Virus record (IMG/VR): IMGVR_UViG_3300033153_007754
Span: 32,001 to 96,000 of that record
DNA: 64,000 nucleotides
From: a virus
Direction: 5' to 3' (one strand)
Both the position numbers and the translations under genes were made by a program. Of the stretch, positions 1-64,000 are shown piece after piece; position 1 is the first letter of the stretch, and every line of letters starts with the position of its first letter. The notes under the pieces were generated by a model, which saw nothing but the letters and a program-made list of their open reading frames with translations, was not told the DNA's origin and searched no databases.

Positions 1-223
1 GTTTAAATAAATGTTTTAATAAACTATGTTTTTCTAAAATAAAACCTGTCTTATATGTATACATTTCAATACTAAATCCCTTAGGTATTACATCAATTGT
101 AAAGCTAAATTGTGCCGATTCTTTTAAGTAAATTAGCGTTAAATAATTATTCTTTTTCGTGTCTGTTATTTGCACTTCTAATACATCATTATAACCACAT
201 AAATCTATATCGTATCTTTTCAT
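1..223 (-). CDS. hypothetical protein, partial (runs off window start)
   Basis: ATG at 223 preceded by a GGGG RBS-like element; frame open to position 1. Confidence 0.55.
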   Translation of the reverse strand, partial: MKRYDIDLCGYNDVLEVQITDTKKNNYLTLIYLKESAQFSFTIDVIPKGFSIEMYTYKTGFILEKHSLLKHLFK

Positions 224-236
224 ATATCCCCTTTTT

Positions 237-611
237 TTAAACCCACATATCATGAAAATAAACTTGTAATAATCTAAAAGCTTCTTTAATGTCTTTATCC
301 ACTTGTTCAATTGCTTTATTTTCTTTTTTTGTATCATTGTAATATTTATCATGTAAATCACTAATTATATCATCCCAATGAGCTAATTTATAGAAACCAC
401 GCTCCATTTTTCTTAATTTCCTATTCCAACCTTTAGGTGTTAAATTAAAAGGGTATGAATGGGTTCTTTTTCTAAATTGTTTTATTCTTGTATAAAGGAA
501 TTTAGCCATATATGTTCTTAAATCCCACATTTCTTCAGGCATTGTTCCAGTCGTAAATATATGTGTTACAGTATATTTAAATCTTTTAATTGTTCTTATT
601 AATTTAAACAT
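237..611 (-). CDS. hypothetical phage protein
   Basis: 124 aa ORF with AGGAG RBS upstream. Confidence 0.7.
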   Translation of the reverse strand: MFKLIRTIKRFKYTVTHIFTTGTMPEEMWDLRTYMAKFLYTRIKQFRKRTHSYPFNLTPKGWNRKLRKMERGFYKLAHWDDIISDLHDKYYNDTKKENKAIEQVDKDIKEAFRLLQVYFHDMWV

Positions 612-751
612 TTTAACTCCTATTAAAACATCACATCTATTTAATATAATATATTTTTTTATGAATTTAATAAATTTATTAAAATATTTTATTAAATGAT
701 ATGAATGTGATATATTTGTTACAACATAATAAATGTAAATTTTGGTTTATT

Positions 752-790
752 ATTAAGGAGTGAAACAGGTCGAATTATTCACTCCTTAAT
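752..790. terminator. long stem-loop, probable terminator downstream of the radical SAM gene
   Basis: inverted repeat TTAAGGAGTGAA ... TTCACTCCTTAA. Confidence 0.55.
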
Positions 791-800
791 GTAAATCATA

Positions 801-1820
801 TCAAAAATCAAACTCTGTTATTAGATTTATTATGACATTTGTATAATTACGTTTTTTTAATATATATTTTAATTCTTTATTTTTATATCTCTTTTTTAAG
901 AATGTAAAAAAATCTACATTACAAAAAAAACTTGGTTGATTAATCCATGCTGCAAAATCAATAAAAAAATATTTTAATTCAACATCCCAACAAACTTTAT
1001 CTCTCATAAAATAGGGTAATATTTTTTTATTCTTAAGATATTCTATCCTTAAAAAAAGTTTCTTGATATCCATATTAATAGGGTTATAATAAACAAAAAA
1101 CTTCAACATCCAATTAGTTTTTACATGTTTTTGTATAATCACCAATTTTGAATCAATTATTTTTTTAAAACTCCAATTATCAAACGCAAAAGTTAATTTC
1201 CCATTATAGCGAATATTATTTAAGAGTTTCATGTTTTTATTGTTTATTAGTCTTATATCCAGTCCTTGATTGAAATCACATTTTATTTTTTTATCTATTA
1301 TTTCCTGTAATATTTTTAGGTGTTCTGGGTATGATAATATATTATTATCCATAAATGATATTTTTTTAAAACCATATTTTGTGATGTCATCAATTTCCTG
1401 ATAAAAATGTAATTTACCTTCTGTTTTTGGAACAAAACAAAAAGAACATTTTCTGATACAACCTTTTGTTATAAATCCATATCCTGTTTTATTTTGTGGA
1501 TATAAACTATAATCTAAATCACAAGAATCAATTTCTTCAGGAAGTTGGTTTAATTGGTTAATACTACCTACACCACCAATAATAATATTATCAGAATTTA
1601 TTATTTTAAATTTATTTTGATTGATTGTGAAAATATTAGAAACATAAACGGCATTATAATTTTTAGCATCTATTTTTATAACACGTTTATTTGATGGGTA
1701 GCCGTTTAATTTCAATTGTAAGAAATCTACGTCATCACCATTTTTCTTGTAATATGTCGATAGTTTCATTATTGCGATATTTGGGGTTTTACTATCCACA
1801 TCAATTAATAATATTTTCAT
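801..1820 (-). CDS. radical SAM protein (phage-type)
   Basis: CxxxCxxC motif GCIRKCSFCFVP, plus FMDNNIL, DFNQGLDIRL and FAFD motifs; likely start MKILLIDVD. Confidence 0.85.
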   Translation of the reverse strand: MKILLIDVDSKTPNIAIMKLSTYYKKNGDDVDFLQLKLNGYPSNKRVIKIDAKNYNAVYVSNIFTINQNKFKIINSDNIIIGGVGSINQLNQLPEEIDSCDLDYSLYPQNKTGYGFITKGCIRKCSFCFVPKTEGKLHFYQEIDDITKYGFKKISFMDNNILSYPEHLKILQEIIDKKIKCDFNQGLDIRLINNKNMKLLNNIRYNGKLTFAFDNWSFKKIIDSKLVIIQKHVKTNWMLKFFVYYNPINMDIKKLFLRIEYLKNKKILPYFMRDKVCWDVELKYFFIDFAAWINQPSFFCNVDFFTFLKKRYKNKELKYILKKRNYTNVIINLITEFDF

Positions 1821-2568
1821 TTTTAACCATATCAAATAATTCATTCATCATTTTTATATTTCCATCTATTTCAACTTTTGTTTTATAATATTTTTTAATG
1901 AATTTAATACTTTCTTCTTGTGTACCGGCAAAACCACCGATGTGTATTATTTTGGGGTTGATGTGATTTAAATATATTTTTATTTTATATTTACTAAATT
2001 TATTAATTTCATATTTATGTTCACATAAATCAAAGATTCCATATATTTCTTCAACTCTGTTTATATTCCACTTAGTTAAATCCTGCTTGAATGAATTAGC
2101 ATTATAAAACATATATTTCATATCAGTAACACTTGATATATCCCAGTTGCTTATATCAGCATTAAAAGAAGTAGCATCACTAAACATACTACTCATATTA
2201 GTAACATTTGAAACGTTCCAGTTACTTATATCTTGATTAAAGGATTTTGCATTATAAAACATCCAACTCATATTATGAAGATTTGAGACATCCCAATCAT
2301 TCATTTTTATTTTTGGATATTTCTTTAATATTTCTTCCCATGTAAAACCTATTTCTGGTGCATGTGACAATATGATTTCATTATTAACTTTTTTATCAAT
2401 ATATAGGTTGCTGGCATATGCTTTATATTTAGGTTTCTTTGGAAGTACAAAATTATTATTATCTTTATACTTATCAAATAATTCATAGATGGTTAAACCA
2501 TTCTTATCTATGTTAAAAAGAGTTACTTCTTTTTTAAGTTTTTTTACATTGAATTTTCTACTTGTCAT
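1801..2568 (-). CDS. DUF285/BspA-type 25-aa repeat protein
   Basis: tandem repeats W(D/N)VSNVTNMSxMFxxAxSFNxDIS. Confidence 0.85.
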   Translation of the reverse strand: MTSRKFNVKKLKKEVTLFNIDKNGLTIYELFDKYKDNNNFVLPKKPKYKAYASNLYIDKKVNNEIILSHAPEIGFTWEEILKKYPKIKMNDWDVSNLHNMSWMFYNAKSFNQDISNWNVSNVTNMSSMFSDATSFNADISNWDISSVTDMKYMFYNANSFKQDLTKWNINRVEEIYGIFDLCEHKYEINKFSKYKIKIYLNHINPKIIHIGGFAGTQEESIKFIKKYYKTKVEIDGNIKMMNELFDMVKNENIIN

Positions 2569-2664
2569 TTTAATAACCTCAAAAATATATTATACATTTT
2601 TTTCTTTATTAATTAAAATATAAATATAACATATATATTTTAAATTTTTAAATAGGAAGTAAAT

Positions 2665-3135
2665 ATGCAAACAAAAATAATAACATTAATTCTATTACTG
2701 ATGTCAGTGACGTCGTTTCTAAGAGCCGAAAATAAAAAAGCCGACAAAGTCGTCGATGCTATAATAAAAGTAGAGTCAGGTGGGCTTTCTAGTGCTATAG
2801 GTGACAGTTTTAGTAAAGATAATTATTCTGTTGGGCTTGGTCAGATAAGACTTAAAACAGGTGAGTGGGTTATTTTTAATAAAAGAATAGTACAATCTAA
2901 ATATCAAAGATTTTTTTTACAGGCTTATTATAACTTTTTTGGGATAGAAAAATTATTGCTTAATCCAAATATTAACAAGTTTTTAGTAAAAAAATATATA
3001 TTATGGTTAAGAAAACAACATAAAGGTAATTGGAAGAATGCAATAATTAGTTATAACACTGGATTAAATGCAAAAAAACAAGTTAGATTGAAATGGGGAA
3101 TTATTTATTATAATAAAGTGAGTAAATATTTGTAA
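2665..3135 (+). CDS. lytic transglycosylase (SLT) with signal peptide
   Basis: AIIKVESGG catalytic Glu, GLGQI and AIISYNTG motifs; hydrophobic N-terminus. Confidence 0.85.
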   Translation: MQTKIITLILLLMSVTSFLRAENKKADKVVDAIIKVESGGLSSAIGDSFSKDNYSVGLGQIRLKTGEWVIFNKRIVQSKYQRFFLQAYYNFFGIEKLLLNPNINKFLVKKYILWLRKQHKGNWKNAIISYNTGLNAKKQVRLKWGIIYYNKVSKYL

Positions 3136-3165
3136 ATACTTTTATATTTTTTTTTGGAGGTAAAG

Positions 3166-3741
3166 ATGTTTAATGGCATTACAGAACACTTAAATAATAT
3201 TATTAAAATATTAAATGAGGGTGTAGGTAAAACATAACAAGTTTGTGTTTTACATGTAAGAGAAGGTGGAAAAGAGATTTATAGAAATGTATTTGATTCA
3301 CATAAAGAAATTAAATACTTTTTAGATTATAATGGTGCAAATAAAAAAGGGAATAATCGTTTCCCTAAAAGTAATATTTTTAACCCAGTTGAAGGATTTA
3401 CCACTAAAGAGTTAAATCAATTAAAAAAAGGTAAAGAAATCAAACACCTCACATATTCTTTGTGGCTTGAACAAGTTGGTGTTAAAATTGATGAAAAATT
3501 AAGACCAAACGAAGATATATTTGTTTTTACTTCTAGTGCATATGAAGGTTATTTTGGTGGATGGATAAAGTTAATGGAATTCTTAAATATATCACCAACT
3601 GAAGAAGACAAACAAAGCAAAATGGTTGATGGTGTGTTAAAAGCTGAACGTAATCGTAATAATTATTATTATGGGGATAAAACAGTAATAATGAGGATTA
3701 AACTTAATACAACTATACCTCGTGAAGTATACCCTGTATAA
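3166..3741 (+). pseudogene. hypothetical protein interrupted by one in-frame TAA (3235-3237)
   Basis: GGAGG RBS and ATG at 3166; frame stays open after the TAA and joins ORF 3460..3741. Confidence 0.65.
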
Positions 3742-3815
3742 ATTACTTAATTCGATATTGTATATTTGGCACTGTTATTGTAGTACCAGTTCACCCCCTA
3801 TCAGTGCTTTTTGGA

Positions 3816-6260
3816 TTATATTTCCATTTTAGCGGTTAATACAATATTATTTGCATCACCTGTTAAACTAGTATTCACCAGCATTAATTCGATATAATCA
3901 CCTGCATTAACAGTTTCATAAATCACTCCAATACTAAGGCTTTGGTCTTCACCACCATAATTACCAGGTGGTAGCTCGGTACCTGATATAATAGTAGTTC
4001 CATTTTTTCTTAAATATCCAGTGACATTATAGGTACTGCCACCAGTACTATTAATACCTAACCAATACGATAATGCAACTAACCCACCAGCTTTGAAATC
4101 TAACCTAGATATAGTTGTATCATTATGTTCAATTACGTTTGGGTCCCATTCTTTATCGGTTGTATTAAATGGTACGGGTGTAGCACTAGTGAACGAAGCA
4201 GAAGACCAAGCACCATTATATCTTAATTGTGCAATTACGGCTCTTGTTGCTGTTGTTGCTAAACCATCACCAACATTTGGGTATGCAGCACCAAAATTGA
4301 ATAATTCATTTTTATTCAACCTTATTGAACTTAAACCATTTTGAATAAATGATTGACCATCAGATGTTGTCATATTAACTTTACTATCATTACTTGATAA
4401 GTTAAAAATAAAAAATTCTCTAAAAATACCATCATTAGTAATTGTATCAGTGTTTGGTATTGTTATTGTTATATCTATTGTATTATTACACATTATAACA
4501 TTATCATTTTCAAAATCAAGAATGTGATTTGCGGTAATACCAATGGTGTTATATCGACTGGATAACATGTGTTTAATCGCACCACCAGAATTTTTAACCC
4601 AAGGTACCAAATTATCATCTATACCCATTTTAGATTCACCCGCTGGTGCAGTAACATCACCTGGTATTGAATCTTTTATTGCAATTGGTTTATCAAATGT
4701 TTTTTCACCTTCAATTGTTTGCGTTTGGTCATTAATATGACCCCAAGTTATACCAGGACCAGCTAATTGTAAATTGGACAAATTCAAATGTGAACTAGGA
4801 TTCGCTCCTTGCGCTATCTCTGAGGTTCGCCAATCAGTATAATCTTCACCTGCTGAATTTGTCCTTGTTTTTGCTTTAACGGTATTTGTATAACTATCGC
4901 TTGTTTGGTATATCACAGTACCAACTGGTACAACTTCGGCCGTAATTAATACATTTAACAAATTCGATATTTCAGTACCAGCCCCATCCCTTGCACTACT
5001 TAACGTATTGTACTGAGTTTGACCCATTGCAGCAACTATTTTAAAATTGTCTTCTGCTGAATTAACGGCAAAAATATGGTACAATACGAAATAATTATTA
5101 ATAACTTCTGTTAGTTGCCAATTACCACCAACATTTTCATTGAATGCTAATCTTCCAGTACCGGCGTTTAAAACTGGAAACCCACCGTTAAATTGATATC
5201 TTTTTAGTTCAGCGCCTTCAAGGTAATAAATTGGTATACCCGTTGTTGAACCGATTGAATTTACAGTTGTTACCAAATCTTCATCTATAATTGCACCAGC
5301 ACTAATACTAAATTGTGCATGTGAATCTACATCGCCGGATGCATCAATGACGAAATTATCTAATCCTAATCCATATAGAAATTGCGCCCCCCTGGTAGTA
5401 TGTAAATACGAATGAATTACTGGTGACATGCTGATACCATGCCGTTCGTCAGGGAAATATATTTTCTTTTTATTAGTGGCATCCCAATATATATTAGTAA
5501 CCAAACATTTACTTAGAATTATAATTCTGATTTGTTCACCAGTTGTAATAAATTCAGATGTAAGTACACCTTCGTGAAAGTAAATTGAATATAAACCTTC
5601 AACATCAGGCAGAATAATATCTTGTTGAGTTGTTTTTATATATTTAATCCCATTTTGATAAAAATGAAATATAGCACCTGTTGGTGCTATTGCAAACGTC
5701 CTTGTTGCATTCACAAACGCTATTGTTGTTGCTACTACTTGGTTTGCTGGAAACCCGTTTGTATCTGTTATTTCTGCTGTTAATTCGGATATTGTTTTAT
5801 CCATAATTATAACACCATTTGTATCATCAACAACATCTACGAAACCACATACAATGTTAAATTTATCACCAATTGGTCTGACTGATGTTAAATCACCATC
5901 AGTATCCAGATAAGCAGGTCCAACAGCCAATGTTGATGTATCTATGCCAGTTACTGGACCAAATAAAATAGCATCCCCTGTTTCACCATTTAGGATAGTA
6001 CTATTAATCATACCAATAAATCTGGACTTTATATAAGATGTTGCATCCGCGTATTCTATTTCAGCCAGACCACCAACACCACCAATTGGGTGGACTATTT
6101 TCCCTTTTAACAGGGTGTCACCTGTGTTATTTATTACCGCAACAACATTTTTTTTCCAAAAATTATCATCAGCATATTTTTTAACTATCACCTCATTATC
6201 AGAAGTTGGTGCAATATAATCATGCCCTATAAAAATGGGTTTATGGAATGTTTTTTTCAT
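3816..6260 (-). CDS. large virion structural protein, tail fibre/appendage-like
   Basis: 814 aa, rich in Gly/Thr/Asn with beta-strand character; QTIEGEKTF fibre-type motif. Confidence 0.6.
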   Translation of the reverse strand: MKKTFHKPIFIGHDYIAPTSDNEVIVKKYADDNFWKKNVVAVINNTGDTLLKGKIVHPIGGVGGLAEIEYADATSYIKSRFIGMINSTILNGETGDAILFGPVTGIDTSTLAVGPAYLDTDGDLTSVRPIGDKFNIVCGFVDVVDDTNGVIIMDKTISELTAEITDTNGFPANQVVATTIAFVNATRTFAIAPTGAIFHFYQNGIKYIKTTQQDIILPDVEGLYSIYFHEGVLTSEFITTGEQIRIIILSKCLVTNIYWDATNKKKIYFPDERHGISMSPVIHSYLHTTRGAQFLYGLGLDNFVIDASGDVDSHAQFSISAGAIIDEDLVTTVNSIGSTTGIPIYYLEGAELKRYQFNGGFPVLNAGTGRLAFNENVGGNWQLTEVINNYFVLYHIFAVNSAEDNFKIVAAMGQTQYNTLSSARDGAGTEISNLLNVLITAEVVPVGTVIYQTSDSYTNTVKAKTRTNSAGEDYTDWRTSEIAQGANPSSHLNLSNLQLAGPGITWGHINDQTQTIEGEKTFDKPIAIKDSIPGDVTAPAGESKMGIDDNLVPWVKNSGGAIKHMLSSRYNTIGITANHILDFENDNVIMCNNTIDITITIPNTDTITNDGIFREFFIFNLSSNDSKVNMTTSDGQSFIQNGLSSIRLNKNELFNFGAAYPNVGDGLATTATRAVIAQLRYNGAWSSASFTSATPVPFNTTDKEWDPNVIEHNDTTISRLDFKAGGLVALSYWLGINSTGGSTYNVTGYLRKNGTTIISGTELPPGNYGGEDQSLSIGVIYETVNAGDYIELMLVNTSLTGDANNIVLTAKMEI

Positions 6261-6270
6261 TTTTTATCTC

Positions 6271-8676
6271 CTATTTGAAGGTTCTGTTAATTATATATTT
6301 AATATCAATATCTAATCCAGTATCATTATTAATGTTTAATATCAAGTTGTTCCCACTAACAGATGTTGTAAATATTATACCACCAGAACCGGATAATTGA
6401 GGTGTTAAATTTGAATCAGTTTCAACGGTTGTTAAATCAGTGTTATTTTGAAGTGATATCGTTGTATCATCAATGTTTATAATAATAAAATCACACACAC
6501 ATGCTTCAGTATTTCCAGTGTTTTCAGCGTTTAACCTAATAAATATACTTCTATTGTCCAAATTACCAATGACAACATCTGAATTATTACCATTTGTAAT
6601 AGATAAAATTTCTTCAGGTGAATTTTCTGGGTAAACATTTGGAACGATAAATGATATATGTCTTGGTAAGCTAGTGTATTTTGAATTTATACCACTTATT
6701 TTCGGCATTGGTATATTATGACTAACATTCCCATCCCCAGCATCATAATCAAAATCCCATGTTGCACTACCATCTGGTGTTACCCATTCTTTTGTTGGTA
6801 ATGTGCCATTTAGGTTAATTAAATCTGCTTTTATATGCATATTTGATGTTCCATATTTATGCCAAATAAAATAAGGTGTATTAACTAATATCATATCAGT
6901 TGCACCTTTAAATTCAATAGAGCATTGACCTCTTGTTTCGATAACACACCCACAATTTTCAACATGAAAATGTCTATTTACTTCAAACAGATTTTCAAGA
7001 TTATCAAAGTAACCGGCAGCTAGAACACTTTGGAAATATTGGAATGAATTTTGGTACCCAAACGTCATTTCATTCCTAACATCAAAAAATGAACCATCAA
7101 ACCATATCGGAATATTTTCTCCTAAATTCCTTGGCATTAACATGTGAAATGCATTACCATCTATAAATATATTCCTAACAAATTCATTTGCGTTGTATAT
7201 CCTACCTCTTAGTTCAAGATAATTGTTAGTTAAATCTATCCTACCATTTATTGTTATTGATTGGGTATCATCTGCATTAAGAATATAATTATTTGAAATT
7301 GAAATTTTACCTAAATCATCATTTGATTGAAGTAATAACGTGTCATTACCACTATCCAAATTCATGTAGTTAAAATATATTGATGTTTTAAATAAATCGC
7401 TTGAATTTGGTGCTTGAAACTCTAATTTATTGCCATCTGGTAATGTTAAAATAGTAGTTAATTCAACTATTTGGTTTGGTGTATATGCACCACCAACCGC
7501 ACCGTAACCAGATTTTAGTACGGTTGCGTTATTCCCAAAAATAGGTTTTAAAGTAGGAAATGAAGATGCATCATCAGATGTGGATAAAAAACGACCTTTA
7601 TGTTCATCATCAGTCCAAGTTTTTGTTGCATCTGTTTTATACCAGTTTGTAGTGTTTGTTAAACTAGTCGTTTCGATTTGGTTTAAACTACCAGCAATCC
7701 AAAAATATTGGGTGAAAGTGGTGTCAATTGTGAATCTACTAAAATCAAAATCATCCTTGCCAATGGTATGGTTGCCAGCTACATATATAAAATTAATATC
7801 AGTTTTAATTATAGGTTTTAAACTATTTTTAGCTGGATTTATTGTAAGATATGGGTTACCAATACTACCATCCCCAGTACTATCATTTCCAGTTGGTGAA
7901 ATATAAAATGTTTTACTTGATGTTTCAGTCATATTTTCAAACTCGGTTGAATCATTAGTACTGAAATCAAAAAATATAACCCCATTAGCGCTTAAACTAG
8001 CAACACGACCAATAGAAAGATTTCCTGAAGATAAAGTTAAATCACCATTATCGTCAACATACACTTTATCACCAATATTGGCACTAGCTGTATTAAAACC
8101 ATTTACCTGTAAAAGCCCATATGTTACAATTTTAGATGTTGTATCCGTTAAAACATCTGTTGCTAATATACCAATCGGTTTATCATTTGCAATGTTTTCC
8201 AAATAAACAATATTAGGTATTTCGGTATTATATATAGTATCGGTTTTAACAATTTTGTATTGGTTTAATGTACCCACTGTTGAATTTCTAACCACACTTT
8301 TCATTTGTGTTGTTTCAAGAATGTTTGAAAATTCAATCGCATTTTCAGCACTATTAACCTTTAGTAGCTTTCCGGACATATTTGACATATTTGCTGGTGT
8401 ATCTATTAAATCAACAAAAGTAGTACTACCGCCTGGTAAATCTAAACCACCTGAAAAATAAGCATATATTTCTTCTATTAAATCTAAATAATAAATTAAT
8501 TCTACATCATAATCAGAACCATCATAAAAATTAGGATATTCATCAAGTTTATTGCTTATTTTACCAATATGATAACTAACTTTTTCTAAAGTTCTTAATT
8601 TAACATGTATATTTGCTTCTGCGTCTAAAGTTGCTTTAAATATGTTAAACCGTGTTGTTACGCTTGCTTTACTCAT
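6271..8676 (-). CDS. tail fibre/tailspike-like virion protein
   Basis: TFVDLIDTP and FYISPTGNDSTGDGSIGNPYLTI (beta-helix lead-in) motifs. Confidence 0.6.
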   Translation of the reverse strand: MSKASVTTRFNIFKATLDAEANIHVKLRTLEKVSYHIGKISNKLDEYPNFYDGSDYDVELIYYLDLIEEIYAYFSGGLDLPGGSTTFVDLIDTPANMSNMSGKLLKVNSAENAIEFSNILETTQMKSVVRNSTVGTLNQYKIVKTDTIYNTEIPNIVYLENIANDKPIGILATDVLTDTTSKIVTYGLLQVNGFNTASANIGDKVYVDDNGDLTLSSGNLSIGRVASLSANGVIFFDFSTNDSTEFENMTETSSKTFYISPTGNDSTGDGSIGNPYLTINPAKNSLKPIIKTDINFIYVAGNHTIGKDDFDFSRFTIDTTFTQYFWIAGSLNQIETTSLTNTTNWYKTDATKTWTDDEHKGRFLSTSDDASSFPTLKPIFGNNATVLKSGYGAVGGAYTPNQIVELTTILTLPDGNKLEFQAPNSSDLFKTSIYFNYMNLDSGNDTLLLQSNDDLGKISISNNYILNADDTQSITINGRIDLTNNYLELRGRIYNANEFVRNIFIDGNAFHMLMPRNLGENIPIWFDGSFFDVRNEMTFGYQNSFQYFQSVLAAGYFDNLENLFEVNRHFHVENCGCVIETRGQCSIEFKGATDMILVNTPYFIWHKYGTSNMHIKADLINLNGTLPTKEWVTPDGSATWDFDYDAGDGNVSHNIPMPKISGINSKYTSLPRHISFIVPNVYPENSPEEILSITNGNNSDVVIGNLDNRSIFIRLNAENTGNTEACVCDFIIINIDDTTISLQNNTDLTTVETDSNLTPQLSGSGGIIFTTSVSGNNLILNINNDTGLDIDIKYIINRTFK

Positions 8677-8688
8677 GTTTTTTAACTC

Positions 8689-8946
8689 CTATTTCCAGTA
8701 TTCCAAATGGTTTATTGTAAGACCTGTAAAAGTTGTTAAAATGCTTTCACAATAATCTAAATATGTAGAATATTTTACATCTAAATCACTACCAGTTTTA
8801 TAATTTTCTTCTTCAGCTTTTATGATATTAATATATTCACTTGTTTTTTCTACAACACGCACATATTTAATTTTACTTGTCGCCTTTAATGTACCCAAGT
8901 CCGTCAAAAAAGTGTTTAATCTTGTATTTATACTTGTTTTACTCAT
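8689..8946 (-). CDS. small protein paralogous to the N-terminus of 6271..8676
   Basis: MSKTSINTRLNTF..EK.S..I..I....GSDLDV...YLD..E.I...F.G aligns by eye. Confidence 0.7.
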   Translation of the reverse strand: MSKTSINTRLNTFLTDLGTLKATSKIKYVRVVEKTSEYINIIKAEEENYKTGSDLDVKYSTYLDYCESILTTFTGLTINHLEYWK

Positions 8947-8961
8947 ATTCACCCCAGAGTT

Positions 8962-8977
8962 TATAAATATATTTATA
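8962..8977. promoter_or_regulatory. palindromic bidirectional T4-type late promoter
   Basis: TATAAATATATTTATA gives TATAAATA on both strands between divergent genes. Confidence 0.65.
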
Positions 8978-8999
8978 TTATTTTTTAAAAGAGGTGAGA

Positions 9000-9692
9000 A
9001 TGAATCATAGTTTAATAATGGATGTAACAGACGACATAAAAATGAAACCATTGTATGAAAACACTAAAAATAAAATAACGGAACAAACAGAAAAAAGGTT
9101 ATACATTGAAGGTGTTATGTTGAAGCAAAATCTAATCAACGGAAACCATCGAATATATCCTGACACTGTTTTAGAACCAGCCGTTCAAACTTATCAAAAA
9201 CTAATAAAAGATGATAGGGCTACAGGTGAAATTATGCACCCAGATTATTTATCCTTGGACTTAAAAAATGCTGCTATCAAAATAGTTGAATTACGAAAAG
9301 AATCTCCAGGTTCAAATTTTTATTTTGGAAAAGCTTTGGTTTTAGAATCAAAACAAGGTTTATTATTAAAATCTTTACTGAAAGATGTTAACATGGGTGT
9401 TTCAAGTCGAGGTGAAGGCTCTGTAACTGAATCCAGTAACGCTTATATGGTTGATGAATATGTTTTAAGAGCTATAGACGTAGTATCCGACCCAAGTGTT
9501 GTTGAAGCAATGATGACAAGCATAAATGAGAGCTTATATAGTAAGTGTGGAATACTATCTTTACATGAAGAAAAGAAATTGCAGTTACAACAAAATGAAA
9601 TTATTAAAAGTACATTTGATGTTCAGCTTAGAGAGAGTGAATTTATAGAACTAATCAATAAAGTAATCGAATTCACAAAAAAACATTCTTAA
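9000..9692 (+). CDS. prohead core protease (T4 gp21-like)
   Basis: LYIEGV..Q..N.NHRIYP, GEIMHP, MGVSSRGEGS and AIDVVSDPS motifs. Confidence 0.92.
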   Translation: MNHSLIMDVTDDIKMKPLYENTKNKITEQTEKRLYIEGVMLKQNLINGNHRIYPDTVLEPAVQTYQKLIKDDRATGEIMHPDYLSLDLKNAAIKIVELRKESPGSNFYFGKALVLESKQGLLLKSLLKDVNMGVSSRGEGSVTESSNAYMVDEYVLRAIDVVSDPSVVEAMMTSINESLYSKCGILSLHEEKKLQLQQNEIIKSTFDVQLRESEFIELINKVIEFTKKHS

Positions 9693-9745
9693 TATTCCTT
9701 AAATATCAATTTCATGTTACACTTTATTTTTTAATAGAGGTTAAC

Positions 9746-9943
9746 ATGAGAGAAAGTAAAAGTAGAACAAAAAAGAAGTCACAAAAAAACTTAAAATTGT
9801 ATGCTGGGTTTAAAAAAGCAAGAGACAAAAAAATACTTGATAAAAAGATTAAAAAATATGTATTAGCATTAGCAAGAAATAAAAAGATACAAAATAGCAT
9901 TAAGGTTAAAAATGAAGAATCAAAACAAGAAAATACGAAATAA
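9746..9943 (+). CDS. small basic hypothetical protein
   Basis: GAGG RBS, Lys-rich 65 aa. Confidence 0.5.
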   Translation: MRESKSRTKKKSQKNLKLYAGFKKARDKKILDKKIKKYVLALARNKKIQNSIKVKNEESKQENTK

Positions 9944-10208
9944 AAATAATGGTATTATGGATGCTATTAAAGCATCACTTGAAGGTGTACAAGGTATTGA
10001 TAGTGTTAATGGTATAATTGATGCTGAAAAAGAAGATGACGATAATTTTATGTCTATCATTGATTTTCTTGAAATTAAAAGGGGATATACACATGCTGAA
10101 GAAATGATTGAGGTTCGTTGTATAAAAATGAATGGTAAAATTTTAACAGAAGAAGATATGGAATTTTTGATTGACATTAGAGATAAAAATGAAGTGGAGG
10201 TTTATTAA
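9912..10208 (+). CDS. hypothetical protein
   Basis: ORF within a + strand operon. Confidence 0.6.
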   Translation: MKNQNKKIRNKNNGIMDAIKASLEGVQGIDSVNGIIDAEKEDDDNFMSIIDFLEIKRGYTHAEEMIEVRCIKMNGKILTEEDMEFLIDIRDKNEVEVY

Positions 10209-10212
10209 TAAT

Positions 10213-11007
10213 ATGGATAAATATTGTACCAAAGACAATATAAATGTATTTAATGGTGAAGCGTTAAATGTTATGGATTATTTGATAGAAGAAGGTGTTA
10301 AAGTTGATGCAATAATAACAGACCCTCCGTATGGAGCAACTGCTGCTCATTGGGATAAAGTATTACCATTTAATAAATTATGGGTTCGCTTAAATAAATT
10401 AATTAAAAAAAATGGTGCAATAATTTTATTTGGTATTGAACCTTTTAGTAGTTATTTAAGAATGAGTAATATAAAAAATTATAAATATGATTGGATATGG
10501 CAAAAAGGTCGAGCAACAGGTTTTTTAAATGCTAATAAACAACCATTAAGAAGTTTTGAATTGATTAGTGTGTTTTATGGTAGTCAATCAATCTATAATC
10601 CTCAAATGCGAACTGGTTTTAAAGCATATAAAACAACATCAAAAAATTCAACATCTTTATATGGTGATTATAAACCCCATTCAACACAATCTAAAAATGG
10701 TGAAAGATTTCCATTAAATATTATTAAGTTTAAATATGATAAAGAAAGATATCACCCAACACAAAAACCGGTTAAGTTGATGGAATATTTAATTAAAACA
10801 TATACAAATAAAGGCGAAATAATATTAGACTTTACCGCTGGAAGTTTTTCTACTGGTGTAGCTGCTGTTAATATTGAAAGAAAATTTATAGGTATTGAAA
10901 TAGATAAAGAATATTTTGATATAGGTGTAAAAAGAATGAGTGAAGCCAGTAAAACATTAATTAAAGTAAATAAAGTAAGAAGTAATAATATCAGCAGTTT
11001 TTTATAA
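10213..11007 (+). CDS. orphan DNA methyltransferase (N6-A/N4-C family, beta-class motif order)
   Basis: ITDPPY, HPTQKPV, LDFTAGSFST and FIGIE motifs. Confidence 0.9.
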   Translation: MDKYCTKDNINVFNGEALNVMDYLIEEGVKVDAIITDPPYGATAAHWDKVLPFNKLWVRLNKLIKKNGAIILFGIEPFSSYLRMSNIKNYKYDWIWQKGRATGFLNANKQPLRSFELISVFYGSQSIYNPQMRTGFKAYKTTSKNSTSLYGDYKPHSTQSKNGERFPLNIIKFKYDKERYHPTQKPVKLMEYLIKTYTNKGEIILDFTAGSFSTGVAAVNIERKFIGIEIDKEYFDIGVKRMSEASKTLIKVNKVRSNNISSFL

Positions 11008-11025
11008 AAAAAACATAGGAGGTTT

Positions 11026-11502
11026 ATGTTTATCATAACACAATTTTACCCACTATTTTTAATAGCTATTGCATTAGTTGTTTTAGGGATTGTTTTAATA
11101 AAAATATTAAGAAATCAAAATATTATTAAAATGAAATTAGAAAATAATATTTTAATAGGTAACAAAAGTGTTTCGCTAAAAAATGTGGGAAATGAGAATA
11201 AAAGAAGTTATTCAGATGTAAATTTTAATTCAAAATCTAAAATGAGTGACGAAATAAGTGCTATTATAGATGAGAGTTTAGATGCTGCTTTTGATAAAGT
11301 TTTTGAGTCAAAAGAACCTTACAGCTATAACACTGATGATTTAAGCGAGCTTTTAAAAAAAGCCAACGTTGATTTAAAAACAAATTTCACAAAGGAAGAA
11401 ATAAATGATGCTTGGAAAAAAGCCGTTGTAAAAAGTGATGATGATATTGATGATAAAATAGCTAAAATGCAAGCAAAATTATCAAAAAAAGGGATTGAAT
11501 AA
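11026..11502 (+). CDS. membrane-anchored hypothetical protein
   Basis: N-terminal TM helix; AGGAGG RBS. Confidence 0.7.
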   Translation: MFIITQFYPLFLIAIALVVLGIVLIKILRNQNIIKMKLENNILIGNKSVSLKNVGNENKRSYSDVNFNSKSKMSDEISAIIDESLDAAFDKVFESKEPYSYNTDDLSELLKKANVDLKTNFTKEEINDAWKKAVVKSDDDIDDKIAKMQAKLSKKGIE

Positions 11503-11503
11503 T

Positions 11504-11737
11504 ATGAAAAAAAGAGTTGCAAAAAAAATAATAAAAAGAGAAATTGAGATATTAAATAATACTGAAAATAAAAAAGAATCTGATATTGTATATATTAATA
11601 ATCTTGCATCACAAAAGAATTTTTTAATTATTAATAATTGGAATGTTATTAAAACAAAAACATTTAGGGATGAAACTTTATATAATATTAGGTATACTAT
11701 TCTTGAAAAAATTGGAAGTGAAACTTTACATGTGTGA
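11504..11737 (+). CDS. hypothetical protein
   Basis: ORF immediately following the previous gene. Confidence 0.55.
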   Translation: MKKRVAKKIIKREIEILNNTENKKESDIVYINNLASQKNFLIINNWNVIKTKTFRDETLYNIRYTILEKIGSETLHV

Positions 11738-11741
11738 TGAC

Positions 11742-12059
11742 TTATCTTAATTTATAATATGTTTTGGGGAATAACCCCGACATATCTACATGAGGTGAAT
11801 ACCCACCACGGTGTAGTGAATACCCTGACGGAATATTTTCATTTCCACTTCTTTCAAAAATGAAATTAATAACATCTTTGAAATAAATCTCTGATTTAAC
11901 CAATTCAGTATCTTTATCAATTTTTTTTATGTCTTTATTTTTGACATTTTTATATTTCCCATTAACAATTTTTATTAATGTTCTGGTTCCCCTATTCTCT
12001 ATGAAAATAGCAAGTTTATTTTTGTATGATATTTTATCATTTTTTTTGAATTTTGACAT
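11742..12059 (-). CDS. hypothetical protein
   Basis: 105 aa ORF with G-rich RBS. Confidence 0.6.
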   Translation of the reverse strand: MSKFKKNDKISYKNKLAIFIENRGTRTLIKIVNGKYKNVKNKDIKKIDKDTELVKSEIYFKDVINFIFERSGNENIPSGYSLHRGGYSPHVDMSGLFPKTYYKLR

Positions 12060-12101
12060 TTTAACCCCCCTTGGGTAAATTAAGATAAGTATAATTGTAT
12101 T

Positions 12102-12956
12102 TCATGTTCTTTTAAGTGTTTCACCACATTGTATCTTTTCAGCTATTTCAGTAAGTCTTTTAGCAGATTTCATTGACCACCTATTTTCTATTAAAAATGT
12201 TTTAATTAAATTAGTGTTTAAATAAAATTCTTTATTTTTTAATTCCTTTAAAACATCCACTGCTTTGTTATAATCCAATGGGTGTGATAATGGTGCTGAA
12301 AGATTTATAGTACGACTTAATCTTAATAATTCTTTTTTTATATCATTACTTAATACCCCATATTTTTCAATAATTCCAGGTAAATTATTAAGAAATAAAC
12401 CAATAGCTTTACCCCTATGCGATACTAACGATTTTTCTTCATTTGTTAATTGTGCTGCTGATTTCTGTAATTCAACATCAAAAAATATTGAGTCATAACC
12501 AAAGCCATTTCCGCCAATTGCACTTTTTAAAATTTCTCCATTCCATTCACCATTAAAATCACATAAAAATCCATCTTTCCCATATAACACAAGGCATGTT
12601 TTAAAACGAGCGGTTCTTTGATTTGCATTTGTGGCATCTTCCATATTCTTCAATAAAAAATCAATCCTGTCTTTATCTGATTTCCCAGTTCCCCCATATC
12701 TTGCAGAATAAACACCAGGTTCACCATTTAAGAAATCAACTTCTAAACCAGAATCATCAGCCAATGTTAATAAAGAGGTAGTTTCAAAACCAGCCTTTGC
12801 CTTTATTAATGCATTTTCATAAATAGTTACACCAGTTTCTTCTATGTCATCAAGATTTGTATCATATAGCGTTTTTATTTTAATACCAAAAGGTTTAAGC
12901 ATTCTTTCAAATTCACGTATTTTTCCTTTATTTTTTGTTGCAATAAATAATTCCAT
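12102..12956 (-). CDS. rdgB: RdgB/HAM1 dITP/XTP pyrophosphatase fused to an extra ~85 aa C-terminal helical domain (DUF1889-like)
   Basis: ATKNKGKIRE, ENALIKA, LADDSGLEV..L.GEPGVYSARY, GFGYD.IF and SHRGKA motifs. Confidence 0.92.
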   Translation of the reverse strand: MELFIATKNKGKIREFERMLKPFGIKIKTLYDTNLDDIEETGVTIYENALIKAKAGFETTSLLTLADDSGLEVDFLNGEPGVYSARYGGTGKSDKDRIDFLLKNMEDATNANQRTARFKTCLVLYGKDGFLCDFNGEWNGEILKSAIGGNGFGYDSIFFDVELQKSAAQLTNEEKSLVSHRGKAIGLFLNNLPGIIEKYGVLSNDIKKELLRLSRTINLSAPLSHPLDYNKAVDVLKELKNKEFYLNTNLIKTFLIENRWSMKSAKRLTEIAEKIQCGETLKRT

Positions 12957-12973
12957 TTTATTTCCCTCTATTA

Positions 12974-13348
12974 TTAATATGCGTTAGTATTTAATTTTTT
13001 AAGAATTTCACTATTAATGGTTTCCTTTTGTTTTTTATTTATTTTTTCCGTCCAATACTCTTCCCCAAAACAAAAAGACCAGTCAAAATCATATTCATCA
13101 TCATCATTTTCTAGTGATTTTAAAATAACTTCTGCTACATTAGAAGTTATTTCCACCTCAACAGCACTACCTCTATAATCTTGAAAATTAGCAGGTCCAC
13201 CAATATATGATTCCTCCATGTAATATTTCCCATCATTAAGCACAATGGTTCTATATATAGAACCATTTAAGGCCATGTGTGAAAATGTTATTTTCTTGCA
13301 ATTATCTTTTATTGCAAATAATTCTTTAATCTTCATTTTACCCTCCAT
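12974..13348 (-). CDS. hypothetical protein
   Basis: 124 aa ORF. Confidence 0.65.
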   Translation of the reverse strand: MEGKMKIKELFAIKDNCKKITFSHMALNGSIYRTIVLNDGKYYMEESYIGGPANFQDYRGSAVEVEITSNVAEVILKSLENDDDEYDFDWSFCFGEEYWTEKINKKQKETINSEILKKLNTNAY

Positions 13349-13365
13349 TTATTTTTTTTTAGAAA

Positions 13366-13384
13366 AGCCCCATTTAAGGGGCTT
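13366..13384. terminator. intrinsic terminator hairpin
   Basis: AAGCCCC-atttaa-GGGGCTT followed by a U-run on the minus strand. Confidence 0.65.
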
Positions 13385-13393
13385 GAATTTGAT

Positions 13394-13915
13394 TTAGTAA
13401 TTAATAACAGTTTTTAGTAAACCATGTTTTTTCATATTTAATAATTTTGAGTAGTGTGATTTTAAATCAGTTTTTTTAGTATCAATATACAATTTTTTCT
13501 CATTATCCCATACACAAAGAGTTGTATTTGTATAAAAACCTAAGTTTTCATGTTGTTTTTTTGTAAGAACTGATTCAATCTTCAACCCTATTTTTGCCAT
13601 TTCTACAATTTCTTTCATGTTTTCATGTTCTAAGTCCATTTTGTCACTTTCATAGTACTTTTTGATTTGATTCTTTGTTTCAACCAATGTTATTTCCATT
13701 TCATATTGATAATGGTTGCTCCACTGATTTTCAATTTTATAATTTTTAATCCCATCTGTTACTATTTCATCACCTTTGTAATTAAAACCAACTGTTTTAA
13801 AGCCTGTTAGGTGTAAAGCCATAACAGCATTATTTGATGTGTCACCATTAAAGTAACCTTTTACAGTAATGGTGATTTCTTTCTTTTCTTGTGTGATTGT
13901 TAATGTAGTACTCAT
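13394..13915 (-). CDS. hypothetical early protein
   Basis: GGGAGG RBS; sigma70-type promoter upstream. Confidence 0.7.
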   Translation of the reverse strand: MSTTLTITQEKKEITITVKGYFNGDTSNNAVMALHLTGFKTVGFNYKGDEIVTDGIKNYKIENQWSNHYQYEMEITLVETKNQIKKYYESDKMDLEHENMKEIVEMAKIGLKIESVLTKKQHENLGFYTNTTLCVWDNEKKLYIDTKKTDLKSHYSKLLNMKKHGLLKTVINY

Positions 13916-13982
13916 AAGACCTCCCAGTCATATACCCTTAAGTGAAAGCTGGCAGCGGTCAGGGTATCCCGTGCTTGCTATG
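13916..13982 (-). promoter_or_regulatory. GC-rich structured 5' leader, candidate cis-regulatory RNA
   Basis: ATACCCT/AGGGTAT stem; loop GACC..CCAG is complementary to CTGG-GA-GGTC covering the RBS. Confidence 0.4.
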
Positions 13983-13986
13983 TTTT

Positions 13987-14015
13987 AATATACATTACTT
14001 TTCTTGATTTGTCAA
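13987..14015 (-). promoter_or_regulatory. sigma70-type early promoter
   Basis: TTGACA-17-TATATT. Confidence 0.75.
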
Positions 14016-14128
14016 GACTTATTTTAAAAAATATCCACTTTTCACAATTATTTCACATTTGGGGGTAATATTTATATAATTAAATTATATAAATATTATT
14101 ATATATATTTTTTAATTGGAGTGATAAA

Positions 14129-14248
14129 ATGAATGAGAAAAAAAGTAAATGTAATAAATGTGGTAAAACAATGTTTTTAAACGAAAACAAAACTGTTTAT
14201 GAATGTGGGTGTGGAAACAAAGAAAATGTTAAAATACTTTTAGGTTAA
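14129..14248 (+). CDS. 39 aa zinc-ribbon miniprotein
   Basis: MNEKKSKCNKCGKT...ECGCGNKENVKILLG; GGAG RBS; TATAAATA upstream. Confidence 0.6.
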   Translation: MNEKKSKCNKCGKTMFLNENKTVYECGCGNKENVKILLG

Positions 14249-14330
14249 ACTTCAGAGTCATACTAAACTTGTAAGAACCTGGAAGGTTCCCAAGTCTTCC
14301 TTATTATATGACCCTCTTTTCCACTTTCAA
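14245..14330 (-). ncRNA. candidate TnpB reRNA/omegaRNA 3' scaffold
   Basis: nested stems GGGTCATA/TATGACTC and ACTTG-GAACC/GGTTC-CAAGT overlap the tnpB 3' end and run to the putative right end. Confidence 0.5.
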
Positions 14331-15882
14331 AAAAATCTGTTATAATTTTCTTTACTGCAGAATGTTTTAAATTCTTTTTACAATTCCATTCATATCCATT
14401 AAATTCAAGAAGTTTTTTATTTAGAACATCTAAAGTTATTCTTTCTTTAATATTAATGGATGAATTATAATCAGCATTTAAAGTTTTATTACATTTTGTA
14501 CATTTGAAAACTTCTTGCTCTTTTCTATTATTAGAATCTATATTTCCACAAGAATTACATCCCTGAGATGTATATTCCGGATGAATATAAGAAACATTTA
14601 CATTATGTTTGTGAGCTATTTTTCTTATTTTTGTTTTTAAAGAACTTAAATTTAGTAATCTTATCAGTCTGCCATTATTAATATTAAATTCTTTATTATT
14701 ACTTCTTAATTTTGATATTAAATCTAAATCTTCAAGAACTAAATGATTAAAGCCTTTGGACTTAGCTTTTTTGATTAATTCTACTGATTTTTCAATAATC
14801 ATATTTTGAATAACAAGTAACCATCTATCATATTTCTTTCTTCGTTTTACTGACAATGCCTTAGATTTTCTATTATCTATTTTTTTTAAGAATTCAGTAT
14901 ATCTACTCATCAAGTCTCTATCATAATCTATTGTGAAACCACCTGATGTAGAAAATAAATTATGTTTAATATTAACATCTATTCCTAGAAAATTAAAATT
15001 ATTAGTAGGAATTTCTTCAATTCCTTTCTTTGAAAGGATAATTCTTTCTATTTTTTTACCATTAAAATGAATAGTATAAATTTTAGAAAATTCTTTTTTA
15101 TTTCCATGATATTTATTAGATATTTTTACTGGAACATGTAAACCTTTTTTATAATTATCATATCCACCAACAGATATAAATCCATTTACTTTAGATTTAT
15201 TATTTTTATTATCATTGATAATATTTATTTTTATCCTACTTTGAGATTTAAAAGATAATGATTTGAAATTGTGTACTATTATTGTTTTCAATAATCTATT
15301 TCTTTTAGATAAAGCTAGTTTTAATAATCTATTTAAGCTAAACTTATTAATAGTATCAAGTACTTGAATGTAAAATATTTTTATACTTTCATTCTTGAAA
15401 TCATCTTCTTTTATTTTATTATTTAAATATCTTTCTATCTCTTCATATCCATATTTAGATAGAAAAGACAAGGTTTTTGTTAATCTTGTTGTTTTATATT
15501 TCAGTTCAAAAGATTTTAAATCATTTTTCTTATGAAATGAAGTATTTTTTTTATAATATTTAATATTTATTGACTTTTGTATTTTAAAGCTTAAGTTAGT
15601 TTTTACGCTTTTAAAACTATTTTGATAAGTTGTCATAACTTCAGTAACTGCCCACTCTTTGTCTTTTCCTGTAAGATTATTGATTTTTCCTTTTGTGTAT
15701 TTTTTAATAAAATCGAATTTACTCATATTACTATGTATAATAATATCTTCTTGAATTAATTTAGAAATTTTATTTTTAAACAAGTTTATATCTTTTGCTT
15801 TTTGATAAATCTCTTGATATTTTTTATCATTTAGATTATCAATATATAAAAATTTAGATAATACCTGTTTATTTTTAATCAT
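14263..15882 (-). CDS. tnpB: RNA-guided endonuclease TnpB (long, 539 aa)
   Basis: RuvC-I GIDVN, RuvC-II VLEDL, YTSQGCNSCG..FKCTKC zinc finger, RuvC-III NADYNSSINI. Confidence 0.92.
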   Translation of the reverse strand: MIKNKQVLSKFLYIDNLNDKKYQEIYQKAKDINLFKNKISKLIQEDIIIHSNMSKFDFIKKYTKGKINNLTGKDKEWAVTEVMTTYQNSFKSVKTNLSFKIQKSINIKYYKKNTSFHKKNDLKSFELKYKTTRLTKTLSFLSKYGYEEIERYLNNKIKEDDFKNESIKIFYIQVLDTINKFSLNRLLKLALSKRNRLLKTIIVHNFKSLSFKSQSRIKINIINDNKNNKSKVNGFISVGGYDNYKKGLHVPVKISNKYHGNKKEFSKIYTIHFNGKKIERIILSKKGIEEIPTNNFNFLGIDVNIKHNLFSTSGGFTIDYDRDLMSRYTEFLKKIDNRKSKALSVKRRKKYDRWLLVIQNMIIEKSVELIKKAKSKGFNHLVLEDLDLISKLRSNNKEFNINNGRLIRLLNLSSLKTKIRKIAHKHNVNVSYIHPEYTSQGCNSCGNIDSNNRKEQEVFKCTKCNKTLNADYNSSINIKERITLDVLNKKLLEFNGYEWNCKKNLKHSAVKKIITDFFESGKEGHIIRKTWEPSRFLQV

Positions 15883-16006
15883 TTTTCGGATAACACCTTA
15901 ATTAATTCTTCTGTTTTTCGATTTTTCCTTCTCTCTTCCAAACCCAAAGAGTTTGCTTAGTTATTCCTAAGTCTTTAGCTAATTTTGATATTCTTATTTG
16001 CTGCAT
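15879..16006 (-). pseudogene. tnpA: IS607 TnpA serine recombinase remnant
   Basis: MQQIRISKLAKDLGITKQTLWVWKREGKI (MerR-like HTH) joined out of frame to a C-terminal RKTEELIKVLSEK*; catalytic domain missing. Confidence 0.75.
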
Positions 16007-16024
16007 AAAACCTCCAATATTATA

Positions 16025-16052
16025 ATTATAATATGTTTTCAGGATTTGTCAA
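16025..16052 (-). promoter_or_regulatory. sigma70-type promoter for the tnpA remnant and tnpB
   Basis: TTGACA-16-TATAAT followed by GGAGG RBS. Confidence 0.75.
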
Positions 16053-16091
16053 GTTAATATTGTAGTAATCATATGAATACTTACAGGTAAG

Positions 16092-16832
16092 CTAAGTATT
16101 TATAATAGACCAATAAACTAAAAACATCATATAAAACTTAATATAATCAACATCATTTTCAAGGTTAATGTCTGATTGTAGGCTGAAACTGGGTGTTACC
16201 TGTATGTTTGCATTACTTTCGTGGTTAAGTGTGCCTGAATCGAATAATACAAGGTTTTGTGGTATATTATATGTGTTTAATATATAATAAATTAACTTTC
16301 TATAATTATCTAATCCATTTACACCATCTTCAATATCAGTATCTATATCAACTTCAGACTTATATGGTAAATTAGATATTAAAAAATCATTTAAATGTTC
16401 CACTGCTGTAAAAGCTGTTTTAATATAATCCTCTGTATAAGCATCTGTAAAAGATACTTCAGAATCATTTTGTAACTGATATAAGTAATTAAGTAATAAT
16501 CTATTTTTTTTAACTACAAAATCTCTAATAAATCTAACAGGATTATATATAAGAGTTTTAACTAAAGATTTATATTTATCAGAGTTGGAAAGATTTAAAA
16601 TTAAAGGGTTATCTATAGTATCATTATTCAACAATAAAACTAACCAGTATAATAATTCATCATCAAAATTTTGGCTGGATATATTGTCTATCCTTTCCCT
16701 TGAATTAATATTTATAAATTTCTCAATTATTTGGTTATTTTCTATATATAGTCTTTTGTTTTTAAAAACATCAGGTAGATTATAACCATCTATAGTAACA
16801 ACATCTAAAAAATCATAATAATTTAAACTCAT
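16092..16832 (-). CDS. baseplate wedge protein (T4 gp53-like)
   Basis: ERIDNISSQNFDDELLYWLVLLLNN LysM-like gp53 signature. Confidence 0.75.
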   Translation of the reverse strand: MSLNYYDFLDVVTIDGYNLPDVFKNKRLYIENNQIIEKFININSRERIDNISSQNFDDELLYWLVLLLNNDTIDNPLILNLSNSDKYKSLVKTLIYNPVRFIRDFVVKKNRLLLNYLYQLQNDSEVSFTDAYTEDYIKTAFTAVEHLNDFLISNLPYKSEVDIDTDIEDGVNGLDNYRKLIYYILNTYNIPQNLVLFDSGTLNHESNANIQVTPSFSLQSDINLENDVDYIKFYMMFLVYWSIINT

Positions 16833-16833
16833 T

Positions 16834-17844
16834 TTATCCCCTTAAATCTTTTGTTATATTGTCAAGATTACTTAATATAATTGTTTGCATCCAATTACCT
16901 TTATTATCTAATAAATGCTCAATTTTAAATATTAGATATTTACCATCATACAGGGATTCATTATTATTTACTACTTTAACTATTTCCCCAACTTTATAAT
17001 CTACATTTGCTGGTAAATTTATTTTAATTGCATTAGTATTTAAAAAAGCAAATCTTTGTATTTTTTGTTTATATAAAGGCGGTGTTTTTACTTCAATTTC
17101 ATCAATTGTTTCAATTAAATCATATGTAGTTTCAGAATTTTTAATATTATAGTTTGTAGTAATATAACCAAAAGTTCCATTTTGATATAATTCATAAAAA
17201 TCATAATTGGCAATATTAACAACATTATATTTATCTTTCTGTATATTTATAATTTCAATTTCTTTTTTTGTGAATAAATTTGATAAATCATCAATAAGAA
17301 TTTTATTTCCTGAAAGTGTTTGATATACTAATAGTGAAACTTCTTTATTAATTAAAAAATTGATGGTTAAAGAATGTGGTTTTAATGGTGTTAAAAATTC
17401 ATATGGTGTTACTTTATTTTTAATATTTCCTGTTGTGAACTTCTTAATCCTATTTTCTATTAATAAATTAGTTATGTGATTATGAGTGTAATTTGATGGC
17501 AAAAAAACACACTTGGAACGATAAGTTAAACTAAATACATCAGCATCAATTAAATGTATAATATATACTTGTCGATATATATCATTTTGCTGTGTTGCTT
17601 CTCTTATCTCTGTTTTAGTAACAACAAAATTTCTTACAACAATTGTATCATCATCAGCCTTAAAATTTATTGTTAAAATATCTCTTATATCAAGTTGCAT
17701 TTTGTGGAATTCTTTCTGTTTTGATATAATTAAATTACCACTTAACAAGTAAGAACTTAAAGATTCATGAAAGTTTCCTGAAATTAGATAAGGTGTTAAG
17801 TTAAACTTATCGTAATATATTGTTGTTATCTTTTTAGTTTTCAT
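16834..17844 (-). CDS. baseplate hub-like protein (gp27/gpD-like)
   Basis: HESLSSYLLSGNL N-terminus; KVGEIV...YDGKYLIFKIEH C-terminus. Confidence 0.6.
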   Translation of the reverse strand: MKTKKITTIYYDKFNLTPYLISGNFHESLSSYLLSGNLIISKQKEFHKMQLDIRDILTINFKADDDTIVVRNFVVTKTEIREATQQNDIYRQVYIIHLIDADVFSLTYRSKCVFLPSNYTHNHITNLLIENRIKKFTTGNIKNKVTPYEFLTPLKPHSLTINFLINKEVSLLVYQTLSGNKILIDDLSNLFTKKEIEIINIQKDKYNVVNIANYDFYELYQNGTFGYITTNYNIKNSETTYDLIETIDEIEVKTPPLYKQKIQRFAFLNTNAIKINLPANVDYKVGEIVKVVNNNESLYDGKYLIFKIEHLLDNKGNWMQTIILSNLDNITKDLRG

Positions 17845-17862
17845 TAAAAACCTTATTTATTA

Positions 17863-17876
17863 ATAAATATATTTAT
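17863..17876. promoter_or_regulatory. palindromic bidirectional late promoter
   Basis: ATAAATATATTTAT between divergent structural genes. Confidence 0.6.
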
Positions 17877-17894
17877 AATTATTTTGGTATTGAA

Positions 17895-18434
17895 ATGAAA
17901 CATAGCTACACAGTAAATGATTTTTATATAAATTTTAACTGGGAATTCTACCTTGAAGCACCATCTTTTATAACAGATAAATATTCTAATATTTTACCAC
18001 AATTAAATGACAACAGTATATATTTTAAAAATACATCATTGCCTTCTGTTTCTTCAGAATTTGTGGATTTTACATATACAGGTGATGCACAATATATTGT
18101 TAAATCTGGAATGGATGTTGATAACTTTACAATCAATGTTTTGTGTGATAGTGAGTTATTAATATTTAAAATGTTTAAAGATTGGCACAAGTTAAGATAT
18201 GCTGTTAAACCCTCAAAAACTGTTGTTGGTCTACTAAATCTACCAAGCACATATCAGGGTGTCATTATTAATTATTTAAAGGCAAATAATGAAGATAGGG
18301 ATGTTTTATTTGAGACTGAATTTATAGGAATATATCCTAGTAGTATTGGTGATTTGGTTCTTGGTACTGAAGAAGGTGAAATAGGTTCTTTTGATGTTAC
18401 TTTTAAATTTACAGATGTGAATGAATATTACTAA
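17895..18434 (+). CDS. tail tube family protein (gp19/gp54-like)
   Basis: TSLPS, FTINVLCD, GIYPSSIGDL and FDVTFKF motifs. Confidence 0.75.
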   Translation: MKHSYTVNDFYINFNWEFYLEAPSFITDKYSNILPQLNDNSIYFKNTSLPSVSSEFVDFTYTGDAQYIVKSGMDVDNFTINVLCDSELLIFKMFKDWHKLRYAVKPSKTVVGLLNLPSTYQGVIINYLKANNEDRDVLFETEFIGIYPSSIGDLVLGTEEGEIGSFDVTFKFTDVNEYY

Positions 18435-19027
18435 TTTAAATATCTAACTGTGATATCGATTTGTTTATAATCTGCTTTGTGTTTATATACAAAGATTGGT
18501 GATATAGTTAATTCAAATTCAATTTTGTGATATACAATATCATCTTCACTCATTTCTTCCTTAAGTTGCAAAGTTTTTGTTGGCATTCCTATATGTGTTT
18601 GTACTGTTTCATTTTCATAATTAACATTAACATTATAATCAATATCGAAAGTTGTAATTAATTGCTGATATATATTCAATATAGTTCTAAAGCTTTCCGA
18701 CCAATAAGTTCCATTAAACCTTAATTTTGTTATAATAGGTGTATATTGTCTATTAACTTTCAAGTTTTTTTGGAATTTAAACTCTGGTATTGGTGATATT
18801 TCAGTTAATTTCAAACTACAAATAGGTAATATGCTGGATAATTCAAAGTTACCTTTTTTAGTTCTATTAAGGTTATATAAAATATCATTAACTGTTTTAC
18901 TTTGATTATCTAAAACAACTTCAACATTTTTATAAATACCATCTGTTTCATATTCAACTAAATTTTTCAAAATAGATTTCACAACATGCATTGCTATTTC
19001 AAAATCAGAGCTATAAGGTATCTTCAT
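18431..19027 (-). CDS. tail sheath stabiliser/terminator (gp15-like)
   Basis: ILPICSLKLTEI, P...LRF...W.....NIYQQLITTF pattern. Confidence 0.6.
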   Translation of the reverse strand: MKIPYSSDFEIAMHVVKSILKNLVEYETDGIYKNVEVVLDNQSKTVNDILYNLNRTKKGNFELSSILPICSLKLTEISPIPEFKFQKNLKVNRQYTPIITKLRFNGTYWSESFRTILNIYQQLITTFDIDYNVNVNYENETVQTHIGMPTKTLQLKEEMSEDDIVYHKIEFELTISPIFVYKHKADYKQIDITVRYLN

Positions 19028-19641
19028 TATTTAGTTCCAACACTATTATATTCATATTCATAATATTCACCATCAGCAGGGTTTCCGGTTAAAAATTCAC
19101 CTGTCATAAATTTTCTAACAGAGAAAGTAGGACACGTTTTTTTCATCTTTTCTTTACCCAACATTTTATAAGAATCATGGTGCGCTCTTACATCATTTAT
19201 TGATAACCCGTGTTCTGCTATTAACTTTTTAATTAACTGTTTTAATGCTGTAACTTGTTGTGTAGTTGCAACATCATGTACACCATTTGGTGCATCCCAA
19301 AAATCTTTACGGTTATTTTTTAATTTCCCTTTGCCATTTCCAGAAATAGCAATACCCAATGAATATTGATTAAATCCAGATGTTTGTTGACCAGCATCCG
19401 TATCAGGTCGACCTTTTTCGATTGTACCATCTTTATGAATTAAATAATGATATCCAAAATACATCTTTTTACCATCTACACAAACGGGTCTAAATTTAAA
19501 GTCTTCACTTCTATGTAATTTATCCCAATGTGATACATCAGCATCAAAATTACTTGCATTTGGATTCATACTTTCAGCAGTACAATGAATGAAAAGATAT
19601 TTTATTTTTTTTATTAAAAATGGTGCTACATCATTAGCCAT
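19027..19641 (-). CDS. N-acetylmuramoyl-L-alanine amidase (amidase_2) endolysin
   Basis: IHCTA, GYHYLI..DGTIEKGRP, G.N..SLGI, AHHD and KTCP Zn-ligand motifs. Confidence 0.9.
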   Translation of the reverse strand: MANDVAPFLIKKIKYLFIHCTAESMNPNASNFDADVSHWDKLHRSEDFKFRPVCVDGKKMYFGYHYLIHKDGTIEKGRPDTDAGQQTSGFNQYSLGIAISGNGKGKLKNNRKDFWDAPNGVHDVATTQQVTALKQLIKKLIAEHGLSINDVRAHHDSYKMLGKEKMKKTCPTFSVRKFMTGEFLTGNPADGEYYEYEYNSVGTK

Positions 19642-19661
19642 ATTATTACCTCATTTAAAAA

Positions 19662-20048
19662 TTATTTGAAATAAACTGAATAATCATATTCTAAGTTTTT
19701 ATACTTATAAAACACTGTTATAAAATATAAATAATCTGATTTATGATATTCTACTTTTACATTTATTACTTCAACTCTATTTTCATTATTTTTAATTTGT
19801 TCTATTATATTATCTTTTAAAAATTTTACCATCCCTTTACTGTGATTATCACCAATTAGGTTACCTAAATCACTACCAAAATTTGGGTTAAATGGTGTTT
19901 CATCCCAGTTTGAAAATATAATATTATTAAGGGAATTATTTATTGAATCTATACCAGTTATTAATGAAATATCTTTTTTATCGTTGATAGTAAAATCAAT
20001 ATCAAAATCCACATATAAATTGTTAACTGCTTCATTTACTGTTGTCAT
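19662..20048 (-). CDS. baseplate wedge subunit gp25
   Basis: SINNSLNNII....ETPFNPNFGSDL, ENRVEV motifs. Confidence 0.88.
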   Translation of the reverse strand: MTTVNEAVNNLYVDFDIDFTINDKKDISLITGIDSINNSLNNIIFSNWDETPFNPNFGSDLGNLIGDNHSKGMVKFLKDNIIEQIKNNENRVEVINVKVEYHKSDYLYFITVFYKYKNLEYDYSVYFK

Positions 20049-20078
20049 TTAAAACCCCTAGTATCTATAAACTATTTA

Positions 20079-21659
20079 TTAAAATGATTCACCCTTTGAA
20101 CCAGTTATATTATCTTGTGATGCAACAATAAAAGTTGGGTTTGATTTATTAACAACAGTTTGGTTACTTGATACTACATTATTTTGCTGTATTTCTTCAA
20201 CTTTTTTTGTTCCCTTTGATGTATCATTTTGTTTTTCAATTACTTTCTTATTATTATTCATTTTATTCATTAATGAATTTTCTTGTGTTTTAGTTTTAAA
20301 TACATCACCAAAATCTGTTTTCCCACGAACTGATATTTGTTCATCAACTTGTGTTCTATCTCTATATACATCTATAGCTTCTTCTCTTGTGTAACCTTCT
20401 TCTTCTAACTCTCTTATACCCTTTCTTTCTTTCGATTGTTCTTGTGTTATTTTAGTTAATTCTTTTAACTTTTCTTCTTCTTGTTCTGATAATTTTTTCT
20501 CAAAACCTTTTGAATAAAATGCACGCCTCATTGTTTCTTCTTTTGTTTGTTGTTTTTGTTCTGTTTTTATTTCTTTTAATTCGTTCAGATATTCATTAAA
20601 AAGTTGTTCAGTCTTTTTTCTATCATCAATATCATATATCTTTTCAGCTCTTTTATATGCTTTATCTATAAATTCTTGATATGCATAATCATTATCTTTA
20701 AACTGTTCAAAGTTTTGTGCTATATTTTTAAATTCTTTTTGGAAAACACTACCAAGTTGGATGTCTTGTTTTATCATATTTTCATCAGTAAATCTCTTAC
20801 TTATTCCAAGTTTTCCAGCAACACCAGAAGCTTCTAATTCAAATTGTGATTTCTTAGCTTTTTCTAATAATTCTTTTTGTTGTGAATCATCAAGTTCACT
20901 TTCCATTGTTAAAAACTTTTTAGCATATCTATCTTGTGTATCAATAAAATTATCATAGTTTTGGTTAATAACTTTACTTGCATTATCATAAATTTCTTTT
21001 TGTTGTGTTAAACCTAACATATTTTTTATCGATTCTGAAAGACCTGTTGTAAACATTTTTAAATACTTAATACCTTCTTTAATTTGTGGTAAAAACATCA
21101 ATGTCATTCCAACCAAAGCATCAAAAAAACCAGAATCATCAACATCTTTTTTTTCAGTTTTTTCAGGTTTACTTTCGTCCATCCGTGCATTTAAATTATC
21201 AATAAACTCTTCAGGATTAAAACTTCCCTGTTTTGCTATCATATCAGTAAAATCATCTTTCATGAAACGAGTGAAATCTTCAAACTTATCATTAGTTGTT
21301 TCTTGTTGTGCAATTAGTTTTTCTTGTGTTTCAATATCAAGCTGCCTGAAATCTGATGTATCACTTTGTAATTTAGCTCTTTCAATCAATTGTTCCTGTA
21401 ATAGTTTACCTTTTTTTAATTCTTCAAATTCTTTGTCCAACATAGTTAAACGGTTATCAATTCCCTTGCTTGTTTCCCTACCTTTTTTTGTTGCATATTT
21501 TTTAAAAAAACCTATTGCATCAGAATCTTTTTCTAGCTGTGATTTCATTTCTGTTATCACATCTAATTTTGCACCAATTTTTAAACCACCCTGTGTGTAT
21601 TCTAGTACCATGTTATTTAATTGTTTTTGTATTTCAAATAAAATATTATCTTCATTCAT
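20079..21659 (-). CDS. coiled-coil protein, putative tape measure/hub (gp29-like)
   Basis: long helical protein with a hydrophobic patch and Asn/Val-rich tail (NNVVSSNQTVVN) among baseplate genes. Confidence 0.45.
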   Translation of the reverse strand: MNEDNILFEIQKQLNNMVLEYTQGGLKIGAKLDVITEMKSQLEKDSDAIGFFKKYATKKGRETSKGIDNRLTMLDKEFEELKKGKLLQEQLIERAKLQSDTSDFRQLDIETQEKLIAQQETTNDKFEDFTRFMKDDFTDMIAKQGSFNPEEFIDNLNARMDESKPEKTEKKDVDDSGFFDALVGMTLMFLPQIKEGIKYLKMFTTGLSESIKNMLGLTQQKEIYDNASKVINQNYDNFIDTQDRYAKKFLTMESELDDSQQKELLEKAKKSQFELEASGVAGKLGISKRFTDENMIKQDIQLGSVFQKEFKNIAQNFEQFKDNDYAYQEFIDKAYKRAEKIYDIDDRKKTEQLFNEYLNELKEIKTEQKQQTKEETMRRAFYSKGFEKKLSEQEEEKLKELTKITQEQSKERKGIRELEEEGYTREEAIDVYRDRTQVDEQISVRGKTDFGDVFKTKTQENSLMNKMNNNKKVIEKQNDTSKGTKKVEEIQQNNVVSSNQTVVNKSNPTFIVASQDNITGSKGESF

Positions 21660-21707
21660 ATTTTTAAAATCCTAAAGTTCTATAATATATTTATTTGAGG
21701 TTTTTTA

Positions 21708-22643
21708 TTAAAATAATGGCTTAAGAGTGTTTTTTGTTCTTTTTTTTATTAGTTCTACATATTCTGAATTTAATTCAATTAATATGGCATTTTTATTTTG
21801 TTGTAATGCAGCAACACCAGTTGTACCACTTCCAGCGAATGGGTCAAGAACTACACCATTTGGTGGACAACTAGCTTGTATTATAGGGTTAATTAACTCT
21901 AATGGATAAACAGCAAAATGAGCATCTTTATATCCTTTAGTGTTTATTTTCCATACATCTCTTTTATTTCTACCTTTAGGGTTTGGTCTAAGATTTCTTT
22001 TTCTACCAAGTGATTGTCCAACACCATCATCCCATTTAGATTCAACGCCATCCATATCATTACCACCCCACCTATTTAATGGTGCGGTATATTGTTCAAG
22101 TTGTTGTTTGAAAAAATATTTTTGTTGTTTTGTAAAAAAGAATATCTTCTCAAAACTACTTGTGTATCTATCTTTCACAGGGGAAGGCATGGCGTTCGGT
22201 TTTTCCCATATAATAGTATTTCTACAAATCCAGCCAGAATCAATCATTGCTATCATAAAACGTTCAGGTATCCCAATAAGAGACTTTCTTTGAACACCCT
22301 TTACTTTGTTGTTTTTAGCAATTTCTTGACCGGTCCGCCCCTTCTTGTTTTTAGGGTCTTTATGGTTTTTTTTATTCCCAGTTCCAGCATATGTATCACC
22401 CAAATTAACATACAAAGAACCTTCAGATTTTAAAACTCTTTTTGTTTCATCAAATATTATAATCAAATTCTTTAGGTAATCTCTAAAATCAGATTCTTGA
22501 CCTATTTGTCCATTAACACCATAATCTCTTAATCCCCAATATGGTGGTGAAGTAACACAAATGTCAACCGAGTTTGTTTTCAATTCCTTCAGTTTTTGTA
22601 GTGCATCCCCATTCATTATTTCACATTTCACTTTCATAATCAA
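21708..22643 (-). CDS. orphan DNA methyltransferase, probably N4-cytosine
   Basis: VTSPPYWGLRDY, HFAVYP and VLDPFAGSGTT motifs. Confidence 0.9.
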   Translation of the reverse strand: MIMKVKCEIMNGDALQKLKELKTNSVDICVTSPPYWGLRDYGVNGQIGQESDFRDYLKNLIIIFDETKRVLKSEGSLYVNLGDTYAGTGNKKNHKDPKNKKGRTGQEIAKNNKVKGVQRKSLIGIPERFMIAMIDSGWICRNTIIWEKPNAMPSPVKDRYTSSFEKIFFFTKQQKYFFKQQLEQYTAPLNRWGGNDMDGVESKWDDGVGQSLGRKRNLRPNPKGRNKRDVWKINTKGYKDAHFAVYPLELINPIIQASCPPNGVVLDPFAGSGTTGVAALQQNKNAILIELNSEYVELIKKRTKNTLKPLF

Positions 22644-22700
22644 TCCTTCAACGATTACCCAATAATAACATACTTTTAGAGATATGCCAACAATAAATAA

Positions 22701-23066
22701 TTATATGTTTTTTAAACGTGTGATAACATCTTGTGGTGTATGACCATCGAACGGATATTTAGCAGTTTCAAAAACAGGTATATTAAATAAATCCCAATCT
22801 TTTAATTCGTAATGATTGGTAATTTGTCCACTTGGTAATATAGCAACAACAATAAACCACCCACCATCAAAACAATCATTTCCATCAAAGTGTTTTTTAC
22901 TTTTGTGAACATCATATTTTCCTAATTTTCCCCATTCATTAAACAATGCTGCATTATATACTTTTCTAAATTCATATAGTTCATTAAAAGTATGATACCC
23001 ATCAGATAGGTTTCCAGCTTCAATTCTTTTATCATTTATTGCTTCTTGCACACATTTTATATTCAT
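22701..23066 (-). CDS. conserved phage protein (WDGH-like)
   Basis: SDGYHTFNELY, GQITNHY and FDGHT motifs. Confidence 0.7.
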   Translation of the reverse strand: MNIKCVQEAINDKRIEAGNLSDGYHTFNELYEFRKVYNAALFNEWGKLGKYDVHKSKKHFDGNDCFDGGWFIVVAILPSGQITNHYELKDWDLFNIPVFETAKYPFDGHTPQDVITRLKNI

Positions 23067-23794
23067 TTTGCTTGTCTCTCCATATTTAAGATTTCACTTG
23101 TTTTAATTATATCAACTTCAAACAAATACATATCATTTATTTCTAACATAGAATAATTAAATTTCTTTAGAATCTGTATGTTTTGATAGTACCATTTTAA
23201 GGAAAAGTAGTGATTTATTAACAGATACAAATCCTTAAATGTCATTAATTCTAAATCTAGTTTTATTTCTTTTTTGCAATAATTACAATTTATTTTTTTA
23301 TCAAATTTCACAAACACATGGTTTTTGATTTCATTTATTTTATTGTCTATTTTATTTTGTATTTTTTTAGCATCCCCTAAACGCATATTGCTTAACACCA
23401 ACCCTTGAATATCACCATTTATATTTTTTATCTTATAATCATCAAAACCAATATCTGTATTTATTTCTGTTACATCTACATCCAAATCAAAATTATTAAT
23501 AGTCTTACATCTTTGGTTGTGACACTCTAAATTAAACTCAATATAATTTTCCATTGCATAAAAAATCAAACTATACATATAATATAATTTATCAATATCA
23601 TTTATTGCATTATTTAATAAGTCTACATCACAAAAATTGTTCGCTACAACCTGAAAATCATTAAAGGTGTTGTTTGTGTCAGGTATATACAAGAAAGCCT
23701 TGAAATCCTTAAAATTAAGCCTTTTAAAGGTGATATCCTTTTGTGATAATGGTAATTTAATTCTTTTAGTGTAAATCATATCTCCAAATAACAA
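23063..23794 (-). CDS. baseplate hub assembly protein (gp26/gp51-like)
   Basis: IKLPLSQKDITFK start, Cys pairs, YSMLEINDMYLFEVD gp51-like tail. Confidence 0.6.
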   Translation of the reverse strand: MLFGDMIYTKRIKLPLSQKDITFKRLNFKDFKAFLYIPDTNNTFNDFQVVANNFCDVDLLNNAINDIDKLYYMYSLIFYAMENYIEFNLECHNQRCKTINNFDLDVDVTEINTDIGFDDYKIKNINGDIQGLVLSNMRLGDAKKIQNKIDNKINEIKNHVFVKFDKKINCNYCKKEIKLDLELMTFKDLYLLINHYFSLKWYYQNIQILKKFNYSMLEINDMYLFEVDIIKTSEILNMERQAK

Positions 23795-24462
23795 TTAAAA
23801 ATTAAACGATAACTAACTTTTGTGTTTTTTATTTCTTTTTTACAATTCATACAAGATTTATTTTTACTAAAATTAAAACCACCTATATCCATACATTTTT
23901 TTAATTTATCTCTAAGAATGTTTACAATCTGATTTCCATTACTTAATTTAATTCCTGTATTAATATATTCTTTAATGGTTTCTAATTCTTCAATTTTAGT
24001 ATTAGTATTTAAATTTTCGATGCTTGAAATCCAATTATATATATTACCAATTTTATCACCTTCAGGGGTTCTTATTTTAATAATGTCATCACCAACAACA
24101 AATGTATAAAAACTATTTTTCTTAAGCTCTGATGGTATATCATAATTAGTTAAAAAATGTGTAGAATAAACCTTATCACCACAATGTGGACATCTTTCAA
24201 AACCAAATAAATTAACACCATCATTACTGAATTTATATAAGTGAAATAATAAGTAATTCCTATCAATAAAATTCCAGTCAAATTCTTCAGGAATATTTAT
24301 TACATGTTTTTTTAAAAAATCATTTATTATTTCACTTTGTTCAATTTCATTTTTTTTAACATCATACATTTTTCTTAATTTTTTATGGTTTTCTAAAGTA
24401 ATATATTTAAGTGTTATTTCAATATTTGTAATTGGTAGTTTTATTTTTTTTAAGTTATTCAT
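23776..24462 (-). CDS. baseplate hub assembly protein (gp26-like)
   Basis: IKLPITN start, DRNYLLFHL, CPHCG and CMNC motifs. Confidence 0.65.
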   Translation of the reverse strand: MNNLKKIKLPITNIEITLKYITLENHKKLRKMYDVKKNEIEQSEIINDFLKKHVINIPEEFDWNFIDRNYLLFHLYKFSNDGVNLFGFERCPHCGDKVYSTHFLTNYDIPSELKKNSFYTFVVGDDIIKIRTPEGDKIGNIYNWISSIENLNTNTKIEELETIKEYINTGIKLSNGNQIVNILRDKLKKCMDIGGFNFSKNKSCMNCKKEIKNTKVSYRLIFNCYLEI

Positions 24463-24477
24463 AATTTCCTTTATGTA

Positions 24478-24491
24478 ATAAATATATTTAT
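24478..24491. promoter_or_regulatory. palindromic bidirectional late promoter
   Basis: ATAAATATATTTAT. Confidence 0.55.
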
Positions 24492-24561
24492 ATTTATTTT
24501 TGAGGGTTTATGAGTGAAATTACAGATACCTTAAACAGGATTCAAGGAATAGTATGAAAAA

Positions 24562-25002
24562 TTAAGGGCTTATTATTCTGAATTTACCTTTAATTATTGA
24601 AACAAACTTATAACTAATATCTATCCCTTGAATCCTTAAAGCTTTACAATAATTCATTGCTGCAACCTTTTTTTCCATTATATTAATATGTTCAATTAAT
24701 TGGTTTGTTTTATTATTTGGTGGTTTTATTAGTTTATTTGCTGGTTTTATTTCCCATAGATATTTTTTACCATTTGTAAATTCCACATAAACATCAACCA
24801 AATATTTACGATTCTTTACTTTAGTACTATCAAAATATGGCAAAATAACACATTCAGAATTCCATTCAACAACAGAATCACTATTATCTAAAAATATAAA
24901 AACATCCCTTTCCCATCCTGAACGATACACAACTTTATGAGGATTTCCTTTATATTTTTTAGGATTTTGTACCTCATACCTACCTTGTTTAAATCTTCCC
25001 AT
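24562..25002 (-). CDS. head completion nuclease (T4 gp4/TnsA-like)
   Basis: QGRY...NPKKYKG...VYRSGWE, W.SE, Y.VD and EIKP motifs. Confidence 0.9.
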   Translation of the reverse strand: MGRFKQGRYEVQNPKKYKGNPHKVVYRSGWERDVFIFLDNSDSVVEWNSECVILPYFDSTKVKNRKYLVDVYVEFTNGKKYLWEIKPANKLIKPPNNKTNQLIEHINIMEKKVAAMNYCKALRIQGIDISYKFVSIIKGKFRIISP

Positions 25003-25284
25003 TTTATATCCCTAATTTTAATATATTTATGTTTTTTTACTATTATCCTTGACAAATTCAATTTATTTTATCATTATATATATAACTTGGTTATTTTTTT
25101 TAGGGGGCTACATGGATATATTAAAATCTTTAATGTTTGTTGGTACGATGTTCATATTAAAATTTTTAATAATCTATATAGTTGTTTTCGGATAACATCT
25201 AAAAAAATAAACCCTTTACAAAATAAAAATATATATATATAATTAATCACGTAATAATGTTGTTGCGTAATTTAAAAAAGGATT

Positions 25285-25929
25285 ATGATGAAAGTAGAAT
25301 TATTAGAATACACACCGCTTTTATTGATAGCCAATGCTATAAGGTATTCAAGAAAAACACATTCCAGAAGTGACACAAAAAATAAAACCTATATCGGAAA
25401 AAAAGACTTAGAATTAATTAGAAAAGTTGCTTTTGGTAGAAACCATAGTAGTGTTCTTGAACACTCTTTATTGACATTTGATGTAGAATGTTCCGCAAAA
25501 TGTTTATTAGAGCTGTCAAGGCATAGAATAGGTGTTTCAATGACGGTTCAATCAAGTAGGTATACACTTAGAAAAGATTTAATTGAGTTTGAAAAGACTG
25601 GTGTCCATGAAATTGATGAAACAATGAGTAATTATATTAATAAAATACTTGAATTATTAGAAGATAAAAAAAATACAATGGATGACATATCTATGATGTT
25701 ACCAGCTTCTTATATTTATAAAATGCAACTTACTTTTAACCTTAGGAGTTTAGTTAATTTTTTAATATTAAGATTGGATAAATCAGCACATAAAAACATT
25801 AGGGATTTAAGTTTTGAGCTGATGGAACAATTGCCAGAAGATTATAAGAATTTATTAAAGAATCATAAAAAAATAAATGAACTTTATGGTTTTAACGAGG
25901 TTTATGGAGTTAAACATGAAAAAAATTAA
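25285..25929 (+). CDS. thyX: FAD-dependent thymidylate synthase
   Basis: HSSVLEH, ELSRHRIGVS..VQSSRY and NLRSL..F..LR...AH motifs. Confidence 0.93.
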   Translation: MMKVELLEYTPLLLIANAIRYSRKTHSRSDTKNKTYIGKKDLELIRKVAFGRNHSSVLEHSLLTFDVECSAKCLLELSRHRIGVSMTVQSSRYTLRKDLIEFEKTGVHEIDETMSNYINKILELLEDKKNTMDDISMMLPASYIYKMQLTFNLRSLVNFLILRLDKSAHKNIRDLSFELMEQLPEDYKNLLKNHKKINELYGFNEVYGVKHEKN

Positions 25930-26305
25930 AAAAAGTATGATAATCATACTAATCACTTCTCTTGTTGTGGCTTTTAGTATAAGCTTGCATAATAGCATCA
26001 ATCTTCTTTCAAAGAATGTGGTGATGGTTGAGTATAAAAAATGTAAAAGTACATTAAAACTCACAAGTGATAGTATAATACATAAAAATGGTTACTATAT
26101 TGATACACCTTTGATTGGTGGTGACCCATTTAAGAAAAAAACTTGTCAATATAAGGTGGTAGACATAAAGGATGCTTATTTAAAATACACCAAAAATTGT
26201 TATAGTGGCAAAAAGAATTTGAATGAAGACTTTATTACTAAGATTGGTAGTGAAAAAATCAATAATTTTAAATCAAAAAAACTTAGATGTTTTACATGGG
26301 AATAG
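25916..26305 (+). CDS. membrane-anchored/secreted hypothetical protein
   Basis: GGAG RBS, hydrophobic N-terminus. Confidence 0.6.
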   Translation: MKKIKKSMIIILITSLVVAFSISLHNSINLLSKNVVMVEYKKCKSTLKLTSDSIIHKNGYYIDTPLIGGDPFKKKTCQYKVVDIKDAYLKYTKNCYSGKKNLNEDFITKIGSEKINNFKSKKLRCFTWE

Positions 26306-26314
26306 GAGTAAATA

Positions 26315-26695
26315 ATGAAATATAATTTACAAAACAATACATTTATAATAATAATAATGCAGGTTATTCTTTACTTTGGTTTTATAAAAGGTGTTTTATT
26401 ATTCCAAACAGTTTTTGTCGGGTTTTATTTAATTGGTGCAATCTCATTTATTTTATTGAAAATATTGAAAGGTGAGGGTTACAAGAATCTTGAAGATGAT
26501 ATTAGTCATTATCTTAAGTTGCCAAAATATCAACAATACATTATTAATATTTCAGAAACATTATCACGATTATTGGTGATTTATGTTTTAATAACACAAC
26601 AACAATACCTAGTTCTTGCATTATATATTGTTAGTGATTTTGGTTCTATATTACTTAAACATAAAATATTATCAAAAATAAGGAGTGAAAAATGA
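26315..26695 (+). CDS. multi-pass membrane protein
   Basis: about 4 hydrophobic segments; paralogue of the next gene. Confidence 0.7.
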   Translation: MKYNLQNNTFIIIIMQVILYFGFIKGVLLFQTVFVGFYLIGAISFILLKILKGEGYKNLEDDISHYLKLPKYQQYIINISETLSRLLVIYVLITQQQYLVLALYIVSDFGSILLKHKILSKIRSEK

Positions 26696-27087
26696 CATAT
26701 AATGTATTATATAATTTAACAATGCTTTTAGTCTTTTATATTGGGTTTGTGGCTGGTAGTGTATTATTTGAAATAGTATTCACAGGTTATTTTATTTTTT
26801 TATTTATTACAATACTAGCTGCAATGTTATTTGGAACTGATAAGGATTATAAAAGTATTTACCGTGATGTTAAGAAAAGAACTCAATTACCATTATATAA
26901 GAAATTGATTATAAATATTGTGTTTATTAGTGTAAATATTTACATGTTTGGTGTTCTATTTTTTAATGGGTATTACTTTCCACTTTTGATTATGATTCTA
27001 ACTTACTTATTGGTTCTTAAGTTACATGAGATAGGTAAAAGGCTTTGTCTTTGTGGTGGTGATGGTGGTGATGATTGTGGTGATTGA
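26692..27087 (+). CDS. multi-pass membrane protein
   Basis: about 4 hydrophobic segments; ATGA overlap with the previous gene. Confidence 0.7.
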   Translation: MTYNVLYNLTMLLVFYIGFVAGSVLFEIVFTGYFIFLFITILAAMLFGTDKDYKSIYRDVKKRTQLPLYKKLIINIVFISVNIYMFGVLFFNGYYFPLLIMILTYLLVLKLHEIGKRLCLCGGDGGDDCGD

Positions 27088-27089
27088 TT

Positions 27090-27392
27090 TTATTTTTTTA
27101 GCAAGGTTTTCATGAAAAGTTTCACCTCCTCCCCATCTGTTGGGTATTTATCTAGTGATTTTTCTACAATAATACGTACAGCATTATAAAATTTTTCATT
27201 ATCAATTCCTTCAATTCCGTATATCTCTTTTCCAGAAAAAGTAAGAATCCTAACACTGCCTTCTGTTATTTGTAAAAAGCAATCTTTACCACTTGGAAGC
27301 GGCAAAGGTTTATAAACAAAGACACTCGATTTAGTGTCTAATCTTTCATTCAACCTTTCAATTATATCTTTTTTTAATAGTGGTTTACTCAT
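27090..27392 (-). CDS. hypothetical early protein
   Basis: GGGAGG RBS; promoter plus hairpin module upstream. Confidence 0.7.
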   Translation of the reverse strand: MSKPLLKKDIIERLNERLDTKSSVFVYKPLPLPSGKDCFLQITEGSVRILTFSGKEIYGIEGIDNEKFYNAVRIIVEKSLDKYPTDGEEVKLFMKTLLKK

Positions 27393-27408
27393 CTTATCCT
27401 CCCAGACT

Positions 27409-27460
27409 ATGGCTTAATTACCATCTATTTAGAGTATACTTATTTTTCTGGATTTGTCAA
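27409..27460 (-). promoter_or_regulatory. early promoter plus conserved ATGGTAATTAAGCCAT hairpin
   Basis: TTGACA-16-TATACT, then the 16-nt motif. Confidence 0.75.
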
Positions 27461-27510
27461 GTGTTTCATTGTTTTTTTTTTAATATTATTTTGATATGTT
27501 TTTATGGGGA

Positions 27511-29817
27511 TTAAGTAATTAATTCCAAGTTCATTGTAATGTTTTTACTAGAATTGTTTTTTATCTTAACGTTTGTGTCATTAACATATATATCAATATT
27601 ATCATTTTTATCTATTAATTTATCATAAGCAATTTCACTAACTATTAATTTTAGTTCTTTGAATACTGGTGTTATATCGACATCAGATGTTTGTAATTGG
27701 ATTTGATAACTAAATCCTTTAATACCTGCTTGTGATTTAACCACATTTAACAAAGATTCTTTTGCTCCTGAAAATGGTGTCTGTGTTCCGGTACCAGTTC
27801 CACCATTAACGATGTTTGTAGTATTTAAATCAGCTGCTATCCCCGCATAATTTGGTACTGTTATTGTTATTTCTGAAACCCCGTTTGTTATTTCAGCATA
27901 GACTTGATTGTTATAGTCTGATGTTTTAGAATTTGCATTAATATTGGCAACTATTTTTTGGGCTGTTAGATTTAAATCTGTATCAAATGTTATATCACCA
28001 CTCATAATTGAATCGCCATCAATTTCTAAATTCCATGTACCTGAACCACCTGTTAATTCATACTTTCCAACAGCATCAATTCCTTTTATATTATCATATA
28101 AAGTTGAATCACAAGCTAATATACCGTCATACGGGGATGGTAAATCAGAAGCCCCATCATTTGCTAAAAATTTAATATCCAATGTTTCACCTGAATCACT
28201 TGCGACCGTTTGTACATCAGTGATTTCATCCCAAGAATCAACTTTTACTAATATGTTTTTTGTTCCAGTACCAGCAGATGTAGAAAATGTTGGTGACAAA
28301 CTTGCTATAATACAGGGAATATCTACTTCTAAAGCAGTACCTGAATCGGCTGTGAAAATATTCTTTACGCCAACACCACTTGCACTTATTCCAGTTGCAT
28401 CAATAACTACTCTCTGTGTCTTATCCACTGTTGCACCATTTGTGCCACCAAAATAAAATAATTCAATATATAATTCACCTGTATTTTCACCCCATGTTTG
28501 TAAAACTGATATATAATGTTGCCGAACTTGTAATTGTTCAGAGTGTAATAAATTATATGTGCTATCATTAACAATATGGTATAAATAATACCAACCATCC
28601 TGGAAGGTTATACTCATATACTTCCGACCATTCCAATCAATTGCAATAGCTTTTGCGCCCATTGTTCCAACTCCACTTGAAACTAAATGCACATCACCGG
28701 CAACATCCATATATCTTATATTTTGGTCTATACTTATTAAATATGAACCATCATCAAATCCGTAAATCCTAGTTAACATATTATAAGTACCAGCCCCCAT
28801 AAAACCGGTAATGAATACCAATTCTTTATTTGGTTTATATTCATAAATAGAATAGTCGGCGTCCTTTAATGTTATAAATATTCTATCATTTATATAGTTT
28901 ATGCTTGTAATTATTCGATTACTCACAAGGGGATTATTGATATATTCAATTAATTTCCCAGTATAAAAATTAAATTCAGCAAATACTGTTCCAAGCGAAT
29001 CATTTCTAGCAATTAGACCAATTCCGGTGTCTTCGTCATAGTCACCGATAATGGTTAGTCGACCCCTAACACTTGCGCTGGTTGCACCTTGTATATAGTA
29101 GCAAATAACACCTCTATCCCCAAATATTTCACCCAAATTATATTGATATAATACACTCCTATTTGTTATGTCGAATAACATTAATTCAGGGAAAGCATTT
29201 GTGATATTTTGTCCTGATACTATCGCAAAACTCGATATCATCATTATTTGTTTTTCGGGTAATTCATAAGCTCCACGATATTGTGCATCGGCCGGCATAT
29301 TATAAGTATTTAGTGGGTTTGTGACTTTAGTCGAATCACTTTCACTCAAAACAGGGTTACTAAAATAAGTTGTGCTACTTGAATTGGGTGTAGCCATAAA
29401 AACTGGTTTGACATTTACAGTATTACACAAGTCATATGTTAAATTCTTTATTGCATTACTTTCAGTTTTTTCTGATGTGAGTTTTTTATTTGCATATGTG
29501 GAATTTGAGAGTGACATATTTGATGCATCTAAAGATATTTCACTCAATGCACTGGTTTTATATGCACTAACTTGTTTTGGTTTTACACCAAGAACATGAG
29601 GGAATTCAATAGCTTGATTTGGTTGAATTGTTAAGTTAGTTAATGTTTCTTGTGTTACCCCTGAAACCCCTGAGACCAAAGAAGTTGGGTTTCCACCTAA
29701 TGTAATTCCATCCCCAATAAAAAGCCTCTTGGTGTCTGTTGTCCAGAATGGACGACCATCTTCTAATAATAGTGTCTGTCTCACTACATCAGTTCCTTTT
29801 TTTAAAATTAAACTCAT
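27511..29817 (-). CDS. tail fibre / receptor-binding protein
   Basis: N-terminal LILKKGT...LEDGRPFWTTDTKRLFIGDG.T.GG (Mtd/hyaluronidase N-terminal-like), then beta-rich body. Confidence 0.7.
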   Translation of the reverse strand: MSLILKKGTDVVRQTLLLEDGRPFWTTDTKRLFIGDGITLGGNPTSLVSGVSGVTQETLTNLTIQPNQAIEFPHVLGVKPKQVSAYKTSALSEISLDASNMSLSNSTYANKKLTSEKTESNAIKNLTYDLCNTVNVKPVFMATPNSSSTTYFSNPVLSESDSTKVTNPLNTYNMPADAQYRGAYELPEKQIMMISSFAIVSGQNITNAFPELMLFDITNRSVLYQYNLGEIFGDRGVICYYIQGATSASVRGRLTIIGDYDEDTGIGLIARNDSLGTVFAEFNFYTGKLIEYINNPLVSNRIITSINYINDRIFITLKDADYSIYEYKPNKELVFITGFMGAGTYNMLTRIYGFDDGSYLISIDQNIRYMDVAGDVHLVSSGVGTMGAKAIAIDWNGRKYMSITFQDGWYYLYHIVNDSTYNLLHSEQLQVRQHYISVLQTWGENTGELYIELFYFGGTNGATVDKTQRVVIDATGISASGVGVKNIFTADSGTALEVDIPCIIASLSPTFSTSAGTGTKNILVKVDSWDEITDVQTVASDSGETLDIKFLANDGASDLPSPYDGILACDSTLYDNIKGIDAVGKYELTGGSGTWNLEIDGDSIMSGDITFDTDLNLTAQKIVANINANSKTSDYNNQVYAEITNGVSEITITVPNYAGIAADLNTTNIVNGGTGTGTQTPFSGAKESLLNVVKSQAGIKGFSYQIQLQTSDVDITPVFKELKLIVSEIAYDKLIDKNDNIDIYVNDTNVKIKNNSSKNITMNLELIT

Positions 29818-29828
29818 TTTTATTACCC

Positions 29829-30071
29829 CTATTTGTTTTTTAATCTATCAACTAATTCAAAAAAACTTGCATTATTAATATCATTTTCTTCTTTAGTTGT
29901 TAACACTGTTTTATATGTTTTCGTTTTTCTAATAATAGTTTTTGTCTTTTTTAATTTTGTTTTAAGTATATCACCTTTTTTTATAGTACTTTGTTTTACA
30001 AATAATTTCAAAATAAATTCCAAAATGAATAATAGACTAACAACACTTAAAATCTTATATAGTTTTTTCAT
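29829..30071 (-). CDS. small membrane-anchored protein
   Basis: N-terminal TM segment followed by a basic region. Confidence 0.55.
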   Translation of the reverse strand: MKKLYKILSVVSLLFILEFILKLFVKQSTIKKGDILKTKLKKTKTIIRKTKTYKTVLTTKEENDINNASFFELVDRLKNK

Positions 30072-30080
30072 TTTAACCCC

Positions 30081-31073
30081 TTAAAAATCATTAAAATCAA
30101 TATTCTCACCACCATCAATATTATCATCAATTTGGTTAGATTCAGATTCGTATTCGATAACATTAAAATCGAAAATAACCATATTATCATTAAACGCAAA
30201 TGGTGTTGATGGTGGTGATGCAATATATTGTAATACCCCATCATACCCATATTCTAAATATGCGATATATAAATCTTCATCTTCAATCTTACTTAATTGA
30301 ACATGTTTTAATTCATCCAAATAATAATCCATTAATGTATAATGATTCTCTTCTAGTGTTACATTTTCATAATCTGGGTATATTTGTAGATTACTATCCA
30401 GTTGTGTATGTATCACACTTTGTGGTGTTATGTTAATAGAAAGACTATCAATTAATATGAATTTTAACATTAAAAAAATTACACCTAATGGTTTCAAATA
30501 ATTTAATAAACTAATTAAATCTTTTAATGTGTAATCACTATTAATATCTAGGTTTTCTATTAGAAAGATATTAGGTATTTTATTGTAAATAGCCTTGTCA
30601 TAGACTAAAAAACCATCTTGTGAATAAACACTCGACTCAAAACCCAAAGTAGTTAATAAGGCGACATCTTCGATGTTATCATAATACAATTCTTTAATGT
30701 TTATATTACTTACAAGAGTTGTCCAAAAATTAATTCCATATGTACTCCCTTTTGTGTTGAAAATTCTTTTACTAAACAGTACAAATTTCTGCCAAGTCAT
30801 ATTTTTATCTACTATACTTTTTAGTTCAACAGGTATTAAATTTTCATATAAGTTTTTATCTGGATTTTTATCAATATCTATAAATTTTTTAATGTTTTCT
30901 ATGAAATAAATTGGGTTTATTTTATCATTCAGATAATTTTCATCCTGCATACTATCAAGATAAAATGTAAAAAAATCTAATAAGTTTTTTCCATTATTAT
31001 TTATATTATTATTAAAGAAATTTTCTATCTGAGTGGATACCCACTTCTTGTTTTCACCACTATCATATAACAT
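30081..31073 (-). CDS. baseplate wedge-associated protein (gp7-like)
   Basis: IFNTKGST.G..F and YLKPLGV motifs; adjacent to gp6. Confidence 0.55.
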   Translation of the reverse strand: MLYDSGENKKWVSTQIENFFNNNINNNGKNLLDFFTFYLDSMQDENYLNDKINPIYFIENIKKFIDIDKNPDKNLYENLIPVELKSIVDKNMTWQKFVLFSKRIFNTKGSTYGINFWTTLVSNINIKELYYDNIEDVALLTTLGFESSVYSQDGFLVYDKAIYNKIPNIFLIENLDINSDYTLKDLISLLNYLKPLGVIFLMLKFILIDSLSINITPQSVIHTQLDSNLQIYPDYENVTLEENHYTLMDYYLDELKHVQLSKIEDEDLYIAYLEYGYDGVLQYIASPPSTPFAFNDNMVIFDFNVIEYESESNQIDDNIDGGENIDFNDF

Positions 31074-31119
31074 ACACTTCCTTTAATTATCCATTATCAT
31101 AACACATATAAGATATTTA

Positions 31120-32928
31120 TCAAATTTCAATTAAAGTGATGTTAGAATCGATATTATTTACATTCAATATGGGTTTTGGTTCAAAACCTTGGAAAGTTGG
31201 ATTACTATCAGTTACATCTATAGATATATTAAAACTATCTCTTGTAACTACACTGATATCATTAAAGTTTATGTGATATGTTGTTTTACCATATGTACTA
31301 CCAACAACTTCAGTAAAAGTTATTAAATTGGTGTATTGTGGGATTAACCCATCTATTATAACAGTATTTCTAATATAAAAAGATGAACCAAAAGTCGTTA
31401 CTTCTAAATTGCTATTATTAATGGTTGTTGTTATACCATTGTATGTAATATTTACATCATAATTATCTAATAAATTTAATGCATCACTACCAATATAGTT
31501 AACAAAACTTTTTGTGTCATCATAATCACTATCTATTGTTAAACCAAAACCAACAGAATCAATTTTGAAATCAACCATTCCATTTATGTTTTCTTGCACA
31601 ATATACATTTGTAAAATACTTTTATTAATATACGAAATATTATTATTATTTATGTTGCTTAGTAAAATATTATTGATGTTATTTTTTAATGGTGTAGGGT
31701 AATTACCAACAACATTTTTATTCAGGTAAGAGCTATATTTAATTAATAAATTATTATATTGTATATCATTAAAAACTATGTTAATACCAAATCTTGCTTT
31801 TTTATTAATTATATCAATTTCATTTACATAATTATCATAATTCATTCGTTCTACTACACCCGAATCAGATACTTTATACAAAGATACATAAACCATCCCT
31901 GCATTAGCGTTTGCAATGGGTAAATCATTAGAATCTAATACATTATATTGCCAATTTGGAAATAAATATTCAATAAAAGTATTTAAATCCGATTTTGTTA
32001 CAATCCTATCTTGTGTTTGGTAGAATCGGCCCATTAATTCTTTAATTACCTCGAATCCTTCAGCACCCGCACCACCCGCACTAACATGTATTAATTCGGT
32101 TGAATATATGTCAGCATCAGTGTTCTCAATTATCAAATTACTTTCAGATATATTATTACCCTCATTACCTAAAGTTTCATAAAAAGATACCGAAACGCTA
32201 CCATATACATTTTTACCCAATTCATCATTAGAAAGTTTGATTAATAATTTATCATCTTCAGTGTAATCTAAATAATAAAACATTCCATCAACTAAAATAT
32301 CACTAGTGTCTTCAATAGTTTTATTGTTTGCTAGAAACTCTATTTCAGAATCAGTTGGATTGTGTGTTACAACTAAACTATCATTATCAATATTCCATTT
32401 ATGTGTATCTATAATTATTTCATTATCGTTTGTAGATATAAAATAAGTTTTTTCTACTAATTTACCTTGTTTGAATTCATACTTAGAATATGTTTCATCA
32501 AACACAGTATCATTTTCTAAAATATGGTAAAATTCAGTGTCATCAGCCTTTACAATAATTACATCACCCTTATCTAATGTTTTACTTGTTACACTAGCAT
32601 CTAAATTAGTATCAGAAAGTCTTAATTCTAGTGTAATTCTGCTGGAAATCATCCGTCTTGGTTCATACCCATATTTTTTGATTAAACTCATGATACTACT
32701 TTCTATTTTTGCGTTTGGTGTGACTTCGTTTATCATCAAATCAGTCTTTATAGATAAAGTAGTAAAAACATATGTAAGTGCTGAAATCAGTGTTGATATG
32801 TTAGAACCATCAAAATTTACATCTTTTAGTTGTGAATTATTTTCAGCAGCTTTTTCTAAAAAATACTTTTTAATTAAAATTGAAACATTTTCAGGTGTAT
32901 CATGTAAGTAATTTATATCCATATTCAA
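31120..32928 (-). CDS. baseplate wedge protein gp6
   Basis: DVNFDGSNISTLISALTY, GYEPR..ISS, Y.T.G..GN, GGAGAE and YQTQDRIVTKSD motifs. Confidence 0.88.
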   Translation of the reverse strand: MNMDINYLHDTPENVSILIKKYFLEKAAENNSQLKDVNFDGSNISTLISALTYVFTTLSIKTDLMINEVTPNAKIESSIMSLIKKYGYEPRRMISSRITLELRLSDTNLDASVTSKTLDKGDVIIVKADDTEFYHILENDTVFDETYSKYEFKQGKLVEKTYFISTNDNEIIIDTHKWNIDNDSLVVTHNPTDSEIEFLANNKTIEDTSDILVDGMFYYLDYTEDDKLLIKLSNDELGKNVYGSVSVSFYETLGNEGNNISESNLIIENTDADIYSTELIHVSAGGAGAEGFEVIKELMGRFYQTQDRIVTKSDLNTFIEYLFPNWQYNVLDSNDLPIANANAGMVYVSLYKVSDSGVVERMNYDNYVNEIDIINKKARFGINIVFNDIQYNNLLIKYSSYLNKNVVGNYPTPLKNNINNILLSNINNNNISYINKSILQMYIVQENINGMVDFKIDSVGFGLTIDSDYDDTKSFVNYIGSDALNLLDNYDVNITYNGITTTINNSNLEVTTFGSSFYIRNTVIIDGLIPQYTNLITFTEVVGSTYGKTTYHINFNDISVVTRDSFNISIDVTDSNPTFQGFEPKPILNVNNIDSNITLIEI

Positions 32929-33022
32929 CCTTTTTTAAAATTTAATCTAAAACTATTTATTAAATATAGAAAAAATCTTATAATAAGGCACATATTTGAT
33001 AGTAACTTAATTGGTTAAAAGA

Positions 33023-33044
33023 AGCCCTGCCTTTTGGTAGGGCT
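33023..33044. terminator. GC-rich hairpin downstream of primase
   Basis: AGCCCTGCC-TTTT-GGTAGGGCT. Confidence 0.55.
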
Positions 33045-33060
33045 AAGACCCAAGTTGTAA

Positions 33061-34041
33061 TTACAATAAAAAACTTTCCGTTGGTGTATTTATTGAGTTT
33101 CTCAACACAATTTCAGAATTGAAATCAATATTGTTTTGGATTAATTCATTTACATCTTTAATTAAAATAATATTAAAATTACTTTTAGCAAATAACTTCC
33201 AACTAAATACATGATATCCATTTAGAATTAATTCATTTGATGTTTCGTAACCAGCTTCATCATTATCCAAAATAAAATATAAATTCTTTTTTGGAATCTC
33301 ATTATTTATACAATATTCAAGAAATAAATCTGTTTTACTTATGCTACCTAATGCAATATTATTATCAAAAAAAATTGAATCAATCTCACCTTCCAATATA
33401 AAAATTGGTTGATTAATATCTATACCATCCATATTAAAAAATGTTAATTCTGGTGGTAATTCCTTTTTGATTGTTAGATATTTAAGTTTAGGTTTTTGTA
33501 ATAATGAACGGCCTTTTAAAGCATATATATCCCCCTTGTAGTCTAAGTATTTAATTAAAATCCTTTTATCAGGGAAATAAAACTTTTTATTTATTTTATT
33601 AATATTATAATATAGCTGCATAAAGTTTTCTGAATATGTAAAAAAGTGGTGTTTATTTTTGGGTATCATTCTTTTTTTTAAGAATATGTTTAATAAATTA
33701 CTATTATCATTAGTGGCATTATTATAATAAATCATTTCTTCTTTAGTAAATACATTAAAATTATGTTCAACACGTTTTTTTTTAATTATAACTTCTTTGG
33801 GTTTAACATATGTTAATAATTCTAGGTTTATATTGGTGTCTGTTTCTGTATGGTAATCTTCCCCGATTCGTTTATAATATTGTTCTGCGTGTATGCTTGT
33901 TTTACACCTAAAACACTTATACCAAATCCCCTTTGGGTGTTTGTCTAAGCCTAAAACATATGCTCTATAATCTTTGGGGTTATCCCCTCTTGAACCATTA
34001 CCGCAAAAGGTACAAAAAACTGATGTTCTATCATTTACCAT
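33061..34041 (-). CDS. DNA primase (T4 gp61-like)
   Basis: CTFCG..CFRC zinc finger, KGRSL, KYLTIK, ILEGEIDS, LDND and KDVNE TOPRIM motifs. Confidence 0.92.
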   Translation of the reverse strand: MVNDRTSVFCTFCGNGSRGDNPKDYRAYVLGLDKHPKGIWYKCFRCKTSIHAEQYYKRIGEDYHTETDTNINLELLTYVKPKEVIIKKKRVEHNFNVFTKEEMIYYNNATNDNSNLLNIFLKKRMIPKNKHHFFTYSENFMQLYYNINKINKKFYFPDKRILIKYLDYKGDIYALKGRSLLQKPKLKYLTIKKELPPELTFFNMDGIDINQPIFILEGEIDSIFFDNNIALGSISKTDLFLEYCINNEIPKKNLYFILDNDEAGYETSNELILNGYHVFSWKLFAKSNFNIILIKDVNELIQNNIDFNSEIVLRNSINTPTESFLL

Positions 34042-34933
34042 TTTCTAATCTCTTTAATTTTATTTTAAAATCCATTTCAATTTTATCTAATTCAGTATTC
34101 AATTTTTGGTTGTAACCATCAATATCAATATTTTCATATTTATCAGCATTCATATAATTCATAATTTCCCCTGAAACTTCTATCTCCACATCTGTATTAC
34201 CAGGTGTTTTATAAAAATTAGAACGTTCAATTAATTCTTTATATTTAAAAAATAGTTTTGGTGTTATCTTTCTATTGTCAACTGGGTTTATTATTATATT
34301 ATTATAATCAATTATTCCATCTTCAGATTTAAAATATAAGGAATCGTATTTATTATAAACACTATATTGTTCTTTAAAATCATCTTCACCAAATTGCATC
34401 ATTAATTGTTTTTTTACACTTGGGTGATATTTATTAAAGTTATAAAATCCCTTTACTTTATACCTTTTTAACCTAGTTTTATTTACTTCATATTTTCTAA
34501 ATATTCTATACTTTTCACCAAGCAATTTTCCCGAAACATCTAGTATTAATTTATTCAAATCTCCACTTGGGATTCTTTGTATCTTATTGTTGTGTAAATA
34601 TTCTGGAAATAGTTTATCAAAAAAAAGACTGATGTTTTTATTAGAAGGTTTATTGTATATAACAAAACCAATACCATCATCAACCTCAATTTCAGGGTTT
34701 TCCATCAATGCGGTGAAATCAAAAACCCCTTTACTTTTTTTAAATTCTTCGATATATTTATAGATATTAAATATACCATTTGGAAAAGTTATATCTAATA
34801 ACTGCCAAAAAAATTTATAATTTCTTTGGTTGATTTTTGTGATATTATTTGCATATAAAAGTGATTTGATAATCACTAAATTTTCGTTTGCTGTCTTTCT
34901 GTTTTTTGTTGGTAAATTAAATTTGTTTTCCAT
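34031..34933 (-). CDS. hypothetical protein, possibly a degenerate PolB palm/thumb paralogue
   Basis: 300 aa ORF overlapping the primase start; weak by-eye similarity to the PolB C-terminal half. Confidence 0.5.
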   Translation of the reverse strand: MENKFNLPTKNRKTANENLVIIKSLLYANNITKINQRNYKFFWQLLDITFPNGIFNIYKYIEEFKKSKGVFDFTALMENPEIEVDDGIGFVIYNKPSNKNISLFFDKLFPEYLHNNKIQRIPSGDLNKLILDVSGKLLGEKYRIFRKYEVNKTRLKRYKVKGFYNFNKYHPSVKKQLMMQFGEDDFKEQYSVYNKYDSLYFKSEDGIIDYNNIIINPVDNRKITPKLFFKYKELIERSNFYKTPGNTDVEIEVSGEIMNYMNADKYENIDIDGYNQKLNTELDKIEMDFKIKLKRLENGK

Positions 34934-34962
34934 TTTATCCGGCCCCTATAAATACCCTAAGA

Positions 34963-34991
34963 ATTATAATATAGGAAGCAAGTAATGTCAA
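34963..34991 (-). promoter_or_regulatory. sigma70-type promoter
   Basis: TTGACA-17-TATAAT. Confidence 0.7.
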
Positions 34992-35206
34992 GTATTTACA
35001 TGTAAAATTGCCATATTTTCATTAAAATAACTGATTGCGAAATATGCGTCGACTGATTTATCAATTTTATCTTCATCATATTCTTCTAATAGACTTAAAT
35101 CTTCAATTAAATTAACCAATCTTTTACGATATTCTGTTCTTAATTCAACTATATTGTCTTCATTCATTTAAAAAAAACCCCATTTAAAAACAAATTATAG
35201 TATAAT

Positions 35207-35722
35207 TTATTTATTTAATAAAGGCTTGTATCCGTGACGTTTAAGGCTTCTTTCATCTTCTAGTTTATCAATTAAATTAATTTCATCACCTTTTAAAATA
35301 TTAAACATAATGTGGTATGTTTTTTGGCCTGATGATTCAGTATCAAAAGTACCAACAAAAGCGTATGTATTATTTTTTTTATTATACCAAATTGATTCCA
35401 AATCCTTAAATTTAACCCACCCAAAACCATTCCATTCGGGCTCAACGGAATCTATCATATCTTCAACTTCTTCGTCTAAATCTGAATATAATAATATAAG
35501 CTTAACTTCATCATATGTTAATGGGTTCAATATATAGGCTTCCTTTAATTTCTCTACATTATTTCTTATGTCTTCTAAAACATTAACTGATAAATTATCT
35601 TTTTTTAATAATTCTTTATATTCATTCATTTTAATAGTAATAATGTCTATGTTTTCTTTTTCTATTAGTAGCTTTTCAGCTACTATTTTTTGTAATCCAT
35701 CAATTTCTTTAATTAAATCCAT
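35207..35722 (-). CDS. hypothetical late protein
   Basis: GAGG RBS; downstream of a late-promoter palindrome. Confidence 0.65.
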   Translation of the reverse strand: MDLIKEIDGLQKIVAEKLLIEKENIDIITIKMNEYKELLKKDNLSVNVLEDIRNNVEKLKEAYILNPLTYDEVKLILLYSDLDEEVEDMIDSVEPEWNGFGWVKFKDLESIWYNKKNNTYAFVGTFDTESSGQKTYHIMFNILKGDEINLIDKLEDERSLKRHGYKPLLNK

Positions 35723-35744
35723 TATATAACCTCTTTATCAATAA

Positions 35745-35760
35745 TATAAATATATTTATA
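35745..35760. promoter_or_regulatory. palindromic bidirectional late promoter
   Basis: TATAAATATATTTATA between divergent genes. Confidence 0.65.
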
Positions 35761-35779
35761 AATTTTAATAAGGTAAAAT

Positions 35780-36121
35780 ATGAGTGATTTTAAAAGTGAA
35801 ATAACATTAAAAAAAATTGTAGAAGGTGTTACAGATATTAAAGAATTATTTCCTGAAACTGTTAGTGGATATACTTATTATAATAAAATAGAATTAAGTA
35901 TTGCAGCAGCAACGAATAAGGATATTGTATTTGAAAATTCTACTAAATTGTTTATTTTTGCTGAAAATGCTGTAACAATTAAACATGATAATGCGGATAG
36001 TATTGTGTTGGCGAAAGGAAAAAAGTTAATATTGGATAACACGGACGGTTTAACTACTATTAATATAGAAAATGAATCAACTGATACACCTGTATTAGTT
36101 AAATTATTTTTAGTTAATTAA
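35780..36121 (+). CDS. small beta-rich, probably structural protein
   Basis: 113 aa; downstream of late motif. Confidence 0.6.
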   Translation: MSDFKSEITLKKIVEGVTDIKELFPETVSGYTYYNKIELSIAAATNKDIVFENSTKLFIFAENAVTIKHDNADSIVLAKGKKLILDNTDGLTTINIENESTDTPVLVKLFLVN

Positions 36122-36146
36122 AAATTAGGTAACTATGCTTTAAGCC

Positions 36147-37127
36147 CTACACAAAAACGGTATTGATATCACTAACAATAAACCCAGCAGCCCCAGCGTG
36201 TCCACCACCTTTATTTCCATTATACACAAATTGAGCTGCTATATAAGATACATCTATTCCTTCTTTATCCGACCAAATGGAACACCTATATTTATCACCA
36301 TCAAAGATATACCCAATCATCAAATCCCATTTCTCTGAGTCCCATTTTGAATCATATGTTAGTGATGTTCTATCACTAGTGTTTAAAACCAAAGCTTTAA
36401 GTTTTTTATCCAATTGTTCTGCATAAACTTCTCTTGTATAAGAATAAGAATGAACGTTTATTTTATCTTTTACTTGTTGGTAATACAATAAAGATTTCCC
36501 TTCATTTAAAATTCTATCTATATCTAAAAACCATTTATTAGGTTTTCTGTTATAAATACCAGCACTATATATATCTTCCCAATTTTCATAATTGAAAATA
36601 GTACTTAAACTCTGTTTTTTCATACCAAATTGAAACGGTAATATTTTATTTTTCCATTTGTTCATATCAGATTTATCAAATACATCATAACGACCTAATA
36701 AATTAATAACACGTGGTATTTTTTCGTCACCTCTGAAGTATTTCCAAACTAATTCTATTGCAGAAAAGTTAGTATCCCTTATACCCTCAAACACACCTTC
36801 CATTTCTAAATAAGTTTTTTCGTGGTGGTCAATCCATGTAAAACTTTTACAATATTCACCACTATTTAATTTATCCATATATTCTTGTGGAAAAGATAAA
36901 TCTGTCATAAAAATATGAACTGGGTTAAACTCCTGTATGTCTAATATAACATTTTCATAATTTTCATAATATCTAAGTGGCTTAAACTCGATTAATTCAG
37001 GGTTAAAATTGTATTGGTGGGATAGTAAAAACTTTACTAATGCACCACTACCTTTTCCATCCAAGTCACCTTTATCATGAATAATCAAGGTTTTATCATT
37101 TACTGCATATTCTTTCATTTTATTCAT
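36147..37127 (-). CDS. DHH/DHHA1 phosphoesterase
   Basis: DLDGKGSG, MTDLSF, WIDHH and GGGHAGAAGF motifs. Confidence 0.9.
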   Translation of the reverse strand: MNKMKEYAVNDKTLIIHDKGDLDGKGSGALVKFLLSHQYNFNPELIEFKPLRYYENYENVILDIQEFNPVHIFMTDLSFPQEYMDKLNSGEYCKSFTWIDHHEKTYLEMEGVFEGIRDTNFSAIELVWKYFRGDEKIPRVINLLGRYDVFDKSDMNKWKNKILPFQFGMKKQSLSTIFNYENWEDIYSAGIYNRKPNKWFLDIDRILNEGKSLLYYQQVKDKINVHSYSYTREVYAEQLDKKLKALVLNTSDRTSLTYDSKWDSEKWDLMIGYIFDGDKYRCSIWSDKEGIDVSYIAAQFVYNGNKGGGHAGAAGFIVSDINTVFV

Positions 37128-37836
37128 CCAATACGGTATTCATGATTATTATGAAATCTGTTTCTGTAGATTCCCATTTAACTAATCTAATATTTTCATA
37201 AAAAGTTATATCCCAAGAATCAACATGTGGAAACCAATTTAATGTGTGTGTATTTTCTTCAAATGCTTCTGAAGATTCAGAAATCTTTTCCTTAATTTCA
37301 TTTCCAGTACCAGTTGTTTTAATAAAAGATACATTACCATCTTTGATAGTGAATTGATATTCACCTTCATATGAATGAAACATATCATTCAATTTTTTTA
37401 ATTCTTTAAATCTTTCAGAAGATAGTGAAACTGTTGTTTTTTTAGCACCTGAAAACACATTTTTTTCTAAAGTATCCACTGCGCTCATAACGGTTATGTC
37501 ATCACCATTTTTATTCTTTGTTAAATGATTATCTGTTTCATCAGTGCTAAAAGTATATACCATACTTCTTTCATTATTTTTAATTTTTAGATGACTTTCT
37601 TCATTAACAACCGTTTCAAATTCCAGTGTTGGTAATTTATCTGGTGTTACAACAGTAAACAAAGCCATTTTATTTAAAAAATCTTTGATAGAATGTAACT
37701 CTTTACCCTCAAAATCACCAAAACCATCTAATGTTGTTTTAACAAAAATAGAACCATGTTCATCACTAATTGCAACACTATGTTCTAATTTTAATAAATC
37801 TGTGTAATTGCTTAATTTTCTTAAATTAATTAACAT
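37120..37836 (-). CDS. sliding clamp (T4 gp45-like)
   Basis: by-eye alignment to gp45 (ELHSIKDFLNKMALF, LKIKNNERSMVY, VSLSSERFKEL); close to gp32 and gp44. Confidence 0.6.
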   Translation of the reverse strand: MLINLRKLSNYTDLLKLEHSVAISDEHGSIFVKTTLDGFGDFEGKELHSIKDFLNKMALFTVVTPDKLPTLEFETVVNEESHLKIKNNERSMVYTFSTDETDNHLTKNKNGDDITVMSAVDTLEKNVFSGAKKTTVSLSSERFKELKKLNDMFHSYEGEYQFTIKDGNVSFIKTTGTGNEIKEKISESSEAFEENTHTLNWFPHVDSWDITFYENIRLVKWESTETDFIIIMNTVLDE

Positions 37837-38020
37837 TTTCACCCCTATTATTTTTCTTGTTTTTAGTTTCAGCATTCTTTGTTTTTTTGTCAATATTCAC
37901 CTGGTGTTTATATGTATGTTTTGGTACATATTTAAAACCACCAAGTCTAACTAAGTTTTCTGCAATACCATCAGATTTTCTAACAATACGACCTGTTTTT
38001 ATTTCTTTAATTGTTTTCAT
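37826..38020 (-). CDS. small conserved phage protein
   Basis: MKTIK...G.I.R.SD..AE.LV...G.KYVPK..YK pattern. Confidence 0.55.
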   Translation of the reverse strand: MKTIKEIKTGRIVRKSDGIAENLVRLGGFKYVPKHTYKHQVNIDKKTKNAETKNKKNNRGENVN

Positions 38021-38291
38021 TTTTATCTCCATCAAGACTGATTATGACCATTTCGGTCAAGGTTGATAAACGACCCATATTAAAAATAATTTCCCTTGCT
38101 GATTGCCTTTTAATTGTTACATTCATTGCAAAACCCTCAACACTATTAAAAAGTGTGTTTAAAAGAACCATATCAGTTAAAAATGGTTGCAGCATTACTA
38201 GCTTTCGGTTAATATCACCAACAAGTGCTATATAATCAGTTACACCATAATCATTTAATAACTCATACAATTCTTTTAACACATCTTTCAT
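38007..38291 (-). CDS. hypothetical protein
   Basis: 94 aa ORF within the replication operon. Confidence 0.6.
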   Translation of the reverse strand: MKDVLKELYELLNDYGVTDYIALVGDINRKLVMLQPFLTDMVLLNTLFNSVEGFAMNVTIKRQSAREIIFNMGRLSTLTEMVIISLDGDKNENN

Positions 38292-38302
38292 TTTTTTCTA
38301 TC

Positions 38303-39175
38303 CTAAATGTCTGTAATTAAATCATTTACCGTATTCTTATTTACCACAATATCACTTTTAGCTTTTTCATTTTTAACTTCATCCTGTTTTGGGTTAATAT
38401 TAACTTCTTCCTTATGTCCATCAAGAATTTTTTGAACATCTGTTACAATATCATTATATGGTTTTAAATTTTGTTCCATCTTAGTAACAACTTCAGTGAT
38501 GGATGGTAAAGCTGTATATTCAACATCTAATTCACTAAGATGGTGGTCTTTGGGTAGAACAGCAATATTCCAATTCAATTTATTTTGGTCTGGTACTGTA
38601 ACAACTACTTTTAATATCTTACCTTTTTCTGCAAAATAAGGTGTACCCACATCTTCATCAGCATATAATTCCCATAATTTTTCTTTTACGGTTTTTGAAA
38701 AATACCATCTAAATATTTTACCAACATTATCAGGGTTGCTACTATCTTCAGTTACATAAATAAAAGCATACTGTGATTTTTTACTTTTTAATTCTTGATA
38801 TAATTCCTTATCCTTATTTTCCATATCTTCAGGATAAGACTGAAATATTTCTGAAATTAAAGCCTTAGTCTTACCTTCTTCTTTTGTACAAATAGGACAA
38901 TCTTTTCCAAACAGTGTAGGACATACACAATATAATTCAGAAGTGAATTTACCATCAACCTTTTTTTGGTATGCCTTATGCGTAATACTTTCGATAAAAA
39001 ACAATTCGTTATCAATCGCCTTACCATCACAAATTGATGGTAGAATACGTGCTTTAAATACGTGCTTTTTTCCTGTCTTTGGTGTCTCAAAACGATACAA
39101 ACCGGGGAATCCTGTGTTTGATTTATTTTGTGCTTCTGTTTCAGATTTCTTTGCATAATCTTTTAATGATATCAT
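38303..39175 (-). CDS. single-stranded DNA-binding protein (gp32-like)
   Basis: ARILPS, H..CPTLFGKDCPIC Zn site, YVTED..NPDNVGKIF.W.F motifs. Confidence 0.88.
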   Translation of the reverse strand: MISLKDYAKKSETEAQNKSNTGFPGLYRFETPKTGKKHVFKARILPSICDGKAIDNELFFIESITHKAYQKKVDGKFTSELYCVCPTLFGKDCPICTKEEGKTKALISEIFQSYPEDMENKDKELYQELKSKKSQYAFIYVTEDSSNPDNVGKIFRWYFSKTVKEKLWELYADEDVGTPYFAEKGKILKVVVTVPDQNKLNWNIAVLPKDHHLSELDVEYTALPSITEVVTKMEQNLKPYNDIVTDVQKILDGHKEEVNINPKQDEVKNEKAKSDIVVNKNTVNDLITDI

Positions 39176-39238
39176 TTTACTCCTTTGTAATAATATGATT
39201 GTTAATATAATACATTTTTTCATTATTTAATAAACTTT

Positions 39239-40249
39239 TTATTTAACCAACTTACTTAATATTAATAATAAATTTGTAATAGTAATTACTTTATCCACAC
39301 TAAATGAAATTTCCCAGCTTGCACGTGCCAATTCAACAATAGCCTGGTGTTCACCTTTTTCTACAAAATATTTTCTTAATTCAACAAAAATTTGATTCTC
39401 AACATATGTATTTTTCGCATATTCGTGTAACTCTCTTATGTCACCTTTTTTTAAAATATCTATTAATAATTTACTATCAATATTTTGTATTTTATTCTTT
39501 AAATCCCCGTTTCTAATATATTCCTGGTATAATATAGAAAGAATACTTCTAAAATCAGGATAAAACATTTTAATGGCATCAACAACAACACTTTCTTCAT
39601 ATTCTATACTTTCTTTTTTTAATATTGAAAATATTCTATGTAATAATTGTGTGATTATTTCACTCTGATTTTCTTTATATATTTTATCTAAAAATAATTC
39701 CCCAGATTTAAACCGACTTCTAATTGGTGGTATTATTTTTTCTGGATAATTAAGTGTTGCAATAAACCTAACCCTGTCTTTATATTCTTCTATAAAACCC
39801 CTTAATGATTTTTGTGCTTCTACTGTAAAATTATCAAATTCGTCCAATACAATTATCTTTTTGTCTATATCATTTTGTGTATATGCGAGTACTGATTTTC
39901 TAGTAGCAAATTCTTGTAATTGTTTTCTAACAACATCTATACCATTTTGTGTGGATGCATTAATGAATAATGGTTTTATATTTAATTCTTTTGTTATTAT
40001 TTTTGCAAGTGTTGTTTTACCTAAACCTTGATATCCAATTAACATTATATTTGGCATATCTAATTTATATGAACCATTTCTTTTCTTTTCCAAACTAATC
40101 CAATTCTTCACTAATTGTTTATATTTTTCTGGAAAAACATATTCATTTAAATCTTCAGGATGGTATCTATCCACCCAATCTTTTGATGCTTTCATTTTAT
40201 CAACCACTTCCTTAATGTTTATTTTTTTACCATCCTTTTTTTTAGTCAT
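39239..40249 (-). CDS. clamp loader large subunit (gp44/RFC-like)
   Basis: WVDRYHP, GYQGLGKTT, INAS, VLDEFD, PPIRSRF and PDFR motifs. Confidence 0.92.
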   Translation of the reverse strand: MTKKKDGKKINIKEVVDKMKASKDWVDRYHPEDLNEYVFPEKYKQLVKNWISLEKKRNGSYKLDMPNIMLIGYQGLGKTTLAKIITKELNIKPLFINASTQNGIDVVRKQLQEFATRKSVLAYTQNDIDKKIIVLDEFDNFTVEAQKSLRGFIEEYKDRVRFIATLNYPEKIIPPIRSRFKSGELFLDKIYKENQSEIITQLLHRIFSILKKESIEYEESVVVDAIKMFYPDFRSILSILYQEYIRNGDLKNKIQNIDSKLLIDILKKGDIRELHEYAKNTYVENQIFVELRKYFVEKGEHQAIVELARASWEISFSVDKVITITNLLLILSKLVK

Positions 40250-40328
40250 TCATTTACCTCACTATAGTATATCATGAAATATTATTACATTTTTTTTTTA
40301 TTTAACTAAATCATTTTAAAAAAAATAC

Positions 40329-40380
40329 TTGACAAACCCAAAAAAAACTGTATATTGTAGATAGATGGCAATTAAGCCAT
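40329..40380 (+). promoter_or_regulatory. early promoter plus conserved ATGGCAATTAAGCCAT hairpin
   Basis: TTGACA-16-TATATT, then the 16-nt motif at 40365-40380. Confidence 0.75.
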
Positions 40381-40399
40381 GATTCAATAGGAGAATGAT

Positions 40400-41380
40400 A
40401 TGATTGAGAATACTATGTGGTGTCCAAATTGTAATGAGGGCGAGGAATTAAAGAACATTAGTGATGGAAATATAAAGTGTAGAACATGTGGGTACATAGG
40501 AAAGCCGAATTGTCTTACCAATCCGTCATCGACAGAATTGGTAACCAGTGAGGAAGATATTAACGAATTGGTAGATTGTGTTACGGATAAATCACATCAA
40601 ACAACTGGTATTGGCTTTTTTAGTGCAGGGTCTGTTGATATAATTAATTTAATAAATGAAAATGAAGGGTTATTGAAATATGATTCATATGGTTCATTTA
40701 TTTTTATTATTTGGAATGGGGAAAACACCCAAAAAGTAATAGATTTATTAAAAAAAGGCGATGTGTTTCATGCCTTTATTTTAAATCACAATCATTGGTC
40801 ATATTCACAGGAAGATACACTTAAAAGAATTTCAGGTCTAATTCAATATTGGAATAACCATACTTCATCCATTACCTATCATAAGGTAAAAAATCAACAA
40901 ATTGAATTAAATAAAAAACATGTAGAATGTATGGAAGGTATGGGAGTATATTCTACTAAAGATATTAATGATTTTATGCATCCAATATATTTACTAAACA
41001 GAATATATAAAAACAAAGAAATAACTAAAAGGGATATGGGTGAGTTAAAAAAACTTATCCCTGATAATGCTGAAGGGATTAAATTAATTGAAAATTTTAA
41101 ATCTGATGTGTGTAGAGATTTTTTTCACCATGGTCATTTAGGTTATGATGAATATTTAGATACACATCTACCCATTTACAATATGTTAATAAAAAATCTA
41201 CCAGAAAACATTAAAAAAATCATATCTGGAGGGACTGATTCTTATAGTTACTCATATGAAGAAGAATGGGGTAAAAGAATGAACCAAAATGTCCATAGAA
41301 TTGACACTGAATTTATGCTTAATCAATTAAAAGGTTTAAGGCAATATGCTAGACTATTAATAGATATAGAAAAAAACTAA
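40400..41380 (+). CDS. hypothetical early protein with N-terminal Zn ribbon
   Basis: CPNC..CRTC; AGGAG RBS. Confidence 0.7.
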   Translation: MIENTMWCPNCNEGEELKNISDGNIKCRTCGYIGKPNCLTNPSSTELVTSEEDINELVDCVTDKSHQTTGIGFFSAGSVDIINLINENEGLLKYDSYGSFIFIIWNGENTQKVIDLLKKGDVFHAFILNHNHWSYSQEDTLKRISGLIQYWNNHTSSITYHKVKNQQIELNKKHVECMEGMGVYSTKDINDFMHPIYLLNRIYKNKEITKRDMGELKKLIPDNAEGIKLIENFKSDVCRDFFHHGHLGYDEYLDTHLPIYNMLIKNLPENIKKIISGGTDSYSYSYEEEWGKRMNQNVHRIDTEFMLNQLKGLRQYARLLIDIEKN

Positions 41381-41415
41381 ACAATCCCCAATTAAATAAA
41401 ATAAAATAAAAACGC

Positions 41416-41467
41416 TTGACGAATCCCGAAAAATCAGTATACTCTAAGTAGATGGTAATTAAGCCAT
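41416..41467 (+). promoter_or_regulatory. early promoter plus conserved ATGGTAATTAAGCCAT hairpin
   Basis: TTGACG-16-TATACT, then the motif at 41452-41467. Confidence 0.75.
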
Positions 41468-41485
41468 AACCCAAGGGAGGATACT

Positions 41486-42073
41486 ATGAAAGTCATTGAA
41501 TCAAATAACGCATATATGCAGAAAGCGGAATCAATAATTATAACTTTTATTCAACCTATGTTTCATAGGGATTATAAGAATTCTTTAATGTATAATATCA
41601 AAGAAGTGTTATCATACCTATCAAAAAGAAAAAACACACCATCATTAAGCCTACATTGGTTGAATATGTCTTTAGAAAATGGATTCACTCACATGGCATT
41701 AAATAAAAGAATAGAAAAAAAAACTATAAAAAAACTTAATAAAATTAGATTAAAAAAAATATCATTATCCGATAATGAATATAGGTTACTGGGTACACAC
41801 ATTGGTTTAAATGGTAGTAATTCAATTAACTCTTTGGTTGATGATAACTATTCTTATGTTGCACTAGAAGATTATAAGGATGGAACTAATTTTTCAAAAC
41901 ATAAAATAGCCGGTTTAATATCTTCATTAGAAGAAAAAGGTTTTATATATAATGAAGATATTGGTCAAAATACTTTATATGTATTAAATGTTGATTATTT
42001 ATTAGAATATATTTTAACTGAGGAAGAATGTAGTATGTCTTTTTGGGATTGGGAATTATTCAGAGTGAAATAA
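41486..42073 (+). CDS. hypothetical early protein, possible winged-helix C-terminus
   Basis: SKHKIAGLISSLEEKGFI wHTH-like segment. Confidence 0.65.
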   Translation: MKVIESNNAYMQKAESIIITFIQPMFHRDYKNSLMYNIKEVLSYLSKRKNTPSLSLHWLNMSLENGFTHMALNKRIEKKTIKKLNKIRLKKISLSDNEYRLLGTHIGLNGSNSINSLVDDNYSYVALEDYKDGTNFSKHKIAGLISSLEEKGFIYNEDIGQNTLYVLNVDYLLEYILTEEECSMSFWDWELFRVK

Positions 42074-42131
42074 AACATCAGACCTAAACAAGTCTTAAAA
42101 CTGTTTTTTTTTCATTAGGAGGGTTGTAATA

Positions 42132-42875
42132 ATGTATAAGTACACGGTAACATTGATATGTTACCAAAACAGGAAGTTTTTAGAAATCGTATTCATTGTC
42201 ACATCAATATGTGGTTTAGAACATTTTAGTGGTGGTGAATTATTGGATATTATCGAAAAATTAAACATTGATATTGTATTTGATACTTCAATTATATGTG
42301 ACGATTGGGAATCAGATGTAGATTTTAAAATAATACACCAAAATGAATTGGTGTTAAAAGATGAAAACAAAATAAACACCAAATTTAAAATTAAAGCTGA
42401 TGAATTAAATAGTGATATATTAAAACATAAATTAGAAAGTCTAAAATTAAAGTGTGAAAAATATGATTTTATAAGTGAGATTTTAGAATCAGAAACAAGA
42501 AATTTAACTAAGGATGAAAAATTGTTTCATAGTGGTTTTAGTTTTGAATATGACGAATATATGTATTTTAAAGAAAGAAGAATGAAGGAATTTATAATTG
42601 ACAGGAAGGGTAGAATACATAGGGTTGCTGAAAACCTTTATTTTTCCCGTTGGGGTTGGGATGGTACATCATTTCATGATAAAATCACCAAACCATTTTT
42701 CCAAAATGTTAAATACCCTAAATCACATGCAGTTAATAAAGGATGGATTATAATTGGTAGCCATGTTGGATTTAAAATTATTGTAATGCCAACAATAAGA
42801 CAAATAGAAACATTAAAAAAATTGGGTTGGCATAGTATATGGTTTAATGGTGAATATTTAAATATTAATAATTAG
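42132..42875 (+). CDS. hypothetical protein
   Basis: AGGAGG RBS, 247 aa. Confidence 0.65.
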   Translation: MYKYTVTLICYQNRKFLEIVFIVTSICGLEHFSGGELLDIIEKLNIDIVFDTSIICDDWESDVDFKIIHQNELVLKDENKINTKFKIKADELNSDILKHKLESLKLKCEKYDFISEILESETRNLTKDEKLFHSGFSFEYDEYMYFKERRMKEFIIDRKGRIHRVAENLYFSRWGWDGTSFHDKITKPFFQNVKYPKSHAVNKGWIIIGSHVGFKIIVMPTIRQIETLKKLGWHSIWFNGEYLNINN

Positions 42876-42884
42876 GAGGATAGT

Positions 42885-43037
42885 ATGTGTGTTCAAAAAG
42901 AAAATGTAATGAACCAAACAACAGGGTTTGGTTTTTTTAGTGCTGGTGATATTGAACACATTAACACTAAATTCATGCTTAATCAATTAAGAGGTGTAAT
43001 TCAATGCCTTAGATTATTAACAGATATAGGAAAATAG
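42885..43037 (+). CDS. 50 aa internally deleted mini-paralogue of 40400..41380
   Basis: AGGAGG RBS; QTTGFGFFSAG and INTKFMLNQLRG...RLLTDIGK match two distant parts of the 326 aa protein. Confidence 0.65.
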   Translation: MCVQKENVMNQTTGFGFFSAGDIEHINTKFMLNQLRGVIQCLRLLTDIGK

Positions 43038-43058
43038 GAACACACTATTCTCTCAAAA

Positions 43059-44147
43059 CTAAACAATACCCATCTCAATCAAATTAAAAATAAAATTTTC
43101 ATAATTACTGACAGTTCCAGCAAAAGTATCAAAGTTTAACGAATCTATATACCCATTTAATATAGCTGGTTGTAGAATATCTAATTTCACCACAATATCT
43201 TTTAATAAAATTGTATCAACATAACCATATTTAATATATTTTTTGTAATCATTTAAGTATAACTTTTCAAGGTTACCTTCATCGTGGTAATTAACTTTCC
43301 CATATTCATCACCTAAAATTGTTTTTGCAACATAATCTAAAGAATATTTTGGAAGTGGTGGGTAATACACTTTTAATAAATCCATACTATCTATCTGTGA
43401 AACCCCCAAAATATCAACAGCATCATATTCACCAAATTTATCCCTGCCTGTATAAGTTCTTACCTTACCAAAAGGTGAAAAGTTCTTACCACCGAGACCA
43501 ATTTTTTCAGCACGATAATAGAGATATGGGTCATCAAATTTAGAACCATTATGTGCTATTATGATATCATTATTTTCTTTTAAATATTCAAAGAAATGTG
43601 ATATTAAATCTTTTTCGTTTTCAAAATGTTTATAATAATCATATGTCTGAGTATAATCTTCTTTGTAACCAAAAGCAAAACTATGTTTTTTATTAAAATC
43701 ATAACCTGTTATTAGTGTTACAGCGTGTTTGGCTTCTTTAACATTCACTCTTTTACCATCGAACCTGGTTTCTATGTCATAATAAAGTGGCCGTGGAATG
43801 TTTAAATCCATTAAATCTACATCCAAACTAAAGTTTTTACTGATATATTGACACTCTATAGTATCAACACCATACAAATCTATTTCACCATCTTTTTTCA
43901 ATGTTCGTAATAAATTTTTATATTCTTTAATGTCGTTTGATTTATATTCAGCAACATTAACACCTTCTATTGTAACACAAGTGTTTTCACTTTCATTTGC
44001 AGATTCTATATATAACCTTAAAGGCATTTGTTTTATTATTTTTGAAACATATTCTAATGTCATAAAATCATAATATTTTAAATATAATTTATTTCTATAT
44101 TCCTTGATATAAGTATATTGTTGTTTTATTTCCATGTTATTACCCAT
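43059..44147 (-). CDS. family B DNA polymerase, N-terminal/3'-5' exonuclease part (gp43A-like)
   Basis: ExoI YYDIET, ExoII HNGSKFDDPYL, YSLDYVA, ExoIII YGYVD. Confidence 0.9.
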   Translation of the reverse strand: MGNNMEIKQQYTYIKEYRNKLYLKYYDFMTLEYVSKIIKQMPLRLYIESANESENTCVTIEGVNVAEYKSNDIKEYKNLLRTLKKDGEIDLYGVDTIECQYISKNFSLDVDLMDLNIPRPLYYDIETRFDGKRVNVKEAKHAVTLITGYDFNKKHSFAFGYKEDYTQTYDYYKHFENEKDLISHFFEYLKENNDIIIAHNGSKFDDPYLYYRAEKIGLGGKNFSPFGKVRTYTGRDKFGEYDAVDILGVSQIDSMDLLKVYYPPLPKYSLDYVAKTILGDEYGKVNYHDEGNLEKLYLNDYKKYIKYGYVDTILLKDIVVKLDILQPAILNGYIDSLNFDTFAGTVSNYENFIFNLIEMGIV

Positions 44148-44349
44148 TCTTGAAAAGAATAATTATAGTTTTTTTTTGATATTTAAGGAATCTTTTTTTG
44201 TTAAGATTTCATTTCATTAAGTTGATTCTTAATGTCTTTAACGTCATTTTCTGATAGTTTAACTCCACCCAGACGTTCATCCACATCATTTAATATTTCG
44301 CTCAATTCATCTAAATGTTCACTCATTTTTACCTCCATATATTAACTTT

Positions 44350-44658
44350 TTATTTAGTGATAATATTCACCAATTTTTTAGGAATAAGAACTATCTTTTC
44401 GATATTTTTATCACCAATATATTTTATTACAGCCGAATTATTCATAGCAAGTCTTTCAATTGCACCCTTGTCTTCATCTTTATATATAACTTCTTTCCCT
44501 ATTAATTTCCCATCCACTTGAAAAATGACAACTGTATATTCACCCTCTTCTTTCCATCCACATTTAGTTGATTCAATATATGAAAAAGGGTTGAGAAAAA
44601 AACAATCAATACATTCTGCTATATCATTAATAAGTATTTCACGTATTTCATCAATCAT
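44350..44658 (-). CDS. hypothetical protein
   Basis: 102 aa, overlapping the upstream stop codon. Confidence 0.55.
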   Translation of the reverse strand: MIDEIREILINDIAECIDCFFLNPFSYIESTKCGWKEEGEYTVVIFQVDGKLIGKEVIYKDEDKGAIERLAMNNSAVIKYIGDKNIEKIVLIPKKLVNIITK

Positions 44659-45014
44659 TTTTTACCACCATGTTGATTTAATAAAAGTTCAATTTCTTTA
44701 TCTTCTTCATCAGTTGTATCAAGACCTTTATCTTCTGTCAATAAATTGTTTACTTCGATTAATTTATTTAATAACACCATGTTACTTGTATTGTAGCCAT
44801 CTAAAGTAATCCTTAAAGAATCATGTATCTCTTTAATTAACTTAATTAACCCTAAATCAACATCTTCATTATTATTATTATCTGCACGTTGCATCAATTT
44901 CTTTAAAAATTGTTTTAAATCCTTTATTGATTCTTTATATTCTTTACGGATAAAAACAACTTCATTGTTAAACGCTTTTACATTCCCCTCTATTTTAATA
45001 ACATCCTTATCCAT
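44655..45014 (-). CDS. helical hypothetical protein, possibly small terminase (gp16-like)
   Basis: size and helical pattern only. Confidence 0.35.
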   Translation of the reverse strand: MDKDVIKIEGNVKAFNNEVVFIRKEYKESIKDLKQFLKKLMQRADNNNNEDVDLGLIKLIKEIHDSLRITLDGYNTSNMVLLNKLIEVNNLLTEDKGLDTTDEEDKEIELLLNQHGGKK

Positions 45015-45642
45015 AGTAATCACCAATATTAAATTTAATAACAAATTCAAATATATGTTTAAAATCACCTTCTTTATCAAATTGATAATTAACACCAACT
45101 TCATCATCATATTCATGTAAAAGATTCACCCCATTTGGTGGTAAATTTGTTAAATAATTTTCTGTGTTATGATATAAATAAAGTAACATAACACTTTCAT
45201 AATAATTCTCTAAACTAGATAAAATCTCTTCACTAATATTTTTCCAATTAATTATCTTTCTTATGTATAAATAATAAGAATCAGTGTTATAATTTAATAA
45301 CATATTGTTTAATGCAGTACTATCATTTTCGTCAACAAATTTTAAATATCTTGTTACAAAAGGTGTAACATTCTTATCAACATGTATTTTATCATAATCA
45401 TTAGAATCACCTGTATCATAGCAAAGCGTTAATAAGCCATCCGCATCTGAAAGTATATTATTTAACAATAAAACATTTGGGTCAGAGCTTCTAATATCTT
45501 CATATGTTGTTGTTGCCGTTGCTGTATTTATTTTATCTTTAGATAAAAGTAAATATAAAAATTTACCATTTTTAATAAATCTCACAATCATTTTTATTAT
45601 ACCAGCATTAACAGCATTAAAAATCGTATTTTGTTTACTCAT
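45007..45642 (-). CDS. putative baseplate/structural protein
   Basis: 211 aa in a structural operon. Confidence 0.5.
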   Translation of the reverse strand: MSKQNTIFNAVNAGIIKMIVRFIKNGKFLYLLLSKDKINTATATTTYEDIRSSDPNVLLLNNILSDADGLLTLCYDTGDSNDYDKIHVDKNVTPFVTRYLKFVDENDSTALNNMLLNYNTDSYYLYIRKIINWKNISEEILSSLENYYESVMLLYLYHNTENYLTNLPPNGVNLLHEYDDEVGVNYQFDKEGDFKHIFEFVIKFNIGDYYG

Positions 45643-45644
45643 GT

Positions 45645-47288
45645 TTACCTCTCATTTAAATAACGATAAACACCACTATCTTTATCATAGTAACCTAAAA
45701 TAACATATTCCCCATAATACCCCGTTAGCTCTGTTTTAGTTGCACCACCAGCATCTTCCACTAATTTTAGTTCACCACTTAAATGTGATTCTAAAAGATA
45801 AAATGATTTAACAGCTCCTTCATTTGCGTAACTTTTTAATATAAATGCATTATTTAAAATTATATTACTTGATGTAAACAATGGTTTTATTATAATGCTA
45901 TCAGTACCACTTTCTTTAACCAACATACCATCAAACATATTATTTTCATTTGCGAATTCAGTGTTTTTAGGTAAATTAATTAAAAATTGTTTTCTTTCTG
46001 TTATGTTTCCTAAAGCCATATTAACATTTAATGGCATTACACATAAATAATCATCATTTTTTCGCATAACAATATAATCATTTGTTATATACGCAACATC
46101 AGATAAATTAAAAACTTCATCATTTAAAATGTCATCATTATTGTCTTTTTGGATTGGTATATTCCATTGTGATAATAATACACCAGTATTTAAATCAAGT
46201 GATTGCATAAATGTATTATCACCGTTTTTATTTGGTGATGCCCTAAACAACACAAAAACCTGTCTGATAATATCTATTTGGTGTGATATATAATCCGTAT
46301 CAGTCAAACTAATTGCTTGTATTACACTCACATCTGTATTATTTACGGTAACACTACTTCCAGTTCCACTTAATGTAAAATAACCAACATTTAGATTATC
46401 CACACCTGAAGTACCTGTAATATACCACATGTTTGAACCTGATGTTGTTATGTACATTTGCCTAAAATTGGTGGCTGAATTAATTGTCAATGAACCAGTA
46501 TTTAATGAAAGAGGGTACGGAATTGCGTCCGAAGCTACATATGCAATACTAACAGTTGTATCATACGGATTTACACCATAGATAGATGTTATAATAGCAT
46601 AATCATTATCCATATCATATGTTACATCATAGCTTTGTATAGTCTCTGTTGTTGAGTTACCAAGGGTTGACATAACCGTTGTAATACTTGGTGTAATAAA
46701 GTTAAATAAAAACTTAGCAGTCCAATGATATTTAGTTCCTGGTGCACCAGTTATATAATTAGTAGCAGTAACATAAAAACCCAGTGATTGACTTCCAGAA
46801 TCATAATAACAATAAATGTGAGAGTTTTGTGAGGTTTTTTCCTGTAATATTTGGTTTGTTGTTATTACCTCACTATGTTCTCCATTATAAAAATCTAGTG
46901 TATCACCATTTAATCCATCATATTTAACAAAAAGATGTGTTTCGTTATTGTATTCATATAGAACTAAATAAAAAATAATACTATAATCACCCCCAATCAT
47001 ATAATATTTTTTTACTTCATGAATATAAGTATAATCCACCCCTAAATTAAATGTCATATATCCATCGTTTAATGTGGATGGTATGCTTATACCTTCAGGT
47101 GTATTGATATACACTAAATGTTCACTTTGAAATTCAGGTGCATCTAATACAGAAACTTGGTGTTTTTTAAACATATCTGTTTCCGTGTTGAAATTATTCT
47201 CAACTAATTTGTTGTATTTTTCGTAAAACTCTTTAATTTTATTGGTACTTGGAATGACCAGTAAATCCGATTTTGGATATAAACTCAT
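45645..47288 (-). CDS. putative virion structural protein (beta-rich)
   Basis: Thr/Ser/Gly/Tyr-rich; GAGG RBS before MSLYPK. Confidence 0.55.
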   Translation of the reverse strand: MSLYPKSDLLVIPSTNKIKEFYEKYNKLVENNFNTETDMFKKHQVSVLDAPEFQSEHLVYINTPEGISIPSTLNDGYMTFNLGVDYTYIHEVKKYYMIGGDYSIIFYLVLYEYNNETHLFVKYDGLNGDTLDFYNGEHSEVITTNQILQEKTSQNSHIYCYYDSGSQSLGFYVTATNYITGAPGTKYHWTAKFLFNFITPSITTVMSTLGNSTTETIQSYDVTYDMDNDYAIITSIYGVNPYDTTVSIAYVASDAIPYPLSLNTGSLTINSATNFRQMYITTSGSNMWYITGTSGVDNLNVGYFTLSGTGSSVTVNNTDVSVIQAISLTDTDYISHQIDIIRQVFVLFRASPNKNGDNTFMQSLDLNTGVLLSQWNIPIQKDNNDDILNDEVFNLSDVAYITNDYIVMRKNDDYLCVMPLNVNMALGNITERKQFLINLPKNTEFANENNMFDGMLVKESGTDSIIIKPLFTSSNIILNNAFILKSYANEGAVKSFYLLESHLSGELKLVEDAGGATKTELTGYYGEYVILGYYDKDSGVYRYLNER

Positions 47289-47301
47289 ATTTTTTAAACT
47301 C

Positions 47302-47814
47302 CTATAAAAAATCCATTGTGAAATATTCATATATAAATTCGACATCTACTGTTTTATACACAACGTCTTGTATAAGTGATGTTCTATTAATACGACTATA
47401 ACTCGCAAATATAGTATTGTGATAAGTTATTTTAATAAGAGGTTTTTTAGAAACATTATCCATTTTAAAAACAACTAAATTAAAACGATTAGCGTCTTCA
47501 CTAATTCTATGTTTTAATGAAGACATATCTATTAGATTTTCAGCAAAATATTTATATAAAAATTTCATAATATTCCACTTATTATCTAAAATAAACGGAA
47601 TAGTAATATTTTCAAAATTCAATATTGTATCAACAATTATGTGTTCATAACCGTTTCTATGGTTCTTTTTTTTAGTGAAATTCAGACCCATCCCAACTAA
47701 ATCAACACTTAAGGCATAATGTTCTAAATTTTCACCACCTTTAAAATCAAATACGATTAAATAATTATTGTCAATGTCAAAATTCTTTGGTAGTTCACCT
47801 GTAAATTCAATCAT
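47302..47814 (-). CDS. tail tube-like/tail completion protein (gp3/gp54-like)
   Basis: FENITIPFILDNKW and VDVEFIYEYF motifs. Confidence 0.6.
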   Translation of the reverse strand: MIEFTGELPKNFDIDNNYLIVFDFKGGENLEHYALSVDLVGMGLNFTKKKNHRNGYEHIIVDTILNFENITIPFILDNKWNIMKFLYKYFAENLIDMSSLKHRISEDANRFNLVVFKMDNVSKKPLIKITYHNTIFASYSRINRTSLIQDVVYKTVDVEFIYEYFTMDFL

Positions 47815-48048
47815 TTACGCAATCCATATTCTAATGCCATAAATTATCGTTTGGTTTAATGGTGTATCGTTAAAATAAATTGCCTGTGTTGCGTCTTCTG
47901 TTATTTTAAAACTCCCCGTTTCAAAATCAATTGATAAACCCTCATTTGCAAAAACAGTAATATCGTTTTCTGTATTATAATCTTCTAAATTATGTTTTTT
48001 TTGAAATGTTTTAAATAATTCATTAAATTCTCTAATATATTCACCCAC
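47815..48048 (-). CDS. hypothetical protein
   Basis: GTG start with GGGG RBS; abuts the next gene. Confidence 0.5.
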   Translation of the reverse strand: MGEYIREFNELFKTFQKKHNLEDYNTENDITVFANEGLSIDFETGSFKITEDATQAIYFNDTPLNQTIIYGIRIWIA

Positions 48049-48074
48049 AAATAACCCCTAAATATATAATCTAT

Positions 48075-48371
48075 TTATAGAAAATCGTTAATACCATTGC
48101 TTTTTTTATTTTTCTTGAATTCATTAAAGAAATAACCACCATCTTTATATAGTTTCTGAATTCTATCTTTAAAAAAGCCTGGCATATTTTTATTGAAATC
48201 ATCTAATTCATTATCATCTTCTACGTTATACATACTCAACGCATTTACTAATAATTTAGCTATATTATCACCTTCTACATAATCTTCATAAACTTTATTC
48301 CAAATTATGTTATAAAATTTATTCTTTAGTGCTGTGTCATTTTTTAAATCTTTAAAGCTGTGAAAATCCAT
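48075..48371 (-). CDS. hypothetical protein coupled to the PolB gene (weak gp62-like resemblance)
   Basis: TAATG overlap with the polymerase stop; LLVNALSMY. Confidence 0.45.
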   Translation of the reverse strand: MDFHSFKDLKNDTALKNKFYNIIWNKVYEDYVEGDNIAKLLVNALSMYNVEDDNELDDFNKNMPGFFKDRIQKLYKDGGYFFNEFKKNKKSNGINDFL

Positions 48372-50287
48372 TAAAAGTACTCCCTAAAATTGTTTGTTTT
48401 TTTCAATTGCCATCCGGCCGCCCCTAATAAAATATTTAAACTAGATAGATAAAAAGCATCAAATTGTAAATCATAATCTATATCAGTTACAAAATATTTC
48501 ATCATTTCTAAATTTCTAAAAGTGATTGTATCACCTTTACCCGTAAATTGTTTATTTGCCTTTAAATACACGAAATAAGCATAATCACCATTTTCAATAA
48601 AAGATGTTGGGATATTGTGTTTTCTAATTAAATAATTACAATAAGCTGCGCCCCTAAGTATTGGAGTTGCTTTTGGTTGTATTACATAATCAGCTTTTTT
48701 TATTATCTTATTATCTTTAAATAATTTTCTATAAGTATTTATCTTATAAGCATTTTTTAATGCATTATGTGTACTATATTCTTTTATATATTTGTGATAT
48801 TTATTTACCTTTGTGTTTTGTGCAATTTGTGTTATATCCATAGTTTTAAATTCTTTTCTTATTTTTTCAACAAATCCCCTTAATTCATCAATTTTATTTC
48901 TAAATATTATATCAACACTATGTTCTAACCACTTTGTTATAACAACCGGGTACGAAACATTTTTTGTAGATAACCCCGTTGTTTTTAATTTGTATGGTGT
49001 AAAAAACTTACCTTCGTCATACAAAGTTTTCATTACGTATTTTTTCTTTTCAACGTGCAAAGCCGCTTCATTAATCTTTTCAATTTTCATTTTCATTTTA
49101 TATTCAAATTTATTAATATAGTCACTACTATTTTTAAATGTTGTATCAATTATTGGTTGTGCAACCTTTTCATTAAATACTAAAATATCATTAATTAGTT
49201 CCTTGTTGGTTGCATAGACTTTGTTTTTATATAGTGCCTGTATAAGTGGGTCAATATTTACGTAAACCGAATCTGTGTCTATATATATAGATGGTTCATA
49301 ATCTTTGTAATCTGGAAACATAATTTTAAAATTATCTGTTACGGATTTAGCAATAGATTTAATATAATATTGGCTTAAAGATGTTATTGCATTTGCAACA
49401 TCCAAATCATAATATTTGTAATAAGCATTCGCAAAAGCACCATAACCCTTGTTTAAATTCCGTTTAAATGCTAAATCTTTCGTTCTGTAAACCCTTTCTT
49501 GTTCACCCCAATATTTAATGTTCTTTTCGTCATTGTTTTCTTTAGCTTTATTTAATCCATCAATAGCATTACTTCTATGTGCTTTTGCAACTAAACGTTT
49601 ATCATATAAATAATTCATAGCCACACACATAACACTTTTCTTGTTTAGTTTAAAAAACATAAGATTTGGTGTTACTGATAAATTATACTTTTCTAAAAAA
49701 CCACCAAAATCTATTGTTCTTGTTACCATCAAATCTATTGTTGCGGCTAAAATATCTCTATAAAGTGGGTCACTCGATTTTCTATATAAAATGTTAAAAT
49801 ATGATTTTGGAAATTCAAAACTTAATAAATCATCTTTTCTATATTCATCTGTTTTAATTAATAAGTATTCCCCACCTCTTTTAACTGCAATTCTTTTACC
49901 TTCTTCAATTTTTTCTTTTTTTAATTTACCAGTTCCATCAAAAAAATGATGATAAAAAGTAGAACCCTTTCTGCTATACATAGACTTTGTCATTTTCTTT
50001 ATAGGAACGTGTCTACCTTTGCCAGTTTCAAACACATTGAATATCTCAACCTGTTTAAATAAATGTTCCCTAAAGTCAATTGGTAAATCAGCCAACATTA
50101 TTTTATTTTCCTTTCCAATATTAGCTGTCATAATAGCGGATGGATATTCCGAGTTAACATCAAAAGACATTGTAAAACCATACAATCCACGTTTAGTTAA
50201 ATAATTATAACCACCCAAATAAGGGTACTTTTCTGAATGTGCAACAAAACGCCCACTAACCAATTTTCTATTCATATTTTGCACCAC
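48371..50287 (-). CDS. family B DNA polymerase, polymerase domain (gp43B-like)
   Basis: YLGGY, motif A FDVNSEYPS, motif B KRNLNKGYG, motif C YIDTDSVY, KKKY, IDYD. Confidence 0.93.
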   Translation of the reverse strand: MVQNMNRKLVSGRFVAHSEKYPYLGGYNYLTKRGLYGFTMSFDVNSEYPSAIMTANIGKENKIMLADLPIDFREHLFKQVEIFNVFETGKGRHVPIKKMTKSMYSRKGSTFYHHFFDGTGKLKKEKIEEGKRIAVKRGGEYLLIKTDEYRKDDLLSFEFPKSYFNILYRKSSDPLYRDILAATIDLMVTRTIDFGGFLEKYNLSVTPNLMFFKLNKKSVMCVAMNYLYDKRLVAKAHRSNAIDGLNKAKENNDEKNIKYWGEQERVYRTKDLAFKRNLNKGYGAFANAYYKYYDLDVANAITSLSQYYIKSIAKSVTDNFKIMFPDYKDYEPSIYIDTDSVYVNIDPLIQALYKNKVYATNKELINDILVFNEKVAQPIIDTTFKNSSDYINKFEYKMKMKIEKINEAALHVEKKKYVMKTLYDEGKFFTPYKLKTTGLSTKNVSYPVVITKWLEHSVDIIFRNKIDELRGFVEKIRKEFKTMDITQIAQNTKVNKYHKYIKEYSTHNALKNAYKINTYRKLFKDNKIIKKADYVIQPKATPILRGAAYCNYLIRKHNIPTSFIENGDYAYFVYLKANKQFTGKGDTITFRNLEMMKYFVTDIDYDLQFDAFYLSSLNILLGAAGWQLKKTNNFREYF

Positions 50288-50507
50288 AAATTATTTGGGT
50301 TTTTCTCTTATTAAACAATAATAAATCATCACATTTGAGACACTTTTTATCAGCCACAAGGCAATTTTTTTTATCACAAACATTTTGTGTTATCTTATTA
50401 TTAATTATTGTAAATAAACTAATTAAATTAACATTTGCATCTTCTATATATTTATTATCATCACTTTCTTTATATGGTTTCCCAAACATTATTTTATATT
50501 CCATCAT
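50268..50507 (-). CDS. small Cys-containing hypothetical protein
   Basis: lies between the dnaN-like gene and polB on the same strand. Confidence 0.5.
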   Translation of the reverse strand: MMEYKIMFGKPYKESDDNKYIEDANVNLISLFTIINNKITQNVCDKKNCLVADKKCLKCDDLLLFNKRKTQIICGAKYE

Positions 50508-50512
50508 ATCCC

Positions 50513-51610
50513 CTAATCTAAATCCATTGGCATTATATAATAATTAGTTTTAATACTACTATTTAATTTAGGATACACTCTAATTACTTCATCATTCTGA
50601 ATAAAATCAAATACCACTTCATTACTTTTCAATTTTTTTAATATTAACTCTAAAAAATGACCAGACAATCCTATTTGATTTATTTTATATTTGGATAATC
50701 CTATTTTAATTTTAGACTTTAATTTACTGTTATCAAAATCGTTTGTTCTTAAATACATGTTTTTACCATCAAGTGAATCTAATATAATTAAAAATGTATC
50801 TTTATTACTTAAAGCATTGATATCTGTAACATTTTTCAACAAACGTTTTCTATTAAAAAACAAAAGATTACCATTCTCTCTTGTTATAGATTCCCAGTTA
50901 ATAAAATCATTCCCTTGTGTTAATTCCCAGATTTCAAAATACTTGTTTTTAACACAAAACATATTATTACTTTTATCATAACTAATTTGTACTTTTAAAT
51001 TATTATTTCGGTATGGTGTTAATACTTTTATTAGATTTATTACAAATGTATTGTGTAATAAGAATTGGTATTCAACATCAGTTTGTTTAAAAATATTGAC
51101 ATTATTATGTGCTAATATAAAACTATTAGTTCCTATTATACCCTTATTACCAATACACACATTTTGTAATCTTTTTTTTGTAACATCTTTAGATGTCATT
51201 TCAGCAACATTTTCTAACTTTTCCAATAAACTGTTTAATGATATTTCACCCTTTAATTCATATTTGCTTATGTTTTGCGGATAAACAAAGCCATTATCAT
51301 GTAAATTCTCCACAACAAAGTTATATTTTTTATTAGAAATTTCGATTGAATCAAACAATTTCACCTCTGTTTGATAATCACTTAGATGGTTTTTAATTTT
51401 TAGTAAAACCTGTGGATTAAAGAATATGTTTTTAGTTGTTTCCTTGTTGATAGTAACGTTTTTTGGTAGATTGTATATAATACCACCACCTTCACTAATT
51501 CTTGCTACCAGCGCCTTTTTTTTAACATCCAAACAGACTGGATTGAAATTAAAATCCATAGTATTTAAAAAATTGGTTACACTGGTTATTATCGTATTAA
51601 ACTTTTGCAC
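50513..51610 (-). CDS. dnaN: DNA polymerase III beta-clamp (DnaN)-like protein
   Basis: 365 aa; SKDVTKKRLQNV, GTNSFILA (cf. ATDGHRLA), GNDFINWESI, IGLSGHFL, terminal YYIMPMDL. Confidence 0.78.
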   Translation of the reverse strand: MQKFNTIITSVTNFLNTMDFNFNPVCLDVKKKALVARISEGGGIIYNLPKNVTINKETTKNIFFNPQVLLKIKNHLSDYQTEVKLFDSIEISNKKYNFVVENLHDNGFVYPQNISKYELKGEISLNSLLEKLENVAEMTSKDVTKKRLQNVCIGNKGIIGTNSFILAHNNVNIFKQTDVEYQFLLHNTFVINLIKVLTPYRNNNLKVQISYDKSNNMFCVKNKYFEIWELTQGNDFINWESITRENGNLLFFNRKRLLKNVTDINALSNKDTFLIILDSLDGKNMYLRTNDFDNSKLKSKIKIGLSKYKINQIGLSGHFLELILKKLKSNEVVFDFIQNDEVIRVYPKLNSSIKTNYYIMPMDLD

Positions 51611-51702
51611 TATTAAAACTCCATTAAATATATTGTTTGTATTATAATGTAGTTGTAATATTTAATAAATATTTTTATGCAATGTTTTTTAAGGGGGTTG
51701 TT

Positions 51703-51804
51703 ATGGCAACATGTAAGTGTGGTAGTAGTAGAACTGTAATGGGTGATGATGGTGTTTTGTATTGTGTTAGTTGTGGAAAAAAATTAAGTGGTGGTAGAAA
51801 ATGA
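51703..51804 (+). CDS. 33 aa zinc-ribbon miniprotein
   Basis: MATCKCGSS...LYCVSCGKK; GGGGG RBS; ATGA overlap with the next gene. Confidence 0.6.
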   Translation: MATCKCGSSRTVMGDDGVLYCVSCGKKLSGGRK

Positions 51805-52361
51805 TAAAATTAATAACAAAAATAATTGATTTAATAACCTTAATATTTACTTTTTGGAAAGATAGAAAAAATAAAGACGATGTTAAAACAACTGGCATCA
51901 ATTCACTGAATGATTTAAATCTTACAACAGACGATTTTACAAATTTATGGTTACTAGCTAATGATAATAAAAATAAATTGATAAGATTAAGATTGAATAA
52001 AAAACAAAAAAAAGCAAATAAAGGTAAAATTGTGAACTGGGAAAAACAAGATGGGAAATCAACAATAATTTTATTACAGATTTTTATGGCTATGATAAAA
52101 GAAGTTAATAACGGAAAAAAATTTGGTTTAATATTAGATAGTGTTAGTAGATTTCAAAAAGTTGCTACTTTTTTAAAAGAAATCCAAAGCGCAAATAACA
52201 ACCTAAGGAATAATTTTAGTCTTTTAAAAATAGAAACAAACAAAACAATTACTTGTGATATAAATAACACTAAATTATACATAACATCTAAAAGAAAAAA
52301 AGATGATGATTTTAAAGCGCTTGATTTAAATTTTTTATTTGAGGATATAAATGAGATATAA
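51801..52361 (+). CDS. truncated, degenerate terminase-ATPase-like protein
   Basis: collinear similarity to the gp17 N-terminal ATPase from the Walker A to the Walker B region. Confidence 0.6.
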   Translation: MIKLITKIIDLITLIFTFWKDRKNKDDVKTTGINSLNDLNLTTDDFTNLWLLANDNKNKLIRLRLNKKQKKANKGKIVNWEKQDGKSTIILLQIFMAMIKEVNNGKKFGLILDSVSRFQKVATFLKEIQSANNNLRNNFSLLKIETNKTITCDINNTKLYITSKRKKDDDFKALDLNFLFEDINEI

Positions 52362-52935
52362 CAAACATTTTAGATGGTTTCTTGCATCTAATATTAATAA
52401 TAACCCAGCTTTAACATACGAAACAAAGCCGTTTATTGCTTTTGGTTATAACCCTGCTGTAAATACTGATACTGAACCTGATTTTAGTGATTTCGTGGGT
52501 GGTGGGTTTAATAAACTGGATAAAATAAAAATAGTTAAAGATAAAGAATTACTGGAAACACCACATATAACTATAAATGGTAGAGATTATTTATATCTTT
52601 CTAGTGTTTCCAACTTCGATACTTTTGATGACATAATTGGAAGTGTAGATATAAGTAAAGACGATGTTTTTTATCACTTACATTTACAAAAAGCTGTTGA
52701 TTTAACATACTATAAAAACAATACAATCCATGATAAAATTAATCAAATATTAATATTTTTAATTAAAAATAAAACTGGTTCGCCTTACAAATATGATGAT
52801 TACACACTTGATGAATTAAATTGTGATAATCTAACATCTGATTATGAGATAATCCCACTTGCTTTACAGTATACAACTATTTTAGATTTATCAGCCACTT
52901 CGGAATTATATTTTCAATTTGATGTAATTATTTAA
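52351..52935 (+). CDS. hypothetical, possibly baseplate (gp8-like) protein
   Basis: GAGG RBS; terminal YFQFDVII strand. Confidence 0.45.
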   Translation: MRYNKHFRWFLASNINNNPALTYETKPFIAFGYNPAVNTDTEPDFSDFVGGGFNKLDKIKIVKDKELLETPHITINGRDYLYLSSVSNFDTFDDIIGSVDISKDDVFYHLHLQKAVDLTYYKNNTIHDKINQILIFLIKNKTGSPYKYDDYTLDELNCDNLTSDYEIIPLALQYTTILDLSATSELYFQFDVII

Positions 52936-52995
52936 ATTTCTTTACTAATTAAATACAAAATACTATAATTATATTTTTCACAGGAAGGTATTATT

Positions 52996-53511
52996 ATGAA
53001 AAAGAATGAAGTCATTTTATCAATAAAATATGGTAAAAATGATAAATTAGAAGATTTATTTGGCACAATAAAAGAAAAAGGTTATGAAATGGAAATAATC
53101 GAATATAAAAATAGGTTTAATTTCTTTTCTTTCATTAAAAATATCTGGAATAAAATAAAAAAAACATATAATAAATATAATATTGAAATTGGTGGTGTTA
53201 TATTTGTAGTTGTTTTTATTGTGGTGGTGGGTTTATTAGGTCAATCTCTTTTCAAATACTTGAGTGAATCACAGCGAAAAAGTGATGATGAATATAAACA
53301 ATATTTGAAGACAACTATAGAAAAAAATATTACAATTGGTGTATCTAAAGATTGCTTAATAAAGTATAAAAAACCAGCAAATGAATTAATTCGTAATATA
53401 TACAAGGATAGATATTCTGATATAGGTTCTTCACCAAAAAAGGATAAAGAAATAGAACTTGAAATAAACAAATCTTTAAATGAACTATGTGAAGGTTTTG
53501 TTAATGAATAA
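52996..53511 (+). CDS. single-TM protein, paralogue family member 1
   Basis: central TM helix, two C-terminal Cys. Confidence 0.75.
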   Translation: MKKNEVILSIKYGKNDKLEDLFGTIKEKGYEMEIIEYKNRFNFFSFIKNIWNKIKKTYNKYNIEIGGVIFVVVFIVVVGLLGQSLFKYLSESQRKSDDEYKQYLKTTIEKNITIGVSKDCLIKYKKPANELIRNIYKDRYSDIGSSPKKDKEIELEINKSLNELCEGFVNE

Positions 53512-53533
53512 ATTATTATAAAATGGTGGTGTT

Positions 53534-54049
53534 ATGGATAAGAATGAAGTTGCATTATTAATTAAATATAATGAAGAGGATAAGTTAGAAAACCTGTTTT
53601 TAGGAATCAAAGAAAAAGGTTACGAAATGGAGATAATTGAATATAAAAGGAAGTTTAAACCCGTTTCGTTTATTAATATTATTTTATCTGGATACAAGGA
53701 TATATATATTAAATATTATAGAGAAATCTGGGTTACTATAATCTCAATATTTTTTTTACTTCTAATATCAGTTACATACACATTCACCTCTGATTTAGCA
53801 AAATCCTTAAATAAAAATGATGATGGTGGGTATGATTTATTTTTAAAGAAAAGTATACAAAAAAATATTACAATGGGTGTGTCTGGGTCTTGTTTAAAAA
53901 CATATAGTAAAACAGCAAATAATATTATTAAGAAAATATACACCCATAATCGTACTAATATAGGTTATTCACCCAAAGAAGATAATAAAATAAATAATAA
54001 AATAAACAAGTCTTTAAATGGACTATGTGAAGGTTTTGTTAATGAATAA
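53534..54049 (+). CDS. single-TM protein, paralogue family member 2
   Basis: same length as member 1, shares IKEKGYEMEIIEYK and LCEGFVNE. Confidence 0.75.
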   Translation: MDKNEVALLIKYNEEDKLENLFLGIKEKGYEMEIIEYKRKFKPVSFINIILSGYKDIYIKYYREIWVTIISIFFLLLISVTYTFTSDLAKSLNKNDDGGYDLFLKKSIQKNITMGVSGSCLKTYSKTANNIIKKIYTHNRTNIGYSPKEDNKINNKINKSLNGLCEGFVNE

Positions 54050-54373
54050 ATGGAGATGTATATGGAAGATTTATTGGGTTCAATTTTCACCGTAATTGTA
54101 GTTTTTGGTTCTTTCCCAGTAATACATAATTTTATAACCAAGGATTACCAGGAAACAAATAAAAAGCGCAATGACTTCAAGAAAAAACAAGTAGAACTAG
54201 TTATTAAAAAAGGTGTGTCAGAAGTATGTATTTTAAAGTATAAAAAATCAAGCAATAAAATAATCAATGACATTTATTATAAACATAAAAGGGTGATTGG
54301 AGAAAGCTTTAAAAAAGATACTGAAATTGAATATGAAATATATGATGCATTAGAACAATTATGTGGTGTTTAA
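54050..54373 (+). CDS. single-TM protein, paralogue family member 3
   Basis: GVSEVCILKYKK...LCGV. Confidence 0.7.
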   Translation: MEMYMEDLLGSIFTVIVVFGSFPVIHNFITKDYQETNKKRNDFKKKQVELVIKKGVSEVCILKYKKSSNKIINDIYYKHKRVIGESFKKDTEIEYEIYDALEQLCGV

Positions 54374-54750
54374 ACTAATTCTAAAAGAAAGTGGTATTTA
54401 TCATCTTTTCCCCAAAAATGAGACAATGTATAAACATCATCTTCATACATTTTTTTTAATGCATTCCCAACATCCACAATTGAGTTGGGTACAATTTCCA
54501 AATATTCTTTTACAATATGAGCATATGAAGAATTTTTTAAAAAATCTTTGCCGTAATTGTCTATTAAAGCCTTTTTGAAATCATTTATTACTTCATTAGC
54601 ATCATAATATATATATGATGCCTTGTTTTTCAACATTTTTTTAATTCTTTTTGCATTTTGAATTAAAAGCCGTTCATTCAACACTTTTAATTCACCCTTG
54701 ATTACTTTCTTTTCATTTCTTTTATTTTTCATTCCATAATAACTTAACAT
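54370..54750 (-). CDS. hypothetical protein
   Basis: AGGAGG RBS before MLSYYG; TTGACA promoter at 54810-54815. Confidence 0.6.
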   Translation of the reverse strand: MLSYYGMKNKRNEKKVIKGELKVLNERLLIQNAKRIKKMLKNKASYIYYDANEVINDFKKALIDNYGKDFLKNSSYAHIVKEYLEIVPNSIVDVGNALKKMYEDDVYTLSHFWGKDDKYHFLLELV

Positions 54751-55056
54751 ACTACCTCCTAAAAGTAAAAGACAACCCGTTATCATAACATAACTAATTT
54801 TTCTTCATTTGTCAAGCTGTTTTTTAGTTTTTAGTTTATATCACCGACCTGAATGTCGATGTTTCGTAGTAATTTATGTGAAGTTTTAAAGGATGTTTAG
54901 CGTTTAATATATTTGAAAATCTTTTTTAACAATAACAACACACCACTTATATTTATTTTAGTTCCTTGCTTATCTAAACCAACTTTTCTGGTTATAGCAT
55001 TAAATTCACTCATTGAAAGTTTTTTAGACTTTTCTAATGCTTTTTTTAATGAGATT

Positions 55057-55311
55057 TTATTGTTCATCATAAGTCAACTTAAAAACATCTGGTTTACACG
55101 GGTAAAATTCACCTGTAACACCTTTTATTATATAATCCCCAATACTAGTATTCATTACACCTTCAAGCGTCTTAATCGGGATGTTTGATGTGTCATTGAT
55201 ATCACCACAATCTTTTCCTATAAACTCAATACATTCTTGAAAGGATTTTTTACTTCCATCAAACAAAACAGCTTTAACAACAATTCTTTTTTTTACATAT
55301 TCTTTAATCAT
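55057..55311 (-). CDS. conserved phage protein (PGDYG-like)
   Basis: IKTLEGVM....GDYIIKGV.GEFYPCKPDVF..TY. Confidence 0.8.
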   Translation of the reverse strand: MIKEYVKKRIVVKAVLFDGSKKSFQECIEFIGKDCGDINDTSNIPIKTLEGVMNTSIGDYIIKGVTGEFYPCKPDVFKLTYDEQ

Positions 55312-55337
55312 TACTTTTTACCTCATCAAATATTAAT

Positions 55338-55852
55338 TTATATAACTTCTTTACCATTAAGAAATAATATTTCATACTCTTTAGTGCCATCTTTTTTCCC
55401 AGCCTTATAAATTGCCTGATATGACATTATCCCGTTTTCATACCACGCAATTTCAATACCATCTTGATATCCATTTTTAAACTTCCGTTCTAATTCTTTA
55501 TATCATAATACCATGTTGCCAATCCATGGATTTCCCCATTTTTATAATTAAATTCTTCTACTTTTTTACCACCAACCCACCTTAAACAAGTTTTACCATG
55601 TAATTTACCTTTTTTATAATGTTCAACTAATCTTAAACCAGAAAAAAATGACACAAATCTACCATGTTTTTTTCCATTTTTATAATAACCTTTTTCTTCA
55701 ACCTCACCATTATCATCCCATTCAATAAATATACCATGCAACCTATCTTTATTATAATGTTTTATAGCCTTTAAATCACCATTCTGGTATTCTCTGTGTT
55801 CACCATTTTTAACAATCTTCTTTTCTTTCTTAATTGATTTGCTTTTAGTCAT
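55338..55852 (-). pseudogene. MORN-variant repeat protein, frameshifted near 55500
   Basis: YKNGKKHG-type repeats continue in another frame (KELERKFKNGYQDG..WYENG..YKAGKKDG) after the TAG at 55490. Confidence 0.65.
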
Positions 55853-55875
55853 TTATCCCCTTAATGAATTAAAAT

Positions 55876-56151
55876 TTATAAAGAATATTTTTTTTTTATG
55901 TCATCCAAAGTTAGTGTACCATTTTTTTCTAATATCTTTATTATTATATGAAATGGTGTATATGTTGGTAAATCACAACCATCTTCAATCCTAAAACCAA
56001 TACCATCAGAGTCAAAAATATTAAAAGTAATTTCGCAATTAAGCATATTACCAATCATTTCCGCCATTTTTGAAGCGGCATCATATACTTTATTTTCATA
56101 TTTATTTATATTCTCATGCAATTTTTTAATTTTTTTTATATCATCTTTCAT
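55876..56151 (-). CDS. hypothetical early protein
   Basis: downstream of a promoter plus hairpin module. Confidence 0.6.
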   Translation of the reverse strand: MKDDIKKIKKLHENINKYENKVYDAASKMAEMIGNMLNCEITFNIFDSDGIGFRIEDGCDLPTYTPFHIIIKILEKNGTLTLDDIKKKYSL

Positions 56152-56169
56152 ATCAACACCCAATAACAC

Positions 56170-56223
56170 ATGGCTTAATTACCATGTATTGATAGTATAC
56201 ATATGTTACAAATAAATTGTCAA
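56170..56223 (-). promoter_or_regulatory. early promoter plus conserved ATGGTAATTAAGCCAT hairpin
   Basis: TTGACA-18-TATACT, then the motif at 56170-56185 with an extended stem. Confidence 0.7.
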
Positions 56224-56235
56224 GTATTTTTTTCA

Positions 56236-56514
56236 TCATTTGATTTTGCATATCTCATTGATTAGTTTAATTGCAGGAATTACATCAACTGTGCCACTCA
56301 TTTTTTTTTCTTTTTCTGATATTATATTTAACATAGATTTAACACATTTATTTTCCAACATTTCGATTGTTTCAAAATGTTTTGATATTATTGGTGAATT
56401 ATATTTTTTTCCTTCTTTAAATACAATAACAATTGTTACAAAAAAGGTAATAATGGATAAAATGATAATGTAAGGTATAAGGAAATCAATCTTATTAAAT
56501 AATTTATTTAACAT
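56236..56514 (-). CDS. single-TM protein with two Cys (family member 4)
   Basis: ENKCVKSM...INEIC. Confidence 0.65.
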   Translation of the reverse strand: MLNKLFNKIDFLIPYIIILSIITFFVTIVIVFKEGKKYNSPIISKHFETIEMLENKCVKSMLNIISEKEKKMSGTVDVIPAIKLINEICKIK

Positions 56515-56773
56515 TTTTAACACCACACATCTCATTGATTTCTTTAATTATTTTAATTCTCTTACTACTGCTTTCCCCTGATGTTTTTATCATAGAATTA
56601 ACACACTTATTTTCAGATAACCCCATAACACTATAATGGTTTGATAGTTTTTTATGCGTTTCCCCATTTTCATTGTGTTCATCAATTAATATTATAGTTG
56701 CTGTTATAAACATGAGAATTAACACAATAAAGAATGTACTCATTACATAATCCATAAAATTCATATCGTTCAT
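56504..56773 (-). CDS. single-TM protein with two Cys (family member 5)
   Basis: ENKCVNSM...INEMCGV; AGGAGG RBS. Confidence 0.65.
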   Translation of the reverse strand: MNDMNFMDYVMSTFFIVLILMFITATIILIDEHNENGETHKKLSNHYSVMGLSENKCVNSMIKTSGESSSKRIKIIKEINEMCGVKNVK

Positions 56774-56789
56774 TTAAAAACCTCCTTAT

Positions 56790-59570
56790 TTAACATTTAG
56801 AATTACCACACGATTTACATATTTCACAACCACCTTCAAACACCATATTTTCACCACATTCATCACAAGTAACACCTTTTACGATGCTTCCTTCTAAATA
56901 TGTTTTTAATAATTTTTTAACCTGAAATAAAAATGAATAAATTGGTGGTTCAACATTTTCAATCGAATTTATTATTTCTATAATAGGTATTCTATGTCTT
57001 AATAACATAGATATAATCCTAGACATCTTTTGTATATTAGATTGCTTATGTGACTTACCTTCTAATTCTTTAACTAACTCAGGTTTTAAATGTAAATAAG
57101 CAAGTTTTAAAAGTTCCGTTTCAACATTATTCGTCAATAATCTTGTTTCAGTACTATTTGTAAAGGTAAATATGTCATACGGTAAATTAGTTTCAGAATC
57201 AGGTGTTATAAAAACATACCATTTTCGATATTCACTTTTAATTATTTTTCTAATAACATTATTTACATCCGGATTCATAGATTTAACATCTTGTAAAACA
57301 GGTGAATCTAATTTATACTTTGTTTCTGTTTGGTTTTCCTTAACAGAACTTAATACATTACCCCTGCAACCATCTCTATAAACAGTTATACCTTTCAGTC
57401 CATTTTTCCAAGCTGATTTATATATATCACTTATAACACTTTTATCAACACTTTCAGGTAAATTCACTGTTGAAGAAATTGATGAAGTAATATGTTTTTG
57501 TATAGTTGCTTGCATTTTAATACGATATTCATAATCAATATTTTCAGCTTCAACAAAAATTTCTTTACTGCATTTCTCACCTTCAATTTCTTCATATCTT
57601 TTCAATGTATGATGTTGTGTTATCATTTCAAGAGTTTCATCACCAGATTTAACTTTTCTTACTTGTTGAATACTATAAACAGGTTCAATTCCAGCAGAAC
57701 AATTATCATGTGTCAAAGAAATTGAACCATTTGGTGCAACCGTTGTTAAAGATACATTTCTAATACCATGTATTTGTAACTTTTTTTGATATTCACTACT
57801 TAATGTTTTAAAATAATCATGATTTTTAAAGTTTTTTATTTCTTGGTTTTCTGAGTGTTTCACCATATATGGAAAAGCGCCCCTTTCAATAGCTAAATCT
57901 ATAGATGTCTTAATAGTTTGATTCTTTATAAAAGACATTAAATCATCAACAACTTTAATTGCTTCATCAGAATCATATTTAATACCTAAAAATGCTAACA
58001 TATCTGCTAAACCAGTTATACCTAAACCAATTCGTCTACCATCTAATAGTTTTATTTTGTTTGCTAATAATGGTTGTTTATCTTGGTTGATTTCAACGAT
58101 ATTATCTAATCCACGAATTAATAATTCAACACTTTTACTTAATTTATCATAGTCTATAACTGCATTTTTCCTAAAAGGATTTATTACAAAATTATGTAAA
58201 ACAATAGAACCTAAATTACAACTTTCGTTTGCAGACATAGGAATTTCACCGCAATTATGAACCAAACATGTAGAATCACATACATCATTATTAATATAAA
58301 AATTATGGTTATCTTCAACCGTTAAATCATACACATCAATACTTTCATTTAAATCTTCTATTTTTATTACTTTAACAGTATATTCTTGATAATTATATGG
58401 ATTAAAATTATCATGGATAGCCATACCCAATGTATTCTTTGCTTCTGTATATGTTCCATCTAGGTTGGCAATTAAATGTTCTGGCGTACATACAAAATCA
58501 AATCCATTACTTAAATATAATTTTATAACTTTTTTATGTCCTGTTTTAAAGGCAATTGCATTTTTAACTTCACAAACCCATTCTTTACCATTGTGTTTGG
58601 CAGAATAAACTGGGAATTCTTTATTTTCTTCAGATAATACCCTAATATCTACACCACCACGACCATCAGCAACAGCAATACTTGTATCACCAGCAAAACA
58701 CGGGTTAGTAGTGACATATTTAAAATGTTCAATCTGATTTGCTGGGTCATTTTTCAATATAGCATCATTAAATAAACAAGCTGGTTCAGCATCGGAATGA
58801 TTGTTATCAATAAATGCTTCCCATATATCACCTACTCTAAAATTCTTTTTAAAGACATCACCATTTTCAAGTTTAAATGCTGTTTCCCATTCAGCATCCA
58901 TTTCATTATTATATACTAATCCCATAAACTTATCTGTCATTTGAATGGATATATTCGCATTTTCTATTTTGGTTTTATCACCATGTTTAATTTTAATGAA
59001 ATCCATCACGTCTGGGTGGTTGATGGAAATTGTTAAAATTAATGCTCCACGTCTTCCGTTTTGTGCTATTATCCCAGTTGCAGTAGAAAATAAATCCATA
59101 AATGAAACCGCACCAGTTGATATTTTTGCGGAATTATTAACTGGTGCACCTTTTGGTCTTAATTTAGAAATATCAAAACCAACACCACCGCCCATTTTCA
59201 TGATGTTCATCATATCTTTATTTGTTGCTGATATGCCATCTATAGAGTCTTTTTCTATATCTAATACAAAACAGTTAGATAGCGTTGATTTGGTGTCATA
59301 CGGGTTATTTAGTGCATATAAAACCCTACCGGCGAATGTTATTAGATTATTATCAAATTGTTCCTTAAATATTTCATACCATTTTGAATAATCATTTTTA
59401 AAAGAATCCCTTTCACACTTTGCCATTCCACCAGCCAGCCTATGATTCATATCTTTTTTACTCATTTCCAATACGTTATTATCTTTATCTGTTAATGCAT
59501 ATTTATTATAAAACACGAATGTTGATAAATCATGTTTATGTTTTTCAAGTAAGACATTTTTCTTTTCCAT
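56790..59570 (-). CDS. nrdJ: class II (adenosylcobalamin-dependent) ribonucleotide reductase with mini-intein
   Basis: TLSNCFV, GGGVG.D.S.LRP.G, QNGRRGAL, NP[intein]CGE, CNLGS, TVAPNGS, KGITVYRDGCR, C-terminal Zn ribbon. Confidence 0.92.
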   Translation of the reverse strand: MEKKNVLLEKHKHDLSTFVFYNKYALTDKDNNVLEMSKKDMNHRLAGGMAKCERDSFKNDYSKWYEIFKEQFDNNLITFAGRVLYALNNPYDTKSTLSNCFVLDIEKDSIDGISATNKDMMNIMKMGGGVGFDISKLRPKGAPVNNSAKISTGAVSFMDLFSTATGIIAQNGRRGALILTISINHPDVMDFIKIKHGDKTKIENANISIQMTDKFMGLVYNNEMDAEWETAFKLENGDVFKKNFRVGDIWEAFIDNNHSDAEPACLFNDAILKNDPANQIEHFKYVTTNPCFAGDTSIAVADGRGGVDIRVLSEENKEFPVYSAKHNGKEWVCEVKNAIAFKTGHKKVIKLYLSNGFDFVCTPEHLIANLDGTYTEAKNTLGMAIHDNFNPYNYQEYTVKVIKIEDLNESIDVYDLTVEDNHNFYINNDVCDSTCLVHNCGEIPMSANESCNLGSIVLHNFVINPFRKNAVIDYDKLSKSVELLIRGLDNIVEINQDKQPLLANKIKLLDGRRIGLGITGLADMLAFLGIKYDSDEAIKVVDDLMSFIKNQTIKTSIDLAIERGAFPYMVKHSENQEIKNFKNHDYFKTLSSEYQKKLQIHGIRNVSLTTVAPNGSISLTHDNCSAGIEPVYSIQQVRKVKSGDETLEMITQHHTLKRYEEIEGEKCSKEIFVEAENIDYEYRIKMQATIQKHITSSISSTVNLPESVDKSVISDIYKSAWKNGLKGITVYRDGCRGNVLSSVKENQTETKYKLDSPVLQDVKSMNPDVNNVIRKIIKSEYRKWYVFITPDSETNLPYDIFTFTNSTETRLLTNNVETELLKLAYLHLKPELVKELEGKSHKQSNIQKMSRIISMLLRHRIPIIEIINSIENVEPPIYSFLFQVKKLLKTYLEGSIVKGVTCDECGENMVFEGGCEICKSCGNSKC
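58254..58700 (-). mobile_element. 149 aa mini-intein without homing endonuclease
   Basis: CFAGDT start, block B CTPEH, VYDLTVEDNHNF...LVHN/C end. Confidence 0.92.
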
Positions 59571-59606
59571 ATTAATGACCTTATTATTGTTAAATTATTA
59601 ATAAAA

Positions 59607-60290
59607 TTATTTCTTTTTAGTTATTTTCTTTTTGGTTGTTTTTTTAGTTTTATTAACTGTTTTTGGTTTTGTATTTTTTTTAGATTTAACAGTGACTTTT
59701 ACCACAGCAGTTTTAGATTGTTCGCCATTACTCGAATCGAATCCGATGGTAGTTTTATTGTCATTGGTTACACTATCAATAACCTCATCCAACACACCTT
59801 TTTTTTGTTCTTTTGGGAATAAATAATCTACATTATTATTAACCCTAGTTATAGATTTAACTCTTATAAAATTCAAGTTAAATTTTTCTTTTTTGATATA
59901 AAGGTTTATTAAAGAAAGTTTGTTAATAAAAATAGGTATAAGTGTATATCCACCAATGTCAAGACTTATTAATAAATTTCTTGTGGTTTCTAAATCCAAA
60001 ACCCGTTCTTTTTTGTTTACTTCTGTATATGTTAATTTAATGGCATAGACTTTTCCACCCGAAAATGAAACATATATTTTACGTATGTTTTTGTTCTTGT
60101 TTAAATAGTGTTGTAACTCAGTGGCTACCAATACAGCTCTTTTATCACCACCTAAATAATGAAACCCAACAGCCTCTTTTTCTAAAAGAACTGTGATGAT
60201 TTCTTCCTGAATTTTAAACACACCATATTGATTATCATCTTTTTGTAACACTCTGAATTCTTCACTTCTTAACATATTGTACCCTCTCAA
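59607..60290 (-). CDS. hypothetical protein with Lys/Thr-rich tail
   Basis: 227 aa ORF. Confidence 0.6.
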   Translation of the reverse strand: MRGYNMLRSEEFRVLQKDDNQYGVFKIQEEIITVLLEKEAVGFHYLGGDKRAVLVATELQHYLNKNKNIRKIYVSFSGGKVYAIKLTYTEVNKKERVLDLETTRNLLISLDIGGYTLIPIFINKLSLINLYIKKEKFNLNFIRVKSITRVNNNVDYLFPKEQKKGVLDEVIDSVTNDNKTTIGFDSSNGEQSKTAVVKVTVKSKKNTKPKTVNKTKKTTKKKITKKK

Positions 60291-60363
60291 AATAAAAATT
60301 AATTATATAATGTAAAACATATTTAGTAAAAATATAATAAATAATTTTTTTAGGTAGTATTAA

Positions 60364-61116
60364 ATGTATATTGGCAAAATAAAATATGTTAAAGATAATG
60401 AAATAAGAGTGTTAGTTTATGGTGTTTTTGATGATGATATGCCAACAACAAATTACCCGAAAGCAATATTAACCTCTTCTTTAAATATTAAAAATGGAAT
60501 TGGTATTAATAATAAAATATCGGTAGGTGATAATGTTATTTGTGCATTCTTAAATGGTGATTATTCACAACCAATTATATTAGGTTTCATAAATAACGAA
60601 AATGACACAAAAGAATCTTGGTTTAATTCTAATACTATGGATATTAAAACAAAATCTGGTTATGGGATTTCTATAAGAAATGTTGATGAAAATAAAAATT
60701 TTGATATTGATTTTGATGGTGAAATTAATATTAATAAAACAGATGATAATTATAAAAGTGTTCTTAAGCAATTGAATGATTTAAGGGATATTTTAAATAG
60801 TTTTATTAATAAATACAACACACATAAACATGAAACATTAAATTCACAGGGAATAAAAGGTAAGGCTTTGGGTATGGGCGAAACTACCAACATACAAGGC
60901 GATAAATCTATCCCAGAATTAAATGAAGCTGCCATTCGTGCAGCAATACCAGCCAATTTAGGTATAGACCCAGTAACAGGTTTAACGGCCGTACAAATAG
61001 GCGCAATGTTAGCAATCAATATACCTGAAACAGCTCGAATAATGGCTATATTAAGTGGTGAAACTGAAAGTACTGATGGTGATTATAATGTTGAATTTAA
61101 AAGTAAAAGTAAGTAG
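60364..61116 (+). CDS. baseplate central spike (gp5/gpV OB-fold)
   Basis: IRVLVYGV, VGDNVICAFLNGDYSQPIILG, TKSGY and HKH motifs. Confidence 0.8.
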   Translation: MYIGKIKYVKDNEIRVLVYGVFDDDMPTTNYPKAILTSSLNIKNGIGINNKISVGDNVICAFLNGDYSQPIILGFINNENDTKESWFNSNTMDIKTKSGYGISIRNVDENKNFDIDFDGEININKTDDNYKSVLKQLNDLRDILNSFINKYNTHKHETLNSQGIKGKALGMGETTNIQGDKSIPELNEAAIRAAIPANLGIDPVTGLTAVQIGAMLAINIPETARIMAILSGETESTDGDYNVEFKSKSK

Positions 61117-61121
61117 TAGTT

Positions 61122-61448
61122 TTACTTTTTTTTGAAGTCGTTGATGATTTTATTTATTTCATCAAGTTTTGCTTTAAATTCCTGTTCTATATCTCTTTTT
61201 TCTGAATAACATTCTATCCTATCACCAAAAATCTCAAACTCTAAGTAATCATCATTATTTTCATATTCCAGTTGTATAGAATTTCGATATGTTGGAAAAA
61301 CTTCAAATCCATTTAAATCAGTTATTTTATTTATTGTTTCTTTTGTTTTTACCACGACGTTATTAGTGAAACAAGGTGTTCCATCATCAATCCAAGCATC
61401 ATTTTCTATTCTGAAATCATCAACTACACTTAATAGTTCTTCTAACAT
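61122..61448 (-). CDS. conserved hypothetical phage protein
   Basis: VFPTYRNSIQLEYE...YLEFEI. Confidence 0.65.
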   Translation of the reverse strand: MLEELLSVVDDFRIENDAWIDDGTPCFTNNVVVKTKETINKITDLNGFEVFPTYRNSIQLEYENNDDYLEFEIFGDRIECYSEKRDIEQEFKAKLDEINKIINDFKKK

Positions 61449-61491
61449 TTAAACCTCAAAAAAAATTACAAATTTATTTATTCTTGAATTG

Positions 61492-61533
61492 AAAAAGGGG
61501 ATAAACAACCGAATTGTTATTTACCCCCTTTTT
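61492..61533. terminator. bidirectional terminator-like hairpin
   Basis: AAAAAGGGGATAAACAA..TTGTTATTTACCCCTTTTTT. Confidence 0.6.
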
Positions 61534-61663
61534 ACTAGGAGAATCGTATGATAATGAAACAACCAAAAGAAGAAGTAACCCATCAACATAACTATTATTG
61601 CATTTATTATTATCTTTGTCAAGTTTTTTTTAAATAAATATCTTATATTATCAGGATTTTTTT

Positions 61664-63187
61664 ATGAAGCTAGAAAATATAGAAGAAGAACTAACGTATT
61701 ATAATGGTTTAAATAACTTAAGAGGTATTAAAACTAAAGTAAAGCCACTCACAAAATTACAAAAAGTTAAAACAGCTTTATGTAAACAAAATGTCGAATA
61801 TTTCGCAGAAGAATATTATTACATTGTATCACAGGACAACGGAAGACATAAAATAAAACTAAGAGATTACCAAAAAACTATGATTAAGATGCTGTTGAAT
61901 GAAGACAGAGTTGTTATGAATACGTCAAGACAAATTGGAAAAACTGTTGTGACTGCTATTCCCATACTACATTATGCATTATTTAATGAAGCTAAATTAA
62001 TTGGGATAGCAGGGGATAACTTAGCTACTGCAAAAGAAATTTTAGATAGAATAAAAAGCGCATATATGGAATTACCAATTTGGCTTCAAAAACCTGTCGT
62101 AAAATGGAATGAAAAAGAGGTTAGATTTGCTGATGGCACACGAATATTAGCGCAAGCAACAACGGGTTCAACATTTCGTGGTTTATCTATGAATTGGGTA
62201 TTTGTTGATGAAACAGCTTTTGTCGATGATTTGCTATGGGCTGCCTTTACTGATGCTTTTTTGGCCACTGTTGCTGATAGTGTTACTGCAAAAATAACAT
62301 ACACTTCAACACCAAATGGATACAACCATTTCCATCGAATATGGACTGATGCGGTAAATGGTGTATCCAATTTTAAACCATTTCAGGTGGTTTGGACTGA
62401 TGTAAAAACAAGGAATGAAGCATGGAAAATTAAAACCATGAAAGATATTGATGCAATAGATAAAGAAAGTGCTTTCAGGCAAAACTATTGCGGTGAATTT
62501 ATAACCACTGGAACTACTTTTATTAAACAGGGTATAATAGAAAAGCTATCTTACCTTACAGCTTTAAACGCAGATGATGGCAAAGATTATCTAAACATAT
62601 ATGAAAACCCTCTTAAAAATCATATATATTCAATTGGTGTTGATTTAGGTAAAGGTGTTGGTAAGGATTTTACAACAATACAAATTGTTGATATAACAGA
62701 TGTGGATAATATCAAGTTAGTTCTATCATTCAGGCATAATAATATCGGTAGTATAGAAATAGCACCAATAATTGAATTCTTTTCTGTTTATTATAACAAT
62801 GCATATACATTAGTAGAAAATAACAAATTTGATGTTGCTGATGATTTATTCTATAATTATGGATTTGATAATCTAGTGCATAACAAAGATAATGGTGTTG
62901 CAGGTATATATACAGATAAAAAAACAAAACCTATTATGCTTAATAATCTTAAATATTTAATAACAAATAATAAATTACATATTCCCGATTACCACACTAT
63001 AAACGAATTAGCTCATTTTGTTGTTAAAAATAATGGTTCAATAGAAGCTGATTCAGGTCACCATGATGATACTATTATGGGTTTAGCATTAGCACTATAT
63101 GTTTTAAAATTAGGAGTTGTGGATAATGACCAGGAATCTATAACGAGAGAAGTTAAACAAAAAGCAATTGTATCATTTTTATTATGA
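61664..63187 (+). CDS. terL: terminase large subunit (T4 gp17-like)
   Basis: LRDYQ, SRQIGKT, FVDE, TSTPNG, GVD.GKG...DFT and HHDD.IM motifs. Confidence 0.95.
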   Translation: MKLENIEEELTYYNGLNNLRGIKTKVKPLTKLQKVKTALCKQNVEYFAEEYYYIVSQDNGRHKIKLRDYQKTMIKMLLNEDRVVMNTSRQIGKTVVTAIPILHYALFNEAKLIGIAGDNLATAKEILDRIKSAYMELPIWLQKPVVKWNEKEVRFADGTRILAQATTGSTFRGLSMNWVFVDETAFVDDLLWAAFTDAFLATVADSVTAKITYTSTPNGYNHFHRIWTDAVNGVSNFKPFQVVWTDVKTRNEAWKIKTMKDIDAIDKESAFRQNYCGEFITTGTTFIKQGIIEKLSYLTALNADDGKDYLNIYENPLKNHIYSIGVDLGKGVGKDFTTIQIVDITDVDNIKLVLSFRHNNIGSIEIAPIIEFFSVYYNNAYTLVENNKFDVADDLFYNYGFDNLVHNKDNGVAGIYTDKKTKPIMLNNLKYLITNNKLHIPDYHTINELAHFVVKNNGSIEADSGHHDDTIMGLALALYVLKLGVVDNDQESITREVKQKAIVSFLL

Positions 63188-63193
63188 AAATAA

Positions 63194-63529
63194 TTACTTT
63201 TCTAATTCCCACCAGGTAAATGTATCAATAAGTCTTGTATATTCTTGTTTCACATTTGTTAGTTTTTTATTTTCTATAGAGAATATATATTTTTCAATTT
63301 CACCATTCTGATTCTTTAGTTCCACCAAAAAAGGATTTCCATATCTATTAATATAAACATTTATCACATTTTTTGGCGAAATTCTAAAATGTTTACTAAT
63401 GTACTTCATTAGCTTTTTTTTAGGGATGTCTTTCGGTTTCTGTTGTGACATTGAAATCTCATTCAATGTGGATACCAAATCACCTTCAAGTTCTTCCATT
63501 AAAAAATTATTACAATTTGTATATAACAT
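63194..63529 (-). CDS. hypothetical late protein
   Basis: AGGAG RBS; TAAATA upstream. Confidence 0.6.
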   Translation of the reverse strand: MLYTNCNNFLMEELEGDLVSTLNEISMSQQKPKDIPKKKLMKYISKHFRISPKNVINVYINRYGNPFLVELKNQNGEIEKYIFSIENKKLTNVKQEYTRLIDTFTWWELEK

Positions 63530-63580
63530 TTTTCACTCCTATCTAACATAAGTCATTAATATATTTATGTTTTGTGTTTT

Positions 63581-63655
63581 TTCCATTGGTGGTTTTACCA
63601 TAGATGGGTTTTCCACCTATGGTTTTTCTATTGGTGGTTTTACCGTTTATGGTAA
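63581..63655. repeat. five tandem 15-bp quasi-palindromic repeats (iteron/operator-like)
   Basis: ttccattggtggttt / taccatagatgggtt / ttccacctatggttt / ttctattggtggttt / taccgtttatggtaa. Confidence 0.8.
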
Positions 63656-63670
63656 AAATAAATAAAACAC

Positions 63671-63699
63671 TTGACATTCACTCAAAAATTGTGTACAAT
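63671..63699 (+). promoter_or_regulatory. sigma70-type promoter
   Basis: TTGACA-17-TACAAT. Confidence 0.7.
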
Positions 63700-63732
63700 C
63701 TTTTTGTTGGTGTGTGTTTTTAGGAGAGAGAT

Positions 63733-64000
63733 ATGTCATTAATTAACAATAATATAACAGATAATTCATATTTGATTGACGCTGAATTAAGTCTTAAAGC
63801 AAAAGGATTATTAGGGATTTTAATTAATTTCTCTGGTGAAAACCTTAATATGGAAGACATCAAGGGTTACACCGATAGTGGGGTAACCCAAATAAAAAAC
63901 ACACTGAAAGAATTAAAAAAAGTAGGATATTTATTATCCAATAAAATAAGAAATAAAAAAGGTCGTGTAGATTTTATTTTTAAATTAGAAAATAAAACAC
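63733..64000 (+). CDS. winged-HTH phage replication-initiator-like protein, partial
   Basis: DAELSLKAKGLLGIL...SG...IKNTLKELKKVGYL...RNKKGR; AGGAG RBS. Confidence 0.75.
   Translation, partial: MSLINNNITDNSYLIDAELSLKAKGLLGILINFSGENLNMEDIKGYTDSGVTQIKNTLKELKKVGYLLSNKIRNKKGRVDFIFKLENKT

What the first reader, a model, noticed from the sequence alone, without database searches (positions are those of the whole stretch)
51703..52361. Stand-alone, catalytically degenerate 'pseudo-terminase' ATPase domain, coupled to a Zn-ribbon miniprotein
Seen: the 186 aa ORF aligns collinearly with the ATPase of this window's own gp17. IVNWEKQDGKS matches VMNTSRQIGKT, KKFGLILDS matches KLIGIAGDN, LKEIQSANNNL matches LDRIKSAYMEL, NNTKLYITS matches DGTRILAQA, and FKALDLNFLFEDI matches FRGLSMNWVFVDE. 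It ends right after Walker B, lacks the catalytic Glu, the coupling motif and the nuclease domain, has K in place of the Walker A Arg, and carries a new hydrophobic N-terminal helix. It follows a TAAATA late-type motif and is ATGA-coupled to a 33 aa CxC..CxxC peptide. Established: terminase ATPase folds are recognised by Avs/STAND anti-phage sensors. Inference: a decoy against terminase-sensing immunity, a packaging regulator, or a dominant-negative weapon against competing phages. I know of no described system like this.
Basis: partly seen in the sequence, partly recalled or inferred. Interest (0 to 1): 0.82.

Follow-up and report, generated by a model that had tools for sequence, protein, structure and literature searches.

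The report
Degenerate mini-copy of terminase ATPase
A distant T4-like phage carries a small intact gene that is probably a very diverged, cut-short and enzymatically dead copy of the front half of its own DNA-packaging motor. Similar stand-alone terminase look-alikes are already described in T4 and its relatives, so this is an unusual new variant of a known kind, and its job is unknown.

Summary
The ORFs are real and lie as described. A 33-aa CxC..CxxC peptide (51703-51804) overlaps by ATGA a 186-aa ORF (51801-52361). The ORF uses native codon usage and cannot be open by chance.

The collinear match to the phage's own TerL (61664-63187) reproduces, but it is statistically weak:
- BLASTP E 0.013
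- hhalign probability 3%
- TerL-profile shuffle p about 0.003
- no Pfam hit

Four further lines support it:
- ORF186 is the best non-TerL hit of a TerL profile in the whole genome.
- It matches 8 of 23 conserved TerL positions (1 of 2000 shuffles does).
- Its independently predicted secondary structure tracks the TerL model (Q3 0.65 against 0.34 for shifted registers).
- ESM Atlas neighbours, by features and by structure, are terminase-ATPase clusters. A neighbouring ORFan used as control gives baseplate clusters instead.

I put about 75% on true TerL descent.

ORF186 keeps Q-x-G-K-S and the Walker B Asp. It has lost the adenine Gln, both conserved Arg (now Lys) and the catalytic Glu, and it stops 4 residues after Walker B. 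It therefore cannot be a motor.

The kind is not new. T4 vs.8 (Evans 2026), phiM12 gp17.2 and the Rak2-like 'truncated terminase' are described, and this scan has noted such copies in other phages. ORF186 is a singleton and not a detectable member of those families. The decoy idea is untested.

The parts
51664..51671 (+). AATAAATA, a 7/8 match to the T4 late-promoter octamer, 31 nt upstream of the mini-ORF start
   Evidence: Read from the sequence. TATAAATA is not enriched in the window (34 found, 31 expected). [T/A]ATAAATA is 4.5-5.4x enriched 15-60 nt upstream of genes, against 2.2-2.7x for control AT octamers. A compatible but unproven promoter.
51690..51696 (+). Shine-Dalgarno AAGGGGG, 6 nt before the ATG of the Zn-ribbon mini-ORF
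   Evidence: Sequence.
51703..51804 (+). 33-aa CxC-(14)-CxxC peptide (Zn-ribbon-like); its stop TGA overlaps the ORF186 ATG (ATGA)
   Evidence: Pfam Zn_Ribbon_1 E 0.018 and Zn_ribbon_RRN7 E 0.035, both below the curated cut-offs. Coding score 0.53 per codon in frame. No significant relatives in phage records.
51801..52361 (+). ORF186 (P0002): probable degenerate, truncated terminase-ATPase paralogue
51801..51872 (+). Residues 1-24: hydrophobic or amphipathic N-terminal helix (MIKLITKIIDLITLIFTFW...), a borderline membrane anchor
   Evidence: The AF2 single-sequence model gives a helix at 2-24. Kyte-Doolittle 19-residue mean 1.66, with K3, K7 and D10 inside.
51927..52358 (+). Residues 43-186: region collinear with TerL residues about 43-186 (helix, hairpin, P-loop strand, two beta-alpha units, hairpin, Walker B strand)
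   Evidence: BLASTP. MAFFT with diverse TerL N-domains, invariant Q83, G85, D182. Secondary-structure agreement Q3 0.65.
52041..52061 (+). Walker A-like E81-K82-Q83-D84-G85-K86-S87 (TerL S-R-Q-I-G-K-T): Gln, Gly and Lys kept, Arg replaced by Lys
52314..52319 (+). K172-A173 in place of the conserved TerL R-G, 10 residues before Walker B
52326..52349 (+). Walker B-like strand L176-N-F-L-F-E-D182, followed by I183 in place of the catalytic Glu; the stop codon comes 4 codons later
61664..63187 (+). The phage's genuine large terminase (507 aa), the reference for the comparison
   Evidence: PHROG terminase large subunit E 3e-46. Pfam Terminase_6N 49.5 bits. AF2 model pLDDT 88.

Best explanation
ORF186 is a real gene. 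Residues about 43-186 are a very diverged copy of the first half of a T4-type large-terminase ATPase domain, running from the helix and hairpin before the P-loop to the Walker B strand.

It keeps the P-loop Gln-x-Gly-Lys-Ser and the Walker B Asp. It has lost the adenine-binding Gln, has Lys in place of both conserved Arg (Walker A, and the R-G motif before Walker B), and has Ile in place of the catalytic Glu. It stops 4 residues after Walker B.

It therefore lacks several parts: the two core strands that flank the P-loop strand in ASCE ATPases (the one carrying the coupling motif and the last one), the lid subdomain and the nuclease. It cannot hydrolyse ATP as TerL does and cannot package or cut DNA.

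It belongs to the now-described kind of stand-alone terminase-ATPase-derived accessory proteins of T4-superfamily phages (T4 vs.8, phiM12 gp17.2, Rak2-like 'truncated terminase'). It is an independent or unrecognisably diverged, more degenerate example. It has a hydrophobic N-terminal helix and is made together with a 33-aa Zn-ribbon-like peptide.

Inferred, not shown: it acts by binding. As a terminase look-alike it would engage something that normally contacts the TerL ATPase face, either a packaging partner or a host terminase sensor. It may be held at the membrane by its N-terminal helix, or that helix may cover the core left exposed by the missing strands.
For: The gene is real.
- The 186-codon frame stays open in 0 of 200,000 shuffles.
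- Its codon score equals that of TerL.
- It has an ATGA overlap with the upstream ORF, and the next ORF has a GAGGA ribosome-binding site.

TerL likeness.
- Collinear BLASTP alignment of 137 residues.
- Best non-TerL ORF of 726 against a 121-sequence TerL-N HMM, reached by 14 of 5000 shuffles.
- 8 of 23 positions that are at least 80% conserved in TerL are matched, reached by 1 of 2000 re-aligned shuffles.
- MAFFT with diverse TerLs puts Q83, G85 and D182 in invariant columns.
- The secondary structure from a single-sequence AF2 run agrees with the high-confidence TerL model along the alignment: Q3 0.65 against 0.34 +/- 0.08, and none of 363 shifted registers reaches it.
- ESM Atlas: the annotated feature neighbours are Terminase_6N, GpA_ATPase and TerL_ATPase clusters. 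The Atlas's own model has TM 0.59-0.66 to terminase-N clusters. The neighbouring ORF194 gives baseplate clusters instead.

Lost residues were read from alignments.

The kind exists.
- vs.8 is homologous to the T4 TerL ATPase (PMC13601566; my profile check gives probability 96%, E 1.5e-9).
- phiM12 gp17.2 (196 aa) matches this phage's TerL residues 40-216 at E 2e-17.
- Rak2-like phages and phiM12/phiN3 are noted in PMC5259590.
Against: - No standard tool calls the homology significant: Pfam Terminase_6N gives no hit, hhalign probability is 3%, and phmmer over 1.84 billion representatives finds no TerL.
- By raw Smith-Waterman score another ORF of the genome beats TerL.
- The ESM feature scores (0.89-0.90, 151 shared features) are in the range the tool calls 'lead only'. 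The feature and structure searches count as one source, and both lean on the same language model.
- The AF2 single-sequence model is poor (pLDDT 47.7).
- There are no relatives at all, so neither conservation nor selection between species can be shown.
- A fragment lacking the strands on both sides of the P-loop strand may not adopt the TerL fold at all.
- The binding mechanism is pure inference.
Confidence: 0.55

Rival explanations
1. Chance resemblance. ORF186 is a lineage-specific ORFan (an alpha/beta protein with a hydrophobic N-terminus, like the small membrane proteins downstream). It merely contains a GKS tripeptide and a hydrophobic-Asp stretch at terminase-like spacing.
For: - Weak statistics.
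- Another ORF scores higher in raw Smith-Waterman.
- No Pfam or PHROG terminase hit.
- Strong K/N/I/L compositional bias in a 26% GC genome.
Against: Several partly independent tests all point to the same family and the same register. The control ORFan does not give terminase. Identities are concentrated at TerL-invariant positions: Q, G, K, L137, N149, N157, D182.
Confidence: 0.22
2. Immune decoy or anti-defence protein. The TerL-like fragment binds terminase-sensing host proteins (Avs1-3, Upx) without activating them, or soaks them up.
For: - Avs2 binds the TerL ATPase domain.
- The TerL-like small proteins vs.8 and Ksap2 bind or activate Avs2. The authors suggest such proteins may be anti-defence factors that Avs2 learned to sense (PMC13601566; PMC11564622).
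- Upx is modelled to bind unfolded core strands of the ATPase domain, and the ATPase domain alone suffices. A fold-incomplete fragment would offer such strands.
Against: - The only tested look-alikes trigger Avs2 rather than block it.
- EcAvs2 contacts the terminase-bound ATP, which ORF186 may not bind.
- ORF186 lacks strands beta4-beta6, which the Upx model uses.
- The host and its defences are unknown.
- There is no direct evidence here.
Confidence: 0.12
3. Nucleotide-binding switch completed by a partner. ORF186 still binds ATP through GKS and the Walker B Asp. It becomes a whole domain only when another polypeptide (the co-translated Zn-ribbon peptide, TerL, or another copy of itself) supplies the missing strands.
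For: The Walker A Lys/Ser and the Walker B Asp are retained while other residues drifted. ATGA coupling to the Zn-ribbon peptide suggests joint synthesis.
Against: The adenine-binding Gln and both Arg are lost. A 33-aa Zn ribbon cannot replace two core strands and a helix. No partner is indicated by any test.
Confidence: 0.06
4. Functionless remnant of a partial terL duplication on its way to loss.
For: It is a singleton with no relatives. The catalytic residues are degenerate and the protein is truncated in the middle of a domain.
Against: - A 186-codon frame cannot stay open by chance at 26% GC (0 of 200,000 shuffles).
- Codon usage is native.
- Divergence to 22% identity implies a long time during which the frame was kept.
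- The gene is tightly packed in an operon with overlapping starts and stops.
Confidence: 0.05

Closest known systems
T4 vs.8 family (T4p119, 219 aa; 175-193 aa in other Tevenvirinae; PHROG 1488); Evans et al. 2026, PMC13601566
   Same: Small stand-alone protein of a T4-type phage, encoded away from the packaging genes and derived from the TerL ATPase domain. Similar size, with an N-terminal extension followed by the Walker A to Walker B core. Pairwise similarity to TerL is as weak as for ORF186 (vs.8 against this TerL: E 0.12; Pfam Terminase_6N E 0.14), yet the family profile matches TerL at 96% probability.
   Different: vs.8 keeps DGGRQ[ST]GK[ST], R-G and IIDEP (Arg, Gln, Lys, Asp-Glu intact), and one more strand (LFFVIGMQ) after Walker B. 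ORF186 has lost the Arg, the Glu and that strand. There is no detectable similarity between them (BLASTP E 1.5; profile probability 0.2%), and the vs.8 HMM finds no orthologue in this genome. vs.8 is conserved in about 1000 phage records; ORF186 is a singleton.
phiM12 gp17.2 (196 aa) and the 'truncated large terminase' of Rak2-like jumbo phages (CBB_274); Buttimer et al. 2017, PMC5259590
   Same: A truncated copy of the N-terminal part of TerL, of about 190 aa, in T4-superfamily phages. The TerLs of phiM12-type phages are among the closest cultured relatives of this phage's TerL (35% identity). gp17.2 covers TerL 40-216, nearly the same stretch as ORF186.
   Different: gp17.2 sits between terS and terL. 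It is easily recognised (E 2e-17 to this TerL), keeps Walker A Arg/Lys, R-G and Asp-Glu, and extends to the coupling-motif strand. ORF186 lies 10 kb from terL in another operon, is far more diverged (E 0.057 to gp17.2) and stops earlier.
Ksap2 (Bas60_220, 111 aa), an activator of KpAvs2; Bechon et al. 2024, PMC11564622
   Different: No sequence similarity to ORF186 (E 1.6). Ksap2 has no Walker motifs reported. Its binding to Avs2 is shown by experiment, whereas nothing is shown for ORF186.
T4-type large terminase TerL (gp17; Pfam Terminase_6N + Terminase_6C)
   Same: Collinear with TerL residues about 43-186. Shares the Q-x-G-K-[ST] P-loop, the N-x-[ST]-[KR]-h hairpin and the Walker B Asp.
   Different: No adenine-binding Gln, no Walker A Arg, no catalytic Glu, no coupling motif, no lid subdomain, no nuclease. 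186 aa against 507 aa.

Membership tests
Large terminase TerL, T4 type (Pfam Terminase_6N/6C) | Match to the Terminase_6N profile above the curated cut-off | tested here: not met
   No Terminase_6N hit at E up to 1. A six-frame scan of the genome with PF03237 finds only the true TerL.
Large terminase TerL, T4 type (Pfam Terminase_6N/6C) | Walker A [ST]-R-Q-x-G-K-[ST] with the conserved Arg | tested here: not met
   E-K-Q-D-G-K-S: Gln, Gly, Lys and Ser are kept, Arg is replaced by Lys.
Large terminase TerL, T4 type (Pfam Terminase_6N/6C) | Walker B hhhhD-E with the catalytic Glu | tested here: not met
   LNFLFED-I: the Asp is kept, the Glu is replaced by Ile.
Large terminase TerL, T4 type (Pfam Terminase_6N/6C) | Coupling (C) motif strand, lid subdomain and RNase H-like nuclease domain | tested here: not met
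   The protein ends 4 residues after the Walker B Asp. No TerL-like remnants in any frame downstream.
ASCE P-loop NTPase fold | P-loop strand and Walker B strand in one five-stranded parallel sheet (order 5-1-4-3-2) | tested here: inconclusive
   Predicted secondary-structure elements track TerL up to Walker B, but the equivalents of strands 4 and 5 are absent from the sequence. The AF2 single-sequence model is too poor (pLDDT 47.7). The ESM Atlas model resembles terminase-N fragments at TM 0.59-0.66.
T4 vs.8 family | Match to a vs.8 family profile; motifs DGGRQ[ST]GK[ST], R-G...IIDEP, C-terminal LFFVIGMQ | tested here: not met
   hhalign probability 0.2%, BLASTP E 1.5. The motifs seen in the vs.8 alignment are absent. 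ORF186 is not among the top hits of the vs.8 HMM in this genome.
gp17.2 / 'truncated large terminase' beside terL | Clear sequence similarity to TerL-N and a position between terS and terL | tested here: not met
   E 0.057 to gp17.2 with the Walker A motifs aligned. ORF186 lies about 10 kb from terL in a different, divergently oriented operon.
Zn-ribbon (for the 33-aa peptide) | Two Cys pairs about 14 residues apart; profile match | tested here: inconclusive
   CxC-(14)-CxxC is present. Pfam Zn_Ribbon_1 and Zn_ribbon_RRN7 score 15 bits, below the cut-offs of 25-27.

The most novel reading that the evidence does not exclude
ORF186 is a deliberately fold-incomplete terminase fragment. With the strands on both sides of its P-loop strand missing, it would expose TerL-type beta-strands. 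It could then act by strand complementation in one of two ways: capping or poisoning assembling TerL subunits (its own, for timing, or a rival phage's), or serving as bait for host sensors such as Upx, which are modelled to bind unfolded terminase ATPase strands. The N-terminal helix would hold it at the membrane and the Zn-ribbon peptide would act as a co-factor.
Probability: 0.06. Interest if true: 0.75.

Novelty: new variant of a known kind. Interest (0 to 1): 0.32.

Why it matters
Stand-alone terminase-ATPase look-alikes are turning up in many tailed phages, and the first one tested, T4 vs.8, is seen by the host sensor Avs2. What these proteins do for the phage is an open question.

ORF186 would be the most stripped-down example so far. 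It has no catalytic Glu or Arg residues, ends at Walker B, and carries a hydrophobic N-terminal helix. If it is functional, it shows which part of the TerL fold suffices for the look-alike role, and that catalysis is not needed.

On its own the case is weak. It is one gene in one metagenomic genome, with borderline homology statistics and no functional data.

Tried and rejected
- **Homologue searches for ORF186.** All were empty: 5.8 billion clusters, tblastn of phage records and IMG/VR. phmmer over 1.84 billion representatives gave one hit, a repeated 17-residue match in an Fn3 repeat protein, which is spurious. DNA search of phage records found nothing.
- **Relatives of the phage.** The clamp-like neighbour gave no relatives. 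TerL gave only relatives at 25% identity or less in IMG/VR and 38% or less in the protein collection, apart from a 99% copy on a 4.9-kb contig. Synteny and dN/dS could therefore not be examined.
- **Exact look-up of the protein on other contigs.** Nothing found.
- **Sequencing-run search** for population variants and expression.
- **Fold searches with the AF2 single-sequence model** (pLDDT 47.7). The PDB by Foldseek, VIA-align wide, the ESM Atlas by shape and BFVD gave only generic or meaningless matches. This says nothing either way.
- **Profile search for short TerL-N-like proteins with an alignment containing ORF186**. It returned fragments of one unrelated TerL clade, mostly on short contigs. 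Not informative.
- **Co-fold of TerL with ORF186 residues 40-186**. No answer (score 0.00), so no evidence for or against binding.
- **ORF194 as a frameshifted continuation of a longer TerL-like gene.** Rejected. It has no TerL similarity, and its Atlas neighbours are baseplate-type clusters.
- **vs.8, gp17.2 or Ksap2 membership.** Rejected or unsupported.
- **Weak Pfam hits** CrAss_Ring_2 (E 0.011) and AAA_14 (E 0.087), and PHROG 27188 (E 0.0035). All are below any useful threshold.

Full report
**Setting**

The window is bases 32001-96000 of a 153.5-kb viral contig with direct terminal repeats. Its GC content is about 26%. It is a distant T4-type myovirus.
- It has a baseplate wedge gene, a split family-B DNA polymerase, an RNR large subunit and a clamp-like gene.
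- It has a 507-aa large terminase at 61664-63187 (PHROG E 3e-46; Pfam Terminase_6N 49.5 bits).
- That TerL is only 33-38% identical to its nearest relatives. Among cultured phages the nearest include the Sinorhizobium phiM12 group.

**What is at the locus**

A short operon on the + strand diverges from the clamp-like gene (50513-51610, - strand).
- A 33-aa ORF at 51703-51804 (CxC-14-CxxC), preceded by AAGGGGG.
- ORF186 at 51801-52361, whose ATG overlaps the upstream TGA (ATGA).
- ORF194 at 52351-52935, overlapping ORF186 by 11 nt and preceded by GAGGA.
- Three paralogous single-pass membrane proteins.

ORF186 is a real gene. None of 200,000 nucleotide shuffles keeps its frame open. Its in-frame codon score (0.354 per codon) equals that of TerL (0.353) and lies within the range of the genome's long genes, while all other frames are negative.

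**Does it resemble the terminase?**

By sequence statistics this is weak.
- A 121-sequence TerL N-domain profile gives 6 bits.
- hhalign gives P 0.013, probability 3%.
- Pfam and PHROG give no terminase hit.
- In raw Smith-Waterman score another ORF of this compositionally biased genome beats TerL.

Four further tests point the same way.
1. With the TerL profile and all filters off, ORF186 is the best of 725 non-TerL ORFs in the genome. Only 14 of 5000 shuffled versions reach its score.
2. Identities fall on the conserved TerL columns. Of 23 aligned positions that are at least 80% conserved among 119 TerLs, ORF186 matches 8. Only 1 of 2000 shuffled and re-aligned sequences reaches 8. MAFFT with TerLs only 23-25% identical to this one puts Q83, G85 and D182 in invariant columns.
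3. The secondary structure AF2 predicts for ORF186 from its single sequence agrees with the confident model of the phage's TerL (pLDDT 88). Along the sequence alignment Q3 is 0.65. For 363 shifted registers the mean is 0.34, the SD 0.08 and the maximum 0.55. The order of elements is the same: hairpin, helix, P-loop helix, strand, long helix, hairpin, strand. The exception is the Walker B stretch, residues 176-181, which the single-sequence model predicts as helix rather than strand.
4. In the ESM Atlas, the annotated nearest clusters by language-model features carry Terminase_6N, GpA_ATPase or TerL_ATPase. The Atlas's own model of this protein (pTM 0.58) has TM 0.59-0.66 to terminase-N clusters.

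The Atlas scores are in the tool's 'lead only' range, and the two searches share one model. However, the neighbouring ORFan ORF194, of the same size and composition, gives baseplate-type clusters instead.

My own AF2 single-sequence model was too poor (pLDDT 47.7) for fold searches to mean anything.

Taken together I put about 75% on true descent from a TerL ATPase domain and about 22% on chance.

**Anatomy, if it is homologous**

Against the TerL invariants G60, Q70, R89, Q90, K93, P138, D182, E183 and A185, ORF186 compares as follows.

| TerL feature | ORF186 |
|---|---|
| Q90, G92, K93 (P-loop) | kept (Q83, G85, K86) |
| L137, N149, N157 | kept |
| D182 (Walker B Asp) | kept |
| R89 (Walker A Arg) | Lys (K82) |
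| R172 of the R-G motif, 10 residues before Walker B | Lys (K172) |
| G173 | Ala (A173) |
| E183 (catalytic Glu) | Ile (I183) |
| Q70 (adenine-binding Gln) | lost |

The protein stops at residue 186. In the TerL model the domain continues with a helix, the strand carrying the S-T coupling motif (210-215), another helix and a last strand (238-242).

In ASCE ATPases the sheet order is 5-1-4-3-2; this is established knowledge of the fold, not tested here. Those two missing strands therefore lie on either side of the P-loop strand. ORF186 cannot form a complete TerL nucleotide site on its own and cannot be a motor or a nuclease.

The first 24 residues are a hydrophobic helix with K3, K7 and D10 inside (Kyte-Doolittle mean 1.66). 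This is a borderline membrane anchor, or a helix that covers the exposed core. Residues 44-50 (DDF...W) may still correspond to the conserved TerL Y-F...Y motif.

**What is known**

- **T4 vs.8.** Evans et al. [quoted passage not shown] I fetched vs.8 (219 aa) and eight homologues of 175-193 aa. Their profile matches my TerL-N profile at 96% probability, E 1.5e-9. This also serves as a positive control for the method.
- **Truncated large terminases.** Buttimer et al. 2017 (PMC5259590) note one beside terL in Rak2-like phages and in phiM12 and phiN3. phiM12 gp17.2 (196 aa, between terS and terL) matches this phage's TerL residues 40-216 at E 2e-17.
- **Ksap2.** Bechon et al. 2024 (PMC11564622) describe it as a small Avs2 activator with weak structural likeness to a TerL ATPase.
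- **This scan's own notes** list many 'dead terminase-ATPase mini-copies' in other phages. I used them only as leads to the papers.

ORF186 is not a detectable member of any of these families.
- vs.8: BLASTP E 1.5, profile probability 0.2%, and no vs.8 orthologue in this genome.
- gp17.2: E 0.057, though with the Walker A motifs aligned.
- Ksap2: E 1.6.

Unlike vs.8 and gp17.2, ORF186 has lost the Arg and Glu residues and the strand after Walker B. It lies 10 kb from terL, and it has no relatives at all.

**Mechanism**

*Shown:* an intact, native-looking gene; a probable TerL-derived region; loss of the catalytic residues and of half the domain; translational coupling to a Cys4 peptide.

*Inferred:* it works by binding rather than catalysis, as a terminase look-alike. 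Whether the partner is a packaging component or a host terminase sensor cannot be decided here. The published precedent, vs.8, triggers Avs2 rather than blocking it. That argues against assuming a decoy, but the authors themselves raise an anti-defence origin.

A co-fold of TerL with ORF186 gave no answer and counts neither way.

The upstream AATAAATA is compatible with a T4-type late promoter. It cannot be told apart from AT-rich background.

**Verdict**

The 'pseudo-terminase' reading is probably right. The claim of complete novelty is not. The functional ideas are untested. This is a new, more degenerate variant of a known and currently topical kind, represented by a single metagenomic gene.

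Noticed in passing
window 52996-53511, 53534-54049, 54050-54373 (+): Three tandem paralogues of a single-pass membrane protein with a conserved Cys-containing C-terminal domain (51% identity, E 7e-49; 36%, E 1e-15). No Pfam or PHROG family. Two small membrane proteins at 56236-56535 and 56504-56773 (-) share an 'ENKCV.SM' motif and may be related.
   Followed up: partly
window 52351-52935 (+): ORF194, directly downstream of ORF186 and overlapping it by 11 nt. It has no sequence hits, but its ESM Atlas neighbours are 'baseplate wedge 3 tail fiber network component' clusters (PF25691; score 0.94, 198 shared features). This hints that the operon may contain a structural (late) gene.
   Followed up: partly
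window 43059-44147 (-) and 48371-50287 (-): The family-B DNA polymerase is encoded as two separate ORFs (exonuclease half and polymerase half) about 4 kb apart, with other genes between them (PHROG 262 matches positions 3-362 and 378-768).
   Followed up: no
window 50513-51610 (-): A 365-aa protein with a weak DNA pol III beta-clamp C-terminal match (Pfam E 0.063; PHROG 947 'processivity factor' E 3e-14), next to the polymerase half. This is unusual for a T4-type phage, which normally uses a gp45 clamp.
   Followed up: no
window 14263-15882 (-): A 539-aa ORF with transposase PHROG hits (E 4e-20) inside the phage genome.
   Followed up: no
window 55490-55852 (-): A 120-aa protein with MORN-repeat variant matches (Pfam MORN_2, 26.9 bits, just under the cut-off).
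   Followed up: no
L019:9254-9913 (T4 vs.8) and loci L020-L027: vs.8 homologues outside Tequatrovirus are annotated inconsistently ('hypothetical protein', 'internal head protein', 'terminase large subunit'). In T4 the ORF is 219 aa, but most relatives start about 40 codons later (175-193 aa).
   Followed up: partly
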